DNA of 64,000 nt, taken from contig JBFWVL010000001.1 in the NCBI GenBank assembly GCA_050246755.1, forward strand, positions 768,001 through 832,000, written 5' to 3'. Below, one piece after another: positions 1 through 64,000 of this stretch. The stretch is from Bacteriovoracia bacterium (lineage in GTDB: Bacteria > Bdellovibrionota > UBA1018 > CAIPTA01). Positions within the stretch are counted from its first letter, which is position 1. The number at the start of each line of letters is the position of its first letter. The position numbers and the translations under genes are program-made. The notes under the pieces were generated by a model. The model was not told the origin of the DNA. It searched no databases and saw only the letters and a list, made by a program, of their open reading frames with translations.

Positions 1-1
1 T

Positions 2-580
2 TTTTGGTTCAAGCCCTTCCCTATTTTTCCTAAGAATCCCGTGCGCGACTTGCTGCCCAACTATAGCTGGCGCATGCGCCAGTCTCGCAATAAGTGGTTC
101 GTCCGGCGTATGCGCCGGGCCCAGGAAAAAATCTGGATCGTAACGCCTTACTTCGCCCCTACCCCCTTGATGCTTTTTCATTTGCGGGCGGCCGCCCGCC
201 GGGGCGTGGACGTGCGGATCATCCTCTCGCAGAAAACCGACGTGATGATCAGCCGCTGGGCAGCCGTGGGACTCTACCATCGCTTGCTGCAGTGGGGCGT
301 GAGAATTTTTGAGTACAAGCCTTCCCTCCTCCACCGCAAGCTCTGGATCATAGACCAAACCGCCGTTGTGGGATCTGCGAACTTTAATCATCGCTCCTTC
401 ATGCACGACCTCGAGCTCGATATCGTGCTCCGCGAGCCCGCGCAGGTTGAAACAGCGCGCGAGCTATTTCGCAAAGACGAGAACGAAAGCCTGAGAATAG
501 AAAAAGATCAAATGGAGAAACTGCCCTTCTGGACCAAGACCGTAACTTGGTTCGCGGGTTGGTTTAGTTATTGGCTATGA
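2..580 (+). CDS. Cardiolipin synthase (ClsB-like, phospholipase D family), 5'-truncated by window edge
   Basis: Frame is open from base 2. Motifs TPYFAP, AARRGVDVRII and HxKxxxxD (HRKLWIID..VVGSANF). Followed by a YbhP-like gene. Confidence 0.85.
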   Translation, partial: FWFKPFPIFPKNPVRDLLPNYSWRMRQSRNKWFVRRMRRAQEKIWIVTPYFAPTPLMLFHLRAAARRGVDVRIILSQKTDVMISRWAAVGLYHRLLQWGVRIFEYKPSLLHRKLWIIDQTAVVGSANFNHRSFMHDLELDIVLREPAQVETARELFRKDENESLRIEKDQMEKLPFWTKTVTWFAGWFSYWL

Positions 581-1290
581 AACACTGGCGTCTCATCACC
601 TATAATATTCACAAGGGCGTGACTCCCTTCCGTAATATGAGCGTGATCGATCGGGTGCGTATTAGCCTCGTGGAATCCAAGGCCGACTTCCTCCTGTTGC
701 AAGAGGTAGTGGGAGAACGCCGGGAAAGCGCCAAAAAGGTGACCCGTCATCTTGAAGACCTGGCCGACGAAAGCTGGCCCCACCATGCTTACGGAAAAAA
801 TGCCGTCTTCCCCACGCGTAACCACGGCAATGCCATATTAAGCTCGATTCCCATCACGAAGTTTCACAATAAGGATCTGTCGATCTATTCGGTGGAGAAG
901 CGTGGGCTGCTGCACGCCGAGCTGGAATGGGAAAAGCCCGGCCTGCATCTTTGCTCGGTGCACCTGGATCTTTTCGAGTTCACGCGAAAAAAGCAGGTGG
1001 AAAAATTAATTGATTATCTAAGGGCCTATGTGCCCAAAAATGCTCCGTTAATTTTGGGCGGAGACTTTAACGACTGGGCCGAGAAGGTGGGCCACCGTTT
1101 GGAAAAAGCGCTCGGGCTCGAGGAGCTTAGCCAGCCCAGCTTTCCGGCCTGGCACCCGATCCTGAGATTGGATCGGCTATACGTGCGGGGAATCAAGGTG
1201 ACGAAGTTCCAAGCCCTGGAAAAAGCTCCGTGGAACCGGCTCTCGGATCACCTGCCCCTAATGGTGGAGTTTCAGGTGAAGAAGAAATAA
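577..1290 (+). CDS. Endonuclease/exonuclease/phosphatase family protein (YbhP-like)
   Basis: TYNIHKG, LQEV, HGNAILS, GDFNDW, LDRLY, SDHLP motifs. ATG at 577 overlaps the upstream stop (ATGA). Confidence 0.9.
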   Translation: MKHWRLITYNIHKGVTPFRNMSVIDRVRISLVESKADFLLLQEVVGERRESAKKVTRHLEDLADESWPHHAYGKNAVFPTRNHGNAILSSIPITKFHNKDLSIYSVEKRGLLHAELEWEKPGLHLCSVHLDLFEFTRKKQVEKLIDYLRAYVPKNAPLILGGDFNDWAEKVGHRLEKALGLEELSQPSFPAWHPILRLDRLYVRGIKVTKFQALEKAPWNRLSDHLPLMVEFQVKKK

Positions 1291-1291
1291 A

Positions 1292-1690
1292 TTATTTCTT
1301 CTTAGGTCGTTTCCGCGCCGGAATTTTTCCGATGCGCGGGTCGTTCTTAAGCGCAATCGCGCAGGCCTTGAAAGCGTCTTCCTCGAAACGCGAAGAGCTT
1401 TCGGGAAGATTCTGCCAGCCGGTGGGCCCTGGCCCGAACATTTCTATGGAACGCATCGAGGGTAAATCTTTTTTCAAGCTGGAGTGATGCTCGGCCGTGG
1501 TGGCGATCCAGATTCCGTTGTCCTTTTTCGAGTCTTCTCGCTTTCGCAGGATGAAGAGGATTTTATCGCCGCTATAGATTGAGGTACAGCCGAACATCGG
1601 TTTGGTATAGGGCTCTAGCGGCGCAAGCTCTTCGAGCATGAATAGGAAGGGAATCTCTTTTTTCGGCTTGGGCTTTTTCTTGGGCGGCAT
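1292..1690 (-). CDS. TfoX N-terminal-domain-like hypothetical protein
   Basis: KPMFGCTSIY..DKILFIL resembles the TfoX_N MFGG motif; C-terminal DPRIGKIP. Confidence 0.6.
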   Translation of the reverse strand: MPPKKKPKPKKEIPFLFMLEELAPLEPYTKPMFGCTSIYSGDKILFILRKREDSKKDNGIWIATTAEHHSSLKKDLPSMRSIEMFGPGPTGWQNLPESSSRFEEDAFKACAIALKNDPRIGKIPARKRPKKK

Positions 1691-1865
1691 GGGAAGAATT
1701 TAGCAAATTGCGGCCATGGAAAGAACTAAGCCGGCAAGTGCCGGAAATTAGGCGAATTAATGCATCCGTACTAAGGGCGTCCAAAGTAAAAACTCATTTT
1801 CAAACCAACCCACACTATTGCGCTACGCACAAAATACCCCTTTCGCCCAAAATTTCCTGCAAATT

Positions 1866-1897
1866 TTCGCCACGCATTTATCCACATTTTCTCCACA
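1866..1897 (+). promoter_or_regulatory. Tandem DnaA-box-like array upstream of smc
   Basis: Perfect TTATCCACA at 1878-1886, one-mismatch TTCTCCACA at 1889-1897, degenerate TTCGCCACG at 1866-1874. Confidence 0.55.
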
Positions 1898-1939
1898 AAT
1901 TCCAATACTTAAACTCTCTAGCCCCTGGGGAAACTTTTC

Positions 1940-1968
1940 TTGCGTAAGCTACACCGTGTAAGTACACT
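1940..1968 (+). promoter_or_regulatory. Putative sigma70 promoter of smc
   Basis: TTGCGT(1940-1945)-N17-TACACT(1963-1968); SD GAGGGG at 1991-1996. Confidence 0.6.
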
Positions 1969-2005
1969 AATTCCGGTTCACGCACATTTTGAGGGGAATT
2001 CAAAA

Positions 2006-5000
2006 ATGCATATCCGGCGCTTAGAGCTGCAGGGCTTCAAATCTTTTAAAGACAAGACCGTAATTAACTTCGATGACGGCATCACCGGCATCGTTGGCCC
2101 TAACGGCTGCGGCAAATCGAACGTTGTGGATGCCTTCTTCTGGGTAATGGGCGAACAAAACGCGCGCCACCTGCGCGGACAAAACATGGACGATTTAATT
2201 TTCAGCGGCGCCGATAAAGCCCCGCCCGCGAGCTCCGCCGAAGTTACGCTCGTGCTCGACATGCCGGCTGAACTCTCCGGCCCCAACGTGGCCGCCGGCG
2301 CTTCTACCACCGATCTCGCCACTCACCTCACCCGCGAAGTGGCCATCACCCGCAAACTCTACCGTACCGGCGAGAGCGATTACTTCATCAACAAAACTCC
2401 TTGCCGCCTCCGCGATATCCAAGAGCTGTTCATGGACACGGGCGTGGGCGCCCGCGGTTACAGCATCATCCAGCAGGGCCAGATCGCCAAGATCGTGCAA
2501 GCCAAGCCCGAAGACCGCCGTACCATGATCGAAGAAGTGGCCGGGATCGTGAAGTATAAAGCGCGCCGCAAAGAATCCACGCGCAAGCTCGAGGCCACGA
2601 ACCAAAATTTGCTCCGCGTAACCGACGTGATCAACGAGCTCGAGATCCAAAAGCGCCAAATGGAGCGCCAGGCCGACAAAGCCCGTAAATACAAAGAATG
2701 GAAAGAGAAGCTCCAGGGCATCGAGCTGCGCTTCAACGCCCTCAAATGGGAAGACCTCGCCAACCGCATCGGCGTTCTCGAGATGGACATCGAACGCCTC
2801 GGCCACGAAGACGCCTCTCTCTCTACCGCGCGTGAAACCGCCGAGACGCAAATCTCGCAGAAGCGCCTCGAGCTCGCCCAGGCCACCAAAGTTTCGGAAG
2901 AATTCCAGCAGAAGTGGCTGGAGACCGGCACTCGCCTGAACAATACCGAAAACGATTTGAAATATTCGCAAAAAACCCTGGATGACCTCCAGGCCGTTTT
3001 CGCCCAGCTCGAACAAGACACCGCCGAAGAGCGCATCCTGATCGAATCGTTGGCCGCGCAAAACCAAGAACTGCTCAACGAGAGTGCCAACGCCGAAACG
3101 CAGTACGCCGAAGCCGAAGAAATCCGTAAAACGCAGGAGACCCTGGCCCAAGAGCGACGCCGTGAATCCGAAGAAACCGAACGCGCCCTCGAAACCGCCA
3201 AGAAACGCCTCTACGAGCTAGGCTCCGAGCTGGAGCGTGCCCGCTCCACCGCCAACTTTGCCGAGCAGCGCATCGCCGAGCTTTCGGAAAGCCTTGCCCG
3301 TGTTTCGGGTGAACGTGCCGAGAAAGAAGAATTTCTCAGCACCGCTCGTGTGCAGCGTGAAGCCGCCGCCGAGCGTCTCGATATGGCTCGCCTCGAAGCG
3401 GAAACCATCCGCGCGGGGATCATTAAGGCGAATGAAGATCTCTCGTCTCAAAATAAAGACCTAAGCGAAGCGCGCCGGGAACTCTCTCGCTTGAGCTCCG
3501 AACAAGCCCGCACTCGCACCACTCTGCAAACTTTGGAAGAGCAGAAGAAGCGTCACGAAGATTCCTCCAAGGGCGTGAAGGCCGTTTTCCAGCAAATCAT
3601 CCCTCAGCGCGCGGATCTCGCCGGCGCCGTTCGCGGAACCCTCGCCGATATGCTCCAAGTGGATGCCGGAATGGAAACCGCGGCGGAAACCGCCCTCGGC
3701 AAAGCCCTCGACTGGGTTCTCACCAATGATTCGAACCAGCACGCGGCCCTCAGCGCGGCCCTCAAAGAAGGCGCCCTTGGCCGTGCCGCATTTGCGGATC
3801 TCCGCAAGCTCGCAGCCCAGCATAATGCTCCCCTCGAATTCGCGGCTCCCGAAGAGTTCGCGGCTTACGTGGTAGGCCCTCTCACCAATTTCGTACGCCT
3901 CCAAAGCACCGTGAATGAAGAAGGCGCCGATGCGCTCCTGAAGCACTTGCTCGCAAATGTGATCGTACTGAACTCTTCGGCGAACGCCATGACGCTTTCG
4001 GAACGCTTCCCGAACGTGACTTTCGTAACCCTCGATGGGGAAAGCTTCCGTTCCGGCTGGTTCATGGAAGGCGGCGATAAGAGCTCCGTTTCCGGCCACT
4101 ACGTGGGACGCAACCGCGAAATCGCCGAGCTCACCGAGAAGCTCGAAGAAATCACCGCGCAAATTGAAGCCCTTCACGGGCGCGTGCAGGAGATCGAAGC
4201 CGGCATCCACCAAGTAGAAGAAGCCAAGCGCGCCGCAGAAGAATCCGCCCGCGCCCAGCAGAGCGAAATCTCGGCGATCGGTTCCGAAGAGGCTTCCTTG
4301 GCCGCCCGCCTCAACGAGGCCGAGCGCACTCTCGCCAAGATGGTTCAGGACGAAGAACGCGCCCTCGCCGAAAAAGAGAAGCTAGCCGCTTCGGCAAAAG
4401 AAGCGCGCCAGAATATCTTCGCTTTCGAAACCGAGAAAGGCGCCCTCGATGTTGAGAATGCCCGCCTCGGAGAGATCCTCGTGGCCGCCCGTGCCGCCTG
4501 GGATGCTGCCCAGCAAACCCTGGTGGATGCGCGCGTGAAAGCCGCCAACTTGGCCGATCAGCGCAATTCCCTCGAAACGCGCAAGCGCCAGAACCAGAAC
4601 GCCCTCGACCAGCACCGCAATCGCATCGACAGCATGATCGAGCAAACGAAGCGCCGCCACGCCGAGAGCGACGAAACCAAATCCCGCATCGAAACCCTCA
4701 CCCTGCTCATCGACGAACAGCGCGTGGCGATGGTGGAAGCGGAACAAGACTACCGTTCGGCCCGCGACCGTTTCGACCTCCTCAACAACGAAGTGGAAGA
4801 GCAGCGCACGGCCGTGCAAGAGCATTCCACCAAAGAGCGCGCCATCAAGGACACCCTCCTCAACGCCCGCCTCGAGCACCAGAAGCTCACCAGCGACCGC
4901 GATGGGCTCTCGCAGAACACCTTCGAGCGCTATGGACTCATGCTCAGCGAATACAGCATGATGCCCGAGACCATGGAGCAAGTGCAGCTTCTCCGCGAAG

Positions 5001-5668
5001 CCGGCGAAGGCACCATCAACGAGATCCAGAACGAAGTTACTCTCCTCCGCGAGAAGATCCGCAAGCTCGGCGACATCAACCCTTCCGCCGTGGAAGAATA
5101 CGATGCCATCGTGGAGCGCTTCACCCTGCTCTCCACGCAAAAGGCCGACCTCGAGAAGGCCATGGCCGATCTCCAGAGCACCGTGGACCGCATCAACCAC
5201 GTTTCGAAGGAGCGCTTCGAGCGCGCGTTCAAGCAGACCAACGAGCACTTCATGCGCGTATTCCCGGTGATCTTCGGCGGTGGCCATGCCCACCTCACGC
5301 TCACTAACCCGGAAGACATGCTGGAGACCGGCGTGGACATCACCGCCCAGCCTCCCGGCAAGAAGGCGCAGAATATCAACCTGCTCAGCGGGGGAGAAAA
5401 AACCCTCACCGCGCTCAGCTTGCTGTTCTCGATCTTCCTCGTGAAGCCGACCCCCTTCTGCTTGCTGGATGAGGTGGACGCTCCACTCGACGACGCGAAT
5501 ATCGGACGCTTCAACGCTCTCCTCCGCGAGATGTCGAAGCGCTCGCAGTTCATCATCATTACCCACAACAAGCGCACCATGGAGCTCAACGACAAGCTCT
5601 ACGGCGTGACGATGGAAGACGCGGGCGTCTCGAAGATGGTGAGCATCCAGCTCAGCGCTTCGGCCTGA
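2006..5668 (+). CDS. smc: Chromosome segregation protein SMC
   Basis: LQGFKSF, Walker A GPNGCGKSN, long coiled coils, hinge, signature LSGGE, Walker B LLDEVDAPLD. Start moved to ATG 2006 behind the SD. Confidence 0.97.
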   Translation: MHIRRLELQGFKSFKDKTVINFDDGITGIVGPNGCGKSNVVDAFFWVMGEQNARHLRGQNMDDLIFSGADKAPPASSAEVTLVLDMPAELSGPNVAAGASTTDLATHLTREVAITRKLYRTGESDYFINKTPCRLRDIQELFMDTGVGARGYSIIQQGQIAKIVQAKPEDRRTMIEEVAGIVKYKARRKESTRKLEATNQNLLRVTDVINELEIQKRQMERQADKARKYKEWKEKLQGIELRFNALKWEDLANRIGVLEMDIERLGHEDASLSTARETAETQISQKRLELAQATKVSEEFQQKWLETGTRLNNTENDLKYSQKTLDDLQAVFAQLEQDTAEERILIESLAAQNQELLNESANAETQYAEAEEIRKTQETLAQERRRESEETERALETAKKRLYELGSELERARSTANFAEQRIAELSESLARVSGERAEKEEFLSTARVQREAAAERLDMARLEAETIRAGIIKANEDLSSQNKDLSEARRELSRLSSEQARTRTTLQTLEEQKKRHEDSSKGVKAVFQQIIPQRADLAGAVRGTLADMLQVDAGMETAAETALGKALDWVLTNDSNQHAALSAALKEGALGRAAFADLRKLAAQHNAPLEFAAPEEFAAYVVGPLTNFVRLQSTVNEEGADALLKHLLANVIVLNSSANAMTLSERFPNVTFVTLDGESFRSGWFMEGGDKSSVSGHYVGRNREIAELTEKLEEITAQIEALHGRVQEIEAGIHQVEEAKRAAEESARAQQSEISAIGSEEASLAARLNEAERTLAKMVQDEERALAEKEKLAASAKEARQNIFAFETEKGALDVENARLGEILVAARAAWDAAQQTLVDARVKAANLADQRNSLETRKRQNQNALDQHRNRIDSMIEQTKRRHAESDETKSRIETLTLLIDEQRVAMVEAEQDYRSARDRFDLLNNEVEEQRTAVQEHSTKERAIKDTLLNARLEHQKLTSDRDGLSQNTFERYGLMLSEYSMMPETMEQVQLLREAGEGTINEIQNEVTLLREKIRKLGDINPSAVEEYDAIVERFTLLSTQKADLEKAMADLQSTVDRINHVSKERFERAFKQTNEHFMRVFPVIFGGGHAHLTLTNPEDMLETGVDITAQPPGKKAQNINLLSGGEKTLTALSLLFSIFLVKPTPFCLLDEVDAPLDDANIGRFNALLREMSKRSQFIIITHNKRTMELNDKLYGVTMEDAGVSKMVSIQLSASA

Positions 5669-5687
5669 GTTCGTCTTTTCGATTGGG

Positions 5688-5718
5688 AAAGGGCGGAGTG
5701 AAAACTCTGCCCTTTTTT
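5688..5718 (+). terminator. Intrinsic terminator after smc
   Basis: AAAGGGCGGAGT-GAAA-ACTCTGCCCTTT hairpin followed by a T tract. Confidence 0.85.
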
Positions 5719-5764
5719 ATTTGTGCGGTGAAGCGCAAGAGTTGCCCAGAACGTCCAAAGTGAA

Positions 5765-6625
5765 CTAAGTAGGAATCTCGCCCTCTAGATTGGGCTCGGT
5801 ATCGCGATAGGCCGGATCCATCTTATAATCCTCTTCTTCGAGAGAATTATCTTTGGCGCGAGAGAGCTTGTTCATAAACCCGAACATATCCAGCTCCACT
5901 CTCTTCTCGTCCGTTTTCGTATTTTGTTTCAACTGCGCGATCCAAGGGCGATTGTCGAACCCGCGGCGAAAATAGAGTCGGTTATTATGCACCCTTCTCG
6001 CGATCGTGATTTCCACCGGCTTCTCGGCAGAAAAAAGAAAATGGAGAAATACCGGGCGCTCCTGGAGGCCTCGGAGAAGCGGGGCCAGGTCCTCTGTCAG
6101 AAGCCTGCGAAAAAGTCGGACTACCTCCACCCGCAAATAAGAAGATTCTGAACGGACTTGAATTTGAAATTTTCCGTCGGGCGGTCGGGAAAAAACGATG
6201 GCCACACGCACCTCACCTTCCACGCGCGACGCTTTCATCCACGTAGGGTAGTAGAGAGAGCCATCGATTTTGGCCCGCAGGCGAGAGTAATCGGAAATAT
6301 GCCGGTCGCTCGCCGCATCGAACGCCACGGATCCCCGATCTTCTCCGCTTTGAAAATTCTTTCCCGCACCAGGCTGCCCAAGCGGGCCTTTGCTTTTCAG
6401 CCAGGAGAAGTCGGAAGCGATGGAAGATTCTCGACCACCTCCCAATTTCGATTTCGTGGAGGAAGCGGAAGGTTTCTTTAGCGAAGAAGAATCAGGTTCC
6501 GCAAATTCCACCATGATAGGTGTCATTTCCACGGGAATAGTTTTTTCACGCAAAAAGGAAAACGCACCTAAAAGCAAAGCGCAGTGGAGAAGAATCGAGA
6601 ATAAGAGAAATCGTCTAGATCGCAT
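5765..6625 (-). CDS. TonB/TolA-like energy transducer family protein
   Basis: N-terminal TM segment with SxxxH (FSILLHCALL), low-complexity linker, YSRLRAKI...YP...VEGEVRV TonB_C-like motif. Confidence 0.6.
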   Translation of the reverse strand: MRSRRFLLFSILLHCALLLGAFSFLREKTIPVEMTPIMVEFAEPDSSSLKKPSASSTKSKLGGGRESSIASDFSWLKSKGPLGQPGAGKNFQSGEDRGSVAFDAASDRHISDYSRLRAKIDGSLYYPTWMKASRVEGEVRVAIVFSRPPDGKFQIQVRSESSYLRVEVVRLFRRLLTEDLAPLLRGLQERPVFLHFLFSAEKPVEITIARRVHNNRLYFRRGFDNRPWIAQLKQNTKTDEKRVELDMFGFMNKLSRAKDNSLEEEDYKMDPAYRDTEPNLEGEIPT

Positions 6626-6667
6626 TTTTCTTTCCGGACGAAAGAGCGTGAAACCAGCTTAGTACGC

Positions 6668-7474
6668 TTACTTGCTTTTTTCCACGTGAATCAAAATACC
6701 GGCATGATCAGAAACCCACTCGCCATTATAGGGCGTGTCGAGCACGATCTCGGCCGAACCTTCGATATTCCAGCCCAGGGCCCAGTCGATGGTTTGAGAA
6801 GGAATATTCTCGCCGTAGATGCGGCGGATCGGATTGAAGGCCCCGATCGAAGGCTTTAGAGCGCCGTACAAAGACTTCAGTCCGCCCTCGAAAAGGACCT
6901 GCATCTCGGCGGATTTCTCGTCGGCATTAAAATCCCCTACCACGAGCCACTGCCGGCACTCGGCCTCGTGGGCTTTCAGCCAATTCAGCAACCAGCGCGC
7001 TTCCACCTGGCGCACGGCGGTGGTTTGGTAGGAAAGGTGGAGGCTCAGCACCCCTAAACAATTCCCATCTAAAACAGAATCGAAAATCGCGCCCTGCACG
7101 CGGCGCTGCACTCCGCCGTCGAAGAAGAAGCCATCGTTGATCCATTTGCGGGGCGTAAGAGTTGAACCCATCCAATAGCCGTAAGCTTGGTTATCGGCGC
7201 CCATCATTTCGTATACGTAATCGCGATTCGTGTAGGCCGTGAGAAGGCTGGCGTCGGAGCTATCGTCGCCTAAGCGCTGCGCTTCTTGAAACGTCACGAT
7301 CGAGGGATTCTTCGTGGAAAGATAGTCGGCCACGGCGGCCATGCGCCGGGCGCGGAAACCTTCGTCCCATTTGCCCTGCAGTTGATCAAAGACGTTTAAA
7401 TTGAAAACGTCCACCGCCTGGGCATGCGCACATCCTGAACAGAGAACCACCAATAAGAGAGAGAGGAACTTCAT
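6668..7474 (-). CDS. Secreted/lipoprotein endonuclease/exonuclease/phosphatase family protein
   Basis: Signal with LCSGC lipobox-like motif; FNLNV, FQE, HL, GDFNA, IDW, SDH motifs. Start moved to MKFL at 7474. Confidence 0.8.
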   Translation of the reverse strand: MKFLSLLLVVLCSGCAHAQAVDVFNLNVFDQLQGKWDEGFRARRMAAVADYLSTKNPSIVTFQEAQRLGDDSSDASLLTAYTNRDYVYEMMGADNQAYGYWMGSTLTPRKWINDGFFFDGGVQRRVQGAIFDSVLDGNCLGVLSLHLSYQTTAVRQVEARWLLNWLKAHEAECRQWLVVGDFNADEKSAEMQVLFEGGLKSLYGALKPSIGAFNPIRRIYGENIPSQTIDWALGWNIEGSAEIVLDTPYNGEWVSDHAGILIHVEKSK

Positions 7475-7535
7475 GCCCGGGTTAATACACCGCGTTGCCG
7501 TGGGCACCAAGGGAAAATAGCGCTATAGTGGAGAG

Positions 7536-8213
7536 ATGCAAAAAGCCCTTATCTTTCTCCTATTCCTCTCCGCGCTTCCCGCTCAGGCAATCGATCGCGC
7601 GAAGATTTCTCCCGTGAAGAAAATTTCGCTCGATAAATTGCAAGCCACCTACAAAAGCAAAGCTTCGCTCGAAGCGGATTTCATCCAGGAAGTGTACCAA
7701 GCCTCTCTGGCCAGAACGAAAACGAGCAAAGGAAATATCCGCCTTTCAAAGCCGAACTTCGTGCGTTGGGAAATTGCCGAACCCGAGGCCAGCATCATGG
7801 TTTCTAACGGCCGCAGGGTCTCCTACTTCACGCCGGACGCGCGCGGGAAGGGCAAAGGCCAGGTGATTGAAAGAGCCGCCTCCGAGCTCGAACGGCAACC
7901 GATGTTTCGCATCCTCACGGGCAGCGCACCGCTCACGAAGGAGTTCATCGTCACCAAAGAAGAGAAAATCGAGGGGGTGGCCAAGGGGGAGGCTTTCACC
8001 GAAATTTGGCTGAAGCCCAAAAAGCCTATGAGCGATATTAACGAGGTGCGTCTGCGTATTGACTCTAAGTACTTGATTCGCGAGCTGAATTTGGAAAATG
8101 AGAACGGGAATAAAACGAAAATCACCTTGCAAAATCAGAGCTTAGGCGATAAGTTGCCCACCGCATTATTCGATTTTAAAGCGCCCGAAGGAACCGAAGT
8201 AATTCGGAACTAA
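7536..8213 (+). CDS. lolA: Outer membrane lipoprotein carrier protein LolA
   Basis: Signal peptide; ADFIQ, KPNFVRWE..PE...VSNG, terminal FDFKAPEGTEVI. Confidence 0.85.
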   Translation: MQKALIFLLFLSALPAQAIDRAKISPVKKISLDKLQATYKSKASLEADFIQEVYQASLARTKTSKGNIRLSKPNFVRWEIAEPEASIMVSNGRRVSYFTPDARGKGKGQVIERAASELERQPMFRILTGSAPLTKEFIVTKEEKIEGVAKGEAFTEIWLKPKKPMSDINEVRLRIDSKYLIRELNLENENGNKTKITLQNQSLGDKLPTALFDFKAPEGTEVIRN

Positions 8214-8239
8214 GCCCAGAATTTTTTTAGGAGTTAGCG

Positions 8240-8731
8240 ATGCCATCGTTCGATGTTGTGTCTGAGGTAAACCTGCAAGAAGTTGATAACGCAGTTAATC
8301 AAACCGTGAAGGAAATTCAGCAGCGGTATGATTTCAAAGGCTCCAAAACCACGATCGAGTGGCGCGCCAAAGAAAAAGAAATCGTGATCGCCACCGACGA
8401 TGATTACAAACTTTCCGCCGCCACCGACATCCTCCAGTCGAAATTCGTGAAGCGCTCGCTTCCGCTCAAGAACATGAAATACGAAACCATCGAGCAAGCC
8501 ACCGGCGGACAAGTACGCCAGGTGATTAAGATCCAGCAAGGCCTCGATAAAGAGAACGCCAAGAAAATTAACGAAGTCATTAAGAACGCAAAAATTAAAG
8601 TTCAGTCCCAAATAATGGACGACCAAGTGCGCGTGACCTCCAAGAGCATCGACGATCTCCAGGATGCCATCCGCGCTCTCCGCGCGGCCCCTCTCGAAGT
8701 CGACGTACAATTCACGAACATGAGACAATAA
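8240..8731 (+). CDS. yajQ: YajQ family nucleotide/c-di-GMP-binding protein
   Basis: MPSFDVVSEV, RYDFKGS, DQVRVT..K.IDDLQ, QFTN.R. Confidence 0.95.
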   Translation: MPSFDVVSEVNLQEVDNAVNQTVKEIQQRYDFKGSKTTIEWRAKEKEIVIATDDDYKLSAATDILQSKFVKRSLPLKNMKYETIEQATGGQVRQVIKIQQGLDKENAKKINEVIKNAKIKVQSQIMDDQVRVTSKSIDDLQDAIRALRAAPLEVDVQFTNMRQ

Positions 8732-10152
8732 TGCAAACCACGAATTCCACCGCTACCGCCGATAAGAAACAAACGCGCACTTCCGAGATCGAGCAGAATA
8801 CGGTTTATTTCGTATCGCTCGGTTGCCCAAAAAATCTCGTAGATAGCCAGGTGATGCTTGGTCTCCTGAAGTCGAATAAATTCAAGATCACCGAGGAGCC
8901 TTCCGAGGCCGATACCGTGATCGTGAACACTTGCTCCTTCATCGACGCGGCCAAACAAGAATCGATCAATACGATTCTCGAAATGGCCGATCTCAAAGAA
9001 GATGGCGGAAAGCTGAAGAATCTCGTGGTGAGCGGCTGCATGGCCCAGCGTTATGCCTCCGACCTCGAAAAAGAAATGCCCGAAGTGGATCTCTTTATCG
9101 GTACTGGCGAATACCACCGCATCGTGGAGCTCCTCCAGAAGCGCGCCCTCGGCAAACTCCGCCAGAAAACTTTCGTGGACATTCCCACCTTCATCCACAC
9201 CGAAGAGCATCCCCGGATCAATACGGGCGCCCGCCATTCGGCCTTCCTGAAAATTTCCGAAGGCTGCGTGCGCAACTGCTCCTTCTGCATCATTCCCGAG
9301 CTCCGCGGCCACCAAGTACGCTCGCGTTCGATTCCCTCCCTCGTGGAAGAAGCTACGAACCTGGCGAAATCCGGCGTGACCGAACTCAACCTCGTGGCCC
9401 AGGATCTCACCCACTACGGCATCGAGAATGGCTACAAAGAAACCCTCGCCATGCTCCTCAAAGAGCTCGTGAAGGTGGACGGAATCAAGTGGATGCGCTT
9501 GCACTACGCGTATCCCGATAATTTTACCGACGAAGTGATCGATCTCATGGCAAACGAGCCGAAGATCCTGAAGTACGTGGACATGCCCCTCCAGCACGGC
9601 GACGACAAAGTGCTCAAGCTCATGAATCGCCGCGTGACCCGCGAACAAATTTATACCCTCGTGGAAAAAATGCGCGCCCGCATTCCCGGCCTCGTATTTC
9701 GCACCAATATTATCGTAGGCCATCCCGGTGAAGACGAGGCGTCTTATGAAAACGTAAAGCGCATGCTCCAGGAACTACGCCTTGAGCACGTGGGCGTATT
9801 TAAATACTCCCTCGAGGAAGGCACTCCGTCTTTCCGCCTTGCGCAAAAAATCGGACAAGTTCCGGAAGAAGTTATTCAGCATCGCTTCAATGAGCTGATG
9901 GAAATTCAGCAGCGCATCTCCCAAGAGAATAACCAGAAGCTCGTCGGAAAACGCATTCAGGTGCTGGTAGAAGGCGTATCGCGCGAAAGCGACCTTTTGC
10001 TGCAGGGCCGCTGGTATGGCCAGGCGCAAGAAATCGACGGCGTGGTGCTGATCAATGATGGCGATAGCGCCCCCGGCGAATACGTAGAAGTGGAAGTAAC
10101 GGAAGCCTTGCCGTACGATCTGGTAGGCGGAATTGTTCCCCGCCTGAACTGA
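8731..10152 (+). CDS. rimO: Ribosomal protein S12 methylthiotransferase RimO
   Basis: SLGCPKNLVDS, NTCSFI, GCMAQRY, radical SAM CxxxCxxC, RLHYAYP, TRAM domain with EIDG. Confidence 0.95.
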   Translation: MQTTNSTATADKKQTRTSEIEQNTVYFVSLGCPKNLVDSQVMLGLLKSNKFKITEEPSEADTVIVNTCSFIDAAKQESINTILEMADLKEDGGKLKNLVVSGCMAQRYASDLEKEMPEVDLFIGTGEYHRIVELLQKRALGKLRQKTFVDIPTFIHTEEHPRINTGARHSAFLKISEGCVRNCSFCIIPELRGHQVRSRSIPSLVEEATNLAKSGVTELNLVAQDLTHYGIENGYKETLAMLLKELVKVDGIKWMRLHYAYPDNFTDEVIDLMANEPKILKYVDMPLQHGDDKVLKLMNRRVTREQIYTLVEKMRARIPGLVFRTNIIVGHPGEDEASYENVKRMLQELRLEHVGVFKYSLEEGTPSFRLAQKIGQVPEEVIQHRFNELMEIQQRISQENNQKLVGKRIQVLVEGVSRESDLLLQGRWYGQAQEIDGVVLINDGDSAPGEYVEVEVTEALPYDLVGGIVPRLN

Positions 10153-10168
10153 TCTTTTAGGGAGAAGC

Positions 10169-11152
10169 ATGAGCGTAAGCTCGTCTACCATCACCTTCCG
10201 GCTTTCGGATCCGGGCACTTCATTGGCCCAAGATCCGGCGATGATGGAATACCTCCGTTCCTACGATTTCCCCTGCCCCCCCGACGTTCGCTACGGCTAT
10301 ACCCGTATCGAAAGCAATCAGCAGAAAGACCGCGTAAATCTTTTCGGCCAAGCCTGGGTGCCCGCCCATCCCGTGGGCACCGTGGCCATCTTTCACGGCT
10401 ACGGAGAACATAGCGGAAATTATTCCCGCCTCGCCCGAGATTTCATTGATAACCGCTATGCCGTGATCATGATGGATTTGCGCGGCCATGGCCTTTCCGA
10501 GGGCCCGCGCGGCCATGCCCCCACCCCGACGGCATACGCCGAGGACTGGGAGTGCTTTTTAAATCAGATCTTCCCGATGGTGCTTCCAAACCTTCCACTC
10601 TATTTCTGGGCGCATAGCCTAGGCGCCCTCACCGCCATGCAGGTGCTCCGCCGCCCTAATCTTCCGGTGCGTCCCAGGGGCGTGGTGCTCTCGAGCCCCT
10701 TCCTCGGATTCCCGGAAATCACCGGGGTAAAGAAGATCCTCACTAAGATGGCTCCGTTCCTGGCGAAGGTTCTGCCTTCATTGCCGGTAGCGCACGGAAT
10801 CGGCCCGGAAATTCTTTCCCACGACGAAGAATACCTCGCGCGCCGCTTCGAAGATCCGCTTAATGGAAAAGTCTCCACGCCACTTTGGTACCTCTCAGCC
10901 AAAGCCGCCATTAAAGAGATCCAGGCCAATGCGGAAGAGTTTCAAACCATCGCGCCCACCCTGCTCATGCTGGCGGGCAGCGAAATGGTTACGAATTTAA
11001 ATGAAGCCCGTAAGTTCGCCTTCCGCGCCTACGCCGGCATGACCCACAAGGTGATCGAATTCCCGAGCTACTACCATGAACTCGAAAAAGAAAAGGCGAT
11101 CCGGCCCCGCGTGGTGGCCGAGTCCATCGCGTGGTTCAAGAGCCACGGTTAA
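10169..11152 (+). CDS. Alpha/beta hydrolase (lysophospholipase/monoglyceride lipase family)
   Basis: HGYGEHSGNY, DLRGHGLSEGPRGH, nucleophile AHSLG, C-terminal HE. Confidence 0.9.
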   Translation: MSVSSSTITFRLSDPGTSLAQDPAMMEYLRSYDFPCPPDVRYGYTRIESNQQKDRVNLFGQAWVPAHPVGTVAIFHGYGEHSGNYSRLARDFIDNRYAVIMMDLRGHGLSEGPRGHAPTPTAYAEDWECFLNQIFPMVLPNLPLYFWAHSLGALTAMQVLRRPNLPVRPRGVVLSSPFLGFPEITGVKKILTKMAPFLAKVLPSLPVAHGIGPEILSHDEEYLARRFEDPLNGKVSTPLWYLSAKAAIKEIQANAEEFQTIAPTLLMLAGSEMVTNLNEARKFAFRAYAGMTHKVIEFPSYYHELEKEKAIRPRVVAESIAWFKSHG

Positions 11153-11161
11153 AAATATTTA

Positions 11162-12250
11162 TTATTTAGCCCGCTGATCCGCCGGCAAACTCCGCCAGCT
11201 ACCGCGCTCGGACCGCACTTTTGGGTTCAGCTGGGTTTCCCTCACGGCCTTCGCGTGGGCCGCATAATCCTTCGAAAAGATATGGGTGCCGTTTCCTCTA
11301 GAAACAAAATAGAGGAAATCGGCCTGCGCGGGATTCAGCACAGCTTGGATCGCGCTCTTGGAGGGATTCGAGATCGGGCCCGGGGGCAAACCGTCCATCT
11401 GATAAGAATTGTATTCGTTCTTGGCGTCGAGATCGCGGCGCCGGATATTTCCGTCCCAGCTTCCGTGCGTCAGCCATAAACTATAAATAATCGTAGGATC
11501 TGTTTGCAGCCGCATATGCTTACGCAGGCGATTTAGAAAAACGCTCGCAATCAGCGGCCGCTCAGCCGCGGCACCCGTTTCTTTTTCCACAATGCTCGCG
11601 AGCGTTACCACTTGGTGGGGCGTGAAGTGAAACTCCTGCACCACCGCGCTGCGCTCCAATTCCGGTTTTAGCTCGGCATAAACTTCACGGAAGTGGTGCA
11701 CCATCGACTGCACGATCTCGAGCGGGGTTTCCACTTTTTGTACGAGGTAGGTATTGGGATATAGATACCCCTCAAGGCTTTTCGGCTGCCTTTCGCCCTT
11801 AGCAAGAGTAGGAAGAGCGGCGATGAGCTCGAGGTCTTGCGCAGCTTCGACAAAATCTTTTTTCTTCGCGAAGCCTCCCTGCGCGAGAAGATCGGCGATC
11901 TGGTAGAGATTGAAGCCTTCGGGGATCGTCACCTTGTACTCGATGGGTTTTCCTTCGGTGAGCGCCTTCACGAGCGCGGGTACGGGCATATTTTTATAAA
12001 GGGAAAACTCTCCGCGCTTGAGTCCTTTGCCGGCGCCGAGAATATTCACGTACCAGCGCAAAGCCCGCTCGCGGCGTATAATTCCAGCGCCTTGGAGTTG
12101 GCGCGCGAGACTCGAAAAATTTTCACCTTTTTGTACCGTAAACGTCGTGGGATCGCCCGCTGGGGCAAAGTATCCGAGCTGCCAAGCCAAGCCTCCTAGA
12201 GCCGCTCCGGCCGCAACCGCTAAACCCACGAAAACAATGAGGAATTTCAT
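11162..12250 (-). CDS. mltG: Endolytic transglycosylase MltG
   Basis: VTIPEG, LEGYLYPNTY, LASIVEKE, NRL...MRLQTDPT, GLPPGPISNP, LYFV. Confidence 0.95.
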   Translation of the reverse strand: MKFLIVFVGLAVAAGAALGGLAWQLGYFAPAGDPTTFTVQKGENFSSLARQLQGAGIIRRERALRWYVNILGAGKGLKRGEFSLYKNMPVPALVKALTEGKPIEYKVTIPEGFNLYQIADLLAQGGFAKKKDFVEAAQDLELIAALPTLAKGERQPKSLEGYLYPNTYLVQKVETPLEIVQSMVHHFREVYAELKPELERSAVVQEFHFTPHQVVTLASIVEKETGAAAERPLIASVFLNRLRKHMRLQTDPTIIYSLWLTHGSWDGNIRRRDLDAKNEYNSYQMDGLPPGPISNPSKSAIQAVLNPAQADFLYFVSRGNGTHIFSKDYAAHAKAVRETQLNPKVRSERGSWRSLPADQRAK

Positions 12251-12337
12251 GCACTTGCTCGTCGTTTTTATTCTTGTACGTAAATTAGGCTAGCTCGAGC
12301 GCACTGCATCTAGCAAGGTCGCGAAATGATTCTGAAC

Positions 12338-12366
12338 TTGACTCAGCTAACGCATGGTGTTACTAT
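12338..12366 (+). promoter_or_regulatory. Putative sigma70 promoter of carD
   Basis: TTGACT-N17-TACTAT. Confidence 0.7.
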
Positions 12367-12410
12367 GTGCGCGGTCCAAAGAAGCGCTTTCGAAAGAGGG
12401 TCCATCGAGA

Positions 12411-12908
12411 ATGGAAAATTTCATGTTTAAAGTCGGCGATAACGCAGTTTACCCAGCCCACGGTGTGGGCGTGATTAAGCGCATCGAAGAAAAAATGATT
12501 TCTGGCAAGAAGAAGAGCTTCTACGTGCTGCAGGTAATCGAAAATGGCATGACCATAATGGTGCCAACCGATAATACCGCCGGCGTTGGCCTGCGCGCGC
12601 TCGTGAGCAAACAGGAAGTAGACGAAGTTTTCGGCATCCTGCGCGATAAAAAAGTGAAAATCGACCGTACCACCTGGAACCGTCGCTATCGCGAATATAT
12701 GGAAAAAATTAAGACCGGCTCCGTGAAGGAAATCGGTGAAGTTCTCCGCAACCTCTATCTCCTCAAGAACTCCAAGGATCTTTCCTTCGGCGAGAAGAAG
12801 ATGTTCGATACCGCTAAAAACTTGCTCGTAAAAGAGATCTCCATGTCGGGCGCGCTGAGCGAAGCCGAAGTGGAAGCCGAACTCACCAAAGCTCTCGGCA
12901 CTATCTAA
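12411..12908 (+). CDS. carD: CarD/CdnL family RNA polymerase-binding protein
   Basis: FKVGDNAVYPAHGVGVI, WNRRYREYMEKIKTGS, LSFGEKKM. Start at 12411 or 12423. Confidence 0.93.
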   Translation: MENFMFKVGDNAVYPAHGVGVIKRIEEKMISGKKKSFYVLQVIENGMTIMVPTDNTAGVGLRALVSKQEVDEVFGILRDKKVKIDRTTWNRRYREYMEKIKTGSVKEIGEVLRNLYLLKNSKDLSFGEKKMFDTAKNLLVKEISMSGALSEAEVEAELTKALGTI

Positions 12909-12934
12909 GAAATCCGCCACTAAGGCGCCGCGAA

Positions 12935-12972
12935 AGGCCGAAATCTCCCTGAGATTTCGGCCTCTTTCATTT
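12935..12972 (+). terminator. Hairpin/terminator after carD
   Basis: Perfect 13-bp stem AGGCCGAAATCTC-CCT-GAGATTTCGGCCT, then CTTTCATTT. Confidence 0.7.
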
Positions 12973-12999
12973 TGGGGGAAGCTCTTATAGAGTGCCTCC

Positions 13000-14496
13000 A
13001 TGACTCAAAATTTTGACCTCCAATCAACCCTGAAAAATGGCGGCGGCCCGATTCCCGGCGAAGTTCGAGTACGCTTTGCTCCCTCCCCCACGGGCTACCT
13101 TCACGTGGGAAGCGCGCGCACCCATTTATTTAACTGGCTCTACGCCAAACACTGCAAAGGTAAGCTAATCCTGCGCATCGAGGATACGGACACCGTTCGC
13201 TCTACCCGCGAATCCGAGCGCATGGTGATCCAAGATATTAAAGCCCTGTACCTTCATCCCGATGAAGGAACCGAAGAAGGAGGCCCTTACGCTCCCTATC
13301 GTCAGTCGGAACGCCAGGAGCTTTTTCGTCATCTCGCTTATCGATTAATGGACGAAGGCCAGGCCTATCGTTGTTTCTGCACCGACGCAGAAATTGAAAG
13401 GAAAGCGTTGGCCGCAAAAGCCGCCGGCAAAACCCCCCATTACGACGGCACCTGTACTTTTCTTAGTGCGGAAGAGAGCAAGAAGAAAGCCGACGCGGGA
13501 GAATCGTTCTCGATCCGCATGAAAGCTCCATTTAAGGACTACGTGGTTCACGACGAGCTTCGCGGCGACGTCAACTTCAAGGCCGGCATGGTAGGCGATT
13601 TCGTGGTACTTCGCTCGAGCGGAATGCCGGTCTACAACTTCTCCGTGGTCGTAGACGACCATTACATGCGCATCAGCCACATCATTCGCGGGGAGGATCA
13701 TCTCTCCAATACGGTTAGGCAAGTGATGATTTTCCAGGCTTTTGGCTGGCAAATCCCGAAATTCGCCCATATCTCGATGATCCTAGGAACCGACAAGAAA
13801 AAACTTTCGAAACGCGAAGGCGCAACGTCGGTAAACGACTACATCAATGCCGGCTACCTTCCGGAAGCATTGGTGAACTTTCTTTCTTTACTCGGCTGGT
13901 CTCCTTCCGACGGGAAAGAAATTCGCCCGGTAAAAGAAATCATCGAAATGTTTGAGCTAGAGAAGCTTAGCAAATCGCCCGCGGTTTTCGACGATGAGAA
14001 ACTCGCCTGGATGAATGGCGAATATATCCGCGCCATGGACATCAATGAGCTCGCCGAACGCATTAAGCCCTTCGTGAAACGCGCCGGCCTCGACCCCGAA
14101 GCCCTCGGCGGCGCCTGGTTCCTCAACGTTCTTTCCACCGTGCGTGGAAACTTGAAGCGCCTAGATGAGATCGGCCCGCACCTGGAAATCTATTATCCGG
14201 ATCGTTTTGGCTTTGAAGCCGACGCCAAAGCCCTGCTCGCCACTCCCGAAAGCAAGCAGGTGGTAAAAGCGTTCCGCGAGGAAGTAGAAAAAAATCAGGG
14301 CGTGGCCTCGGAAGCCATTCTCACGGCGATCCAAAATACCGTAAAAGAGAAAACGGGCATAAAGGGCAAAGGCCTTTTCATGCCGATGCGGGCGTCGGTT
14401 ACCGGAAAGCTTCACGGCCCCGAGCTCAAACTCGTTATGCCGCTTTTGGGCGCCGAAGAAACGCTGCGTCGAATTGATGCCTCCCTCGCTCTCTAG
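13000..14496 (+). CDS. gltX: Glutamate--tRNA ligase
   Basis: RFAPSPTGYLHVG, LRIEDTD, IRGEDHLSNT, KLSKR. Confidence 0.96.
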   Translation: MTQNFDLQSTLKNGGGPIPGEVRVRFAPSPTGYLHVGSARTHLFNWLYAKHCKGKLILRIEDTDTVRSTRESERMVIQDIKALYLHPDEGTEEGGPYAPYRQSERQELFRHLAYRLMDEGQAYRCFCTDAEIERKALAAKAAGKTPHYDGTCTFLSAEESKKKADAGESFSIRMKAPFKDYVVHDELRGDVNFKAGMVGDFVVLRSSGMPVYNFSVVVDDHYMRISHIIRGEDHLSNTVRQVMIFQAFGWQIPKFAHISMILGTDKKKLSKREGATSVNDYINAGYLPEALVNFLSLLGWSPSDGKEIRPVKEIIEMFELEKLSKSPAVFDDEKLAWMNGEYIRAMDINELAERIKPFVKRAGLDPEALGGAWFLNVLSTVRGNLKRLDEIGPHLEIYYPDRFGFEADAKALLATPESKQVVKAFREEVEKNQGVASEAILTAIQNTVKEKTGIKGKGLFMPMRASVTGKLHGPELKLVMPLLGAEETLRRIDASLAL

Positions 14497-14573
14497 GTGA
14501 GGTGATTCGGCTCCTTGACGGGTGGTTGCAGACGGGATAACTCTCCTCCTCCAAACTAGCCTGAGGAGGCCCT

Positions 14574-15053
14574 ATGATCCGCTCCCTATTCGTTCTTGGT
14601 TCCGCGCTCTTTGCTCTTTCCGCGTACGCCACCCCTAAAGTGGGCGACTATGCTTTCTACGAAGCCACGATTAGCGCCAACGGCCAATCGATCCCCGCCA
14701 CCATCGAATTCGAAATTCTCCGCGAAGAAGGCGAAGGAAAATTCCTGCAACGCCAGACCAATAAGATTGGCGACCAAGACGCCCAGACTCAGGAAGAAGT
14801 GAAATCGGCCGATGATTTCCTCAACGACGAAACGATCGACGCCGTATTGGCCGATTGCGGCTCGCAAGGCGGCGCCCTCGAAACCGTAACCGTACCTGCC
14901 GGCGATTTTAGCGCCTGCAAAGTTCCTTACGACAACGCCGAGAGCAGCGGTACCGCCTGGATCGCTAAAGTGCCCTTTGGCCTCGCCCGCATCGATTCTA
15001 AAAGCAAAGAAAACGGTATTTTCGTGAGCTCGCAGCTCAAAGCTTTTCGCTAA
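14574..15053 (+). CDS. Secreted hypothetical protein (beta-rich)
   Basis: SD GAGGAGG, signal peptide, ETVTVPAGDF motif. Confidence 0.8.
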   Translation: MIRSLFVLGSALFALSAYATPKVGDYAFYEATISANGQSIPATIEFEILREEGEGKFLQRQTNKIGDQDAQTQEEVKSADDFLNDETIDAVLADCGSQGGALETVTVPAGDFSACKVPYDNAESSGTAWIAKVPFGLARIDSKSKENGIFVSSQLKAFR

Positions 15054-15071
15054 GCATTAAGCCAATGAAAC

Positions 15072-15105
15072 AAAAGGGCATGGTGGATTTCCACCTGCCC
15101 TTTTT
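15072..15105 (+). terminator. Intrinsic terminator
   Basis: AAAAGGGCA-T-GGTGG-ATTT-CCACC-TGCCCTTTTT. Confidence 0.75.
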
Positions 15106-15230
15106 CTTTGTGCCCATGCGCACACGGAGTGCGCCTATAGCGAACGTGTAGGGCAGCAAGGCCTTTTCCCACTCGCCCAAATCTAGGAGTCTGCCGTAAA
15201 GTTTAGGTACCAAGAAACAAACGAGGATTT

Positions 15231-15962
15231 ATGAAACACTTAAAACACCTAGTACTCACCGGCCTAATGGTTGTTGCCGCTTCGAGCTGCTCATCCAAAA
15301 AACTCAAACCAGTAGACGAGAATATCGACGTAAAAGCGAAGATGGGCGACAAAGAAATCGGCATCAACGACGACGACGACGCCGTGATTCAAGAAAGCGT
15401 GGCCGTGGAAGACGAGCTCCGCAAGCTCACTTGGTATAACTATGAAACCGAGCGCAAGCTGAAATCGGCGCGTACCGAGCTGATCCGCTGCCGAACCGAC
15501 CTCGCCGATCCCCGCCTCAGCGGCAATAAAACTCTGGAGCCGATCCCCGAGCTCGAGATCAGCCAGGACCTCAGCAAAATACAGCAGAAGCTGGGTATCA
15601 CCCAGAGTGGCCGCATTAAGGTGGTAAAAAAGGAATTCCTCAATGATCGCTTTGAAAAAGAGCAGCGCTATAAGGAATCGCTCGAAAGCTTGCTAAAGGT
15701 GCTGGACGATCAAGGAAAGAATTGTGAGCGCGAGCTCGGCTATATTCGCGTGCAGCACGGCTTACCGTCGGAACGCTATACCGCTGAAGGCTACTACGGC
15801 CCCAAGGGAAATTTCGTGGTCACTCGCCCCGCCGAGCGCAGCCTAGACGACGCTTTCCGGATTCTGGCCGAGCAAACCCGCAAGGGAAAAGCGCAAGCGA
15901 AGAAACAGCAGAAAGCCTCGGAGCCGGCTTTGGTGGAAGAACCCGAAGAAGAAAACAACTAG
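15231..15962 (+). CDS. Hypothetical lipoprotein
   Basis: SD GAGGA; signal ending AASSC; helical body with an acidic tail. Confidence 0.8.
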   Translation: MKHLKHLVLTGLMVVAASSCSSKKLKPVDENIDVKAKMGDKEIGINDDDDAVIQESVAVEDELRKLTWYNYETERKLKSARTELIRCRTDLADPRLSGNKTLEPIPELEISQDLSKIQQKLGITQSGRIKVVKKEFLNDRFEKEQRYKESLESLLKVLDDQGKNCERELGYIRVQHGLPSERYTAEGYYGPKGNFVVTRPAERSLDDAFRILAEQTRKGKAQAKKQQKASEPALVEEPEEENN

Positions 15963-15982
15963 TCGCGGAATCAAAACCATCG

Positions 15983-16013
15983 AAGCCTCCCTTTTTTCGG
16001 GGAGGCTTTTTTT
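15983..16013 (+). terminator. Intrinsic terminator
   Basis: AAGCCTCCC...GGGAGGCTT followed by a T tract. Confidence 0.85.
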
Positions 16014-16115
16014 GCTATTTTCAACACGATACCGGAGGATCTCGCCGCGGTAGGTTCGCCCAATTTTCCGTGGAAAAACAGTTTACCGGAACGTAACCTG
16101 ATAGGGAGGTCCAGG

Positions 16116-17036
16116 ATGGATATCGTTTCCCAAAATGTGCATTGGCTCATCCCCGAAGAGCCCGCTCCTTGCGATCTCTACCTGCATTTCCGCGGAAAAT
16201 TTGCCCTAGGGTTAGCGGCTAAGCAGCTAGTTTCCCTTTCCTTTCTCGAAAAACTAGCCAAAACGAACAGCGAGATCATTTTCTTGAAGAAACAAGATCT
16301 TTTCGCCTGGGAAGAATGGAAAAAGAAAAGGCACCCAGAGCCGGAAGCGGAAAAAAAAGGCGAATCTACCGAACAGCAAGAAAAACTTTACGGAAATAAG
16401 CGCGCCGAGTTTCTCAGTTACGTGCAGAAGATTCTGCATAAGCGGGATGAAACGGACCGCTTCGTGAATAACGCGACCGATTCCGCGGCGGCGGTGCTGA
16501 AAAAAGTGATCGGCCACCCCATGCTGGATTGGTATTTTCAGCAGTTTCACGAGCCACCAGACTTATTTTTTCACGCGGCCCGGGTAGCCTATCCCTTTAC
16601 CGCGTTCTGCCTGCTCCATGCACTTGGCACGGACAAAGAGATTGAAAGCGCCACCTTCGCCGCCGTCATCCATGAACTGAGCGGAGATCCCAAGGAAAGC
16701 CTCAAGACGGTGGTCTCACAGCAGACGCTTGCGCAACTCGAACGGGAAAAGCAGCCCGTGCCGGCCGACGTGATCGAACTGATCCGGATGCACGATGAAC
16801 TTTTTTCCGGTAAAGGCTTTCCCGGAAATAAAAAGAAAAACGAGATTCCCACCCTTATCCGGGCGTTCGGCTTATTCAATCACTTTGATCACTACCGCCT
16901 GGCCGCCACGGGCACCCGCCGGGCAAGATTTGATCAAGCAAAACAAAAAATGAATTTACGCCGCTCCGACTACGATCCCGATCTTTGGGAGAACTTCTGG
17001 AAATTCTGGGAAAACTCCGTGGAGGCGATCACTTGA
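16116..17036 (+). CDS. Degenerate HD-GYP domain protein
   Basis: AAVIHE where LLHD is expected; MHDELFSGKGFP where HHE..DG.GYP is expected; terminal YDP.L. Confidence 0.7.
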   Translation: MDIVSQNVHWLIPEEPAPCDLYLHFRGKFALGLAAKQLVSLSFLEKLAKTNSEIIFLKKQDLFAWEEWKKKRHPEPEAEKKGESTEQQEKLYGNKRAEFLSYVQKILHKRDETDRFVNNATDSAAAVLKKVIGHPMLDWYFQQFHEPPDLFFHAARVAYPFTAFCLLHALGTDKEIESATFAAVIHELSGDPKESLKTVVSQQTLAQLEREKQPVPADVIELIRMHDELFSGKGFPGNKKKNEIPTLIRAFGLFNHFDHYRLAATGTRRARFDQAKQKMNLRRSDYDPDLWENFWKFWENSVEAIT

Positions 17037-18475
17037 ACAGCGATTTTCGCCCAGATTTTTTTGACCTTGCGCTCGCCCTGCCGCCGGAGCTCAGGTTAGC
17101 GCTGAGCGGCGTTCCGCATGTTTTGCAGGATCAATTCGGCAATATGATCTCCCAGTTCGCTCCGGAGCAGGCCACGGGCATCACTGAGCAGCTCAAGCTG
17201 GAGGGCAAGTTCGTGGCAACTTTGCGCTTAGGGGCCGCGGAGGCGAAAATCATCCTCGCGTTGTTACAGTCCTCCATGGATCTGGAATTTCGCGCCATGA
17301 ACGCGCGCACCGAAGCCGAAACCCAAACCCTGCTTACGAACGATCTCAGTCACCTCTTGCGTCTTTCGGAACAAAATAATTTAGAATTTGAAAACCTGCT
17401 CAAGCATTTCTTAAAAATTCTGCGGGCGCACGTGTGGGTGGAGCGCGCTTCGATCTATGGAATCTACGACGGCTTCACGCTCGAAGGCCTCGCCGGAGTG
17501 GGCGGTGGCGACCAAGTGGACTGGAAGCTGGCTTTCTCGTCTATCGCCGGCTATGCCGCCACTTCTCGGCGCCCCTATCATTCTGAAAATCCGAAAGAGG
17601 ATGAAAAGTTTCAGAAGAAAGAAGGCGCCTTCGTGCCACGTAATCTTCTTTGCTTCCCCCTGCTCCATGGCAATACCCTCGTGGGCGTAATGAACCTCTC
17701 GAACCGCGTGGGCGGCGCCTTTACCCCCTCTGACCTCGAGAAGGTGGGCCGTTTCGCGAGCATGGCATCCCACGTGCTCCAAAAGCATTACTTTAAAAAG
17801 CGTATGCAGAGCTTTGAGCGCACCTCGGACCATCTGGGAAAATACCTTTCCAGCAAAGTGGTGAAGAACGTGAAGAGCAAGGATCAGCTGGAGCTCGGCG
17901 GGATCGAAAAGAAGGTGGTCTGCCTTTTTTCCGATATCCGCGGCTATACCTCGATCACCGAAGGGATTTCGGCTCCTAACTTAGTGAAGCTATTGAATTT
18001 CTATTTCGAACGGATGCATTCCGTGATTGAAAAATATGAGGGCACTCTCGATAAGATCGTAGGCGATCTCATCATGGCGGTTTGGAATATTCCTAACGAC
18101 CAACCCGACCCGGAGCTTTTGGCGATGAAGGCCGCGATCGAAATGCAGAAAGAGATGATCCGAACGGTAGTCCCCGAATGGAAGCGGCATGGGGTAAATA
18201 AGGTGGGAATGGGAATCGGCGTGAACGCTGGTTCCGCCGTGGTGGGCAATTTAGGTTCCTCCCATTTCATGAACTATACGGTGATCGGCGACACGATCAA
18301 TACCGCGCAACGCCTTGAATCTAAGGCGGGATCCGGGGAAATCTGGATGGCCGAACACCTTTTCCCTTTCGTGAGCGGAAAGCTGGAAAAGCCCGTGCGG
18401 AAAGAATGTCAGATTCGCTTGAAGGGCAAAGAAGACTCGATCGATGCGTACGTGTACCGCCCCCTGAGCTACTGA
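17033..18475 (+). CDS. GAF-domain class III adenylate cyclase
   Basis: TTG start after GGAGG overlaps the upstream stop. GAF (GIAG-like SIAGY, LLCFPL, FT..D). Cyclase motifs FSDIRGYT, DKIVGD, YTVIGDTINTAQRLES. Confidence 0.9.
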   Translation: MNSDFRPDFFDLALALPPELRLALSGVPHVLQDQFGNMISQFAPEQATGITEQLKLEGKFVATLRLGAAEAKIILALLQSSMDLEFRAMNARTEAETQTLLTNDLSHLLRLSEQNNLEFENLLKHFLKILRAHVWVERASIYGIYDGFTLEGLAGVGGGDQVDWKLAFSSIAGYAATSRRPYHSENPKEDEKFQKKEGAFVPRNLLCFPLLHGNTLVGVMNLSNRVGGAFTPSDLEKVGRFASMASHVLQKHYFKKRMQSFERTSDHLGKYLSSKVVKNVKSKDQLELGGIEKKVVCLFSDIRGYTSITEGISAPNLVKLLNFYFERMHSVIEKYEGTLDKIVGDLIMAVWNIPNDQPDPELLAMKAAIEMQKEMIRTVVPEWKRHGVNKVGMGIGVNAGSAVVGNLGSSHFMNYTVIGDTINTAQRLESKAGSGEIWMAEHLFPFVSGKLEKPVRKECQIRLKGKEDSIDAYVYRPLSY

Positions 18476-18591
18476 CTCCCGAAATTTTTTCAAAATACCT
18501 TTCCCTACTTAATAGAAATTGTTGACGACGCAATGCGTTAAGGCTACAAAGGCAAGGCTTTAAGCAACTTTTTTAGTCAAGTGGAGATTGA

Positions 18592-19371
18592 ATGAAAAAA
18601 TACTTAGTCATTTCAATAGCATATCTATGCTTGGCCGGAACTGCGATGGCAGCCCCTTTAAGCGTAGCGCAACTAAATTCTGAAATGAAAGGGCTCCTTG
18701 CCTCCCTCCAAAACAGCCGGACCCAAGCCTCCCTTACTTTTAAGGACGTCCGCACCTCCAGCAAACAAGCCTTGGGCCTGGCCATGAGCGCACTCTATAA
18801 AAAAGTAGGCGCAAAGAACGAGTTCGGCGTGCGGCTTACCAATCTCAGTTACCAATACGGCTCCCGCCCCACCACGAAGGGCGAAGGCACCGTAGAGCTG
18901 GATTTTACGAAGCTGATGGCCCAGGAAGACCTTAACCAGCTAATTCCCAGCATTCAGACCATGGTGGATGGAATTGCCAATAGCTACGCCGCTCAATATG
19001 GCCAAGCCGGAAACCTAGTGGCCAAGGTAAGCGATTTGAAAAAAGATGCGCAGGGAAACTACGTGAGCCTCAAGGCAAACGTAACCTTCCGCTTGGACTA
19101 CGCTAAGCTGCCCGCCAATCTACGCCGCGAAGACGTGATGTTCGACAGCGGCCGCTTTAATTTCTCTCTAGACGTGAAACAAGGCATCACCTTCCACTTC
19201 GATCTGGCCAGCAATGGCGCCTACAAGGGCTTCGAAGCAAATGAGAAGGGCCTGAAGGAATATATTGAAGCCCTTCTCGCTAAAGATGCCTCCACGATGG
19301 ACGAAATCAAAACGATGTTCCGTCAGCTGGATGAGGGCGCCGAGGGAATCGTGGAAGGAAAACTGCGCTGA
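18592..19371 (+). CDS. Secreted hypothetical protein
   Basis: SD GGAG, signal peptide; upstream TTGACG-N17-TACAAA at 18522-18550. Confidence 0.8.
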   Translation: MKKYLVISIAYLCLAGTAMAAPLSVAQLNSEMKGLLASLQNSRTQASLTFKDVRTSSKQALGLAMSALYKKVGAKNEFGVRLTNLSYQYGSRPTTKGEGTVELDFTKLMAQEDLNQLIPSIQTMVDGIANSYAAQYGQAGNLVAKVSDLKKDAQGNYVSLKANVTFRLDYAKLPANLRREDVMFDSGRFNFSLDVKQGITFHFDLASNGAYKGFEANEKGLKEYIEALLAKDASTMDEIKTMFRQLDEGAEGIVEGKLR

Positions 19372-19383
19372 TTTATTTTCTGC

Positions 19384-20337
19384 CTAGTTGGTAAGCATCG
19401 CCCGCAAAATTTGCTTATGATTCTCGGGTAGGCTCGACTCTAAGAGACGGGTTAGAAATTCGCCCATTTTTTTTGCCGGCACGGCGTAGGAAAGCTCCTC
19501 CCAGACGGCGGCATCCTGCGTTTTATAAATATCGCTCAGGTAGGAGCTCGTGCGTGCTCTATCGCTCTTGGGAATACGTCCGGTCCAAATAATGCCCACC
19601 ACGTTTCCGGTATCGCGATCCACGATGGCGGATCCCGAATCACCGTGAGAAACGTCGCACCCCAAAGCAAAACTCCAGGCGCGATAACTTCCCGGGTTCC
19701 ACTGATCGGGATCGGCCATCAGGCGATACTCCCCGTTCTTAGAAAATACGTAGCAATCGGAATCTTGGTTCGCCATCAGTACGCCGTTGGGATTACCTGC
19801 CACGCCGAATCCCACGGTGAGAAGTTTTTCTCCCATGCGGATATCCTCGTTAAAACGGAAATTACCTGCCACGCCGAGGAGCTTGCCCTCATCGGCCGGG
19901 CCGCTCACGCGCACGGTGAACAGAGCCAAATCAATTTCGGGCCAGGTGCCGAGGAACTGGTCGCAAGCTACCGTTACGCCCAGGAGAGGGAAACGAATGC
20001 TGCGCGCACTTCCGCAGCTGCTCGAGGAGGGAAAAACGTGATGGTTGGTGGCCATCACAAATTGTCCATTGAACTTTCCAAGGTAGAAGCCCGTGGCGCC
20101 GCCCACTTTCGCGGTCGCGAGCGCCGCTCGCTGAAGGGCCGGAGAAGCCAAATTCAGGTCTTCGGCCCCAAGCGGACGTTTTCCCCATTCGTCTCCAAGG
20201 CGATAGTCGTCGGTCCCGAGGGCATCGATGATTCCTAACCCGGTTTTCGTTTGGGCATTAGGAGCAGGTAAAACAGCGTGAGCCGTGCCAGCCAGCAATA
20301 GGAAAAATAAAGCCGCGAAACCAGTGCACTTTTTCAT
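19384..20337 (-). CDS. Secreted trypsin-like serine protease
   Basis: Signal peptide; triad motifs TNHHV, DLALF, GDSGS. Confidence 0.88.
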   Translation of the reverse strand: MKKCTGFAALFFLLLAGTAHAVLPAPNAQTKTGLGIIDALGTDDYRLGDEWGKRPLGAEDLNLASPALQRAALATAKVGGATGFYLGKFNGQFVMATNHHVFPSSSSCGSARSIRFPLLGVTVACDQFLGTWPEIDLALFTVRVSGPADEGKLLGVAGNFRFNEDIRMGEKLLTVGFGVAGNPNGVLMANQDSDCYVFSKNGEYRLMADPDQWNPGSYRAWSFALGCDVSHGDSGSAIVDRDTGNVVGIIWTGRIPKSDRARTSSYLSDIYKTQDAAVWEELSYAVPAKKMGEFLTRLLESSLPENHKQILRAMLTN

Positions 20338-20417
20338 GAAATCCCTCCGGCCATTAGTGTGCTACTGCGCCCGGATTTTATCTTCAGACATTCCCTGACA
20401 GTTCCGATAGGCAGAGT

Positions 20418-20732
20418 ATGAAAGTATTTTGCCTAATGATTTTAACGGCCTTACTCGGATCAACCGTGGCCGCGAACGCCGCTAGTACCGTGCAGATCTA
20501 CCGATGGAATCCAGGCTTTCGCGTGGAATCCGAACCAGTTTTCGAAATGGAATCGACGGAAGAGGATTTTTCTTCACTGCTCGCGAAACCGGAGGAAACA
20601 CTACGTAAAAATTCCGCGCCCGTTTTCACCGGATGCTACGTCGTGAAAAAAAGTTTTGCGCGCTCTATCGCGTCCGCGGGAGAGAACCAGCCAGCGCTCT
20701 ATCGAATCTGTCTGCACCAAGCCCAAAACTAA
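20418..20732 (+). CDS. Small secreted hypothetical protein
   Basis: Signal peptide MKVFCLMILTALLGSTVAANA; two further Cys in the mature part. Confidence 0.65.
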   Translation: MKVFCLMILTALLGSTVAANAASTVQIYRWNPGFRVESEPVFEMESTEEDFSSLLAKPEETLRKNSAPVFTGCYVVKKSFARSIASAGENQPALYRICLHQAQN

Positions 20733-21718
20733 GCCGGCAAACGTCCTATTTCTTTCAGCCAAGTGATTGTGCCGGCGATCGCCGCGTCGATTCGATGAGA
20801 TTTATAGCCGAGATTTTTTTCGGCCTTACTGGAATCCACGTAGAGATACCAGGAAGCCACCTGCCTCACGAGTTCAGGAGTCATGTGAATATCAATTCCC
20901 ATGAGGTTGAGCACACGCAAGGCGCCCGCGAGAGTGCTCATCATCGTTTTAGGCACATATCGCTTGGGCGAAGGACGGCCGAGAATACTGTTCACGCGCA
21001 CGATAAGCTCACCGTAGGAAAGATTTTCACCGCCGAGAATATAGCGCTCGCCGGTGGCGCCTTTTTTCAATGCGAGCATATGGCCGGCCACTACGTCGTT
21101 CACATCCACGAAGTTGATCCCTCCGTGAAAGAGAAACGGCGGCTTGAATTTGTAGATAAGGCCCGCGTACCCTTTTTCGAATCGCCGCGTATCGCCCGGC
21201 CCTAGCAGAGAACCGGGATTTACGATCACGGCATCCAGGCCCCGCTCCACTTCCTTTAAAACTTCGCACTCGGCATCGTATTTGGTGTCGAAATAGGCAA
21301 GCCCGAGCTTCCGGGCATTAAACGGCGTGGACTCATTCATCAAAATCAAGGGGTCTTCGTTCACCCCGATGGCCGCGGTGGAGCTGGTGTGCACGAAACG
21401 TTTCACGCCCTGCTTGCGGGCAGCCTGCGCTATGGCCTGAGTCCCGAGCACGTTCGTCTGGTACATTAGCTCCGCTTTTTTGGGATTATACGAAATGAGG
21501 CCGGCCGTATGGAATACCCAGTCCATTCCCTCGCAGGCGCGTTCCAGTGAGGCCGAATTGCCGAGATCTCCGACCGATACGGTCACCGTAGAGTCCTGGA
21601 AACGTGCCGTGGCTTTAGGATCGCGCACCAGCAACCGCACTTCGTGCCCTTCGTCTAAAAGAGCTTTGGTGAGCTTGGTTCCGAGAAACCCTGCGCCACC
21701 CGTTACGAGGGCCTTCAT
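20729..21718 (-). CDS. NAD-dependent epimerase/dehydratase (extended SDR, HpnA/DFR-like)
   Basis: VTGGAGFLG, HTSS, YxxxK (YFDTK), VDVNDVVAGH, GERYILGG. Confidence 0.9.
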   Translation of the reverse strand: MKALVTGGAGFLGTKLTKALLDEGHEVRLLVRDPKATARFQDSTVTVSVGDLGNSASLERACEGMDWVFHTAGLISYNPKKAELMYQTNVLGTQAIAQAARKQGVKRFVHTSSTAAIGVNEDPLILMNESTPFNARKLGLAYFDTKYDAECEVLKEVERGLDAVIVNPGSLLGPGDTRRFEKGYAGLIYKFKPPFLFHGGINFVDVNDVVAGHMLALKKGATGERYILGGENLSYGELIVRVNSILGRPSPKRYVPKTMMSTLAGALRVLNLMGIDIHMTPELVRQVASWYLYVDSSKAEKNLGYKSHRIDAAIAGTITWLKEIGRLPA

Positions 21719-21765
21719 GTGGACTTCCTCTAGTTTGGGAGTTACTTTAGTGGCCTCAAGATATC

Positions 21766-22608
21766 ATGACCGACGACATCAGCACCCTAGATTTTGTGGC
21801 CTTCGATACCGAGACTACCGGCCTGAGCCCCAGCTCGGAAGGCTTAGTAGAGCTCGCCGCCGTTCGTTTTGATTTGCGCACCGGTGCGAAGGAATATTTC
21901 CAGACTTTCGTGAACCCGCGTAAGCCGATTCCGCCCCAGGTTTCCCGCATCCACGGCATCACCGACGATATGGTTTTTTCCGCGCCCACCATCGATCAAG
22001 TGCTGCCGAGCTTTTTCCGCTTCATCGAGGGCGCCGTGCCGGTGGCCCACAATGCTCCCTTCGATATCGGGTTCATTTCCCTGCACGCGATGAGATCCGG
22101 GCTCACCGCCCCCGATATGCCGATCTTAGATTCCTGCATGTTCTCCCGCCGCGTTTTCTTAGAACAACCCTCGCACCGCCTCGGCGCGCTCGCGGAGGCC
22201 TTCGGCATTCCCACGGGAAACGCCCACCGCGCTCTCGACGATGCCAAAACCTGCATGGAAGTTTTTCGTTTGGCCGTGGGGAAAAGCTGCGGGGTGAATG
22301 CCGGCTGGCAGGAACTGGCGAATCGCCACGGAAAACTCCATTCGTTCACCGACGCTTCCAAGCCCGTGACCCAAACGAAAAAAATCGTCCCTCTCGAGCC
22401 CCTCTTCAAGGCCCTTGAGGAGAGAAAGTCTATTTGGATTAAATATGAAGGTGGCTATAGCGCGCGCGAAATCAGCCCGCTCCTGCTCTACGCCAAGGGG
22501 GCCCAGCAGTACATGGAAGCTACTTGCCACCTCGACGGGATCCGTAAAAGTTTTCGCCTAGACCGTATCAAACAGGTGCTCCATGGCCCTGGAGAGAGGA
22601 AAAAATGA
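21766..22608 (+). CDS. DEDDh 3'-5' exonuclease (DnaQ-like) fused to a C-terminal WYL domain
   Basis: DTETTG, AHNAPFD, HRALDDA; C-terminal IKY...REISP...YMEATCHL...KSFRLDRI. Confidence 0.85.
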   Translation: MTDDISTLDFVAFDTETTGLSPSSEGLVELAAVRFDLRTGAKEYFQTFVNPRKPIPPQVSRIHGITDDMVFSAPTIDQVLPSFFRFIEGAVPVAHNAPFDIGFISLHAMRSGLTAPDMPILDSCMFSRRVFLEQPSHRLGALAEAFGIPTGNAHRALDDAKTCMEVFRLAVGKSCGVNAGWQELANRHGKLHSFTDASKPVTQTKKIVPLEPLFKALEERKSIWIKYEGGYSAREISPLLLYAKGAQQYMEATCHLDGIRKSFRLDRIKQVLHGPGERKK

Positions 22609-23771
22609 AGGCCCTCATTCTGCCGGTAAACCGCGCCACGTGGTCTACCACCAAAGGCTACGAGCTCAGCAATGTTCCGGCGCCCGTGCTCGACGAAAAG
22701 CGCGATCCCGAAGACGCCCACCGTGTTTTGATCGAACCAATCTACGCCGGCGTTTGCGGCACCGATAAAGGGATCTGGTTTCGTAAGGCATTTCGCGATT
22801 CCATCCTGCATCATCTCGAGGCCGACAAGCGCGATTACTTCGTGATGGGCCACGAGCTTCTGGGGCGTATCGTGGAGCTCGGCTCCGAAGCGAAACGCCT
22901 CGGCCGGGTGCACGTAGGCCAAGTGGTGAGCGCCGAATCCCATATCTTCTGCGGGAAATGCCCGATGTGCCTCGCCGGCAACCAGCATGTTTGCGCCAAC
23001 GAACGCATTATCGGCGTAACGTGGGATGGAGTTTTTGCCGAGCGCGTGAAATTGCCCGAGAACGTGCTGTGGCCCACCGTGCTCGAGAAAGTTAGGCCTG
23101 AAATCGCCGCCATTCAGGAACCGTTCGGAAATGCCGTGCATGTTTGCACCCCGAATATGACGAGCTCGGATCTGCGCCACGCGGAAATGCGCGGGAAAAG
23201 CGTGGCCGTATTCGGCTGCGGAACCATCGGCTTATTTTCCATCCTGATCGCCCGGGCCATGGGCGCGAAAAAAATTATTGGGATCGAACCGAATCCGGCA
23301 AACAAGGCGAAGGCCAAAGCGTGCGGCGCCGATGAAGTGATCGACCCCTCGGATCATTCGGCCGCGCATATCCGCGCTCTCACCGAGGGGTACGGCGCCG
23401 ATTATACTCTGGAGATGAGCGGCTTTCCTTCTAGCCTGGTCCAGGCCATCCAAGGCGCCCGCCGCGGCGGAAATATCGTGCTGTTCGGGCTTTCTTCGGG
23501 CGATGTAACGGTTCCCCGATTCGAAGAATTAATCACCGCGGGAAAACGCATCCACGCCATCGTGGGCCGCCGCGTTTTTTCCACCTGGGAGCTCACTAAG
23601 CAACTTCTCGAAGACCGCGGAAATGGCATCCAGGATGCGGTATGGAAGCATGTTTTAGACGAGGGAAAAGGAACCATCCTTCCTCTGAGCGAGTTCACAT
23701 CGGAGCGCTTCGAGCAAAATTTGCTGGAGCATCCCAAGACCCTGATCCAAATTTCTTCGCCTAACGCCTAG
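22605..23771 (+). CDS. tdh: L-threonine 3-dehydrogenase-like zinc-binding dehydrogenase
   Basis: GVCGTD, GHE, VSAESHIFCGKCPMC..GNQHVC, EPFGNAVH, LEMSG; kbl is nearby. Confidence 0.8.
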   Translation: MKALILPVNRATWSTTKGYELSNVPAPVLDEKRDPEDAHRVLIEPIYAGVCGTDKGIWFRKAFRDSILHHLEADKRDYFVMGHELLGRIVELGSEAKRLGRVHVGQVVSAESHIFCGKCPMCLAGNQHVCANERIIGVTWDGVFAERVKLPENVLWPTVLEKVRPEIAAIQEPFGNAVHVCTPNMTSSDLRHAEMRGKSVAVFGCGTIGLFSILIARAMGAKKIIGIEPNPANKAKAKACGADEVIDPSDHSAAHIRALTEGYGADYTLEMSGFPSSLVQAIQGARRGGNIVLFGLSSGDVTVPRFEELITAGKRIHAIVGRRVFSTWELTKQLLEDRGNGIQDAVWKHVLDEGKGTILPLSEFTSERFEQNLLEHPKTLIQISSPNA

Positions 23772-23901
23772 AGCCCTGGGGATATTTTCCCCATACGGCG
23801 GCCTCAAGCCCAATGGTTTCTATTTAATTGCACTTGGGCAACTGGCATCTCCCTTGCTCTGCATGGTTCGGTTGGATTCCCCAACCAAGGGGTGGTTAAA
23901 A

Positions 23902-24411
23902 ATGAGATTTCGCGACGCGCACTTTATCGAAGCCTTGTACGTGGTCTTTCTCGCTTTCTGCTTAGTGGCCCTGAGCTCCTGCTCCTACCAGAAAAACTTG
24001 GAAAAAAAGGTGGAACAGGAAGCCGTGGCCGAGCCTGCCGTGGCGCCCGGCCCTGAACTTTCTGCCGCGAGCGAAGGCGTGATTTTCGACGCCCCCAACT
24101 TGAAGCCCGAGCAGAAAGAAAAGCTGAAGGCCCTTCATGCCCGGACCACTGAGAAAATGACCAAGATTCGCGAGGAAATCGGCCAGCACCAGATGGTGCT
24201 GGTAAAAAATCTGGTTAATCCAAAATCCGATGACAACAAGATTAAAGTTGTCCGAGAAAAGATCCTCGATTTGGAACGCGAGAGAACAAATCTTTGGCTG
24301 AATAGCCTGGATGAAGCCAAACGCATTCTGGGACGCCGCACAGAAGGAGACGAACGGCTCTATCGGGCCTTTATCCTTACCGAACCTGCCAGCACCCGCG
24401 CCATGCAGTAA
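23902..24411 (+). CDS. Spy/CpxP-like helical periplasmic lipoprotein
   Basis: Lipobox LSSC; NLKPEQKEKLKAL resembles the LTxEQ motif; all-helical. Confidence 0.6.
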   Translation: MRFRDAHFIEALYVVFLAFCLVALSSCSYQKNLEKKVEQEAVAEPAVAPGPELSAASEGVIFDAPNLKPEQKEKLKALHARTTEKMTKIREEIGQHQMVLVKNLVNPKSDDNKIKVVREKILDLERERTNLWLNSLDEAKRILGRRTEGDERLYRAFILTEPASTRAMQ

Positions 24412-24447
24412 CTTGCCCTTAAGGCAAGGCCGCGCTAAAACGTGGGG

Positions 24448-25644
24448 ATGTACGGAAAATTTCGCGCCCATATTGAGCAACAACTAACCGAAATCGAAGC
24501 CGCGGGCCTTTATAAGCGGGAACGAAAGATCGAAGGCCCTCAGGCCAGCCACATTAAGGTGGCGGGCAAGGAAGTACTGAATTTCTGCGCCAATAACTAC
24601 CTCGGCCTCTCTTCCCATCCCGAACTCCTCCGCACGGCTCACGAAGGCTTGGATAAATTCGGCTACGGCCTCTCCTCGGTGCGCTTCATCTGCGGCACCC
24701 AAACCATTCATAAAGACTTAGAGCAATCCATCTCCTCCTTTCTCGGAACCGAAGATAGCATTCTCTTTTCCAGCTGCTTCGATGCGAACGGCGGGGTATT
24801 CGAGGCGCTGCTAGGCGAAGAAGACGCCATCATTTCCGACGAGCTCAACCACGCTTCGATCATCGATGGTATACGCCTCTGCAAAGCCGTGCGCTACCGC
24901 TATAAAAACCGCGACCTCGCCGATCTCGAAGCCAAGCTCATCGAAGCCAAATCCCAGCGCTTTCGCCTGATCGTTACCGATGGTGCTTTCTCGATGGACG
25001 GCTCGATTGCCCCGCTCAAAGAAATCTGCGACCTCGCGGAAAAATACGATGCCCTGCTGATGATCGACGACTCGCATGCCTCCGGTTTCATGGGCCCCAA
25101 CGGCCGTGGTACACACGAACATTTCGGCGTGATGGGCAGAGTGGACATCATCACTTCCACGCTGGGAAAAGCCCTCGGCGGCTCGGCCGGAGGATTCGTG
25201 TCCGGGCACCAAGCGATCGTGGATTTACTGCGCCAGCGCGCCCGCCCTTATCTTTTTTCCAATACCCTCACTCCGCCCGTGGTGCGCGCTTCGATCCGCG
25301 CTCTCGAGCTCGTGAGCGATCCCAAGGTGGGCGGAGAAATGCGCAAGCGCCTCTGGGCGAATACCAAGCGCTTCCGCGAGGCTATGGTGGCGGCCGGCTT
25401 CACCATTAAACCCGGCGAACACCCCGTGGTGCCGGTGATGCTCGGCGACGCGAAGCTTTCCCAGGATTTTGCGAAGGAACTGATGAACGAGGGCGTATAT
25501 GTGGCGGGCTTCTTCTTCCCCGTGGTGCCCAAGGGCCAGGCACGTATTCGCGTGCAGCTTTCCGCCGGCCATTCCCCCGAAGATGTGGAAAACGCGATCG
25601 CGGCTTTCGCTAAGGTGGGCAAGAAGCTCGGCGTGATTCAGTAA
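24448..25644 (+). CDS. kbl: Glycine C-acetyltransferase (2-amino-3-ketobutyrate CoA ligase)
   Basis: [51 protein letters not shown]. Confidence 0.96.
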
Positions 25645-25646
25645 AC

Positions 25647-26687
25647 GTGAAAGCCAAAAACGTACATAGAGAACTTCTCGCCTGGTACCGCGAGAACAAA
25701 CGGGATCTTCCTTGGCGCAGAAGCAAAGATCCCTACCGCATCTGGATTTCCGAGATCATGCTCCAGCAGACGCGTGTGGAAACGGTAATTCCCTACTACG
25801 AGCGTTTTCTTTCCAATTTTCCCACCGTAGCCGCTCTCGCCGAAGCAGATACCGATACGCTTCTGAATCTCTGGGCTGGCCTCGGCTACTATTCCCGCGC
25901 ACGGAATCTCAAGGCGGCGGCGCAAAAGGTGATGAGCGAATTCTCGGGAAAAATGCCCAAAGATTATGAATCCCTGCGCACGCTGAATGGAATCGGCCCG
26001 TATACTGCCTCCGCCATCGCCAGCATCGCCCACGACGAGCCCCACGCCGCCATCGATGGAAATCTCCAGCGAGTATTTTCTAGGCTGCTAGCACTACGAG
26101 AGGATCCCAAAACCACCGGAAAGCTTGCGGTAGAAAAACTCGGCCAGGAATTGGTGAATCTAGGTTCCCCGGGAGACTTGAACCAGGCCGTAATGGACCT
26201 GAGCTCGCGCATCTGCCTTCCTCGCGAACCTCTCTGCATGAGCTGCCCCCTCTTTTCGGAATGCGAAGCGCGTAAACAAGGCATCCAGCGCGAAATTCCG
26301 GTGAAGAAAGAAAAGAAGGCCGCCATCGAGCTCGAGGCTTCCGGCTTGATTCTCATTGCGCAGGAAGAACTGCTTTTGGCCAGGCGGCCGGTGGGCGAAT
26401 GGCTCGCGGGAATGTGGGATTTACCCTGGTGGATAGGAACGGCGGAAATTCCGAAACTTCTGGGTGAAGAATTTGGCCAGTACTCCCAAAAGCGTACCAT
26501 CACCAAGCATAAGATTGCTTTCACTGTTCGGGCCTTCAGGTTCGAGAAAAAACCACTGAAAAAAATACTGCAGAAAATTCCTGCGCCCGCCGCCGAATAT
26601 AAATGGGTGAAACTAAGCGATTTGCATGGAGTGAACCTGCCGCGGCCTTCGGAACGATCGCTGACGAAAATTCTGGAAGAGATTTAA
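25647..26687 (+). CDS. mutY: A/G-specific adenine glycosylase MutY
   Basis: RDLPWR, SEIMLQQT, WAGLGYYSRARNL, HhH GIGPYTA, DGN, 4Fe-4S Cys cluster, NUDIX-like tail. Confidence 0.96.
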   Translation: MKAKNVHRELLAWYRENKRDLPWRRSKDPYRIWISEIMLQQTRVETVIPYYERFLSNFPTVAALAEADTDTLLNLWAGLGYYSRARNLKAAAQKVMSEFSGKMPKDYESLRTLNGIGPYTASAIASIAHDEPHAAIDGNLQRVFSRLLALREDPKTTGKLAVEKLGQELVNLGSPGDLNQAVMDLSSRICLPREPLCMSCPLFSECEARKQGIQREIPVKKEKKAAIELEASGLILIAQEELLLARRPVGEWLAGMWDLPWWIGTAEIPKLLGEEFGQYSQKRTITKHKIAFTVRAFRFEKKPLKKILQKIPAPAAEYKWVKLSDLHGVNLPRPSERSLTKILEEI

Positions 26688-26800
26688 GCTACTGGTCAAA
26701 TTGCGGGTGGCTAACACGCTAGAAGCCAACGATTTTGTTACCGCCCCTGGTTAAAAGCATTCCTTTTGGGAACAGTTACTGCATCCTTCGTTCTATCTAT

Positions 26801-28237
26801 ATGGAGCTCAAAATTAACCCATCTAAGCGGCTACGGCTACAGTGCGATCTGTCTAAGTATTTTGCACTTGTCTTCCTTTTTTGCGGTGCCCTTTTTGCGA
26901 CTTCAGGATTTGCCGGAGAGCCCACATGCATGGAGAGCAATGGGAAGCCATTGCTCGGCCAAGAGACAGATTCAATTTTTCGGGCCATCGCCTCAGTTCC
27001 AAAAGGACAGTTTCAGTGGGTGGTAGAAAGTGGCTCGGCAATGGGCTGCGTTTTGAGCTTAGACCGGAATACTGGAGATAATACGGCCTGCAATAAGCTT
27101 CCTTTTTTGCCAATCCAATGCATCGGATCCGCGAATCGAGCCCAAATAAAAGCCTCACAATTCTGTGCCACCAAACTCCGTACGGTATTTCGCTGGCTTG
27201 ATGACAAGGCAGAGAAATGCGGAGAGTTCGCAATTCTGGAAGAAGAAAAAGATAAACCATTATTTTATTTGAACGAGACCGAAAAATCTCTCTGCGGTTA
27301 CACTTGGGTCACCAAAATAGAAAAAAATGAATTTATGTTCTATCGCGATGCGGGCAGGCACTTCTTTCATCCTCTTTCTCGCTTAAGTCTAAACAACCTT
27401 ACTTCCTCTATTGCGAACCTTACCGAGCTTGATCCTATTCCGCTCGAATCTTATAGCCAGCCAAGCCGAGAGGTAGGGGCGGCTTTGGTATATAAAATCT
27501 ATGAAGAGAAGGAAAAGGATTCCAAAGAGAAATTTGCAACTTTCAATCCGTTAGAAAATTCCGAAATTCAGATCGCCTTCAAGATCAAGCACCTAAGTAG
27601 TATTGTCCAAAACGGTTTTTTAAATCAGTTCCAAACCGGTACGACCGGCGGAAGTCAATGTCTCGACTGTCGAAAGAAAGAAGAAGACAGACTGATCGGC
27701 CGAAAAATCGAGCCAGAGAACGATGATGGATCCGGGCAAGAAACTGATGCCCAAACGACAGCTCGTATTAATGAAGTCCGGCCTAAGTACGCATTTCTTA
27801 TGCCGGATGGGAGTGCTTCCGAGAGGGTTGAGTTGGGGCACCGTTACGGGGATTCATTTTACGGGGAAGTAATCGCTATATTGAAGCCACAAGTCAAGGA
27901 TCGTGCAACTTTCACAACTAAGGATTCTCTGTTTACTGGTGGCGATAAAACGTTCGATCACTCTCTCCGCCGAACCTTTAAGTCGCCTATGAAGACTCCT
28001 GATTTCCCTGGAAACCAGTATTGGGAAGCTCAGATTTGGGGAAGTTTGCGGATTGACGAGGACGTCAATTACTTCCTCTGGAACTGTTTTTCGTACTTAG
28101 GCTCTGTCATGAAACAAGGGACCGAGACCGATCTTGAGAAATTGAAAGCGTTGGGTAAGCCAGTCTACGAATGTATCGCAGACGTCTCTCCCGGGTCTAC
28201 GTCTCCGAACCGTTTCCGTAAAGGATCGCGTTTGTAA
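26801..28237 (+). CDS. Secreted protein with a C-terminal DUF3626-like domain
   Basis: Hydrophobic N-terminal segment, Cys-rich N-half; NQFQTGTTGG, RPKYA, YGEV...LKPQVKDRATFT..DS, YWEAQIWG. More AT-rich than flanks. Start uncertain. Confidence 0.65.
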   Translation: MELKINPSKRLRLQCDLSKYFALVFLFCGALFATSGFAGEPTCMESNGKPLLGQETDSIFRAIASVPKGQFQWVVESGSAMGCVLSLDRNTGDNTACNKLPFLPIQCIGSANRAQIKASQFCATKLRTVFRWLDDKAEKCGEFAILEEEKDKPLFYLNETEKSLCGYTWVTKIEKNEFMFYRDAGRHFFHPLSRLSLNNLTSSIANLTELDPIPLESYSQPSREVGAALVYKIYEEKEKDSKEKFATFNPLENSEIQIAFKIKHLSSIVQNGFLNQFQTGTTGGSQCLDCRKKEEDRLIGRKIEPENDDGSGQETDAQTTARINEVRPKYAFLMPDGSASERVELGHRYGDSFYGEVIAILKPQVKDRATFTTKDSLFTGGDKTFDHSLRRTFKSPMKTPDFPGNQYWEAQIWGSLRIDEDVNYFLWNCFSYLGSVMKQGTETDLEKLKALGKPVYECIADVSPGSTSPNRFRKGSRL

Positions 28238-28326
28238 CGTCTGTTGATGAGTGAACAAAAATACTAGTCATCCGACTGAATCCACGATCAGAAATATACT
28301 GATATTTATTCCCGGAATTTCCGAGC

Positions 28327-29094
28327 CTACTTATCGAGACTGCCCATATTCGACTGGAAGTGCTCAATCGCCATCGGCGAGCGGGAAACCGTCGAGTGAA
28401 GGTTGGAATACGTATTTTCGTAGCTCACCGTGCGGGAGCGAGAAGAAACGTCGGCTCCTTGCACCACCGTGAGGTAGGGCAAAATCTTCGTGGCCACTTC
28501 CTGCACGCTCTCCACGCGCACGCCCTCTTGCTCGAGGGTGGTAACGGCGCAGTTCTGGATCCCGCAGGGAACGATGGAACCGAAACCTTGTAGGCAGGAA
28601 GAGTTCACGTTCAGCGAAAACCCGTGGAACACGTAGCCGTCTTTCACGCTGATGCCGATCGAAGCCAATTTTCCGCGGCTCGTCCAGAGACCGGGATAGT
28701 CGGAACGCGTTTGCACGCTGCGCACCCCGAGCAGAGCGCAGGCATGGGCAAGGCCAAGCAGAAGCTCTTCGGTGAAGCGCTTCACGGCCTTGGGATCACC
28801 GTAGGTGCGTTTTAAATTTACGATTGGGAATCCCACGAGCTGGCCGGGGCCGTGGTAGGCGGCTTTGCCACCGCGGTCGGTGGAGAGAACGCGGATCCCG
28901 CGCTGCTGCAAAAATTGCGGAGAAACAAGTAGGTCTTCGTCTTCATCTCCGAGACGGCCCAGCGTGATGGTTTCCGGCGGTTCAAACGCGAGGAGACCGG
29001 TATAGTCTTCGGCATTAAGGATGCCTTGGAAACGCAAAGCTTCTTCGTAGGAATAATTAGGACGGAACGCAAAAAATAGTGAGCTCAAATCCAA
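28327..29094 (-). CDS. lipB: Lipoyl(octanoyl) transferase LipB
   Basis: TLGR, DRGGKAAYHGPGQLVGFPI, KLASIG, HGFSLNV, IVPCG. TTG start at 29094 or 29088 after GAGGG. Confidence 0.9.
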   Translation of the reverse strand: MDLSSLFFAFRPNYSYEEALRFQGILNAEDYTGLLAFEPPETITLGRLGDEDEDLLVSPQFLQQRGIRVLSTDRGGKAAYHGPGQLVGFPIVNLKRTYGDPKAVKRFTEELLLGLAHACALLGVRSVQTRSDYPGLWTSRGKLASIGISVKDGYVFHGFSLNVNSSCLQGFGSIVPCGIQNCAVTTLEQEGVRVESVQEVATKILPYLTVVQGADVSSRSRTVSYENTYSNLHSTVSRSPMAIEHFQSNMGSLDK

Positions 29095-29098
29095 CCCT

Positions 29099-30214
29099 CT
29101 ATAATCCTTCCGACAAGGCTTGCTTGTCGGCCACGGGAGGTTCTTCCTTGTAGTAGGAAGACTCAAAATACCTCTCCGTGAGATAACCACCTAAAACCTT
29201 GACCATCGCCATGATGGGGAGCGCCAAGAGAATTCCTAAAAAACCTAACAGCTCTCCGCCCGCCAATAAAGCCAAAATTATCGTTAATGGAGATATCCCC
29301 ATTTGTTTTCCCACAATTCTGGGCGTGAGCACCGTGTTGTCTACGAGATTCGCCACGAGGTAAACGCCAAGAATGGCGATGCATTGCGTAAGCTGACCGC
29401 CACCGAGTACGGCGATGAAAAGCGCGAGACCGAGCGAGGTGAGCATTCCCACGAAAGGAATTAAATTTAAAAATCCGCTGATGATCCCTAAGAGCAGTGC
29501 CATGTCCATTCCCACGGCGCTTAGGGCCGCGCTGTAATAGGCCGCAAGCACGGCGCAAATTAAAAATTGGCCGCGGATCAAGCCACCGAGCACGATCGAT
29601 AGCCGGCGCATCACTTCTTGCACGTCGGCCACGTAGCGCCGCGGAACGATCTGCAGGAGCTGCCGGTTGAGTACGTAGTAATCCTTCAGCATATAGAAGG
29701 TGAGGATGGGAATCATGAGCACGGTGAGCAAAGCACTGATGGCTTTAGCGGTGCCGCTGAGAAAATTCTCGATGAGCACTCCCATAGCGGGAATCGCCGT
29801 GCCCTCCGGGATAAGCGTGGGCAGGACTTCTTTCCACTGGGTAAATACGTCGTAGCCCAAGTAGCGCATGGAATAAGGGCCGAGCCGAAACGAAAGAAAA
29901 TCCATTAACTGAGGCAAGCGCAGGAAGAGGGCCTGAAGCTGCACCACCACCTTGGGCACCATCACCACGGCGAAGGCGATGAGCAGAGCGAAGACGATGA
30001 GCAACATGAGAAAGATCGGACCCACGCGCCCAAATCCGCGCTTCTCCGCCGCGCGCACGACGGGATTCAGCAAGAACGCCAGGAAGTACGCGATGAAAAT
30101 CGGAATATAGATGGTGCGAAGGAAATAAAAGCTAATGAGAATCAGCGCGATCACGCCGATAATAATTTTTTGCTGAAGCGGCGTAAGGCTGCCTCTAGGG
30201 TTATTCATCTGCAT
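29099..30214 (-). CDS. AI-2E family transporter
   Basis: LAFLLNPVV, LIRGQ, NLIPFVG, PRIVG..MGISP, GILLALP. Confidence 0.92.
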   Translation of the reverse strand: MQMNNPRGSLTPLQQKIIIGVIALILISFYFLRTIYIPIFIAYFLAFLLNPVVRAAEKRGFGRVGPIFLMLLIVFALLIAFAVVMVPKVVVQLQALFLRLPQLMDFLSFRLGPYSMRYLGYDVFTQWKEVLPTLIPEGTAIPAMGVLIENFLSGTAKAISALLTVLMIPILTFYMLKDYYVLNRQLLQIVPRRYVADVQEVMRRLSIVLGGLIRGQFLICAVLAAYYSAALSAVGMDMALLLGIISGFLNLIPFVGMLTSLGLALFIAVLGGGQLTQCIAILGVYLVANLVDNTVLTPRIVGKQMGISPLTIILALLAGGELLGFLGILLALPIMAMVKVLGGYLTERYFESSYYKEEPPVADKQALSEGL

Positions 30215-30226
30215 TGTTTTCCACCA

Positions 30227-31183
30227 TCAGTAGAGCTGAATCATGTCGCCTTCGAGGAAGTTGCCGCCCGAATGCACGCGCGAGATTGCGCCATCTTCAC
30301 CAAAAAATTCCGTGACCTCGAGCGTGCCCTTGAGGTCACCGCCGGTACGCCCAAGAAAGAGCCCGGAATCGGGATCGAAAATATCCTGGCCGGTGCTGGA
30401 AACTTTCAGGATGTCGCCCACCTGAATGCCCGTGGCGCGGCCGGCATTGATGTAGAGCTTGGCGCCGTTGATCTTGGCGATTTTTCCGCGCCACTGGATG
30501 CGCTCGATTTCCTTATTCAGCGCGGGCAATGCCTTGCGAACTGCATCCCCGATCGCCTGGGCCACGATCTCGTTACGATAGGCTTCGGTATCGTCATTGC
30601 TCTCGCCGAATAGATTCAGGCTCGAGCTTTCGCTGAGGCCAGCGCCTTGCCCTAAGGCGATCTCTTTTGCCTGAGCCACGTCCACTAATCGCAATTCAAT
30701 AGAGGCGGCGGCTTTCGCGGCGCTGGGGCGAAGTAAGCCCACGTCGTCGTCTTTGCGGCGAAACGCGATTTTCGAAATACGCCCAAGGATTACGAGCGAA
30801 ACGCCCCACTTCTTTCCGTTGTCAGAAACGTGGGCTACGTTGATTTTATCGGCGTCTAGGTAGAAATCCTGGCTGCGCAGACTCACATCGCGATCATCCA
30901 CGATGTTCAGGCGATTTTGCTCGAGCAGCAAATCCCGGAGTGCATTGCGGGCTTGCACTTCGAACTTTCCCTTGATCGGAGTATCGTTCCAAAAAGGCAA
31001 GAGCACGGCGCGCTTGCGGAGAGGAGCAAATTTTTGCACGGCTTCAATGGTTTTTTCGCGCTCGCGATCGCCCTGAATCCGATCGGCCATATTAGCTTCT
31101 TTACGGTAGGCGGGAGACCGGGTGCAGCCGGCAGCGCAAACCAGAACCAGCGCGGCGAAACAAAGAGCACTACGGAACGCCAT
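30227..31183 (-). CDS. CsgG/FlgT-like lipoprotein
   Basis: Lipobox AAGC; VLLPFWN, IELRLVDV, W.GKIAKI...LYINAG..TGIQVGD, DPDSGL.LG. Start moved to 31183. Confidence 0.7.
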   Translation of the reverse strand: MAFRSALCFAALVLVCAAGCTRSPAYRKEANMADRIQGDREREKTIEAVQKFAPLRKRAVLLPFWNDTPIKGKFEVQARNALRDLLLEQNRLNIVDDRDVSLRSQDFYLDADKINVAHVSDNGKKWGVSLVILGRISKIAFRRKDDDVGLLRPSAAKAAASIELRLVDVAQAKEIALGQGAGLSESSSLNLFGESNDDTEAYRNEIVAQAIGDAVRKALPALNKEIERIQWRGKIAKINGAKLYINAGRATGIQVGDILKVSSTGQDIFDPDSGLFLGRTGGDLKGTLEVTEFFGEDGAISRVHSGGNFLEGDMIQLY

Positions 31184-32390
31184 TTTTTTCTCCTTCGGGC
31201 ACGGCCTGCCCCTCCGGCACCGGCGGCGCCTTCGGTGTAAGCCGTACGAACAAAGTGGGCAAAACTTCATCTTCTTCGGAGGGAGTTGCATTTGCTTCGG
31301 CGGCGGGCACCAGCGTGATCGCAAAATCTTCGAAGGTTTGGGCCTGCAGGCCTTTGCTCAGCTCAGTCTCCGAAAGGGCCGGCTTCACCGCGAGATCGAA
31401 ACGTCCACGAGTGGCGCCTAACTCCAGCACCGACTTTACGCCCTTAACTCCTTCGAGCGCTGTGCGAAACCGGCTCACCAGCCAGCCGCTGATAGGAAAC
31501 TGCACGCGCACGACCGAACGCTCTTCTTTGCCGCCATCTTTGGCCAGGCGCTTACCCGCCATCACGATCAGCTCTTGAAAAAGATCCTTGCTTTCTTCGG
31601 CCAGCACTTTCTGTAATTCGATGGCGTACTGATCGCGCTTCGTCTTTGGATTCGAAATATGAGCGGAAGAACGTGCAAGCGCGATACCGCTTTTCACGTC
31701 TACCAGAACGGCCGTAATTGCGAGGCGCTCGTCTTTACTATGAGAATTTTCATTCTCAAAAGTTTCGTAGCGAGAAGAAATTCCCATCGCCAGGCGGGCT
31801 TCCGCTTTCGCGCCGAGCCCGCGCAGTAACTCCGCGCTGGCCACGTCGTCGCCCGCGCCGCTGTCCACCAGGTCTTCCTGGCTGAGCATCACCGGGGTGA
31901 ACTGGCGGCGAGACAATCTTTCCTTGGCCCCCAACTCAAGGGCCGCGTAGGGATTCAACGTAACGGCCGGCGTGGTAAGTGAATCAGGAATGCGGGCCCC
32001 CTTCACAATCAGAAGAACTTTTGCGCCGGTTTGCTCGCCCAGCTTATCGGCGCGCAGGCTAAAAAGCGCGCGCAGCACATCTAGGTCTACGTTCGCGGAA
32101 ATACTCATGGCACCGCTTTTGCCGCCCTCGAGCACTTTATAGCTCTGCACGAAACTCGAAGCGTTCGGCAAAATTTCGTTCTGCAAAATATTGCGGGTTA
32201 GCGCGGACGGTTCGTCTTTGAAATATTTTGCTACGGTGATGCGCAGAAGGGAAAGTGTGGCCTCGGCGGCATCGCGCCCCGAGCCCACCGCCACCACCTC
32301 GCCCGATTCGGCACGAAGAACGAGCGGAAAAATCGCTAAAAAAAGTGCGATTGACGCTAACAGGTAGTGCTTACGCGAAGCCGAGAACAT
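31170..32390 (-). CDS. Secreted hypothetical protein (FlgT N-terminal-like)
   Basis: Signal peptide; FVQSYKVL...ISANVD. Overlaps both neighbours, so likely co-transcribed with dnaE. Confidence 0.65.
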   Translation of the reverse strand: MFSASRKHYLLASIALFLAIFPLVLRAESGEVVAVGSGRDAAEATLSLLRITVAKYFKDEPSALTRNILQNEILPNASSFVQSYKVLEGGKSGAMSISANVDLDVLRALFSLRADKLGEQTGAKVLLIVKGARIPDSLTTPAVTLNPYAALELGAKERLSRRQFTPVMLSQEDLVDSGAGDDVASAELLRGLGAKAEARLAMGISSRYETFENENSHSKDERLAITAVLVDVKSGIALARSSAHISNPKTKRDQYAIELQKVLAEESKDLFQELIVMAGKRLAKDGGKEERSVVRVQFPISGWLVSRFRTALEGVKGVKSVLELGATRGRFDLAVKPALSETELSKGLQAQTFEDFAITLVPAAEANATPSEEDEVLPTLFVRLTPKAPPVPEGQAVPEGEKNGVP

Positions 32391-35300
32391 CGCGACCGAA
32401 GATCTCTTTGACCTCTTGGATAAAACCATAATCTGCTGAAAATGTTAAATCATCCGGGAATTGAAAGCGAGCGCGAACCCCATCCGGCGCCACGTATTCA
32501 ATCACTCCTTTGCAGCCCCCCTTACTCTTCAGGCAAAGCTTCTTGAGATCCTCTAGTTGGCCGCGAGAAGTATTGTAGGGGTCCAAGCGGAAAATCACGG
32601 TTTTTAGGTTTCGGATCTTCTCCTGAGAAGCCACCTCGAGCGATTCGATCTGAGAGGCCAGTACCTTAGCGCCTTGTTCGTTACCTTCTACCTGTCCGCG
32701 TACTACCACTACGTTCCCGACGCGAATGGCGTCCTTGAATTTCTCGTAGCTCTTAGGAAAGCAAACCACTTCGATTTTTCCGGCGTAGTCCTCTAGGGTG
32801 AGGAAGGCCATGCGGTCACCTTTTTTCGTGGTGATCTCCTTGGCAGCGGTGATGATCCCGCCGAGCTGAGGCTCGTTCGCCTGTGCGGCCTTACGCGCCT
32901 TCCAGTCCATATTCTCTTCGCGCTTAGGCAGCTTCCCCTCTTTCGCCATTTCAAAAATTTTACCGATACTAGTGGAGGTTACCTGGCGTAGGAGCGAACG
33001 GTACGGATCCAAAGGATGGCCGCTCACGTAGAAACCAAGAAGCTCACGCTCTGCTTCGAGCCTCTCCATGTGGGGCCAGTCGGCGTGAAAAGTAAGTTCC
33101 GGCTCGGCCGAGCGAAGCTCGGGGCCAGATCCCGCTTTATTAAATACGGTATCGAATAAACCGCCCTGCCCTAATGCCGAGATTTCTTGCTCTTTGGCCG
33201 CCCATGAAACCACGCTCTCCATCGATTTCGCGAGAGTCTGGCGATTCACTTTTTTATCGTTCAGGTAGAGAGAATCGAAAGCCCCGGCCCGAATCAGCGC
33301 CTCGAGAGTTTTTTTGTTCACTTTTTTCTGCGCCATGCGCTTACAGAAATCCGGGAAAGAATGGAAAGGGCCATTCGCTTTTCGCTCTTCCACGATCACG
33401 TTCACGGCCGCGGCACCGCAGCCCTTGATAGCCTCCAGGCCGAAACGAATCGTTTCCGCGCCCGTGGAATCCACCACCACGTTGAACAGGCCTTCGGATT
33501 CGTTTACGTCGGGGCCGAGCACGCTGATGCCGTGATCCTTAGCGTCACCGATATACTTCGAAAGTTTGTCCGTATCGCTCAATTCCGTGGTGAGGAGCGC
33601 GGCGTAGAATTGCGGAGCATAGTGCGCCTTGAGATAAGCCGTCTGGAAGGAAATAAGGGCATACACCATCGCGTGGGATTTGTTGAAGCCGTAGCCCGCG
33701 AATTTTTCGATCAGATCGAAGATCTCAGTGGCCTTCAGGGGATCGATGCCATTCTTCGCGGAGCGCTCCACGAATCCAGCTTTCATCTTGGCCATTTCTT
33801 CCGGTTTCTTTTTTCCCATCGCGCGGCGAAGCAAATCGGCTTCCCCGAGAGAATAACCAGCCAGCTCGCGCGCCGCGCGCATCACCTGCTCCTGGTAGAT
33901 GAATACGCCGAGCGATTCTTTCAGAACTACTTCTAGCTGCGGTACCGGGTACTCGATCTCGATCCGCCCGTGCTTTCGCTCGATGAAGTCGTCCACCATT
34001 CCGCTCTCGAGCGGGCCGGGACGATAGAGCGCGTTGATCCAGGTTAATTCCTCGAGATGGGCCGGCTTAATTTTTTTGCAGAGCTCGGCCATACCAGAGC
34101 TCTCCACCTGGAATACACCGTTATTATCGCCCTTCGAAATCAACGCGTAGGCGGGCGCATCTTCCACCCCGATATCTTCGATGCGGAAGTTGGCCGGCCT
34201 GCCCTCACGCAGGTTTTTAATATTTATCAGATCCACGGCACGCTGGATGTGAGTGAGCGTTTTGAGCCCGAGAAAGTCGAACTTCACGAGGCCCACTTTT
34301 TCGGAGGCGTCCTTATCGTACTGCACCACCACGGCGCCCTCTTCGTCCGTCATGAGAGGCGCGTAGTTGATGAGCGGTAAATCGGTGATGATCACGCCCC
34401 CGGCGTGCTTTCCGTAAGAACGGGTGAGGCCCTCGAGCTTTAGGGCGTGCACGAAGAGCTGGTCCACCGCCGGATTCGCTTCGCGAAGCTCGTCGAACTT
34501 AGGCTCCATCTCGAGCGCTTCATTAAGGGTAATTCCCAGTCTCTCGGGCACCAGCTTGGCGATGGCGTCCACTTCGCCGTAAGGCATTCCGAGCACGCGG
34601 CCTACGTCGCGAATGCAGGCCTTCGTTTGCATGCGGCCGAAAGTGATAATCTGCGATACCTGCTCCTTGCCGTACTTTTGGCGCACGTACTCGATCACTT
34701 CTCCGCGGCGGTCCATGCAAAAGTCCACGTCGAAGTCGGGCATGGAGATACGTTCGGGATTGATGAAGCGCTCGAAGAGCAAATTGTAGGGAAGCGGATC
34801 AATGTCGATAATGTCGAGCGCCCAAGCCACGCTGGAGCCCGCCCCGGATCCCCGGCCCGGCCCCACCGGAATATTTTGGGCTTTAGCCCAGCGGATAAAG
34901 TCCGACACGATCAGAAAGTAACCGGAGAATCCGGTTTTCTGAATCATGCCGATCTCGTCTTCCAGGCGCTTATGGTAAGCCTTTTCCAGTTCCGGCCAAT
35001 CGGATCGCTTCAGGGTGCTTTGGAAGGCCGGGGCCCGAAAGCGCTTTTCTAGTCCGCGGCGCGATTCTACCGCCAGAAATTCTTCCGGAGTTTTCGCGCT
35101 CTCGCCCTCGGGAATTGTAAAGTTCGGCAAATAATAAATCGGCCGGCCCTTATCGTCGGTGAACTTGAATTTTACGTCGCAGCGATCGGCTATCTCGAGC
35201 GTGTTCGCAAGGGCTTCCGGGCAATAGGCGAATTGCTCCACCATCGTGGCTTCGTCTTTGAGCCAAAATTCCGTGCAGAGCGAGCGCTTCTGCTGGTCCG

Positions 35301-35982
35301 AGAGCGTGCGGCCGAGCTGGGTGAGGATGAATACCTCGTGCGACATCGCGTCTTCTTTTTCGAGGTAGTGCACGTCGGAGGTGGCCACGGGCTTCACGCC
35401 GGTCTTTTTGCAGCGCTCGAGCAGCCATTCGTTGATACGGGTTTGCTCGGCGAGGTTATTCTCCTGAAGCTCGGCGTAGAAGCGGTCACCGAAAGTTTTT
35501 CTCAGCCATTCGAATTCGGCTTCGGCGAGGTCGTCGCGGCCGTTCAGCAGATGAAATCCAATTTCACCCTTAAGGCCACCCGAAAGCGCGATTAGGCCCT
35601 CGCTCTTGGCTTCGATCCAGGCCTTCTTCAGTAGCGGCCGTTGTTCTCTGCCCTCGAGGTAAGACTGCGAAACGAGGTAAACGAGATTCTGGAATCCCTC
35701 TTTATTCATCGCGAGCAGCACTAGCCGCGAATAGGGGAACTTCATTTGCTCGGGAGCGCCTTCGAACTTTACGTATACGTCACAGCCGTAGATCGGCTTC
35801 ACGCCAGCTTTTTTGGCTTCGTCCATGAAGTCGATCACGGCGCAGAGATTTCCATGATCCGTCATCGCCACGGCGGGCAGGCCGAATTCTTTCGCTTTCT
35901 TGAAGAGATCTTCAATATGCACCGTACTCGCCAAGGCGGAATACGAAGTATGAACGTGCAAATGAGCAAACTTAGCCGACAT
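32371..35982 (-). CDS. dnaE: DNA polymerase III subunit alpha
   Basis: PHP HLHVHT/TDHGN, GPGRGSGAGS, FERFINPER.SMPDFDVDF, KFDFLGL, YGFNKSH, OB fold. Confidence 0.97.
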   Translation of the reverse strand: MSAKFAHLHVHTSYSALASTVHIEDLFKKAKEFGLPAVAMTDHGNLCAVIDFMDEAKKAGVKPIYGCDVYVKFEGAPEQMKFPYSRLVLLAMNKEGFQNLVYLVSQSYLEGREQRPLLKKAWIEAKSEGLIALSGGLKGEIGFHLLNGRDDLAEAEFEWLRKTFGDRFYAELQENNLAEQTRINEWLLERCKKTGVKPVATSDVHYLEKEDAMSHEVFILTQLGRTLSDQQKRSLCTEFWLKDEATMVEQFAYCPEALANTLEIADRCDVKFKFTDDKGRPIYYLPNFTIPEGESAKTPEEFLAVESRRGLEKRFRAPAFQSTLKRSDWPELEKAYHKRLEDEIGMIQKTGFSGYFLIVSDFIRWAKAQNIPVGPGRGSGAGSSVAWALDIIDIDPLPYNLLFERFINPERISMPDFDVDFCMDRRGEVIEYVRQKYGKEQVSQIITFGRMQTKACIRDVGRVLGMPYGEVDAIAKLVPERLGITLNEALEMEPKFDELREANPAVDQLFVHALKLEGLTRSYGKHAGGVIITDLPLINYAPLMTDEEGAVVVQYDKDASEKVGLVKFDFLGLKTLTHIQRAVDLINIKNLREGRPANFRIEDIGVEDAPAYALISKGDNNGVFQVESSGMAELCKKIKPAHLEELTWINALYRPGPLESGMVDDFIERKHGRIEIEYPVPQLEVVLKESLGVFIYQEQVMRAARELAGYSLGEADLLRRAMGKKKPEEMAKMKAGFVERSAKNGIDPLKATEIFDLIEKFAGYGFNKSHAMVYALISFQTAYLKAHYAPQFYAALLTTELSDTDKLSKYIGDAKDHGISVLGPDVNESEGLFNVVVDSTGAETIRFGLEAIKGCGAAAVNVIVEERKANGPFHSFPDFCKRMAQKKVNKKTLEALIRAGAFDSLYLNDKKVNRQTLAKSMESVVSWAAKEQEISALGQGGLFDTVFNKAGSGPELRSAEPELTFHADWPHMERLEAERELLGFYVSGHPLDPYRSLLRQVTSTSIGKIFEMAKEGKLPKREENMDWKARKAAQANEPQLGGIITAAKEITTKKGDRMAFLTLEDYAGKIEVVCFPKSYEKFKDAIRVGNVVVVRGQVEGNEQGAKVLASQIESLEVASQEKIRNLKTVIFRLDPYNTSRGQLEDLKKLCLKSKGGCKGVIEYVAPDGVRARFQFPDDLTFSADYGFIQEVKEIFGRDVLGFA

Positions 35983-35990
35983 GTTTCAAC

Positions 35991-37553
35991 TCACTCCCAC
36001 TCGATGGTGGCCGGAGGTTTCGTCGAAATATCATACACTACCCGGTTCACGCCCCTCACCTCGTTCACGATGCGGTTCGAAACATGCCCGAGAAAATCCA
36101 TCGGGAAGCGAAACCAATCGGCGGTCATGCCGTCTTGGCTGGTGACGGCGCGAAGTGCGATGGGGAAATCATAGGTGCGCCCGTCTCCCATCACGCCCAC
36201 GGTTCCTACCGGGATGAGGATGGCACCGGCCTGCCAAATTTTATCGTAGAGGCCATGCGCACGGATTTCCTCGATGTAAATTTTATCGGCGGCCCGGAGC
36301 ACGCGTAGTTTCTCTTCCGTTACCTCCCCGAGGCAACGCACGGCCAAGCCAGGCCCTGGGAACGGGTGGCGGCCAAGCAGCTTTTCCGCAATCCCAAGCT
36401 CACGCCCGAGCTTACGCACTTCATCTTTGAAAAGCTCACGCAGAGGCTCGATTAGTTTCAATTTCATGTTTTCGGGCAAACCGCCCACGTTGTGATGGCT
36501 CTTGATGGTGGAACTGAAGCCGCCACGGCCCGGCGGGGGCATGGATTCTATCACGTCGGGATAGAGCGTGCCCTGCACCAGCCAGTCCATTCCCACTTGC
36601 TTGAATTCGGAAGCGAGGCGTTTTTCTTCCCGCTGAAAAACTTCGATGAAAGCTTTACCGATGATTTTTCTTTTCTTCTCGGGATCATTTTCGCCCGCGA
36701 GGCCGCCCAAAAATTCCTTGCGTGCGTCTACCATGGTCACACGCAGGCCCGAATCTCGGAAATTTTCCATTACCTCTTCCGCTTCGCCTTCCCGCTGAAG
36801 GCCGGAGTCAATATAGAGGCAGTGCAATCTCCCGGGAATCGCCCGCTCCACGAGAGTGGCGGCCACGGTAGAATCTACGCCACCCGAAAGCGCGCAGATA
36901 GCGTGCGCCGAGGGACCCACTAGTTCCGCAATCTCATTTTTTTTGCTTTCGGCAAAATCACCCAAGTTCCACTCACGCTTTACGGCGCAAATTTCCACGA
37001 AGTTCTTAAATAGCTCTTGCCCGTGCTGGGTATGCGTCACTTCGGGGTGAAATTGAACCGCGTAGAAATTGCGCTCGGCATTTTCCATCGCCGCTAAAGA
37101 ATTGGAGTGGCTGCGCGCGGTTTCTACGAATCCTTTTGGCAGCTCGCGCACCTCATCCCCGTGGCTCATCCACGTAATAAATTCCCCGCTCGGGATATTG
37201 GTAAAAAGCGGAGATTTAGGCCGACTGATGCGCACGGGCATAAAACCGTATTCACGGGTTTGCGCAGGTTCCACTTTGCCTTGGCAAGCTTGACCAAGCC
37301 ACTGCATGCCGTAGCAGATTCCAAGCACGGGAACGCCAAGGTCCAAAATTGCCTTCTCGGCTTGCGGAGAACCAGGATCAAAAACGGAATGCGGGCCACC
37401 GGAAAGAATCAGGCCTTTCGGCGCGCGTGCCCTAATCTCGCCGATCGGGGTATTGGCGGGATAAATTTCGGTATAGACGCCGAGCTCTCGGATTCGCCTC
37501 GCGATGAGCTGTGTAAATTGACTTCCGAAATCAAGAATCAGGATATTTTGCAC
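35991..37553 (-). CDS. guaA: GMP synthase (glutamine-hydrolysing)
   Basis: LDFGSQFTQLIARR, GICYGMQ, QFHPEV, LSGGVDS, IKSHHNVGG, KPPATIEWE. Confidence 0.97.
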   Translation of the reverse strand: MQNILILDFGSQFTQLIARRIRELGVYTEIYPANTPIGEIRARAPKGLILSGGPHSVFDPGSPQAEKAILDLGVPVLGICYGMQWLGQACQGKVEPAQTREYGFMPVRISRPKSPLFTNIPSGEFITWMSHGDEVRELPKGFVETARSHSNSLAAMENAERNFYAVQFHPEVTHTQHGQELFKNFVEICAVKREWNLGDFAESKKNEIAELVGPSAHAICALSGGVDSTVAATLVERAIPGRLHCLYIDSGLQREGEAEEVMENFRDSGLRVTMVDARKEFLGGLAGENDPEKKRKIIGKAFIEVFQREEKRLASEFKQVGMDWLVQGTLYPDVIESMPPPGRGGFSSTIKSHHNVGGLPENMKLKLIEPLRELFKDEVRKLGRELGIAEKLLGRHPFPGPGLAVRCLGEVTEEKLRVLRAADKIYIEEIRAHGLYDKIWQAGAILIPVGTVGVMGDGRTYDFPIALRAVTSQDGMTADWFRFPMDFLGHVSNRIVNEVRGVNRVVYDISTKPPATIEWE

Positions 37554-37587
37554 CCGGGATTCTTACCATAAAGAGAGGGTGAAAGGC

Positions 37588-38004
37588 TCATTTTGCGTCG
37601 GAAGAGCTAAGGCCAAAGTCGGAAGAATTTCCGGGATGCGTCAGATCTAAAGTAGATCCCTTTTGGTAGGGAACCCGGGCTTTAATATCATCGGAAGTTC
37701 CCCGTTTTCCGTCCGGACCAGCTGAAATCCAAAGGTATTCCTTATGACTCTCTCCGGCGAAGACCTCCATGTGAAATTCCTGGCCCCAGATATCGAGGAT
37801 TGGCTCCGTGCGCCCGATCGCTTGCCAAAAAGCGGCGCCCTGCGGCGGATCTTGGCCGTGAAATGTTTCCATCGTTAGGGTAGCTAAACGCTTTACGCTT
37901 TCGCGCGTGGCCACCAGCTGCTCCTCCGCCCGGAAGCGGCGTACCAGCAAGATCACTTGGACTAGAGTGGCCAGCACCACGAAAATTAACAGGAACTTCC
38001 GCAT
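37588..38004 (-). CDS. Membrane-anchored protein with a GspG/T2SSG-like C-terminal motif
   Basis: N-terminal TM; DIWGQEF...ISAGPDGKRGTSDDI matches the DPWG...SxGxDG..GT.DDI pattern. No prepilin GF(T/S)LxE site. Confidence 0.65.
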   Translation of the reverse strand: MRKFLLIFVVLATLVQVILLVRRFRAEEQLVATRESVKRLATLTMETFHGQDPPQGAAFWQAIGRTEPILDIWGQEFHMEVFAGESHKEYLWISAGPDGKRGTSDDIKARVPYQKGSTLDLTHPGNSSDFGLSSSDAK

Positions 38005-39959
38005 CAGACGAAAAGCTCAGGCTTCTCCACCAGCTTTTCCCAGATGAGATTGTGAAATTCGGAACGCTTCACCGAAAGCAGGCCCGTGCCTTCTTGCGCA
38101 AAGTACCGCGCGTTAAGCCCATTGGCATAGCCGAAACAATCGTCGGCCTGCAGCATGGTATCGGCGGCATCGTCCCCGGTGTCTACGCGCACTTTTCCCG
38201 AATATAATACGCGGAAGGATTCGTCGTTTTCCGGAATCTCTTCACCGGCCGTGATCGTATCGAAGCGAAATGTATCGATGAGCTGCGCTTGGTCCTTTGC
38301 GTTAAGCTTAGAAAATAGCGGATGCCGGCGGAAAAAACTGGTGAGGCGAATCATGGCCTTTACGCGATCCGGCGAACCAAGAGTTTCAGCGAAGTGATCG
38401 AACCCGGCTTTGCTCAGCGAGAGCACGATACAGCCGCCGTCGGAAATAATGGAAGCCGTGCGCGGAACATCGTCGATCAGCGCAATCTCACCGAAAGCAT
38501 CGCCTTCCTGCAAATCTGCCAGGTGATGGGTACGGCCCTGCACGTCGGTGAAGGTAGCGTTTGCCTGGCCTTTAACCAGCACGAAAAACTCATTGCCCAC
38601 TTCACCCTGCCGAACCAAATAACTATTGTGCCCGAAGAAAGCCGGGTTCATCTCATTGATCAGCGCGAGACGCTCCGAATCTTTTAGGTAACTGAAGAGC
38701 GGGATCTTCTCCAGCGCCGCCATTCTTTCTTCGAAACTGAGGCTCTCCTTCACTTCATTGTTCTTAAGCACCACGCGTTTGCGGCGCCCGCTGAACCGGT
38801 CGCGGGCGAAAGCCCCCACGAAAATCACCACCGGCAGGAATAGCATCGAAATCAAGCCGGCCGTCACGAAGCTCGCGCCGATGCGATCGAACACCGCAAT
38901 GGGAGTGAAAAGATCCGATACCACCTGCGACGCAATCACTTCCCAGAAAGAGCGGAGGCAATCGAGCCAAGCCAGCAGCCAAACGAATGTGGCGAGCAGG
39001 CCGTAGAGCATTTCCCGGCTCAGGCTTCCTTTCGCCTGAAAAATATGGCGGAGGCCAATGGCGATTCTCTCTTTCAGCTCATCGCGGAGAAAGAATACGT
39101 GGAGAATATCGGCCAAGTCGAAGGAGAAAAATGGGCAAGCCAGCAGCAGCGTGGCGAGCACGCAGCCCGAAAATCCCCAGAACGCGGCGGGAACGGAAAT
39201 GAGCCCGGTGATCGCCCCGAGCGTAAAAATCGCCGAGAAAGCCAGCGGCGAGAACAATCCCAGAAAATCCATCTGGAGACGCGCTCGGAATCCTTCGAGA
39301 TTTACCGCGCGGCGATCGAGCTCGAGGCCGATGAAAGGAAAATAGATGGAAAAATAAGGCCGCTGCGCTTCCTGCCCCAGACCGCGGACGAAGGCCCCCT
39401 GCGCGAGTGACCGGGCAATAAAACCGCCCGCCACTCCGACATAGCCGAGCCCCAGCCCCCGCCAGTAGGCCATGCCCTCAACCGAGAGCGCCGACTCTAC
39501 CGCCGCGAAGGGAAAAAAAACAAAACTGAGCGTGGCGAGCAAGAAAAAGAAAAGCAGGACTCCCGGGCCGCCGAGCTTTCCGAACGTTTTCTCGCTGATC
39601 CCGAGCAATACGGCCGCCAGCGCACCAAGGCTCGGTACTTCTAATTTGCTTTTTTCCACCACGATCTCGAGGGTGGTGGTATCGGAAGTAGGAGCCTGGC
39701 CCGTAATCGCGAAATGATCGATGATCTGCATCCGCTTCAGCTTCGCGAGCACGCGCATGCAAATCAAGATGTGGTGCTTCTTCGCGATTCCGATATTGGG
39801 AAGCAGAAGCGCGAGCAAGGTTTCGTCTTCATTTTGCTTTAAGAATTTTACGATCTCGAATTGCTCTTCCGAGAAAAGCTCTTGCTTTCCGTTATCCGGA
39901 TTGCAAATCACGATGGTTTCTTCGTCGTAACGACCAGCTTCAAAGGGCTTTAACTGCAT
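38004..39959 (-). CDS. Multi-TM protein with a degenerate M50-like region and two cNMP-binding domains
   Basis: Several TM helices; QGEVGNEFFVL..G...GDAFGEIALIDDVPRTASI; a second degenerate CNB domain. Confidence 0.8.
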   Translation of the reverse strand: MQLKPFEAGRYDEETIVICNPDNGKQELFSEEQFEIVKFLKQNEDETLLALLLPNIGIAKKHHILICMRVLAKLKRMQIIDHFAITGQAPTSDTTTLEIVVEKSKLEVPSLGALAAVLLGISEKTFGKLGGPGVLLFFFLLATLSFVFFPFAAVESALSVEGMAYWRGLGLGYVGVAGGFIARSLAQGAFVRGLGQEAQRPYFSIYFPFIGLELDRRAVNLEGFRARLQMDFLGLFSPLAFSAIFTLGAITGLISVPAAFWGFSGCVLATLLLACPFFSFDLADILHVFFLRDELKERIAIGLRHIFQAKGSLSREMLYGLLATFVWLLAWLDCLRSFWEVIASQVVSDLFTPIAVFDRIGASFVTAGLISMLFLPVVIFVGAFARDRFSGRRKRVVLKNNEVKESLSFEERMAALEKIPLFSYLKDSERLALINEMNPAFFGHNSYLVRQGEVGNEFFVLVKGQANATFTDVQGRTHHLADLQEGDAFGEIALIDDVPRTASIISDGGCIVLSLSKAGFDHFAETLGSPDRVKAMIRLTSFFRRHPLFSKLNAKDQAQLIDTFRFDTITAGEEIPENDESFRVLYSGKVRVDTGDDAADTMLQADDCFGYANGLNARYFAQEGTGLLSVKRSEFHNLIWEKLVEKPELFV

Positions 39960-40001
39960 GTTTCGCGCTTCCTTGCGTTCAACTTCTATTTTTAAATTCT
40001 A

Positions 40002-41492
<1,491 letters not shown>

Positions 41493-41644
41493 TTACGGTA
41501 GCACAGTACCCCGTCTCGCGGAAGCTGGCTTTACCAGTAAAATCAATGACTCCGCTACCTGACGGCGGTATTCACAAAGCCCCGCTGCAGAGCCCTACGA
41601 GTGGGAATTGCTTACGTTTTTTTTGGAAAATCCGAAAAGAGTGG

Positions 41645-43501
41645 GTGAAGTATCTCTTTGTTATCGCAGCCTATTTTTTGAGTTTTCCGGCGCTTGCCGA
41701 AGATCACCCTTTTCTACAAACCTACCTCGAGCAGTTGAGCCGGATCGACGAGGCGCTGAAAGTTTATCCGCAGTGCAAAGACGACTTCGAAGACCAGCGC
41801 CCCCTCTGCAGCAACTTTTCCGACCAGCTTTGCAGCAATTTATGGAACGCGAAAAATAAGGGCAATATGCCGGTATTCGACGGGAAAATCGTGTCGGGAG
41901 AATCAACCGTAAGCGGCAAGCCGGAAACCGTTCTGGAGAACCACCGCGCGCTGTTGGCCGCCAAGCCCAGGCTTCCTGCCGATTTTGTAAAGCAAGCCGG
42001 GGATCTTTTTGAAAAATGGGGCCAAGCCCTCGCCGAGGAACGGAAATCGAAAGAATGGGATAAACGCCTCCTAAAACTCCAGGCCCAGTACCAAGAAACG
42101 TTCGAAAACACGGTCACTGAGCGCGTCCGTGAAAAATATCCCGACTTGGCGGATAAAAAATTTCAAGACTTTGAAATCGAAGAACAAATAAAATACTACG
42201 AGATTCAAAATCATCTTTCGGAAGAAATCATCGAAGCGAAATACAAAAATCACCCAAACTGGAAGAGAGTGGAGGGTATTTTTTCCGAAGCGAAGAACGA
42301 CGTGATCGCCGCGGTGAAAGAAATGCCGCTTTCCGAAAAATCCCGTGAAGAAATGGTAGCAAAGCTTGAAAAAATCGAGCTTACCCTTCCCTACTGGAAA
42401 ATAGGCGCTTCGGAAAAATGCTCAAACGCTTATGAGAATGCCACCTATTTCCCGGCGGTAAATAAATTTACATTTTGTGCAGGAATGTTTAATTCCATGC
42501 AATCCGCCAGCGCGCTCTACGGGATAGCAGCTCACGAAATCGGCCATTCCATCGATCCGAACAATCGGGCCCTGGAAGATTGGTCAAAGAAGCCGGCTAC
42601 GGTAGCCCTCGCCCCCCTAACGGCGGCGGAAGGCGGCAGGCCGATGAATTGCCCCGATTGGCAAAAAACTAAAGCGGCGATTTTCGGCAGCGAAACGCTT
42701 AAGGACTATGGTCAGCAGCCAAGAGAACTTTCGGATTTCTACGGTTGCTTAAAAAGCACGAAGGATTTAGACCCCATAACGGCCAACGAGATCAGAAGAA
42801 TCGCCAAAAAAAGGACCCGTCGTCAAATCGATGCTACCGCCACCAGGAATAATTTTTTAGATCTAGCCGTGGTGGAGTATGAGAAATTTGGGGAAAAGAA
42901 AATAAACGAAAAATTCCTACGGCCGGATCTGCTTTACGCAGAGAACGCATGGCAGAAAAAGACCAAGGTACTTTATCCCAATGTCGATATAACAGAAATA
43001 TTCGCCCAGGATCTAGCTTGCCAAACTTTGATTTCCGGCGGCAAAGAAATCGGCTACCTGCAAGCCAGTGAAAAAGAAAAAGAGCAGCTATTCGCGGCGG
43101 CGATAGAGCAAACTGAAAAACTGTACCAGATCCAGGATGAAGAATACCTCTCCACCTGTGGCCGCAACTGCGACGCTTTAAGCGGCGAGAATTTGGGCAT
43201 TGCCATAGGTGAAGAGTTCGCCGATTGGATTTCCTTCCGGGCCTTTAGCAAACGCCTGCGCCGCATTCCCACTTTAGCCCAGCGAAGCGAAGCTTCCGCC
43301 CTTTTCGGGGCCTTTTTATGCGAAAAGTCTTCCATTACCAACGCGATGCCCGGCCTTACCAAAATCGAAAAAGATAAGTCCACCGAAGAACACGGTGAAG
43401 GACGCATTCGAAGGACATCCGTATATAGCAAAGAGAACGCCGAAATCCTCGGCTGTCGCCTAGAGCCGGAGATGAAGGGATTTGGGCAATGCGAGCCATA
43501 A
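41645..43501 (+). CDS. Secreted zinc metallopeptidase, M13/neprilysin-like
   Basis: Signal peptide from GTG 41645; NATYFP..NKF.FCAG, HEIGHSID (HExxH), EEFADW (ExxxD), H....R near the C-terminus. Confidence 0.7.
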   Translation: MKYLFVIAAYFLSFPALAEDHPFLQTYLEQLSRIDEALKVYPQCKDDFEDQRPLCSNFSDQLCSNLWNAKNKGNMPVFDGKIVSGESTVSGKPETVLENHRALLAAKPRLPADFVKQAGDLFEKWGQALAEERKSKEWDKRLLKLQAQYQETFENTVTERVREKYPDLADKKFQDFEIEEQIKYYEIQNHLSEEIIEAKYKNHPNWKRVEGIFSEAKNDVIAAVKEMPLSEKSREEMVAKLEKIELTLPYWKIGASEKCSNAYENATYFPAVNKFTFCAGMFNSMQSASALYGIAAHEIGHSIDPNNRALEDWSKKPATVALAPLTAAEGGRPMNCPDWQKTKAAIFGSETLKDYGQQPRELSDFYGCLKSTKDLDPITANEIRRIAKKRTRRQIDATATRNNFLDLAVVEYEKFGEKKINEKFLRPDLLYAENAWQKKTKVLYPNVDITEIFAQDLACQTLISGGKEIGYLQASEKEKEQLFAAAIEQTEKLYQIQDEEYLSTCGRNCDALSGENLGIAIGEEFADWISFRAFSKRLRRIPTLAQRSEASALFGAFLCEKSSITNAMPGLTKIEKDKSTEEHGEGRIRRTSVYSKENAEILGCRLEPEMKGFGQCEP

Positions 43502-43845
43502 TTTTATTCTTTCTACTGATAGCACCTGCTTCCACTCTCTGCGCCGAACCGGAAATTATCGTTTCAGAGAAAACGCGGTATTCCGAGATTTGGTCCAAAC
43601 TGACGAAAGAAAATGGCAAATGGAATTGCGAAACAGAAATTCGCGGGAGCCTGCCATTGATTCGCACCTCAAAGTCTCCTGCGGCACTAGCCAAGCTGAA
43701 AGATTCTTCCGCTATAAATGCTCAAACCTGCGGCGGCAAAATCACGATCGTCCTTAAGGGCGGCAAAAAAAAATCCGGCTGTTCCTCCGACCCCGTTTGG
43801 CGGCGTACGATTGATATCTTAGACAATGAATGCGGCCGTAACTAG
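43489..43845 (+). CDS. Small secreted Cys-containing hypothetical protein
   Basis: Signal peptide; overlaps the peptidase stop; four Cys in the mature part. Confidence 0.6.
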   Translation: MRAIILFFLLIAPASTLCAEPEIIVSEKTRYSEIWSKLTKENGKWNCETEIRGSLPLIRTSKSPAALAKLKDSSAINAQTCGGKITIVLKGGKKKSGCSSDPVWRRTIDILDNECGRN

Positions 43846-43846
43846 C

Positions 43847-44590
43847 CTACCAAACCGTGATGACTAGGCGCCTCTTCGCATTCTTCACTCCGCGTTTCTC
43901 CAGCTCCGTAAATACCTGCTCGAAGAACGCTCTCGTGGGGCGATAGTGCCCGCTCGTGGAATTGACCGAGATCAACCTTCCCTGCCGGAACTCGAGCATG
44001 CCGGCCGAGGCCACCGGTAACCCCGACAAGAAACTGGAATGGTGCACGGCTTGCTCCGCGTGCCGGTTCATCGGGCCGGAGTAGAAATAAATTCTTCCTT
44101 CGGCGTCCATTACGAAAATTCCGGGCTCGCAATTTTTGGGAGCGCCCAGAGTGCGCACGCAGCTGTCCAGCAAACTTCCATCGGCACTTCGAAATAGGCC
44201 CTGTTCGTCTACCTTGATTTCCAGCTTTGCTCTCTCCTCCGGGCTGAAATAGCGAACCTTCAGTCTCGGCCCATTCGCCGTTTTTCCCCAGTGCTCACCC
44301 AGGTATTTTTCCCGCATCGTAACGGTGGCGTATCCCTTTTTGAGCTGGGCTCGCTGATTCCATAATTTCGCGATTTGTTTTTGCACCGATGCCAGATCGT
44401 GGCCATAGGCTTCATCGATGAGGAAGGTTTCGTACTGCGACTCTAGTTCCGCGATCTTCGTCTCGAGCTGCGCAATCGGATTGCTTACGAAGTTGCGGTA
44501 AGCGGTCTGGCAACTTTCCAGCCATCCTGCATGCGCGGGGATACCTGGTAGCAGGATCGCGATTAGCAGAATTTGAAGAAAGTGCTTCAC
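43847..44590 (-). CDS. Secreted hypothetical with an IQM-like HSSFLxG...SGHYRP domain
   Basis: Signal peptide, short coiled coil, then FVMD..GRIY, HHSSFLSGLPVASAG, SGHYRP. Confidence 0.7.
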   Translation of the reverse strand: MKHFLQILLIAILLPGIPAHAGWLESCQTAYRNFVSNPIAQLETKIAELESQYETFLIDEAYGHDLASVQKQIAKLWNQRAQLKKGYATVTMREKYLGEHWGKTANGPRLKVRYFSPEERAKLEIKVDEQGLFRSADGSLLDSCVRTLGAPKNCEPGIFVMDAEGRIYFYSGPMNRHAEQAVHHSSFLSGLPVASAGMLEFRQGRLISVNSTSGHYRPTRAFFEQVFTELEKRGVKNAKRRLVITVW

Positions 44591-44630
44591 CCGAGGCGTA
44601 TCGGTTTGGAGGAGGGTTTTCTAAAAATTT

Positions 44631-45158
44631 CTACGGATGCTCTTTATAGCTCTTCCGGTACTCGGCCACGTAGGAATGATAATTCCTCCAGCCCTTATCG
44701 ATCATCTCGGCTTGCTCTTCTTTGGTGAGCGCGCGCACCGCTTTCGCGGGAGAACCGAGGATCAAGTGGCCGGGAGGATATTTTTTTCCGGGAGGAAGAA
44801 GTGCGCCGGCGGCCACCACGGATCCCGCGCCCACTTCGGCGTGATCCAGCAAAATCGCGCCCATGCCGATTAGGCAGTCGTCGCCCACGGTACAGCCGTG
44901 CAGCAGGGCTTTGTGGCCGATCGTGACGCGTTTGCCGATCGTGAGCGGAGCGTAGCCGTTCGAAACATGGAGAACGGAACCGTCTTGCACGTTGGTGTAG
45001 TCGCCGATCTTGATGAAGTGCACATCGCCGCGGACCACGGCCTGGAACCAGATGCTCACGTGCTCACCGAGCGTAACGTCGCCCATTACATCGGCGGAGG
45101 GTGCTACCCAGGCGGTAGCGGCAATTTTTGGAGTAAGGCCAAAGCAAGAGGCGATCAT
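44631..45158 (-). CDS. Gamma carbonic anhydrase family protein
   Basis: VRGDV..I.IG..TNVQD..VLH, VTIGH..LLHGC, hexapeptide repeats. Confidence 0.93.
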   Translation of the reverse strand: MIASCFGLTPKIAATAWVAPSADVMGDVTLGEHVSIWFQAVVRGDVHFIKIGDYTNVQDGSVLHVSNGYAPLTIGKRVTIGHKALLHGCTVGDDCLIGMGAILLDHAEVGAGSVVAAGALLPPGKKYPPGHLILGSPAKAVRALTKEEQAEMIDKGWRNYHSYVAEYRKSYKEHP

Positions 45159-46579
45159 TGGAGTACGGGTTCCCCCATGAGAGAAAAAGAATTTGCCGAT
45201 AGAATACGCACCGGCAGCACGCGGCCCACCAGCTGTTCAGGACTAGAAACGCCGCTGGGCAGAGTAAAATTCACTACGCGCGCGCCGGGCGTGCGCCCGA
45301 AGGCCACCTGCGGATCGGTTTTGGAAGGACCTTCGCACAGAATCTTTTCCACCCGGCCTACTTGCGCGAAGTTTTTCGCGCGTTGAATCGCCATTTGCGT
45401 GTCCATCAGGCGGGCGTGGCGTTCTTTCTTGAGTTCTTCGGGCACGGTGTCCCCGTATTTCAGCGCCGAGGTTCCCGGGCGGGGTGAATAGGTATAGCCG
45501 AACACATTGTCGTACTTAAGGCGGATCACGAGGTTCAGCGTGGCCTCGAAATCCTCGTCGGTTTCGCCAGGAAATCCCACGATCAAATCGGTAGTGATGG
45601 CGATGTCGGGAACGCGGCGGCGCAATTCCTCCAAACGCTCCACGTATTTCTCGATCGGCACGTAGCGCTTCATGCGCTTCAGCACGCGCCCCGAGCCGCT
45701 TTGCACGGGAAGATGGAGGTGCGGCGCTAAGCGAGAGAGCGTGGCATGGCACTCGATCATCTCTTCGTCGAAATCTTTAGGATGAGAGGTGGTGTAGCGG
45801 ATGCTATGGAGGCCGGGAGGCAACCCAGGGCGACCGGTAACTCCGCGGGCGTCCATATCATCGGCCATCGCCTGCAAGGCCCGCAGGAGGATGGGAAAAG
45901 TCTGGCCCTTCTTTTTTCCGCCCAAGGATTTCCCGAAGGAATTTACGTTCTGCCCCAACAAAGTAACTTCGGCCACTCCGCCGAGCACGAGACGTTTTAC
46001 ATCCTGCACCACTTCTTCCACCGAACGGCTTTTCTCGCGGCCGCGCGTAAAGGGCACGATGCAATAGGAGCAAAAATTATCGCAGCCCTTCATGATATTC
46101 ACGAGGGCGGTGGCCTTCCCTGGGAGAATTTTAGTCTCGAGGGAATAATCGTTGGCGGGATCAAAACCCACCTGCAAAATTTTCTCTTCGCCGCTTTCCG
46201 CGCGGAATAAAACTTCGGGCAGCTGATCGATCGAATCGGTGCCGATCACGAAATCGAGATGAGGGGCGCCCGTAAAAACTTCTTCTTTATCCTGCTGGGC
46301 CACGCAACCAGCGAACCCGATGCGAAGGTTAGGATTCGCTTTCTTGCCGTCTTTACGCAGAAGGCCCATCGCGGAATAGGCTTTTTGTTCCGCTTTATCG
46401 CGGATCGAACAGGAATTGAAAATCACGAGATCGGCTTGATTGATTTCCGGCGCGGCGGCGTACCCTTGGTCGGAGAGAATTGCCGACATCCTCTCAGTAT
46501 CGTGCATGTTCATCTGGCAGCCGAAGGTCTTGATGAAATATTTGCCCTTGGGAGCAGTTTCGGGGCCTGTGTCGCGCAT
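45155..46579 (-). CDS. miaB: tRNA-2-methylthio-N6-dimethylallyladenosine synthase MiaB
   Basis: TFGCQMN..D, NSCSIRDKAEQK, GCVAQ, GCDNFCSYCIVPFTRGRE, YTTSHP, YSPRPGT. Start at 46579 or 46585. Confidence 0.95.
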   Translation of the reverse strand: MRDTGPETAPKGKYFIKTFGCQMNMHDTERMSAILSDQGYAAAPEINQADLVIFNSCSIRDKAEQKAYSAMGLLRKDGKKANPNLRIGFAGCVAQQDKEEVFTGAPHLDFVIGTDSIDQLPEVLFRAESGEEKILQVGFDPANDYSLETKILPGKATALVNIMKGCDNFCSYCIVPFTRGREKSRSVEEVVQDVKRLVLGGVAEVTLLGQNVNSFGKSLGGKKKGQTFPILLRALQAMADDMDARGVTGRPGLPPGLHSIRYTTSHPKDFDEEMIECHATLSRLAPHLHLPVQSGSGRVLKRMKRYVPIEKYVERLEELRRRVPDIAITTDLIVGFPGETDEDFEATLNLVIRLKYDNVFGYTYSPRPGTSALKYGDTVPEELKKERHARLMDTQMAIQRAKNFAQVGRVEKILCEGPSKTDPQVAFGRTPGARVVNFTLPSGVSSPEQLVGRVLPVRILSANSFSLMGEPVLQ

Positions 46580-46636
46580 GGTCACCCTTATACAGGGAAA
46601 GGCCTAAGATGGAAACATTGACGCATTGCCCCGCAA

Positions 46637-47824
46637 CTAGTTGCTGGAACGCCACTTGGAGCGAGCGTCTTCCAGTAATTCCTCGGCACTAGACCCGGAA
46701 TCCGGGCCGGTGGTGAGGCTCCACAGGAAATTAAGGCTGGGCAGCGCGGTCCGCAGGGTAGCCAATAAACGAACCGCCACCCTTTCTCCCCCCTCGAGGT
46801 CACAATCGTCCATCAGCACCACGTACTCGCCGGTATCCTGAATCCAGAAAGCAGAATCGCTGGAACGAAAAAGGGCCTTCTGCAGTATCTGAAAGATTTC
46901 CAGCTGCTCATCCATTCCCGCGGAACTTCCCGGCTCTGGACGCAGCAAGAGAAGACTGAGCTTCGCCAGCGCGCCGATCGAAGTGGATAGGCGGTTATTG
47001 ATCACGAGATCCAGCTCATCGAGGCGCGAAAGCAGCGGCAGCGCAAAATGGAAACGCCAGCCTTTAGTGGCCTCTTCGCCCTTATCTGCCCAAATAAAAC
47101 CCTCGTGGGCGAGGAGGATTTCTTTGGCGATCGCGAGTTCCACGCCCAGGCCTTCGCGCACGCGCGTGTCGGCGTCGCGCCAGGGAGAGAAAGGCTCGAA
47201 AAGCTGTTCGAACGATTCGGGGCTTTCGCCGATCGAGGGAAGAGAGCTCTGCACCGTAACTACGAGGTACATTCCCGTTTTTTTATCGCGGGAAGAAAGC
47301 AGCCCGGGAGGAAGATCGCCCACACTCTCGAGGGAAAGGCGAACGTTCACTTCGCCGGACTGTCCCGGCGGCAAAACTCCGTTATTGGAAAATTTGGCGG
47401 CGTTCATTACCAGGCTGTCGAACACGTGCGCCAGCCGGCGAATATCCCCGCATACGTGAGGCACGTCTTCCTCGAGTTCGTACTGGAGCTTAAAGCCCAC
47501 GCGCTCCAGTTGCGCCTGCAGAGAAGATTTGCGGGCGAAGAGAAAATTGCGCAGATCAAATTCACTGAGACGAACGCGCAGAGTGCCGGCGTCTACGCGA
47601 GAAATTTCCAGAAGGTTTTCCACGGTTTTTCGCAAGCGCTCGGCATTGCGACGGATCATGGGAATGAACTCGCTCTCCTTGGGATAACGTTCTTCTAGGA
47701 TCGTTATGGCGTTGATGATGCCCGTGAGCGGAGTATTTAGTTCGTGCGAGACCACCGAGAGCAAATTACTGCGAAACTGTTCCTGATCATCGCCTCCCGA
47801 CGGAGGACTCCCCTTAGTCTCCAT
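46637..47824 (-). CDS. Sensor-less histidine kinase with a C-terminal degenerate GGDEF domain
   Basis: H box VSHELNTPL, N box NAAKFS, FEPF, GLGVELAI; tail LFRSSD...TGEYVVLM. Start moved to 47824. Confidence 0.8.
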   Translation of the reverse strand: METKGSPPSGGDDQEQFRSNLLSVVSHELNTPLTGIINAITILEERYPKESEFIPMIRRNAERLRKTVENLLEISRVDAGTLRVRLSEFDLRNFLFARKSSLQAQLERVGFKLQYELEEDVPHVCGDIRRLAHVFDSLVMNAAKFSNNGVLPPGQSGEVNVRLSLESVGDLPPGLLSSRDKKTGMYLVVTVQSSLPSIGESPESFEQLFEPFSPWRDADTRVREGLGVELAIAKEILLAHEGFIWADKGEEATKGWRFHFALPLLSRLDELDLVINNRLSTSIGALAKLSLLLLRPEPGSSAGMDEQLEIFQILQKALFRSSDSAFWIQDTGEYVVLMDDCDLEGGERVAVRLLATLRTALPSLNFLWSLTTGPDSGSSAEELLEDARSKWRSSN

Positions 47825-48140
47825 TGATCCTTTCCACGCGCAGGATCCAGGCGTCGCCGGTAGGATCATCTTCGATGAGGCCGGGCTGCTCGCGAATCTC
47901 CCTATTGCTCTCCACGATACGAAGCGAAAAGGGAGCCGTGATCTCCACGAGGGAATTTTTCCCTTGGATCTCGCCGATCCAATCACCCTCTTCAAATTCA
48001 TCGCCCACGTCGGAGAGATCGAGCGCTTGAATCGTACCGGCCGAATCCAGGGCCTCCTGGGTTACGCCCACCAGGAAAAGTGATTCGCCTTCTTCAATCC
48101 GCCAGAGTAAGCCTTCTTTGAATTCAGTCAGAGGTTTCAC
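47814..48140 (-). CDS. Glycine cleavage H protein-like (lipoyl-domain fold)
   Basis: VGVTQEALDSAGTI..LDL..VG, EITAP, N......P.LIEDDP.GDAWI. Confidence 0.8.
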   Translation of the reverse strand: MKPLTEFKEGLLWRIEEGESLFLVGVTQEALDSAGTIQALDLSDVGDEFEEGDWIGEIQGKNSLVEITAPFSLRIVESNREIREQPGLIEDDPTGDAWILRVERINGD

Positions 48141-48400
48141 TTTTTACCCTTTTTCTTTCCGCTACGGCCTTTCGGCACTAAATCTACCTTCGCTTCGATA
48201 CGTAAGGAATATCCCCTGAGCACGTGATCTACCAGCCGCTGAAAATCCACTTTCGAAAGCACCCGCGAAACTTCTTTGGCGAAAATCGCGAGCGCACCCT
48301 CGCGCAAATTCTCTACGTTGGTTACCACTCCGCCGAGCGGAACCTTCCGCAGCACATCGCCGATCATTTCCTGCGCGCTTCGGCGTTCTTTGCGGTTCAT
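48137..48400 (-). CDS. Small hypothetical protein
   Basis: Start at 48400 gives NTGA overlaps with both neighbours (translational coupling). Confidence 0.65.
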   Translation of the reverse strand: MNRKERRSAQEMIGDVLRKVPLGGVVTNVENLREGALAIFAKEVSRVLSKVDFQRLVDHVLRGYSLRIEAKVDLVPKGRSGKKKGKK

Positions 48401-48855
48401 TTCTTTTTGCCGCCTTTCGCGGGCTTCTTCTTCGCGTTCTTTTTCGCTCTTTCTTCGAAAGCCTTCATCATCGCGGGTAACTGCGTGCTGGTGAGGCCGT
48501 TCACGATCGATTTTGGCACCAATAAGGGAAAGCCGACATCCACCGTATAAGTAGCCTTCACTTGGTCGTCGCCCTCGGCTTCGAGATCCCAACCGCCGTC
48601 GTTCGATTTAAAAAATTCTCCCTCGATCATGGTCCATTTCAGGCCTTTTTTCGGGTTCTCGGTATGCTTGAGGGTATAGCGCACTTTCTTGCCGAACATG
48701 CTCACCACGTATTCGGCCCAGGTATTCTTACCCTCTTTTTTGGTAACTTCGATCGATTCCAGCCCCTCCACGAAATCGGGATAGGATTCGTAGTCGGTGA
48801 TTACCTCCCAGAGGGCATCCAGGGAAACGTCCATTACGAAAGTGTGTTTTGACAT
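48397..48855 (-). CDS. SRPBCC/START (polyketide cyclase, Coq10/RatA-like) protein
   Basis: LWEVITDYESYPDFV, G.FFKSNDGGW.L, M.AFEERA. Confidence 0.88.
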   Translation of the reverse strand: MSKHTFVMDVSLDALWEVITDYESYPDFVEGLESIEVTKKEGKNTWAEYVVSMFGKKVRYTLKHTENPKKGLKWTMIEGEFFKSNDGGWDLEAEGDDQVKATYTVDVGFPLLVPKSIVNGLTSTQLPAMMKAFEERAKKNAKKKPAKGGKKK

Positions 48856-48864
48856 CGCTGTTCC

Positions 48865-49818
48865 TCAATACTTCGGTTTCTTATCAAAGCGGTGCGTGGT
48901 GCGCACTTCGCGCACGGTGCCGGTTTCAGAGCGCATCACGATCGAGTGCGTTTCCGCACCGCCGGGCATGAAGCGCACGCCGCTGAGAAAACTTCCCTGC
49001 GTAACTCCCGTGGCGGAGAACATCACGTTGCCTTTGGCCATTTCCTCGAGCTGCCATACTTTATTGAGATCGCCGATGCCCATCTTCGTGGCACGGGCCT
49101 TCTCGGCTTCATTCCGGAATTTCAGGCGGCCCTGCATATTACCGCCGATGCAGCGAATGGCTGCCGCGGCGATCACGCCCTCGGGTGCGCCACCGGTGCC
49201 CATCAGCACGTCCACGCCGGAGTTTGGCATACAGGCCGAAATGGCGGCCGAAACGTCACCGTCGCCGATCAACCAAATACGCGCGCCCGCCCGGCGCACT
49301 TCCGCGATCAGATCCGCGTGGCGCGGCCGGTCCAGAATCACCACCGTGAGATTCTCCACGAGGGTTTTCTTCGCCTTCGCGATCTCTTTCAGGTTCTGCG
49401 TGGGGGTATTCGAAAGATCGATCGCGTCGGCCGCCTCGGGGCCAACCGCGATTTTCTCCATGTAAGTATCCGGCGCGTGGAGGAAATGACCTTCGTCCGC
49501 GATGGCGATCACCGAAATGGAATTATTTCCGCCATTGGCGCAAATGGTGGTTCCCTCGAGCGGATCCAGCGCGAGATCCAGGCGCGCGCCCTTTCCATTG
49601 CCCACTTTCTCACCGATATAAAGCATGGGAGCTTCGTCGCGCTCCCCTTCCCCGATCACCACGCGCCCATCGAAATCGATGGAGTTGAACATTTTGCGCA
49701 TCGCCGTAACGGCCGCTTGGTCGGCTTGCTTTTCATCGCCGCGCCCCATGAGACGGGCACTTTCGATGGCGGCCATTTCGGTTACTCGCACGAACTCTAG
49801 CGCGTAATTTCTATCCAT
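48865..49818 (-). CDS. glpX: Class II fructose-1,6-bisphosphatase GlpX
   Basis: RVTE.AA, VVIGEGERDEAPMLYIGE, DPLEGT, APDTYMEK, LDRPRH, GGAPEGV. Confidence 0.97.
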   Translation of the reverse strand: MDRNYALEFVRVTEMAAIESARLMGRGDEKQADQAAVTAMRKMFNSIDFDGRVVIGEGERDEAPMLYIGEKVGNGKGARLDLALDPLEGTTICANGGNNSISVIAIADEGHFLHAPDTYMEKIAVGPEAADAIDLSNTPTQNLKEIAKAKKTLVENLTVVILDRPRHADLIAEVRRAGARIWLIGDGDVSAAISACMPNSGVDVLMGTGGAPEGVIAAAAIRCIGGNMQGRLKFRNEAEKARATKMGIGDLNKVWQLEEMAKGNVMFSATGVTQGSFLSGVRFMPGGAETHSIVMRSETGTVREVRTTHRFDKKPKY

Positions 49819-49836
49819 TATTCTCTTCCTCGGGGC

Positions 49837-50508
49837 CTACGTTTTATCTTTTAGAAAACTGGCCAAACGGTAGTCCAACACTTCGGCGTGCTCAAGCACT
49901 TTCCGAACCATATCACGAGTCTTGGGATCGGGGGTAACATCGCGACTCAAAGTTACTTTGTCGCCTTCTTCGCGCTGCACCTCACCGGTGGAAACGCTCC
50001 CGCCCGCTTCCCATTCCCAAAACTTTCTTCCCAGGCAAAAGAGGGCGCGACTCAAGCCACCGCGCTGGTCGTTCCAAAGAAATAAATCGGTGGCGGAATC
50101 GCCGTGATACCAAGCCGACATTCCCTGCAAAAAGGCCTCGGGCGCGCCTAGCTTATCCACGATCTTCAGCGAGCGGCCGATATGCAGAGGATCTACGAAA
50201 GATTGAATCAGCTCTTGCTGCTCGGCTGAAAGCTCCTCGAACAAAAAGCCTACCGACCAAGCGCTCGTGCGTTTCACCCTCATCTTTACCTGCATCGACT
50301 CTTGGCCAAGCTTAAGCTCCGCTTGGCATTCCGCCCCCACGGGAAAGAGCAGCGATTCGCTGAACTCCAGCAGGCTGATGCCGAGCCCGCGCAGTGAAAT
50401 ATCACGGACGGCGAAGATCTTTTCGAGGTCTTCGAAGATGAATTTCATTTTCTCTTTTGGAAGAGGAAACCGGGGGACGATACGTTGCTCACTTGATTCG
50501 GGTGCCAT
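49837..50508 (-). CDS. PilZ domain protein
   Basis: Intact RxxxR (RIVPR) and DxSxxG (DISLRG). Confidence 0.85.
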   Translation of the reverse strand: MAPESSEQRIVPRFPLPKEKMKFIFEDLEKIFAVRDISLRGLGISLLEFSESLLFPVGAECQAELKLGQESMQVKMRVKRTSAWSVGFLFEELSAEQQELIQSFVDPLHIGRSLKIVDKLGAPEAFLQGMSAWYHGDSATDLFLWNDQRGGLSRALFCLGRKFWEWEAGGSVSTGEVQREEGDKVTLSRDVTPDPKTRDMVRKVLEHAEVLDYRLASFLKDKT

Positions 50509-50571
50509 GGTGAAAATTTTAACAGAAAGTAGTCAGCGATCGTAGTATTCTAGCCTTCGACCCACTGAGTT

Positions 50572-51603
50572 ATGATTAGCGCACTTATTAGTCTGGCATT
50601 CTTACTTCTCTTTTCCGAACTTGCTTCGGCCAATTTCAAACGCCTTGCGCCAGTGCTCGAAGCTTGGGAACAAGCGCGCCGCAATCCCACGCTTAGCGGC
50701 ACCGAAGCTAACCCTTTTCCGTGGCTGGGTGGCTGGGAAAAATTAGCCACGTTATTTTGGGCGGTGGGAGTCTCGATTCCTCTCCTGGCATTTGCGAGCG
50801 CTTGCCACCTGTTCCTGAACGATTCGGTGAAAGCCCAAAATCTTATTCTCGGCTCCACCATGGGCACCAATGTAATCGGGCTTAGTTTAGCCTTCGGATT
50901 CATCCTGCTCTCCGGCCCGCTTACTTTCTTCCGCCTCCGCACCGTAACCAGCCCGATCTTTCTCCTCCTGGCCACCGTGATCTTCGCCTACGTGTGCCTC
51001 AACCGCCGGGTCGGGATTTTTGAAGCCACCATCCTGCTTGCGCTCCTCACCGCCTACGCATTTTATTTCCGCCGCTTTTCGAGTGAGTGGAAGCACTACG
51101 AACGCGCCTTCTCCGGCCTTTCCCTGATCGAATCCGCCGAAGGACTCCTTCCCGTAGTGGCCATGCTCTGCATGGGCGTAGGTTTTTTTCTGCTGGCAAT
51201 TTTAGTGGCTTACCCATTCGTGAGCGCACTCGATCGCTTTCCTTTTCCGGAAAGCAGTAATTGGTTCCGCGTGGGCGCCCACTTCGTGGCCTTCGCCCTT
51301 TCCCTCCCCTGGCTCGTACGCTGCCTATATTCCCTAAAGGGCGGGAGTACCTCGAAAGCGGTAACCACCACCAGTATTAGCCATGCCTGCCTCCTGAACG
51401 TGCTCCTCGTGCCCGCCGTGGCTTCTTTCCTGGGGATGCGTGATCTCTCGGAGCTTCTGCTCTCGTTTTATCTGCCCGTGCTGCTGATTTTTACCGGAAT
51501 CTTTGTGTCCGCGCTGCTGATCGAAAAAGAAAAAGGCGGACGCCTCCCCTGGGTTCTGATCCTTGCCTATCTGGTGTACACTGCCTTAGGCATCTTTCAT
51601 TAA
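50572..51603 (+). CDS. Divergent Na/Ca exchanger (YrbG-like) membrane protein
   Basis: About 10 TM segments; alpha-repeat-like AVGVSIP..., LGSTMGTNV, AFALSLP, ending AYLVY. Confidence 0.55.
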   Translation: MISALISLAFLLLFSELASANFKRLAPVLEAWEQARRNPTLSGTEANPFPWLGGWEKLATLFWAVGVSIPLLAFASACHLFLNDSVKAQNLILGSTMGTNVIGLSLAFGFILLSGPLTFFRLRTVTSPIFLLLATVIFAYVCLNRRVGIFEATILLALLTAYAFYFRRFSSEWKHYERAFSGLSLIESAEGLLPVVAMLCMGVGFFLLAILVAYPFVSALDRFPFPESSNWFRVGAHFVAFALSLPWLVRCLYSLKGGSTSKAVTTTSISHACLLNVLLVPAVASFLGMRDLSELLLSFYLPVLLIFTGIFVSALLIEKEKGGRLPWVLILAYLVYTALGIFH

Positions 51604-51616
51604 AATCGGGGAAAAA

Positions 51617-52228
51617 ATGGCGCAACAGCAGACCAGGCAACCCACCGACGCTCTCACCTTCGACACTCCTCCCAACCGACTAACGCTCCTACGAATGCTG
51701 GCCGTGCCCGCCGTAGTTTATTTCCTCTCCTGGCGCACCCCGAACGGCGATATCTACGCTTGCATCACGTTCGCCTTAGCGGCCATCACCGACTGGTTCG
51801 ACGGCTACCTCGCCCGCGCTTATCAATCTGTGACCATCTTCGGAAAATTGATGGACCCCTTGGCCGATAAGTTCTTGGTGGTTTCCACCCTCATCATGCT
51901 CCAGCAGCTCGGGCGCATTCATCCCTACTTGGTAATGGTGCTAATCTGCCGGGAAATGGGAATCACCTCTTTAAGGGCCTTAGCTAGTGCCGAGGGCGTG
52001 ATTATTCCGGCGGGCACCGGAGGCAAATGGAAGGCCGCGCTGCAAATGATCGCCATTCCCTTTTTGATCATTTACGTGCCCCTGTTCAATACGATTTCCA
52101 CGGATCTCGTTGGGACGGTGCTCATGTACGTGTCGGTGGCCCTATCTTTGACCAGCGCGTCAACCTACGTGATCGATTTCTTCCGCGGACTCAAAGAAAA
52201 GCTGAAGGCAAAGCAGCAGAAGTCTTGA
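51617..52228 (+). CDS. pgsA: CDP-diacylglycerol--glycerol-3-phosphate 3-phosphatidyltransferase
   Basis: PNRLTLLR, TDWFDGYLAR...GKLMDPLADK, GKWKA..QM. Confidence 0.95.
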   Translation: MAQQQTRQPTDALTFDTPPNRLTLLRMLAVPAVVYFLSWRTPNGDIYACITFALAAITDWFDGYLARAYQSVTIFGKLMDPLADKFLVVSTLIMLQQLGRIHPYLVMVLICREMGITSLRALASAEGVIIPAGTGGKWKAALQMIAIPFLIIYVPLFNTISTDLVGTVLMYVSVALSLTSASTYVIDFFRGLKEKLKAKQQKS

Positions 52229-52292
52229 CGAAATACCCCCCAAACCCGTAAAACGGTCACTCCTTCGTGGAGCCAAAGCGAGGGTTAGGAGT

Positions 52293-52369
52293 GCGGGATT
52301 AGCTCAGTTGGCTAGAGCGTCTCGTTGCCAACGAGAAGGTCGCCAGTTCGAATCTGGTATCCCGCTCCA
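52293..52369 (+). tRNA. tRNA-Gly(GCC)
   Basis: GCGGGAT acceptor pairs with ATCCCGC then TCCA; D arm AGCTCAGTTGGCTAGAGC; anticodon arm TCTCG-TTGCCAA-CGAGA; T loop GTTCGAATC. pgsA-tRNA-Gly linkage as in E. coli pgsA-glyW. Confidence 0.97.
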
Positions 52370-52377
52370 AACAAACG

Positions 52378-52450
52378 ATCCGGCGGACCCACAGGGTTCG
52401 GCGGATTTTTTGTTTTGGGGCTGTGCGCCCGCAGGGTGGGCGGATTTTTT
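52378..52450 (+). terminator. Two tandem hairpin plus T-tract terminators after tRNA-Gly
   Basis: ATCCGGCGGACCC-ACA-GGGTTCGGCGGAT-TTTTT and CGCCCGC-AGG-GTGGGCG-GATTTTTT. Confidence 0.6.
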
Positions 52451-52883
52451 ATGATAACGATCCCGAACTCATCGACTTCCCGAGCCCCCCACCAAGACGC
52501 CATCACTTTACGCAAAACCACGTTTGCCGCCCCGAGCAGTTTCAATGCGATGGAAAAAAATCGCTCGACCACAAATCGATATCTACAAGTTTCTTTTTCA
52601 ATGAATCTTTCAGAGAAATATTTAGATTCGGCGCCTTCACTCTAAATCCCCATTTCGGGCCGCTCTGTGCATTGATAGCTTTGTGCTCTCCAAAATTCGG
52701 AATAAATTGAATGTGGACAGCGCTAAAAGAGGCCTGCCAAAGAGGACCTACGTATACACAAGAAAAAATATAGAAAACATAAAGCAGGAAACCAATCCCA
52801 GAAGTAGCCAGCTTTTTCAGGTAAGCTCAGGGCCCCTATAGTTTGTTGAAGGGAGGCTTGTTCGGTACAATGCCACTATCCCA

Positions 52884-54950
52884 ATGTCGCCCTTGCAACC
52901 ATACCTCTCACAACCTAAATACCGCGCAGATATTGACGGGCTTAGGGCGATCGCCGTACTTTCTATCGTTATTTTCCACGCGTTCCCCTCCTTGGTAAAG
53001 GGGGGCTTCATCGGAGTGGACGTCTTTTTCGTCATCTCAGGCTTTCTCATTTCTACGATTATTTTTGAGAATCTGGACAGAGGCACGTTTAGCTTTGTTG
53101 AATTTTACGTGCGTCGGATCAAACGGATTTTTCCGGCCCTTCTCCTGGTCCTAGTCGCATGCTACGTATTTGGCTGGTTTGCCCTGCTGGCAGAAGAATA
53201 CAAACAGCTAGGTAAACACATCGCCGCTGGTGCTGGCTTTTTTTCTAACTTTGGTTTTTGGAGCGAGGCGGGATATTTTGACAATTTAGCAGAAATTAAG
53301 CCGCTACTACACTTATGGAGCCTTGGGATTGAAGAGCAGTTCTATATAGTTTGGCCAGTATTGCTTTGGCTGGCTTGGAAAATGAAGCTTCATCTCTTAA
53401 AAATTACGATCTGTGTAGCGGCCCTATCTCTCTACCTTAATCTAACTGGCATAAAAACGGACCCCGTAGCCACATTCTATTCCCCCCAAACTCGTTTCTG
53501 GGAAATACTTTTCGGCTGCCTATTGGCCTGGGCCATGCTCTATAAAAGGGGGGCGCTTGATGCCGTTCACTCCAGGCTTACTCATCGGCTCACCCCTGAT
53601 GCGCCTCGAGAAAAGCCAGGTGCTGATAGTAAAACGCTAACTAATACTTTCTCACTCCTTGGGCTTTTGCTCTTGTGTTACGGATTTGGGAGAATCAATA
53701 ATGAGCTCGGCTTTCCTGGCATCTGGGCAGTCTTTCCCGTACTTGGCACTACGCTAATCATTCTTGCCGGCCCCAACGCGTGGCTTAATCATCATTTATT
53801 ATCAAATAGGATTTTAGTCTGGTTTGGTTTGATAAGTTTTCCGCTCTACCTGTGGCATTGGCCCATGCTCTCATTTGCTCGCATTATCGAAGGCGATGCT
53901 TTGAATGACAACGTCCGTATAGCCATGGTTGCCCTATCTGTTCTACTTGCTTGGCTTACGTATCTGGTTGTAGAGCGCCCGGTACGGCTGGCAAAGCGTA
54001 GCGGGCGCAAGGCTATTGCCCTCGCTGTGCTGATGGCTGTCGTCGGTGTTGTGGGTCACTACACAGAAAGAAAGAATGGGCTGAGCTTTAGAAATAGAAT
54101 TCTTGAAGATAATCTTAAGAAGTTTTCTTGGCCGGAATCCAAAAATAGAGACCCCGAGTGCATAAAAAAATTTGGCGGATTATTCACCGACTATTGCCTA
54201 ATTAGTAATCCAAAAAAAGATCCAGAAATTATTTTATTGGGCGATTCTAACGCGAACCATTTCTATGAAGGCTTGAAAGCGGTATTTGGTGACAAAAATT
54301 TTCTTATGATCGGGCAAGGCGGCTGCTTACCGTTTGTTGGCCTAACGGTAAAAATGAATCAAATCGAGTTGGAATGTGACCGCGAACTGAATCCCGCATT
54401 GGAGCTAATTAAATCAAATCGGTCTGTGAAGACCGTAATTATTTCTATGCAAGGACAGACCTACGTTAACGGTCAGATAACCTGCAATGGCGACACAGGC
54501 TTCTTAGAGGTGCACGAGGTTGGTAAGAATGAGCCCAGAGATAGACTTACTTTATTTGAAGAGGGCATGCGAAGGACCTTAAAACTATTACTAGATGAAA
54601 GAAAAAAAGTGGTCTTCATCCTGAGTATTCCCCGGCTTAGCTATTCACTCTCCGAATGCATGGGCATTCGCCCTCTTTTGTTTTCGGCAAAGCCAAGCAT
54701 GAGCCAATGCGCAATGCCTAAAGAGGAATATTTAAGCGATAGCAATGCGTATATAGGAATCGTAACCAAAGTTTTGAAGGACTTTCCTACCGTCAAAGTT
54801 TTTGATCCTAGCGCTGTATTGTGTGATGAGAAAAATTGCTATGCAGAGAAAGATGGCCAAGTGCTGTATCGAGATGACCGTCATCTATCCAGCTTTGGCT
54901 CTCTGTATATGGGAAGAGCCATTAAGCAGACAAGACTGGTCTCTGATTAA
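52884..54950 (+). CDS. Acyltransferase family 3 with C-terminal SGNH domain (OafA-like)
   Basis: YRADIDGLRAIAV, GGFIGVDVFFVISGFLI, HLWSLGIEEQFY, LYLWHWP; SGNH GDSNA and DxxH (DDRHL). AT-rich. Confidence 0.93.
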   Translation: MSPLQPYLSQPKYRADIDGLRAIAVLSIVIFHAFPSLVKGGFIGVDVFFVISGFLISTIIFENLDRGTFSFVEFYVRRIKRIFPALLLVLVACYVFGWFALLAEEYKQLGKHIAAGAGFFSNFGFWSEAGYFDNLAEIKPLLHLWSLGIEEQFYIVWPVLLWLAWKMKLHLLKITICVAALSLYLNLTGIKTDPVATFYSPQTRFWEILFGCLLAWAMLYKRGALDAVHSRLTHRLTPDAPREKPGADSKTLTNTFSLLGLLLLCYGFGRINNELGFPGIWAVFPVLGTTLIILAGPNAWLNHHLLSNRILVWFGLISFPLYLWHWPMLSFARIIEGDALNDNVRIAMVALSVLLAWLTYLVVERPVRLAKRSGRKAIALAVLMAVVGVVGHYTERKNGLSFRNRILEDNLKKFSWPESKNRDPECIKKFGGLFTDYCLISNPKKDPEIILLGDSNANHFYEGLKAVFGDKNFLMIGQGGCLPFVGLTVKMNQIELECDRELNPALELIKSNRSVKTVIISMQGQTYVNGQITCNGDTGFLEVHEVGKNEPRDRLTLFEEGMRRTLKLLLDERKKVVFILSIPRLSYSLSECMGIRPLLFSAKPSMSQCAMPKEEYLSDSNAYIGIVTKVLKDFPTVKVFDPSAVLCDEKNCYAEKDGQVLYRDDRHLSSFGSLYMGRAIKQTRLVSD

Positions 54951-55057
54951 AACTAGATCGGCAACGATTTTTCAAGTGCATCTGAAAATTTCAAAAATGA
55001 CACAATTACGCACCAGAAAATGATCAAAATTTCGATCCATGGATTTGTGCGAATTAT

Positions 55058-55591
55058 TTATTTAATCAGGCACGGCGACGAGAAATCCAAAGATAGCGAA
55101 TTTGCTGCCGAATCAAGCTTGTAATCGATAGCAACCTGACAAGCGCCACTGGCAGGAAGATTGATCTTAACTTCTTTTTCAAGTTTTATTTTGGGCCTAT
55201 TCTTACCCATACCCTCTGGGTAATAGGCCCCTCTGGCAGTTACTGTGACAATTCTTATCTTCGGAGATTTTTGGCCAGCCTTTTGAAAGAAGAGCAATTC
55301 GTATTTACCAAACCTAGCATCTTCCAGATCAAATTTAGCGCTACTCAAAGAGGGCTCGCTTTCCCCCGTAATGCTCCCTAAATAGCTATTATCGTACCCG
55401 ATCTTGCCCGGAAGCTCTTTCCTCGTTAAAGGATCGATTCCACCCTTTACGCCACCCGGCAAAGTAAATTGGAAATCAGCAAATTGGCCATCCGCCCAAA
55501 TCGCGACTATGTTTTCCGACCCCTTGGCCCAGGAGCTATTTGCTCCGAGGAACAGCAGAGATACCAGCAGCAGGTTTTTGGCTAACTTCAT
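55058..55591 (-). CDS. Small secreted protein; last gene (D) of the four-gene operon
   Basis: SD GGAG, signal peptide MKLAKNLLLVSLLFLGANSSWA; overlaps the upstream gene end by 56 bp. Confidence 0.75.
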   Translation of the reverse strand: MKLAKNLLLVSLLFLGANSSWAKGSENIVAIWADGQFADFQFTLPGGVKGGIDPLTRKELPGKIGYDNSYLGSITGESEPSLSSAKFDLEDARFGKYELLFFQKAGQKSPKIRIVTVTARGAYYPEGMGKNRPKIKLEKEVKINLPASGACQVAIDYKLDSAANSLSLDFSSPCLIK

Positions 55592-58500
55592 TTGTTTCTC
55601 CGTTGATCCGTAGCACCACAGGGCCATCTAGGTCTATTCTGGCCTGATTGATCTGAAAATTCAAAGCCTCAACAAAACCCTCATTGCGCTCAATCTCTGC
55701 CTCAATTTGGGCCCGGCGGGCCTCCGTAAGCTCCTTAGAAAGAAGTTTCCGCAGCTTCTCATTCTCGCGACTATATTTGCTAATGCCACGCGAAAGCTCC
55801 GTCTTTATTTTGCGATCGACCATGTAGGAGTAAACCTCCCAATAACTAGGCCCCTGATTACTTACAGCCGCCTCAGCAGCAAAGAGCCGCTCGGTCTTGT
55901 TTCTGGTCGCAATCTGCCTACCATCGAGGTAAACGTCTACTCCGTATTCGTACTCGCCATTTAGGTCGTTCAAGAGCTCAACTGAGACAACCGAGCGAGC
56001 GCCAATATTTACCGTGGAATTTGTGGTGGCAATTTGAACGAGTTTATTCGTTTTTCGCTCACTCTTTGGCGCTACACCAGCAAATAAATCCCCCCCGACG
56101 AGAAAAGCCATTCCGAGGCTCCTCGTGTAAGGCACTGAGGGCGGAGTCTCAAAATTATGAATCTCAACGTGGATCAGCCCATTTTGATAAAGAACAATCC
56201 GAACAGGTTGATCTCCGTCCTCTTCATAAACGAAGTCGCTGCCACTATGCACGAAAGTTCCAGCAGGAATATTACGTTTCCATGCGCTTCCATTCACAAA
56301 AACCGAGATGTCCTGGGTATCTGGGTAGTAGACGCCGCCACCGCCAGTCAACATTCCCTCAATCAGGATTGAATCCGAGCCAACTTCAAATCTACTAAAC
56401 TGCATCGTACCTTTTAGCACCTGCATATCCGAGTAGCTAAAAGTATAGGAAGAGGGCGCGCTAGGAGAGGAAGTAAATGGGATCTGCAGAAATTTATTCA
56501 GCACTCCGTTTGGCCCCATCATCGAAATTTCAATCACATCGCTAACGGTTTCGCTGCTCGTAATCTCTACGGTGAAGGCATCACCATTGTGGACGGGATG
56601 AACCCATACACTATTACTACCTTCCGAAATATCGTTCCCACCATCCGAGTCATCAAGACGCTCAGAAGTAAAGTTCGAGTTTGGAATATTCTCAAGAACT
56701 TGGCCGTTAGAATTGATCCCGGTCGTTCGGTTGCTCGAATCTTTGAGCCTAAAGGCCGTTGCTGCGCTCATACTCACGTAAACTGAGCTGCTATCACTAG
56801 CTATCTTTGCCTGCGGGGGCGCCGCATGAATGGTTCGGTAGTCCTTAAATTTATTTTCTGTGAACCAGAGATCATTTAACGTTTTGATTCCATTTTTCCC
56901 TGGATCGATGATCGCAAGAGTCTTTACAAAATTTCCATTTTTATCTTTCACCATGGCAATGCCGTTGGCCACGACGAAGTGCGAGGTGCCTTCTCGGCGC
57001 TTTTGTTTATCCCTCCGCCGGTTTTCGACAAATCCCTCTGGAAATCCTTCAATATGCAATATCACTGGCTCGCCAGAGAGAACTAATGTTTCTACTTCAG
57101 CAAACGAAGAACTATCCTTTTTATCATACACGAGCCCAAGTGACCTCATCGCATCTTTAATTTCGTCAGGCTGAGGATCATGCTTGGCATTAAAAAAATT
57201 CGGGATCGAAGAAAACCACGAATTAATACCACCAGGCGTGACCTCTTGAGATTTATCGGAAGTATCATCGAGCGGAATGGCGTCCACACCATTCGCCTTT
57301 ATGAGCATCGCAATCGACGACAAAAAGCAGCCTTTTTTCCCTATGGTGTTCGTGCTCGAATCATAGATATCTTTTTTCCAGGGAGTGTTTTTGTATTTGG
57401 CATCAACAGCCTGCGCGAGCCGATCGACTTTCACCACATGCGCTATCGCTCCAACTTTCACCGAGGCCGTCGCGGTAGACGAAGCGCCAGATGAATCTCT
57501 AACGGTGAGTTTTATCGGGTAGGTATCAGGATCGTCTCCCGTAGGCACATCAACCTCAGCGCCGGAATATGTCCGCGCAGCGCCTTTTTTTGGCTTTACC
57601 GTCCACTCGTAAGTCAGGCCTCCCTGCGGCGTCGAGCTCGCGCCACTTAAATGGAATGAATCATGAATCAATGCATCGATAGGGGCAGTAATTTTTGCCG
57701 TAACGGCATTTGGATCGCCCTCTCGAGAAATCTGCACATTGACGGTGACCTGTCCCGATGCAGGAATGGAGTAATTATCTTGAACATTCACTACAAAACT
57801 ATCGGAAGTAGCAGTTGTATTTGCATCCGCTGTGTAAGTTACGATCCCAGAATGAAGTCCGACGCTCGCCGTGCCATGACTTGACCCGCCGTTGACAACA
57901 GCGTAGGTCATGGTCTGCCCAGCATCAGGGTCATGTGGGCTTATCGTGATTGTCGCCGGCACGCCGGGCCTTACCGTCACGGGATTCGGAGAAGCAGTGG
58001 GCTGCGGTGGATGATTCTGAAAGGCCCCAACTCGCACTAAAAGTTCTGCGGTGTCTGTGGAATTCCCGCAATTGGCCACGCTTAATTGAATTCGATAATT
58101 TCCCGCTTCCGTTGGCGTGAACGCATTCGTCTTCTTATAAGTTGGCCCATCTAGTGGCGCGGGGCTCGAGTCGTCTTCCCGAAATGCCAACCACACGAAG
58201 GCCATGTCGTTATTTTGGTCTTCCGTAGAAGCTCGCCCATCTAGAAAAATGATATCGCCAAGCGTTGCGTCGATTACGGTCTGCAGGGGCCGTTCTCTAT
58301 TTTTTAATTTTTTTGCCCCGGTAATATTCGCATTGATAACGGCATGCACGCTCCCGAAATTTTGCGTGCCCTCTTCCGCGCGATAAATGCCCCGGATTCC
58401 AGTATCGAGACCGGCATAAAACATCACCAAATTGTCTTGAACGATTTTGGGATGAAATTGGATGAAATCAACTGCGGCCCCAGCGATACAGGCGCTCGGA

Positions 58501-59435
58501 GCCACGATTTCGCGAATATCCCCGTCTGTGTAATTCATCGTTTTTAACGTAACGCCGGCGTTTAATTTATATAAAATGCGCCCGCCCTTGGCATCGAAGG
58601 TTTGGCTATTGGGATCGAGGAAGGAGGAGGCCTCGCCAATTATCCCGAGTGCCCCCGTTTCCGGGTCAAGCTGGTAGCGCCCTTCCCGCACAAAGAACTG
58701 ATTTGAATAAATCGCCCCCTCAAAAATAATTTTCCCATTTTCGTCCAGCGCATACGTTCCAGTGCGCGGGCGAGCCTGAAAAATTAGATCCGATTGGGGA
58801 TTCCCACCTTTAAAAAATCCCTGCTCCACCCAAGGAGTATTGGGATTAGACGGCGGATTTAGCCCAGCCAAGAAAACTACGTGGCCGCTTGGAGTAACTA
58901 GGGGCGGGCCAAGCGATTGGAAAGTGCCGGGAGCGCCGCCTTGAGTGGCGGTCGCGAGAAGCTGCCCGTCAAAAAAGATGCGTCCATCCAGCGTTTGAAA
59001 GGCAAGCTGCCCGCCTTCGTTAAGGCTCATGCTAAGAATCGGCGCCGAGAAAGTCCACGGCATCACCTCTTGGAAAGTGCCGGTAGGATTAGCCGCGTTG
59101 ACTCTTGTAATCCCAACCGAGCTATCGGTAAAAGCGGTGTACATCGCGATCCAGCCGGAATGGTCAAAGGCAGCACTAAAGATCACCGAAACTTTTTTTC
59201 CCGTGTTTACGGTTTGCGAAACGCCGGCGGTGATAACTTTTGTGACAACGCCTTGCTCAGTTTTTCGGTAAACCGCCGCTCCATCGCGAAAGAGATAGGA
59301 GCCGTCGGCGAGTTGAGTAACCTCCTCGCCGAGAACACCGTATTCTTCCGTGGTAGCAATGGCACGCAGGCGAACTGCGTGCGCATTGCTGACCAGCAAA
59401 AACAGACCGAAAAGAACCAGGGCAAGGCGTTTCAT
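55536..59435 (-). CDS. Large secreted protein (C): NxxGxxAF propeller-like repeats, PKD/Ig domains, C39-like cysteine peptidase, C-terminal shared hairpin module
   Basis: Signal peptide; SLNEGGQLAF repeat; LDGRAS and LSGASS...YEW PKD-like; HGTASV Ig; TIGKKGCFLSSIAM (Cys703), HFVV (His819), IIDPG (Asp844). Confidence 0.85.
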   Translation of the reverse strand: MKRLALVLFGLFLLVSNAHAVRLRAIATTEEYGVLGEEVTQLADGSYLFRDGAAVYRKTEQGVVTKVITAGVSQTVNTGKKVSVIFSAAFDHSGWIAMYTAFTDSSVGITRVNAANPTGTFQEVMPWTFSAPILSMSLNEGGQLAFQTLDGRIFFDGQLLATATQGGAPGTFQSLGPPLVTPSGHVVFLAGLNPPSNPNTPWVEQGFFKGGNPQSDLIFQARPRTGTYALDENGKIIFEGAIYSNQFFVREGRYQLDPETGALGIIGEASSFLDPNSQTFDAKGGRILYKLNAGVTLKTMNYTDGDIREIVAPSACIAGAAVDFIQFHPKIVQDNLVMFYAGLDTGIRGIYRAEEGTQNFGSVHAVINANITGAKKLKNRERPLQTVIDATLGDIIFLDGRASTEDQNNDMAFVWLAFREDDSSPAPLDGPTYKKTNAFTPTEAGNYRIQLSVANCGNSTDTAELLVRVGAFQNHPPQPTASPNPVTVRPGVPATITISPHDPDAGQTMTYAVVNGGSSHGTASVGLHSGIVTYTADANTTATSDSFVVNVQDNYSIPASGQVTVNVQISREGDPNAVTAKITAPIDALIHDSFHLSGASSTPQGGLTYEWTVKPKKGAARTYSGAEVDVPTGDDPDTYPIKLTVRDSSGASSTATASVKVGAIAHVVKVDRLAQAVDAKYKNTPWKKDIYDSSTNTIGKKGCFLSSIAMLIKANGVDAIPLDDTSDKSQEVTPGGINSWFSSIPNFFNAKHDPQPDEIKDAMRSLGLVYDKKDSSSFAEVETLVLSGEPVILHIEGFPEGFVENRRRDKQKRREGTSHFVVANGIAMVKDKNGNFVKTLAIIDPGKNGIKTLNDLWFTENKFKDYRTIHAAPPQAKIASDSSSVYVSMSAATAFRLKDSSNRTTGINSNGQVLENIPNSNFTSERLDDSDGGNDISEGSNSVWVHPVHNGDAFTVEITSSETVSDVIEISMMGPNGVLNKFLQIPFTSSPSAPSSYTFSYSDMQVLKGTMQFSRFEVGSDSILIEGMLTGGGGVYYPDTQDISVFVNGSAWKRNIPAGTFVHSGSDFVYEEDGDQPVRIVLYQNGLIHVEIHNFETPPSVPYTRSLGMAFLVGGDLFAGVAPKSERKTNKLVQIATTNSTVNIGARSVVSVELLNDLNGEYEYGVDVYLDGRQIATRNKTERLFAAEAAVSNQGPSYWEVYSYMVDRKIKTELSRGISKYSRENEKLRKLLSKELTEARRAQIEAEIERNEGFVEALNFQINQARIDLDGPVVLRINGETNEVSQKPAAGISAVPRSK

Positions 59436-59448
59436 TTTCGACTCCTAG

Positions 59449-62400
59449 TTATCTCGCACTGCAAGCCGGCGCGTAGCCTAAACCGCACGACTTCTCAAAC
59501 AATTTGCTGGCACCAAAGGCATCGCCGTCTTCTTGGTACATTTTCCCAAGGAAGTAGCAAGCCGGGGCGTTCTTCGTGGCGCATGCGCCAGATAGCTGCT
59601 TGCGCTTGGCTTTGCGCGCAGGATCTTCCGAATCCTCTTCACGCTTAACTTTTATTTTGAATTCTTCATTCACGGTTACGGGAACGTAAGCAACATGGAC
59701 GTTACCCTCATCGTCGTGCACTTCCAGGTTGGGAAAGTATACTCCCGGATTGGCGTACGTATGTGAAGCATACTCCGATTCATCCACGCATCCGTCGCTT
59801 GGACAAGCATCGTAGTCTTCGTAGCGCCATTTATAGCTGGTGATGGTTCCACCGGCCACGTCGTAGGAGGCTAGCGCATCTGCATTAAAGGCAAAGGGCA
59901 CAACGCCGCTTACTTCTTGAACGGACGAGACGGCTCTCGGAGAATGACCAGTCGCCACCACGTAGATTTCCCATCCTAAGTATCCCTCTTCTCCGGCACT
60001 CGAAGTAACTAGAAGCGTCGGAAAGTGGTTGAAAGGATATGAATACGTATGCGTTCCAGTCACGCCGCTAAAATTGCAAGGACCGCCTGGATTCGTTAGG
60101 CAATCAAAAAAACCATCGTTGGTCTGCCATTCGTAGGAATCTATAGTTCCTCCCGGATTGGGATTAAAAGAGCCGTAAGCATCAAAGGTCATGGGGGTGC
60201 CTACTAAAATTTCTCGGCCAGGAAGCAGCGCCGCGCTGAAGGTACTTGCCGTACCGGCCGCGGGGGCATTTACGCCGACGTAAATTCTAACGGAAGCCTC
60301 TCCTTCACCACCGTTTGGATCCCGGACACGAAGTCGAACATTGAATTGCCCGGGAGTATTGAACGTATGCGAGCGAATAGGTGAGCTCGTTACTTCCTCC
60401 GCGTTTTCAAACAACCAACGATACTCGGGAGTACCGCCAAGCGAAGTGGTCTCGCTCGCGTCGAAGACAACGGTAAGCGGAAAAGTACCGGTGATCTTGT
60501 TCGGAGAAATTTTCGCTACCGGCACAGCTTTGTCCGTGACTACAACGGTGGTGGTGGTGGAAGTCGTTGCGCCCTTATTGTCTTTGGCCGTGATCGTGGC
60601 CGTATAGCTTCCGGGCAATTGATAATCATGCAGTGCACTGACAAACCAAGCGGTGCCTGGAGTGAAAACACTGCTTGGGAACGTTTCAACAGGTCTTCCA
60701 TCTCCAAAGTCGATGGTCCACTGAACGATCGATCCATCCGAGTCGGTAGCCGGGACGTTGGCAATCCGCATCGTCGTTGGCGAACCTTGGCTGCGAACAA
60801 ACGAGAAACTGGGACCAAGTACAGGCGGGCGATTGGGAATCGTGATTGCAATCGTCACTTCCCCACTCTTTGCGGGCGATCCATTGTCCGTGACACGAAC
60901 TTTTAACGAATCGCTGCCTTCGTAGGTAGTGGCCGCATTAAAAGTAACCAGGCCGGAAGAATTCACCGAGGCCGTTCCATGCAAGGGATTAACCACGATG
61001 GCATAGGTATGAGTTTGCCCCACATCGAGGTCGTTTGCAGCGACCTGAGAAGTTCCAGTATTGCTCGAAACCGTGATGCTTGGTGCCGAGGGAACAGGTG
61101 CCTGATTTTCCGCCGAAACGGTAACTGGAATTATTACGTCGCCGGAAAGACTTGGCGCTCCGCTGTCCGTTACGCGAACGGTAATAGAATCCGATCCGGA
61201 GTATCCGGCGGTTGCATTGTAGTAAACGACGCCCATTAAAGAGACGGAAGCCGTTCCATGGGTAGGAGCAGAAACAACGCTGAAGGTCCAGCTCTGGTTT
61301 CCATCGGCGTCGTTCGGCGCAACCGTAGTGGTACCCTGAATATTCGAAACGGTGGTGACGGGTGGTGCCGAAGGGGCGGGCGCATGGTTAGTAGGACCCA
61401 CTACTTCGATCGTGGTCAGCGAAGGCTCACTCACCAAGTGATCGCTAGTATTTATCTCCCTAACTTTAAGCTCAAAAATATAGTAGCCAGCGGCCGTAAG
61501 CGTTAGGTGCGGCTGAATCTCGGTGGAGATCACCTGGCCAACGGTTAATCCGGAACCCAGCGGAGCATCCACTACTTTCCATTCATAAGAAAGAGTCGTG
61601 CCCGGATTGGGATCATAGGAACCTGTGCCATCCATAGACATATCCGATCCAAGCAGGAACGAATGATGCGGGCCAGCCACCGCGACCGGTTGCACATTAT
61701 TTTCAAGAGAAGAGTTTGTTACAAAATATGCGTTTCTGAGGAAGCTATTGCGCACTTCCGTAGAGCCGCTAAGCGGAGGAAAACGGACTTCGAGATCTTT
61801 AATTCCGGTTAAAGACCCAAAACTAGGGGCAACCGCCGTAATCGTAGTAGCATTTACAAGGGAAGCACTGGCACTAAGCCCGCCAATCCTGACCGTCATT
61901 CCGGGGACAAAATTTTCACCGCTGATGACGATCTGATTACCGCCGCTAGCGGATCCCACCTGCGGGGAAATCGCAGTCAGCCTAGGATAAGCTGCATTGC
62001 TGGCCGCAGGCACTACATTGAAAGTAAACGTCTGGTTTGCAACCGGAGTCTTTAGCTCAGCAAGCTGGCGGATAAGCTCGTTCTTGATCGCGATTTTTTC
62101 ATCACGCTGGGAAGTAAAGGTCGCTTTCTTCACAGGATCAGTTTCAACATCTATTTTCTGCTGAAGCTCAAAAATTTCTTTGGAGAGCCTATCAACAGAG
62201 GTGCGAATCTGATTGGCAAGGTCTTTCCTTTCTATGGCAAGGCCAATGGTGAGATCGTGAGAGCGTTGTTCCGAAAAGCCACTAGAGTGATAAATCCATA
62301 AGTTTGGCGAGCTATGAATCAAGCCAACTGGCGCATTGTCGATTGTGGCGTTTAGCAAAATATTTGAGTCGGTATAGGAATTTAAGGGAGCAATGAAAAT

Positions 62401-62604
62401 AGAAAATTCGGTGCCCTGCTCCACTGAGGCGGAAGGAGACGGCATGAATTTTACGATCGGCGCTTGCTCGAGTTTTCGAACCTTTCTTGTGTGCTTAAAG
62501 CTTTTAATGAGCTTATAGGCGGCATTATTCGTTTTATCTCCGCTAGCAAAGGCCGAAGTTGCAAAAAAAGACAAAGCAAGGGCAGCAAAAAGGTACTTTT
62601 TCAT
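59449..62604 (-). CDS. Large secreted adhesin-like protein (B): N-terminal shared hairpin module, IPT/TIG, PKD, two Ig (Big_9/cadherin-like), four PKD, Sel1-like tail
   Basis: Signal peptide; ISP..G...GG..I.ISGENF; DGTGSYDP...YEW; two HGTASV...GSDS repeats; DFGDG...H.Y..PG.Y; C-terminal C..K...ACYFLG..Y...C.LG...AC. Confidence 0.88.
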   Translation of the reverse strand: MKKYLFAALALSFFATSAFASGDKTNNAAYKLIKSFKHTRKVRKLEQAPIVKFMPSPSASVEQGTEFSIFIAPLNSYTDSNILLNATIDNAPVGLIHSSPNLWIYHSSGFSEQRSHDLTIGLAIERKDLANQIRTSVDRLSKEIFELQQKIDVETDPVKKATFTSQRDEKIAIKNELIRQLAELKTPVANQTFTFNVVPAASNAAYPRLTAISPQVGSASGGNQIVISGENFVPGMTVRIGGLSASASLVNATTITAVAPSFGSLTGIKDLEVRFPPLSGSTEVRNSFLRNAYFVTNSSLENNVQPVAVAGPHHSFLLGSDMSMDGTGSYDPNPGTTLSYEWKVVDAPLGSGLTVGQVISTEIQPHLTLTAAGYYIFELKVREINTSDHLVSEPSLTTIEVVGPTNHAPAPSAPPVTTVSNIQGTTTVAPNDADGNQSWTFSVVSAPTHGTASVSLMGVVYYNATAGYSGSDSITVRVTDSGAPSLSGDVIIPVTVSAENQAPVPSAPSITVSSNTGTSQVAANDLDVGQTHTYAIVVNPLHGTASVNSSGLVTFNAATTYEGSDSLKVRVTDNGSPAKSGEVTIAITIPNRPPVLGPSFSFVRSQGSPTTMRIANVPATDSDGSIVQWTIDFGDGRPVETFPSSVFTPGTAWFVSALHDYQLPGSYTATITAKDNKGATTSTTTTVVVTDKAVPVAKISPNKITGTFPLTVVFDASETTSLGGTPEYRWLFENAEEVTSSPIRSHTFNTPGQFNVRLRVRDPNGGEGEASVRIYVGVNAPAAGTASTFSAALLPGREILVGTPMTFDAYGSFNPNPGGTIDSYEWQTNDGFFDCLTNPGGPCNFSGVTGTHTYSYPFNHFPTLLVTSSAGEEGYLGWEIYVVATGHSPRAVSSVQEVSGVVPFAFNADALASYDVAGGTITSYKWRYEDYDACPSDGCVDESEYASHTYANPGVYFPNLEVHDDEGNVHVAYVPVTVNEEFKIKVKREEDSEDPARKAKRKQLSGACATKNAPACYFLGKMYQEDGDAFGASKLFEKSCGLGYAPACSAR

Positions 62605-62628
62605 AATGGTTCCTTCAGTTAGAAAAAC

Positions 62629-63663
62629 TTATAAAACGTTGATGGTTAAACTTTGCGGCGAACCGACTGGCCGCCGACCCGCGGTAAGCTCATTCTCTGC
62701 TCTCTCGATAAGGAGAAGATTGCGCGCTTTCTCTTGTTCGAGGGCCGCGATCGTATCGGGGTCTGTCGTCTCACTTAGAGCCTTTTCTATTCTTTCGTTT
62801 TCGCATTGCAGAAAATCAACGGTCTGATTAAGGCTCTCGGCGAGATGCCGGTCCTGCAAATACACGGAGACGGTCCAGGTTTTTTGCCCGACGGAGTCGA
62901 GTGGCGGGGTAACGGCGACAGCGAAATTTCTCGAAGCGTTTCTAACTGGCAGCGCTTCTCCTTCGAGAGTGGAGGTGGAAAAATATTCGAAGTCAGAGCT
63001 CTCAGGGGCGGCAAGGTAATGTACGACCAAGCTTGCGCTCTGCCCCAACTGATAATTCGCCTGATTTGAGCCGAGCTTAAACAGCGGATTTACCGGAACA
63101 GGCGGCGAAGGAGGATTACGAACGACTTCAATTCCGTTAATTTGCGCATGATCGACGACAGTCGCAAAATCAATCACGATATTGCCAAGGCCATTAGCCT
63201 GAGCGCTTACTTCCCGAACAACCGCAATATTTTTTCCGCCCGCCTCAGCGAAGATATCGAAATTCGTGAGGGAAGGTACGCTGCTCCCATTTACGAAGAC
63301 ATTGAATATGCGGGCTCCAGGAACGCTCCAATAAATTTCCGCCAGATGAAATCGGATCAAATATGACGCGCCCGCGCTAAGCCCGCCCACGACGTAGTTA
63401 AAATTTCCGTAACGAACCGACCTATATACTTCCTCTGGCGCAGGATTCACTACGTTCGCGCGATTAATCGGCAGCGTGCTCTCATAAGTAGCTCCCCCGC
63501 TGAAATCCATATCGGCCGAGAAATTCCCTATAGCCACGGCAGAACCACTATTGATCGCTACCTCGTCAACAGAAAAATTTCTTACTTTTGCTTCGGCGAA
63601 CGCCGAGCCAGAGAGCACAGAGAAAAAACACAGAATAGAAAAATATGCCTTCAACACAATCAT
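62629..63663 (-). CDS. Secreted malectin-domain protein (A) with C-terminal shared hairpin module
   Basis: Signal peptide; AINSG, VYRSVRYGNF.Y, FHLAEIY, GARIFNV, FDIFAEAGG, INGIEV; Pro linker PPSPPVP. Confidence 0.88.
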   Translation of the reverse strand: MIVLKAYFSILCFFSVLSGSAFAEAKVRNFSVDEVAINSGSAVAIGNFSADMDFSGGATYESTLPINRANVVNPAPEEVYRSVRYGNFNYVVGGLSAGASYLIRFHLAEIYWSVPGARIFNVFVNGSSVPSLTNFDIFAEAGGKNIAVVREVSAQANGLGNIVIDFATVVDHAQINGIEVVRNPPSPPVPVNPLFKLGSNQANYQLGQSASLVVHYLAAPESSDFEYFSTSTLEGEALPVRNASRNFAVAVTPPLDSVGQKTWTVSVYLQDRHLAESLNQTVDFLQCENERIEKALSETTDPDTIAALEQEKARNLLLIERAENELTAGRRPVGSPQSLTINVL

Positions 63664-64000
63664 CCTTAATCACACCCGCAGCAGAAATTCTCATTCTTAA
63701 GAATCCCCCGACAACCACGTGCACGTTATAAAAAATATAAATCTAGTTTTAAATTTGTTTACTTGCTCCAACTACCGATGAATAAGCTAAGGCCTTGCAC
63801 AAAATGCCGCAAGCAATATTTCTACTGGGCACGAAGCAAATCTTAAAAAGATATATATCGCCCCGCATTGTGCGTAACCAAAGCTAGCTAGATTGTCATT
63901 TGCGAAAACAATGGCAAAATAGACTCGATGCAGATTTATAAGAATATGTATTTTTGTTTATTTTATCTCTCGCACCGTGGAGATAGGGGCCAAAATCCCA

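Follow-up and report, generated by a model that had tools for sequence, protein, structure and literature searches.

In cohesin-dockerin systems, a small portable module is carried by many secreted proteins with different cargo, which are assembled on a scaffold, and the two partners have different folds: a cohesin jelly roll and a Ca-binding dockerin, the latter about 70 aa long with a Ca-binding segment that is duplicated (Pfam Dockerin_1). Where effector-associated domains (EADs) and other same-domain adaptors of conflict systems are at work, several proteins encoded by an operon bear an identical type of small domain, which presumably pairs with itself and couples variable effectors to a core. 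The C-terminal sorting domain of type IX secretion, typical of Bacteroidota, is always C-terminal and is covered by an NCBIfam sorting-domain model.

The module described here, which occurs on all three proteins (A, B and C) of one operon, is conceptually similar to cohesin-dockerin in that it appears to be a portable unit on varied exported cargo. However, cohesin and dockerin are two different partner folds, whereas here the same module is found on all of the proteins and its two classes are homologous to each other. The Dockerin and Cohesin families of Pfam gave no match on A, B, C or the neighbouring ORF D (at E 0.1), nor were they among the 25 families listed for 70 modules. The EADs differ in being intracellular and all-helical, whereas the module is exported and mostly beta. 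Sub-threshold matches of EAD9 (PF19962) to the helical hairpin of the module were seen in seven of the 70 members (best 1.5e-4), one example scoring 16.4 bits on residues 97-130 against a Pfam cut-off of 25 bits; as all of these lie below the cut-off and look like coiled-coil noise, membership of EAD9 was rejected. A possible likeness is that to the N-terminal trafficking domains of RHS polymorphic toxins, which regularly stand at the N-terminus of RHS/YD-shell toxins and go with a matching delivery system. In two proteins, Ig and RHS repeats follow the module: one of at least 1507 aa in locus L045, and a 3955-aa open frame from a planctomycete with an N-terminal copy. However, most module proteins have no RHS repeats, and no described trafficking domain was found to match the module (for such domains, see the available part of PMC3482391).

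The operon and its three proteins

The window, that is, the whole 64,000-nucleotide stretch of DNA that was analysed, comes from a relative of the predatory bacterium Bdellovibrio. Three DNA sequencing runs from one study were listed for the stretch, with no RNA run among them. Genes A, B and C (Table 1) are tightly spaced, as originally predicted, with gaps of 24 and 13 bp; B is preceded by GAAGGA and C by AGGAG. The signal peptides attributed to all three proteins stand as predictions by eye, the N-termini being signal-peptide-like and ending in AFA, AFA and AHA. The export signals seen are of the Sec type only and the host lineage is Gram-negative, so that the extracellular site originally put forward stays putative.

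Table 1. Genes, modules and hairpins of the operon, with their positions in the window
Feature	Position	Strand	Description
Gene A	62629..63663	(-)	344 aa; signal peptide-like N-terminus, malectin domain (aa 37-176), C-terminal module
Gene B	59449..62604	(-)	1051 aa; signal peptide-like N-terminus, N-terminal module, TIG, PKD/Big_9 repeats
Gene C	55536..59435	(-)	1299 aa; signal peptide-like N-terminus, beta-rich N-terminal region, Big_9, PKD, Peptidase_C39_2, unassigned region, C-terminal module
ORF D	55058..55627	(-)	189 aa; overlaps the end of C, signal-peptide-like internal start, no module
Module of A	62635..63099	(-)	aa 189-343 (HMM bounds); A side of the module tree
Module of B	62011..62472	(-)	aa 45-198 (HMM bounds); B class
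Module of C	55596..56060	(-)	aa 1126-1280 (HMM bounds); A side of the tree, long branch
Hairpin of A	62674..62853	(-)	D271-R330; 60 aa, net charge -7
Hairpin of B	62050..62229	(-)	R126-K185; 60 aa, net charge +2
Hairpin of C	55638..55817	(-)	D1207-R1266; 60 aa, net charge +3, no TDP turn

Most of the domains proposed for these proteins were matched by Pfam: Malectin in A (4.4e-16), IPT (TIG), PKD and Ig (Big_9) in B, and Ig (Big_9) and the C39 peptidase (Peptidase_C39_2, 1.3e-7) in C, together with PKD. The peptidase domain spans aa 699-827, and its Cys and His motifs are present by eye. Two proposals failed. The last 90 aa of B, taken for Sel1, had no Pfam match even at E 10, and the propeller of C came down to a sub-threshold DUF7453 match (3.2e-4) in the beta-rich N-terminal region. 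The C-terminal ~90 aa of B are conserved and Cys-rich, and gene B is the conserved core gene of this type of operon. ORF D matched no Pfam family and had no homologue among 40 relatives; with neither a module nor a homologue it was rejected as a member, and it probably lies outside the conserved system.

Each of A, B and C carries one terminal module of ~150-155 aa, and the HMM bounds agree with the ranges that had been proposed. In pairwise BLASTP, the modules of A and C matched at 2e-9 over 158 aa and those of A and B at 2e-4 over 81 aa, with B and C at 0.47. Furthermore, a profile of the three modules found six further copies in the genome (1e-23 to 2.4e-5), and the iterated search converged at nine copies in three loci. 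Because the A-C and A-B matches are joined by this recovery of six more copies, the modules of A, B and C are, judged by sequence comparison, homologous and not compositional look-alikes.

Fold and sequence of the module

In the AlphaFold2 model of the module of A (pLDDT 93.4, pTM 0.76), a helical hairpin of 60 aa is inserted into an Ig-like beta-sandwich, just ahead of its last strand. Strands occupy residues 8-84, helices 85-111 and 115-141, and a closing strand 150-156, which is the order of strands, helical insert and single closing strand that had been guessed from the sequence. The sandwich part superposes on solved Ig and Fn3 domains (VIA Z 9-11.9, 78-94 aa aligned, rmsd 1.6-3.4), best on 5no8 (Z 11.9; 78 aa at rmsd 1.6) and at Z 9-10 on many others, and the model can be classed as an Ig/Fn3 sandwich, a fold defined by two sheets with 7-8 strands in all. 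Matches to the hairpin only include the histidine-kinase dimerisation domain 7n0e (Z 9.5, 60 aa). AlphaFold2 performed poorly on a natural double-module protein (pLDDT 78, pTM 0.51, first module below pLDDT 60), so that no confident module-module packing can be taken from that model.

The original prediction recognised no named family for the module, and searches of Pfam (models to 2025), NCBIfam 20.0 and PDB sequences likewise matched none. A PDB profile search with the module returned coiled-coil constructs only (5apt, 1.3e-3), which we took as a composition effect and rejected as relatives, and a PDB sequence search with protein C found nothing. The ESM Atlas gave no usable feature match and only structural matches with TM < 0.5, and the best match in a viral structure library (TMq 0.42) was not meaningful. 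The Big and PKD families resemble the sandwich part, but none has the 60-aa hairpin insert, and no member of the 70 reached a Big or PKD cut-off in Pfam. Matches to Big_3_5, MtxA_IG-like and A2M_BRD, all sub-threshold, occurred in one to four of the 70 members, the best sub-threshold values being those of Big_3_5 (21.7 bits, its cut-off being 35.5) and of K319L-like_PKD (1.2e-3). A limited search of the literature on secreted, RHS and malectin proteins of Bdellovibrio, on hairpin and Ig-like oligomerization, and on polymorphic toxins found no description of the module; PMC3818213, the available part of which treats Bd0109 RHS and pili, is of no relevance to it.

Sandwich and hairpin together are covered by one solved structure only, that of domains N and S of the maltosyltransferase GlgE (PDB 3zss, 4u2z and 5cgm; Foldseek E 1.9e-6, TMq 0.48; VIA Z 9.3 with 137 residues aligned). 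In the available part of PMC4663749, domain N is given as residues 1-122 and 205-220 and domain S as residues 123-204, and the two proteins share a topology in which a helical insert precedes the last strand of a beta-sandwich, N-terminal in GlgE. However, S has four helices in 82 aa whereas the module has a two-helix hairpin of 60 aa, the rmsd is 8-11 A at 12-15% identity, and GlgE was absent from the PDB profile matches. Furthermore, GlgE is a cytosolic enzyme, whereas the module is a portable terminal unit on exported proteins. The similarity is an analogy at best.

The gap-free alignment of the three 60-aa inserts and their net charges were reproduced, and much of the sequence pattern described for them extends to the family. 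The hairpin is 60 aa long in 69 of 70 modules, position 60 is R or K in 64 of 70, and the TDP turn is part of a family turn, E-T-D-P, whose residues are kept in 46, 48, 57 and 55 of the 70. Seven of the eight hydrophobic positions hold across the 70 members (at least 87% large hydrophobic) but position 4 does not (54%), and E18 and A36, described as invariant, are found in 31 of 70 and 41 of 69. In each helix there is a clean heptad stripe at a/d, and a second stripe in which Ala and Ser are abundant; this pattern and the fixed length fit helices that must match partners in length and pack against something besides each other. The conserved residues LQDK, ETDP, R143 and V146-G147, located at junctions and the ends of helices, appear to be structural, and no conserved surface patch was identified among the 70 members. 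The net charge of B-class hairpins ranges from -11 to +6 and the charge sums of operons are not neutral. Thus, charge is not class-specific, there is no simple electrostatic pairing code, and complementarity between modules, which the charges of A, B and C might have suggested, was rejected.

Distribution, architectures and two module classes

The module is a new domain family, real but rare, that is absent from Pfam and NCBIfam. It was found in 425 of 1.84 billion representatives, in 16 of 401 genomes of the phylum, with Bdellovibrio among them, in 5 of 301 genomes of Planctomycetota and in none of the 301 Bacteroidota genomes searched. Fifteen loci in other phyla are related to protein A through its malectin part only, and none of them encodes the module. 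Searches for homologous proteins returned one and two matches, two of the sources being Bdellovibrio sp.

Homologues were expected in clusters rather than singly, and this holds for the phylum, in which 15 of the 16 positive genomes have two to nine matches each, but not for Planctomycetota, where three of the five positive genomes have a single match; it appears from the latter that the module can work without paralogous partners. The predicted arrangement in tandem secreted genes with varied cargo was recovered, with two to five module genes on the same strand of an operon and with Malectin, TIG/PKD, Big_9, Peptidase_C39_2, RCC1, PEGA and RHS as cargo. Placement is terminal: 147 of 151 module proteins were classed as carrying the module at one end only, by a rule under which the first module starts before residue 110 or the last one ends no more than 30 residues from the C-terminus. 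It is N-terminal, after a Sec signal peptide, as often as C-terminal (N-terminal in more than 50 of the 151). The commonest architectures are cargo-free, with 38 proteins of a single module and 31 of two, which suits scaffold or adaptor subunits and not a tag, and at least one module-only or double-module gene is present in every operon examined in full except that of the window. In the flanks of six loci, genes for secretion, ushers, sortases or pilus assembly did not recur, the one hit being a weak T2SSG-like ORF at a single locus, and no candidate receptor gene was found to recur beside module operons.

In the module tree, all ten TIG/PKD-linked modules form one group (support 86/73), and orthologues of the B module from five other loci form a clade with B (95/82). 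The main split, between an A side and a B class, has moderate support (88/69). Modules from both sides of it occur in 10 of the 13 tree loci, and three of six double-module proteins have one half from each side. An AU test rejected A, B and C of the window as one clade (p 0.005); they are therefore old, separately kept paralogues. From the tree, it appears that operons usually mix two old module classes.

Possible roles of the module

The best reading, which we hold tentatively, is that the module serves as a shared protein-protein assembly (docking) module. From its Ig-like beta-sandwich would project a rigid hairpin, an antiparallel coiled coil with a constant length of 2 x 27 residues. Once exported by Sec, those proteins of an operon that bear the module would associate via their modules, most likely by hairpin bundling, and a conserved TIG/PKD stalk (B class) would be joined to interchangeable cargo and small module-only subunits (A side). 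For the window, the complex would consist of A as a malectin lectin, B as an adhesin-like stalk and C as a C39-like cysteine peptidase. Binding would be heterotypic, and the complex could be sited in the periplasm, at the cell surface or in the medium. A further proposal, that in predatory bacteria of the Bdellovibrio phylum the stalk recruits lectin, peptidase, RCC1 and RHS cargo into a cellulosome-like exported complex through class-specific hairpin bundling, is in our view doubtful.

Docking, or hetero-oligomerisation, was the function originally put forward, and it is in keeping with the lack of a named family, the tandem genes with varied cargo and the fixed hairpin length, and a complex prediction lends it weak support; against it stand the single copies of Planctomycetota and the lack of a charge code that holds across operons. 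Prediction of the modules of B, C and A as a complex gave 0.49 (runs 0.35, 0.54 and 0.49) against 0.00 for the best of three controls, a value in the weak band and from a three-chain job with custom alignments, outside the calibration. In that calibration, 116 of 157 solved complexes and 2 of 215 mismatches came up to the mark, but with a score of 0.60 or less only 18 of the 157 did so, together with both mismatches. Contacts agree to at least 94% between runs, with a partner pLDDT of at least 88. As the chains are paralogues, the score cannot separate heterotypic from homotypic contacts, and the prediction specified no interface.

It is unlikely that each module acts alone as an anchor, binding one non-paralogous target (an outer-membrane component, an envelope polymer or the prey surface) so that the proteins are co-localised without mutual contact. 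Terminal placement on diverse cargo would suit such an anchor, as would the single copies of Planctomycetota, including that on the 3955-aa frame, and a hairpin charge with no conserved pairing code. However, the 69 cargo-less proteins among the 151 would anchor nothing, neither the strict 60-aa length nor the presence of two classes in most tree loci would be required, and no receptor candidate recurs beside the operons.

Homo-oligomerisation, whereby each protein would multimerise by hairpin bundling (for example, two hairpins forming a four-helix bundle), would raise lectin or adhesin avidity, and operon partners need not interact. We consider this distinctly improbable because it leaves unexplained both the two to five different module genes per operon and the conserved, mixed classes, and it gives the module-only proteins no role. 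In its favour, single-copy genomes exist, the hairpin matches dimeric four-helix-bundle domains such as 7n0e, and the weak complex score is compatible with homotypic contacts. Similarly, GlgE, the nearest solved analogue, is a homodimer in which, according to the available part of PMC4663749, the main contact comes from domain N, with contributions from S and B.

The abundance of module-only and double-module proteins, and their genes in every fully examined operon but one, might also point to a fibre or sheath, with the module as the repeating block of an extracellular polymer, these proteins as major subunits and the cargo-bearing ones as minor tip or decoration subunits. Yet that one exception is the operon of the window, the six flanks have no recurrent usher, sortase or pilus-assembly genes, and known pilins or fibre subunits were not among the structural matches from Foldseek, VIA and the viral library, so a polymer seems very unlikely. 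Least credible, and scarcely so at all, is a sorting signal read by a dedicated export pathway, as with the type IX C-terminal domain: the module is a terminal beta-sandwich on many exported proteins, but it is N-terminal just as frequently, commonly has no cargo, matches no NCBIfam sorting-domain model, lacks conserved secretion genes at the flanks of six loci and is absent from the Bacteroidota sample, and these positions, module-only proteins and flanks also make the secretion or anchoring tag of the original prediction unlikely.

To our knowledge, the prey-recognition and attack proteins of predatory bacteria are largely unassigned. If the module is a docking unit, it would represent a new portable protein-assembly domain and an undescribed multi-subunit exported system in these bacteria, in which lectins, adhesin stalks, peptidases and RHS toxins are linked in one apparatus, and several 'hypothetical' operons of Bdellovibrio genomes would be accounted for. 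Such a hairpin module, compact and of fixed geometry, could also be of use in protein engineering. Were the cellulosome-like complex real, it would be a new way for machinery of adhesion and attack to be put together beyond the cytoplasm. Whether or not the modules prove to bind, the family merits a name, as a confidently folded and sharply defined domain.

Finally, the possible link to RHS proteins consists of the two fusions and four adjacent genes, with no delivery system identified. In the stretches examined of this genome's three module loci there is no RHS gene; elsewhere, RHS genes adjoin the module operons of L041, L047, L049 and L050.

A module shared by the operon proteins

The four open reading frames A to D lie where the original prediction had placed them, and its account of their arrangement held as well: A and B are separated by 24 bp and B and C by 13 bp, and Shine-Dalgarno-like motifs precede B (GAAGGA) and C (AGGAG). 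The claimed signal peptides of A, B and C also appear to be present, as judged by eye, each protein starting with a hydrophobic stretch that ends in AFA or AHA. Only Sec-type signal peptides were seen, and the lineage is Gram-negative. Malectin was confirmed in A (Pfam, 4.4e-16), but the labels of the two larger proteins stood only in part. In B, Pfam found TIG together with several PKD and two Big_9 domains; C matched Big_9 and PKD besides Peptidase_C39_2 (1.3e-7). Sel1 in B and the propeller in C have no Pfam support.

Each of A, B and C carries one terminal module of about 155 residues. BLASTP relates the modules of A and C (2e-9 over 158 residues) and of A and B (2e-4 over 81 residues), but those of B and C at no better than 0.47. 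An HMM made from all three, as the original prediction had suggested, found six more copies (1e-23 to 2.4e-5) when run on the six-frame ORFs of this genome, and iteration converged at exactly nine. Besides the window, two loci hold these nine copies: a paralogous operon and an IS-broken third locus, where the two module genes left are split by IS integrase (rve) genes and which looks like a decaying operon copy.

The module had been put forward as a family without a name. Neither Pfam nor NCBIfam matched it in A, B or C, and 70 aligned members scanned singly against Pfam gave no consistent family; the commonest matches were sub-threshold and of coiled-coil type (ABC_tran_CTD in 13 of the 70, T4SS in eight and EAD9, an effector-associated domain, in seven). 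A literature search found no description of it. In these libraries the module belongs to a domain family that has no name.

From a nine-row alignment, AlphaFold2 modelled the module (pLDDT 93.4, pTM 0.76) as a beta-sandwich followed by two helices (residues 85-111 and 115-141), after which a single strand closes the fold. The sandwich resembles Ig/Fn3-like domains (VIA Z 9-11.9), and the hairpin by itself matches generic antiparallel hairpins. GlgE is the only solved structure that covers both parts (Foldseek E 1.9e-6, TMq 0.48, rmsd 11 A; VIA Z 9.3 over 137 residues, rmsd 8 A). According to a passage in its published description, the helical domain S of GlgE (residues 123-204) interrupts domain N ahead of its last strand (PMC4663749), so that in GlgE, as in the module, a helical insert precedes the last strand of the sandwich. 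However, domain S has four helices, GlgE is 12-15% identical to the module, and the profile of the module fails to pick it up by sequence. We regard GlgE as an analogue.

Distribution, architecture and classes

When 1.84 billion representatives were searched with a profile, 425 proteins matched at E no higher than 1e-3; E was 1e-10 or lower for 301 of them and 1e-30 or lower for 40. Module matches occurred in 6 of the 41 nearest genomes and in 16/401 genomes of an even sample of the phylum, which takes in a genus with proteins named Bdellovibrio sp. by NCBI; 15 of these 16 had two to nine matches. The Bacteroidota sample gave 0/301 and the Planctomycetota sample 5/301 (best match 1.5e-16; a single match in three of the five).

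Among 151 module proteins assigned to architecture classes, 38 consist of one module and nothing else and 31 of two. One N-terminal module is followed by a long C-terminal part in 33 and by a short extension in seven, one C-terminal module follows a short or a long N-terminal part in 11 each, and two N-terminal modules precede an extension in 14, with six other architectures. By our end-position rule, the module is confined to one protein end in 147 of the 151. In the window and related loci the cargo comprises Malectin, TIG/PKD, Big_9, Peptidase_C39_2, RCC1 propellers, PEGA and RHS repeats. The hairpin was rightly predicted to be constant in length, with 60 residues in 69/70 modules. Both of its helices have a clean stripe of large hydrophobics in 3-4 heptad spacing beside an Ala/Ser-rich stripe, and the turn reads E-T-D-P.

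The expected tandem clustering was found at every locus mapped, with two to five same-strand module genes per operon. Usually, small module proteins come first and are followed by a B-type protein (module plus TIG/PKD), after which comes either a double-module protein or a large one whose module is C-terminal. Across most of its length, B is 30-39% identical to its counterparts at five other loci, and it is the conserved core of the operon; the cargo part of C is not conserved. The flanks of six module loci held no recurring secretion or assembly genes.

In a maximum-likelihood tree built from 44 modules of 13 loci, 17 rows lie on a B side and 27 on an A side, and the split between the two sides has moderate support (88/69). 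The TIG/PKD-linked modules, ten in all, lie inside one 14-row group (86/73), and six core B orthologues group at 95/82. Both sides are present in 10 of the 13 loci, the other three being IS-disrupted or cut by contig ends; furthermore, the halves of double-module proteins come from opposite sides in three of six. The AU test rejects a clade of the window modules A, B and C (p 0.005), a grouping named after the tree was seen, although a natural prior one. Together with the tree, this rejection indicates that the three are old paralogues kept together, a pattern that would be expected of non-interchangeable subunits.

A possible role in assembly

The original prediction proposed a hetero-oligomerisation or docking module, and six features fit such a reading best: the module is portable, sits at protein ends on unrelated cargo, has abundant cargo-less copies, occurs in sets, has two old classes that co-occur in the same operons, and has a coiled-coil hairpin whose length almost never changes. 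A prediction of the modules of B, C and A in complex, with A as the scored partner, scored 0.49 (runs 0.35, 0.54 and 0.49), and the best of three controls scored 0.00; the runs agreed in at least 94% of contacts, with partner pLDDT of at least 88. The mark for this score is reached by 116/157 solved complexes and 2/215 mismatches, but with scores no higher than 0.60 only 18 of the 157 complexes reach it, as do both mismatches. The score lends weak support to association. The job, with three paralogous chains and alignments of our own, lies outside this calibration, and hetero- and homo-association are indistinguishable here.

Against an assembly role stand the hairpin charges, which are not class-specific (-11 to +6 within the B class), a model of a double-module protein without confident module packing, and the single copies in Planctomycetota. 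A shared assembly module is nevertheless the best fit to the evidence, at somewhat under even odds. It would work like cohesin-dockerin and same-domain adaptor systems, if at all, although it is a member of none. That each module is an independent anchor attached to a common target is unlikely. A homo-oligomerisation domain, which the complex score does not separate from hetero-association, is a little less likely again, and a polymer subunit is improbable. A sorting signal is very improbable indeed.

Further elements of the module operons

The last ~90 residues of B are Cys-rich and 35-47% identical among B orthologues, and even at E 10 Pfam had no model that matched them; this segment adds to the system a second conserved element without a name. 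The N-terminal regions of C and of a C-type protein from a related genome (G007) have sub-threshold DUF7453 matches (3.2e-4 and 8.9e-5, respectively), and BLASTP similarity between the two proteins was not found outside the module. ORF D and the 3' end of C share 92 nt; D has a signal-peptide-like segment starting at its 13th codon, and gave no Pfam family and no homologue among 40 related genomes. D may encode a partner or inhibitor of the C peptidase that is specific to this lineage, or else be spurious. The drop in GC content makes parts of the operon compositionally atypical.

Coordinates of the features (window positions unless a locus or contig is named)
Feature	Position	Remarks
A	62629-63663 (-)	344 aa
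B	59449-62604 (-)	1051 aa
B, Cys-rich end	59449-59721 (-)	
C	55536-59435 (-)	1299 aa
C, N-terminal region	58026-59435 (-)	
D	55058-55627 (-)	189 aa
AT3+SGNH acyltransferase gene	52884-54950 (+)	downstream flank of operon, opposite strand
Small XRE-type HTH regulator gene	L010:1230-1538 (-)	~570 bp upstream of A, just past window edge
Low-GC stretches	54001-58000; 62001-64000	GC 0.45-0.48 vs 0.52-0.58 over most of window
Paralogous operon	G000:C1:149-157 kb (this genome)	malectin+module, 341 aa; module only, 169 aa; module+TIG/PKD, 959 aa; C-terminal module, 1148 aa
Third module locus	33-37 kb; L008:8349-9449 and L008:4249-4920 (G000:C1:26000-42000)	
C-type protein, G007	L038:10658-14425	
RHS/YD-shell genes	L041:5296-9696; L047:1-3464; L050:10335-14018; L049:13781-16000	
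RHS proteins with module	L045:3606-8127; L055:12090-20000	
154-aa ORF	L040:3982-4446 (G007:C39)	

RHS/YD-shell genes adjoin module operons in four loci, and two RHS proteins, of which one comes from a 3955-aa planctomycete open frame, have an N-terminal module; this adjacency and these fusions suggest a link of the module to polymorphic-toxin delivery. Finally, a 154-aa ORF in G007, located between two C-type paralogues, is 97% identical to the Cys-rich end of a B-type protein encoded on a different G007 contig, which points to recent duplication and rearrangement among these operons.
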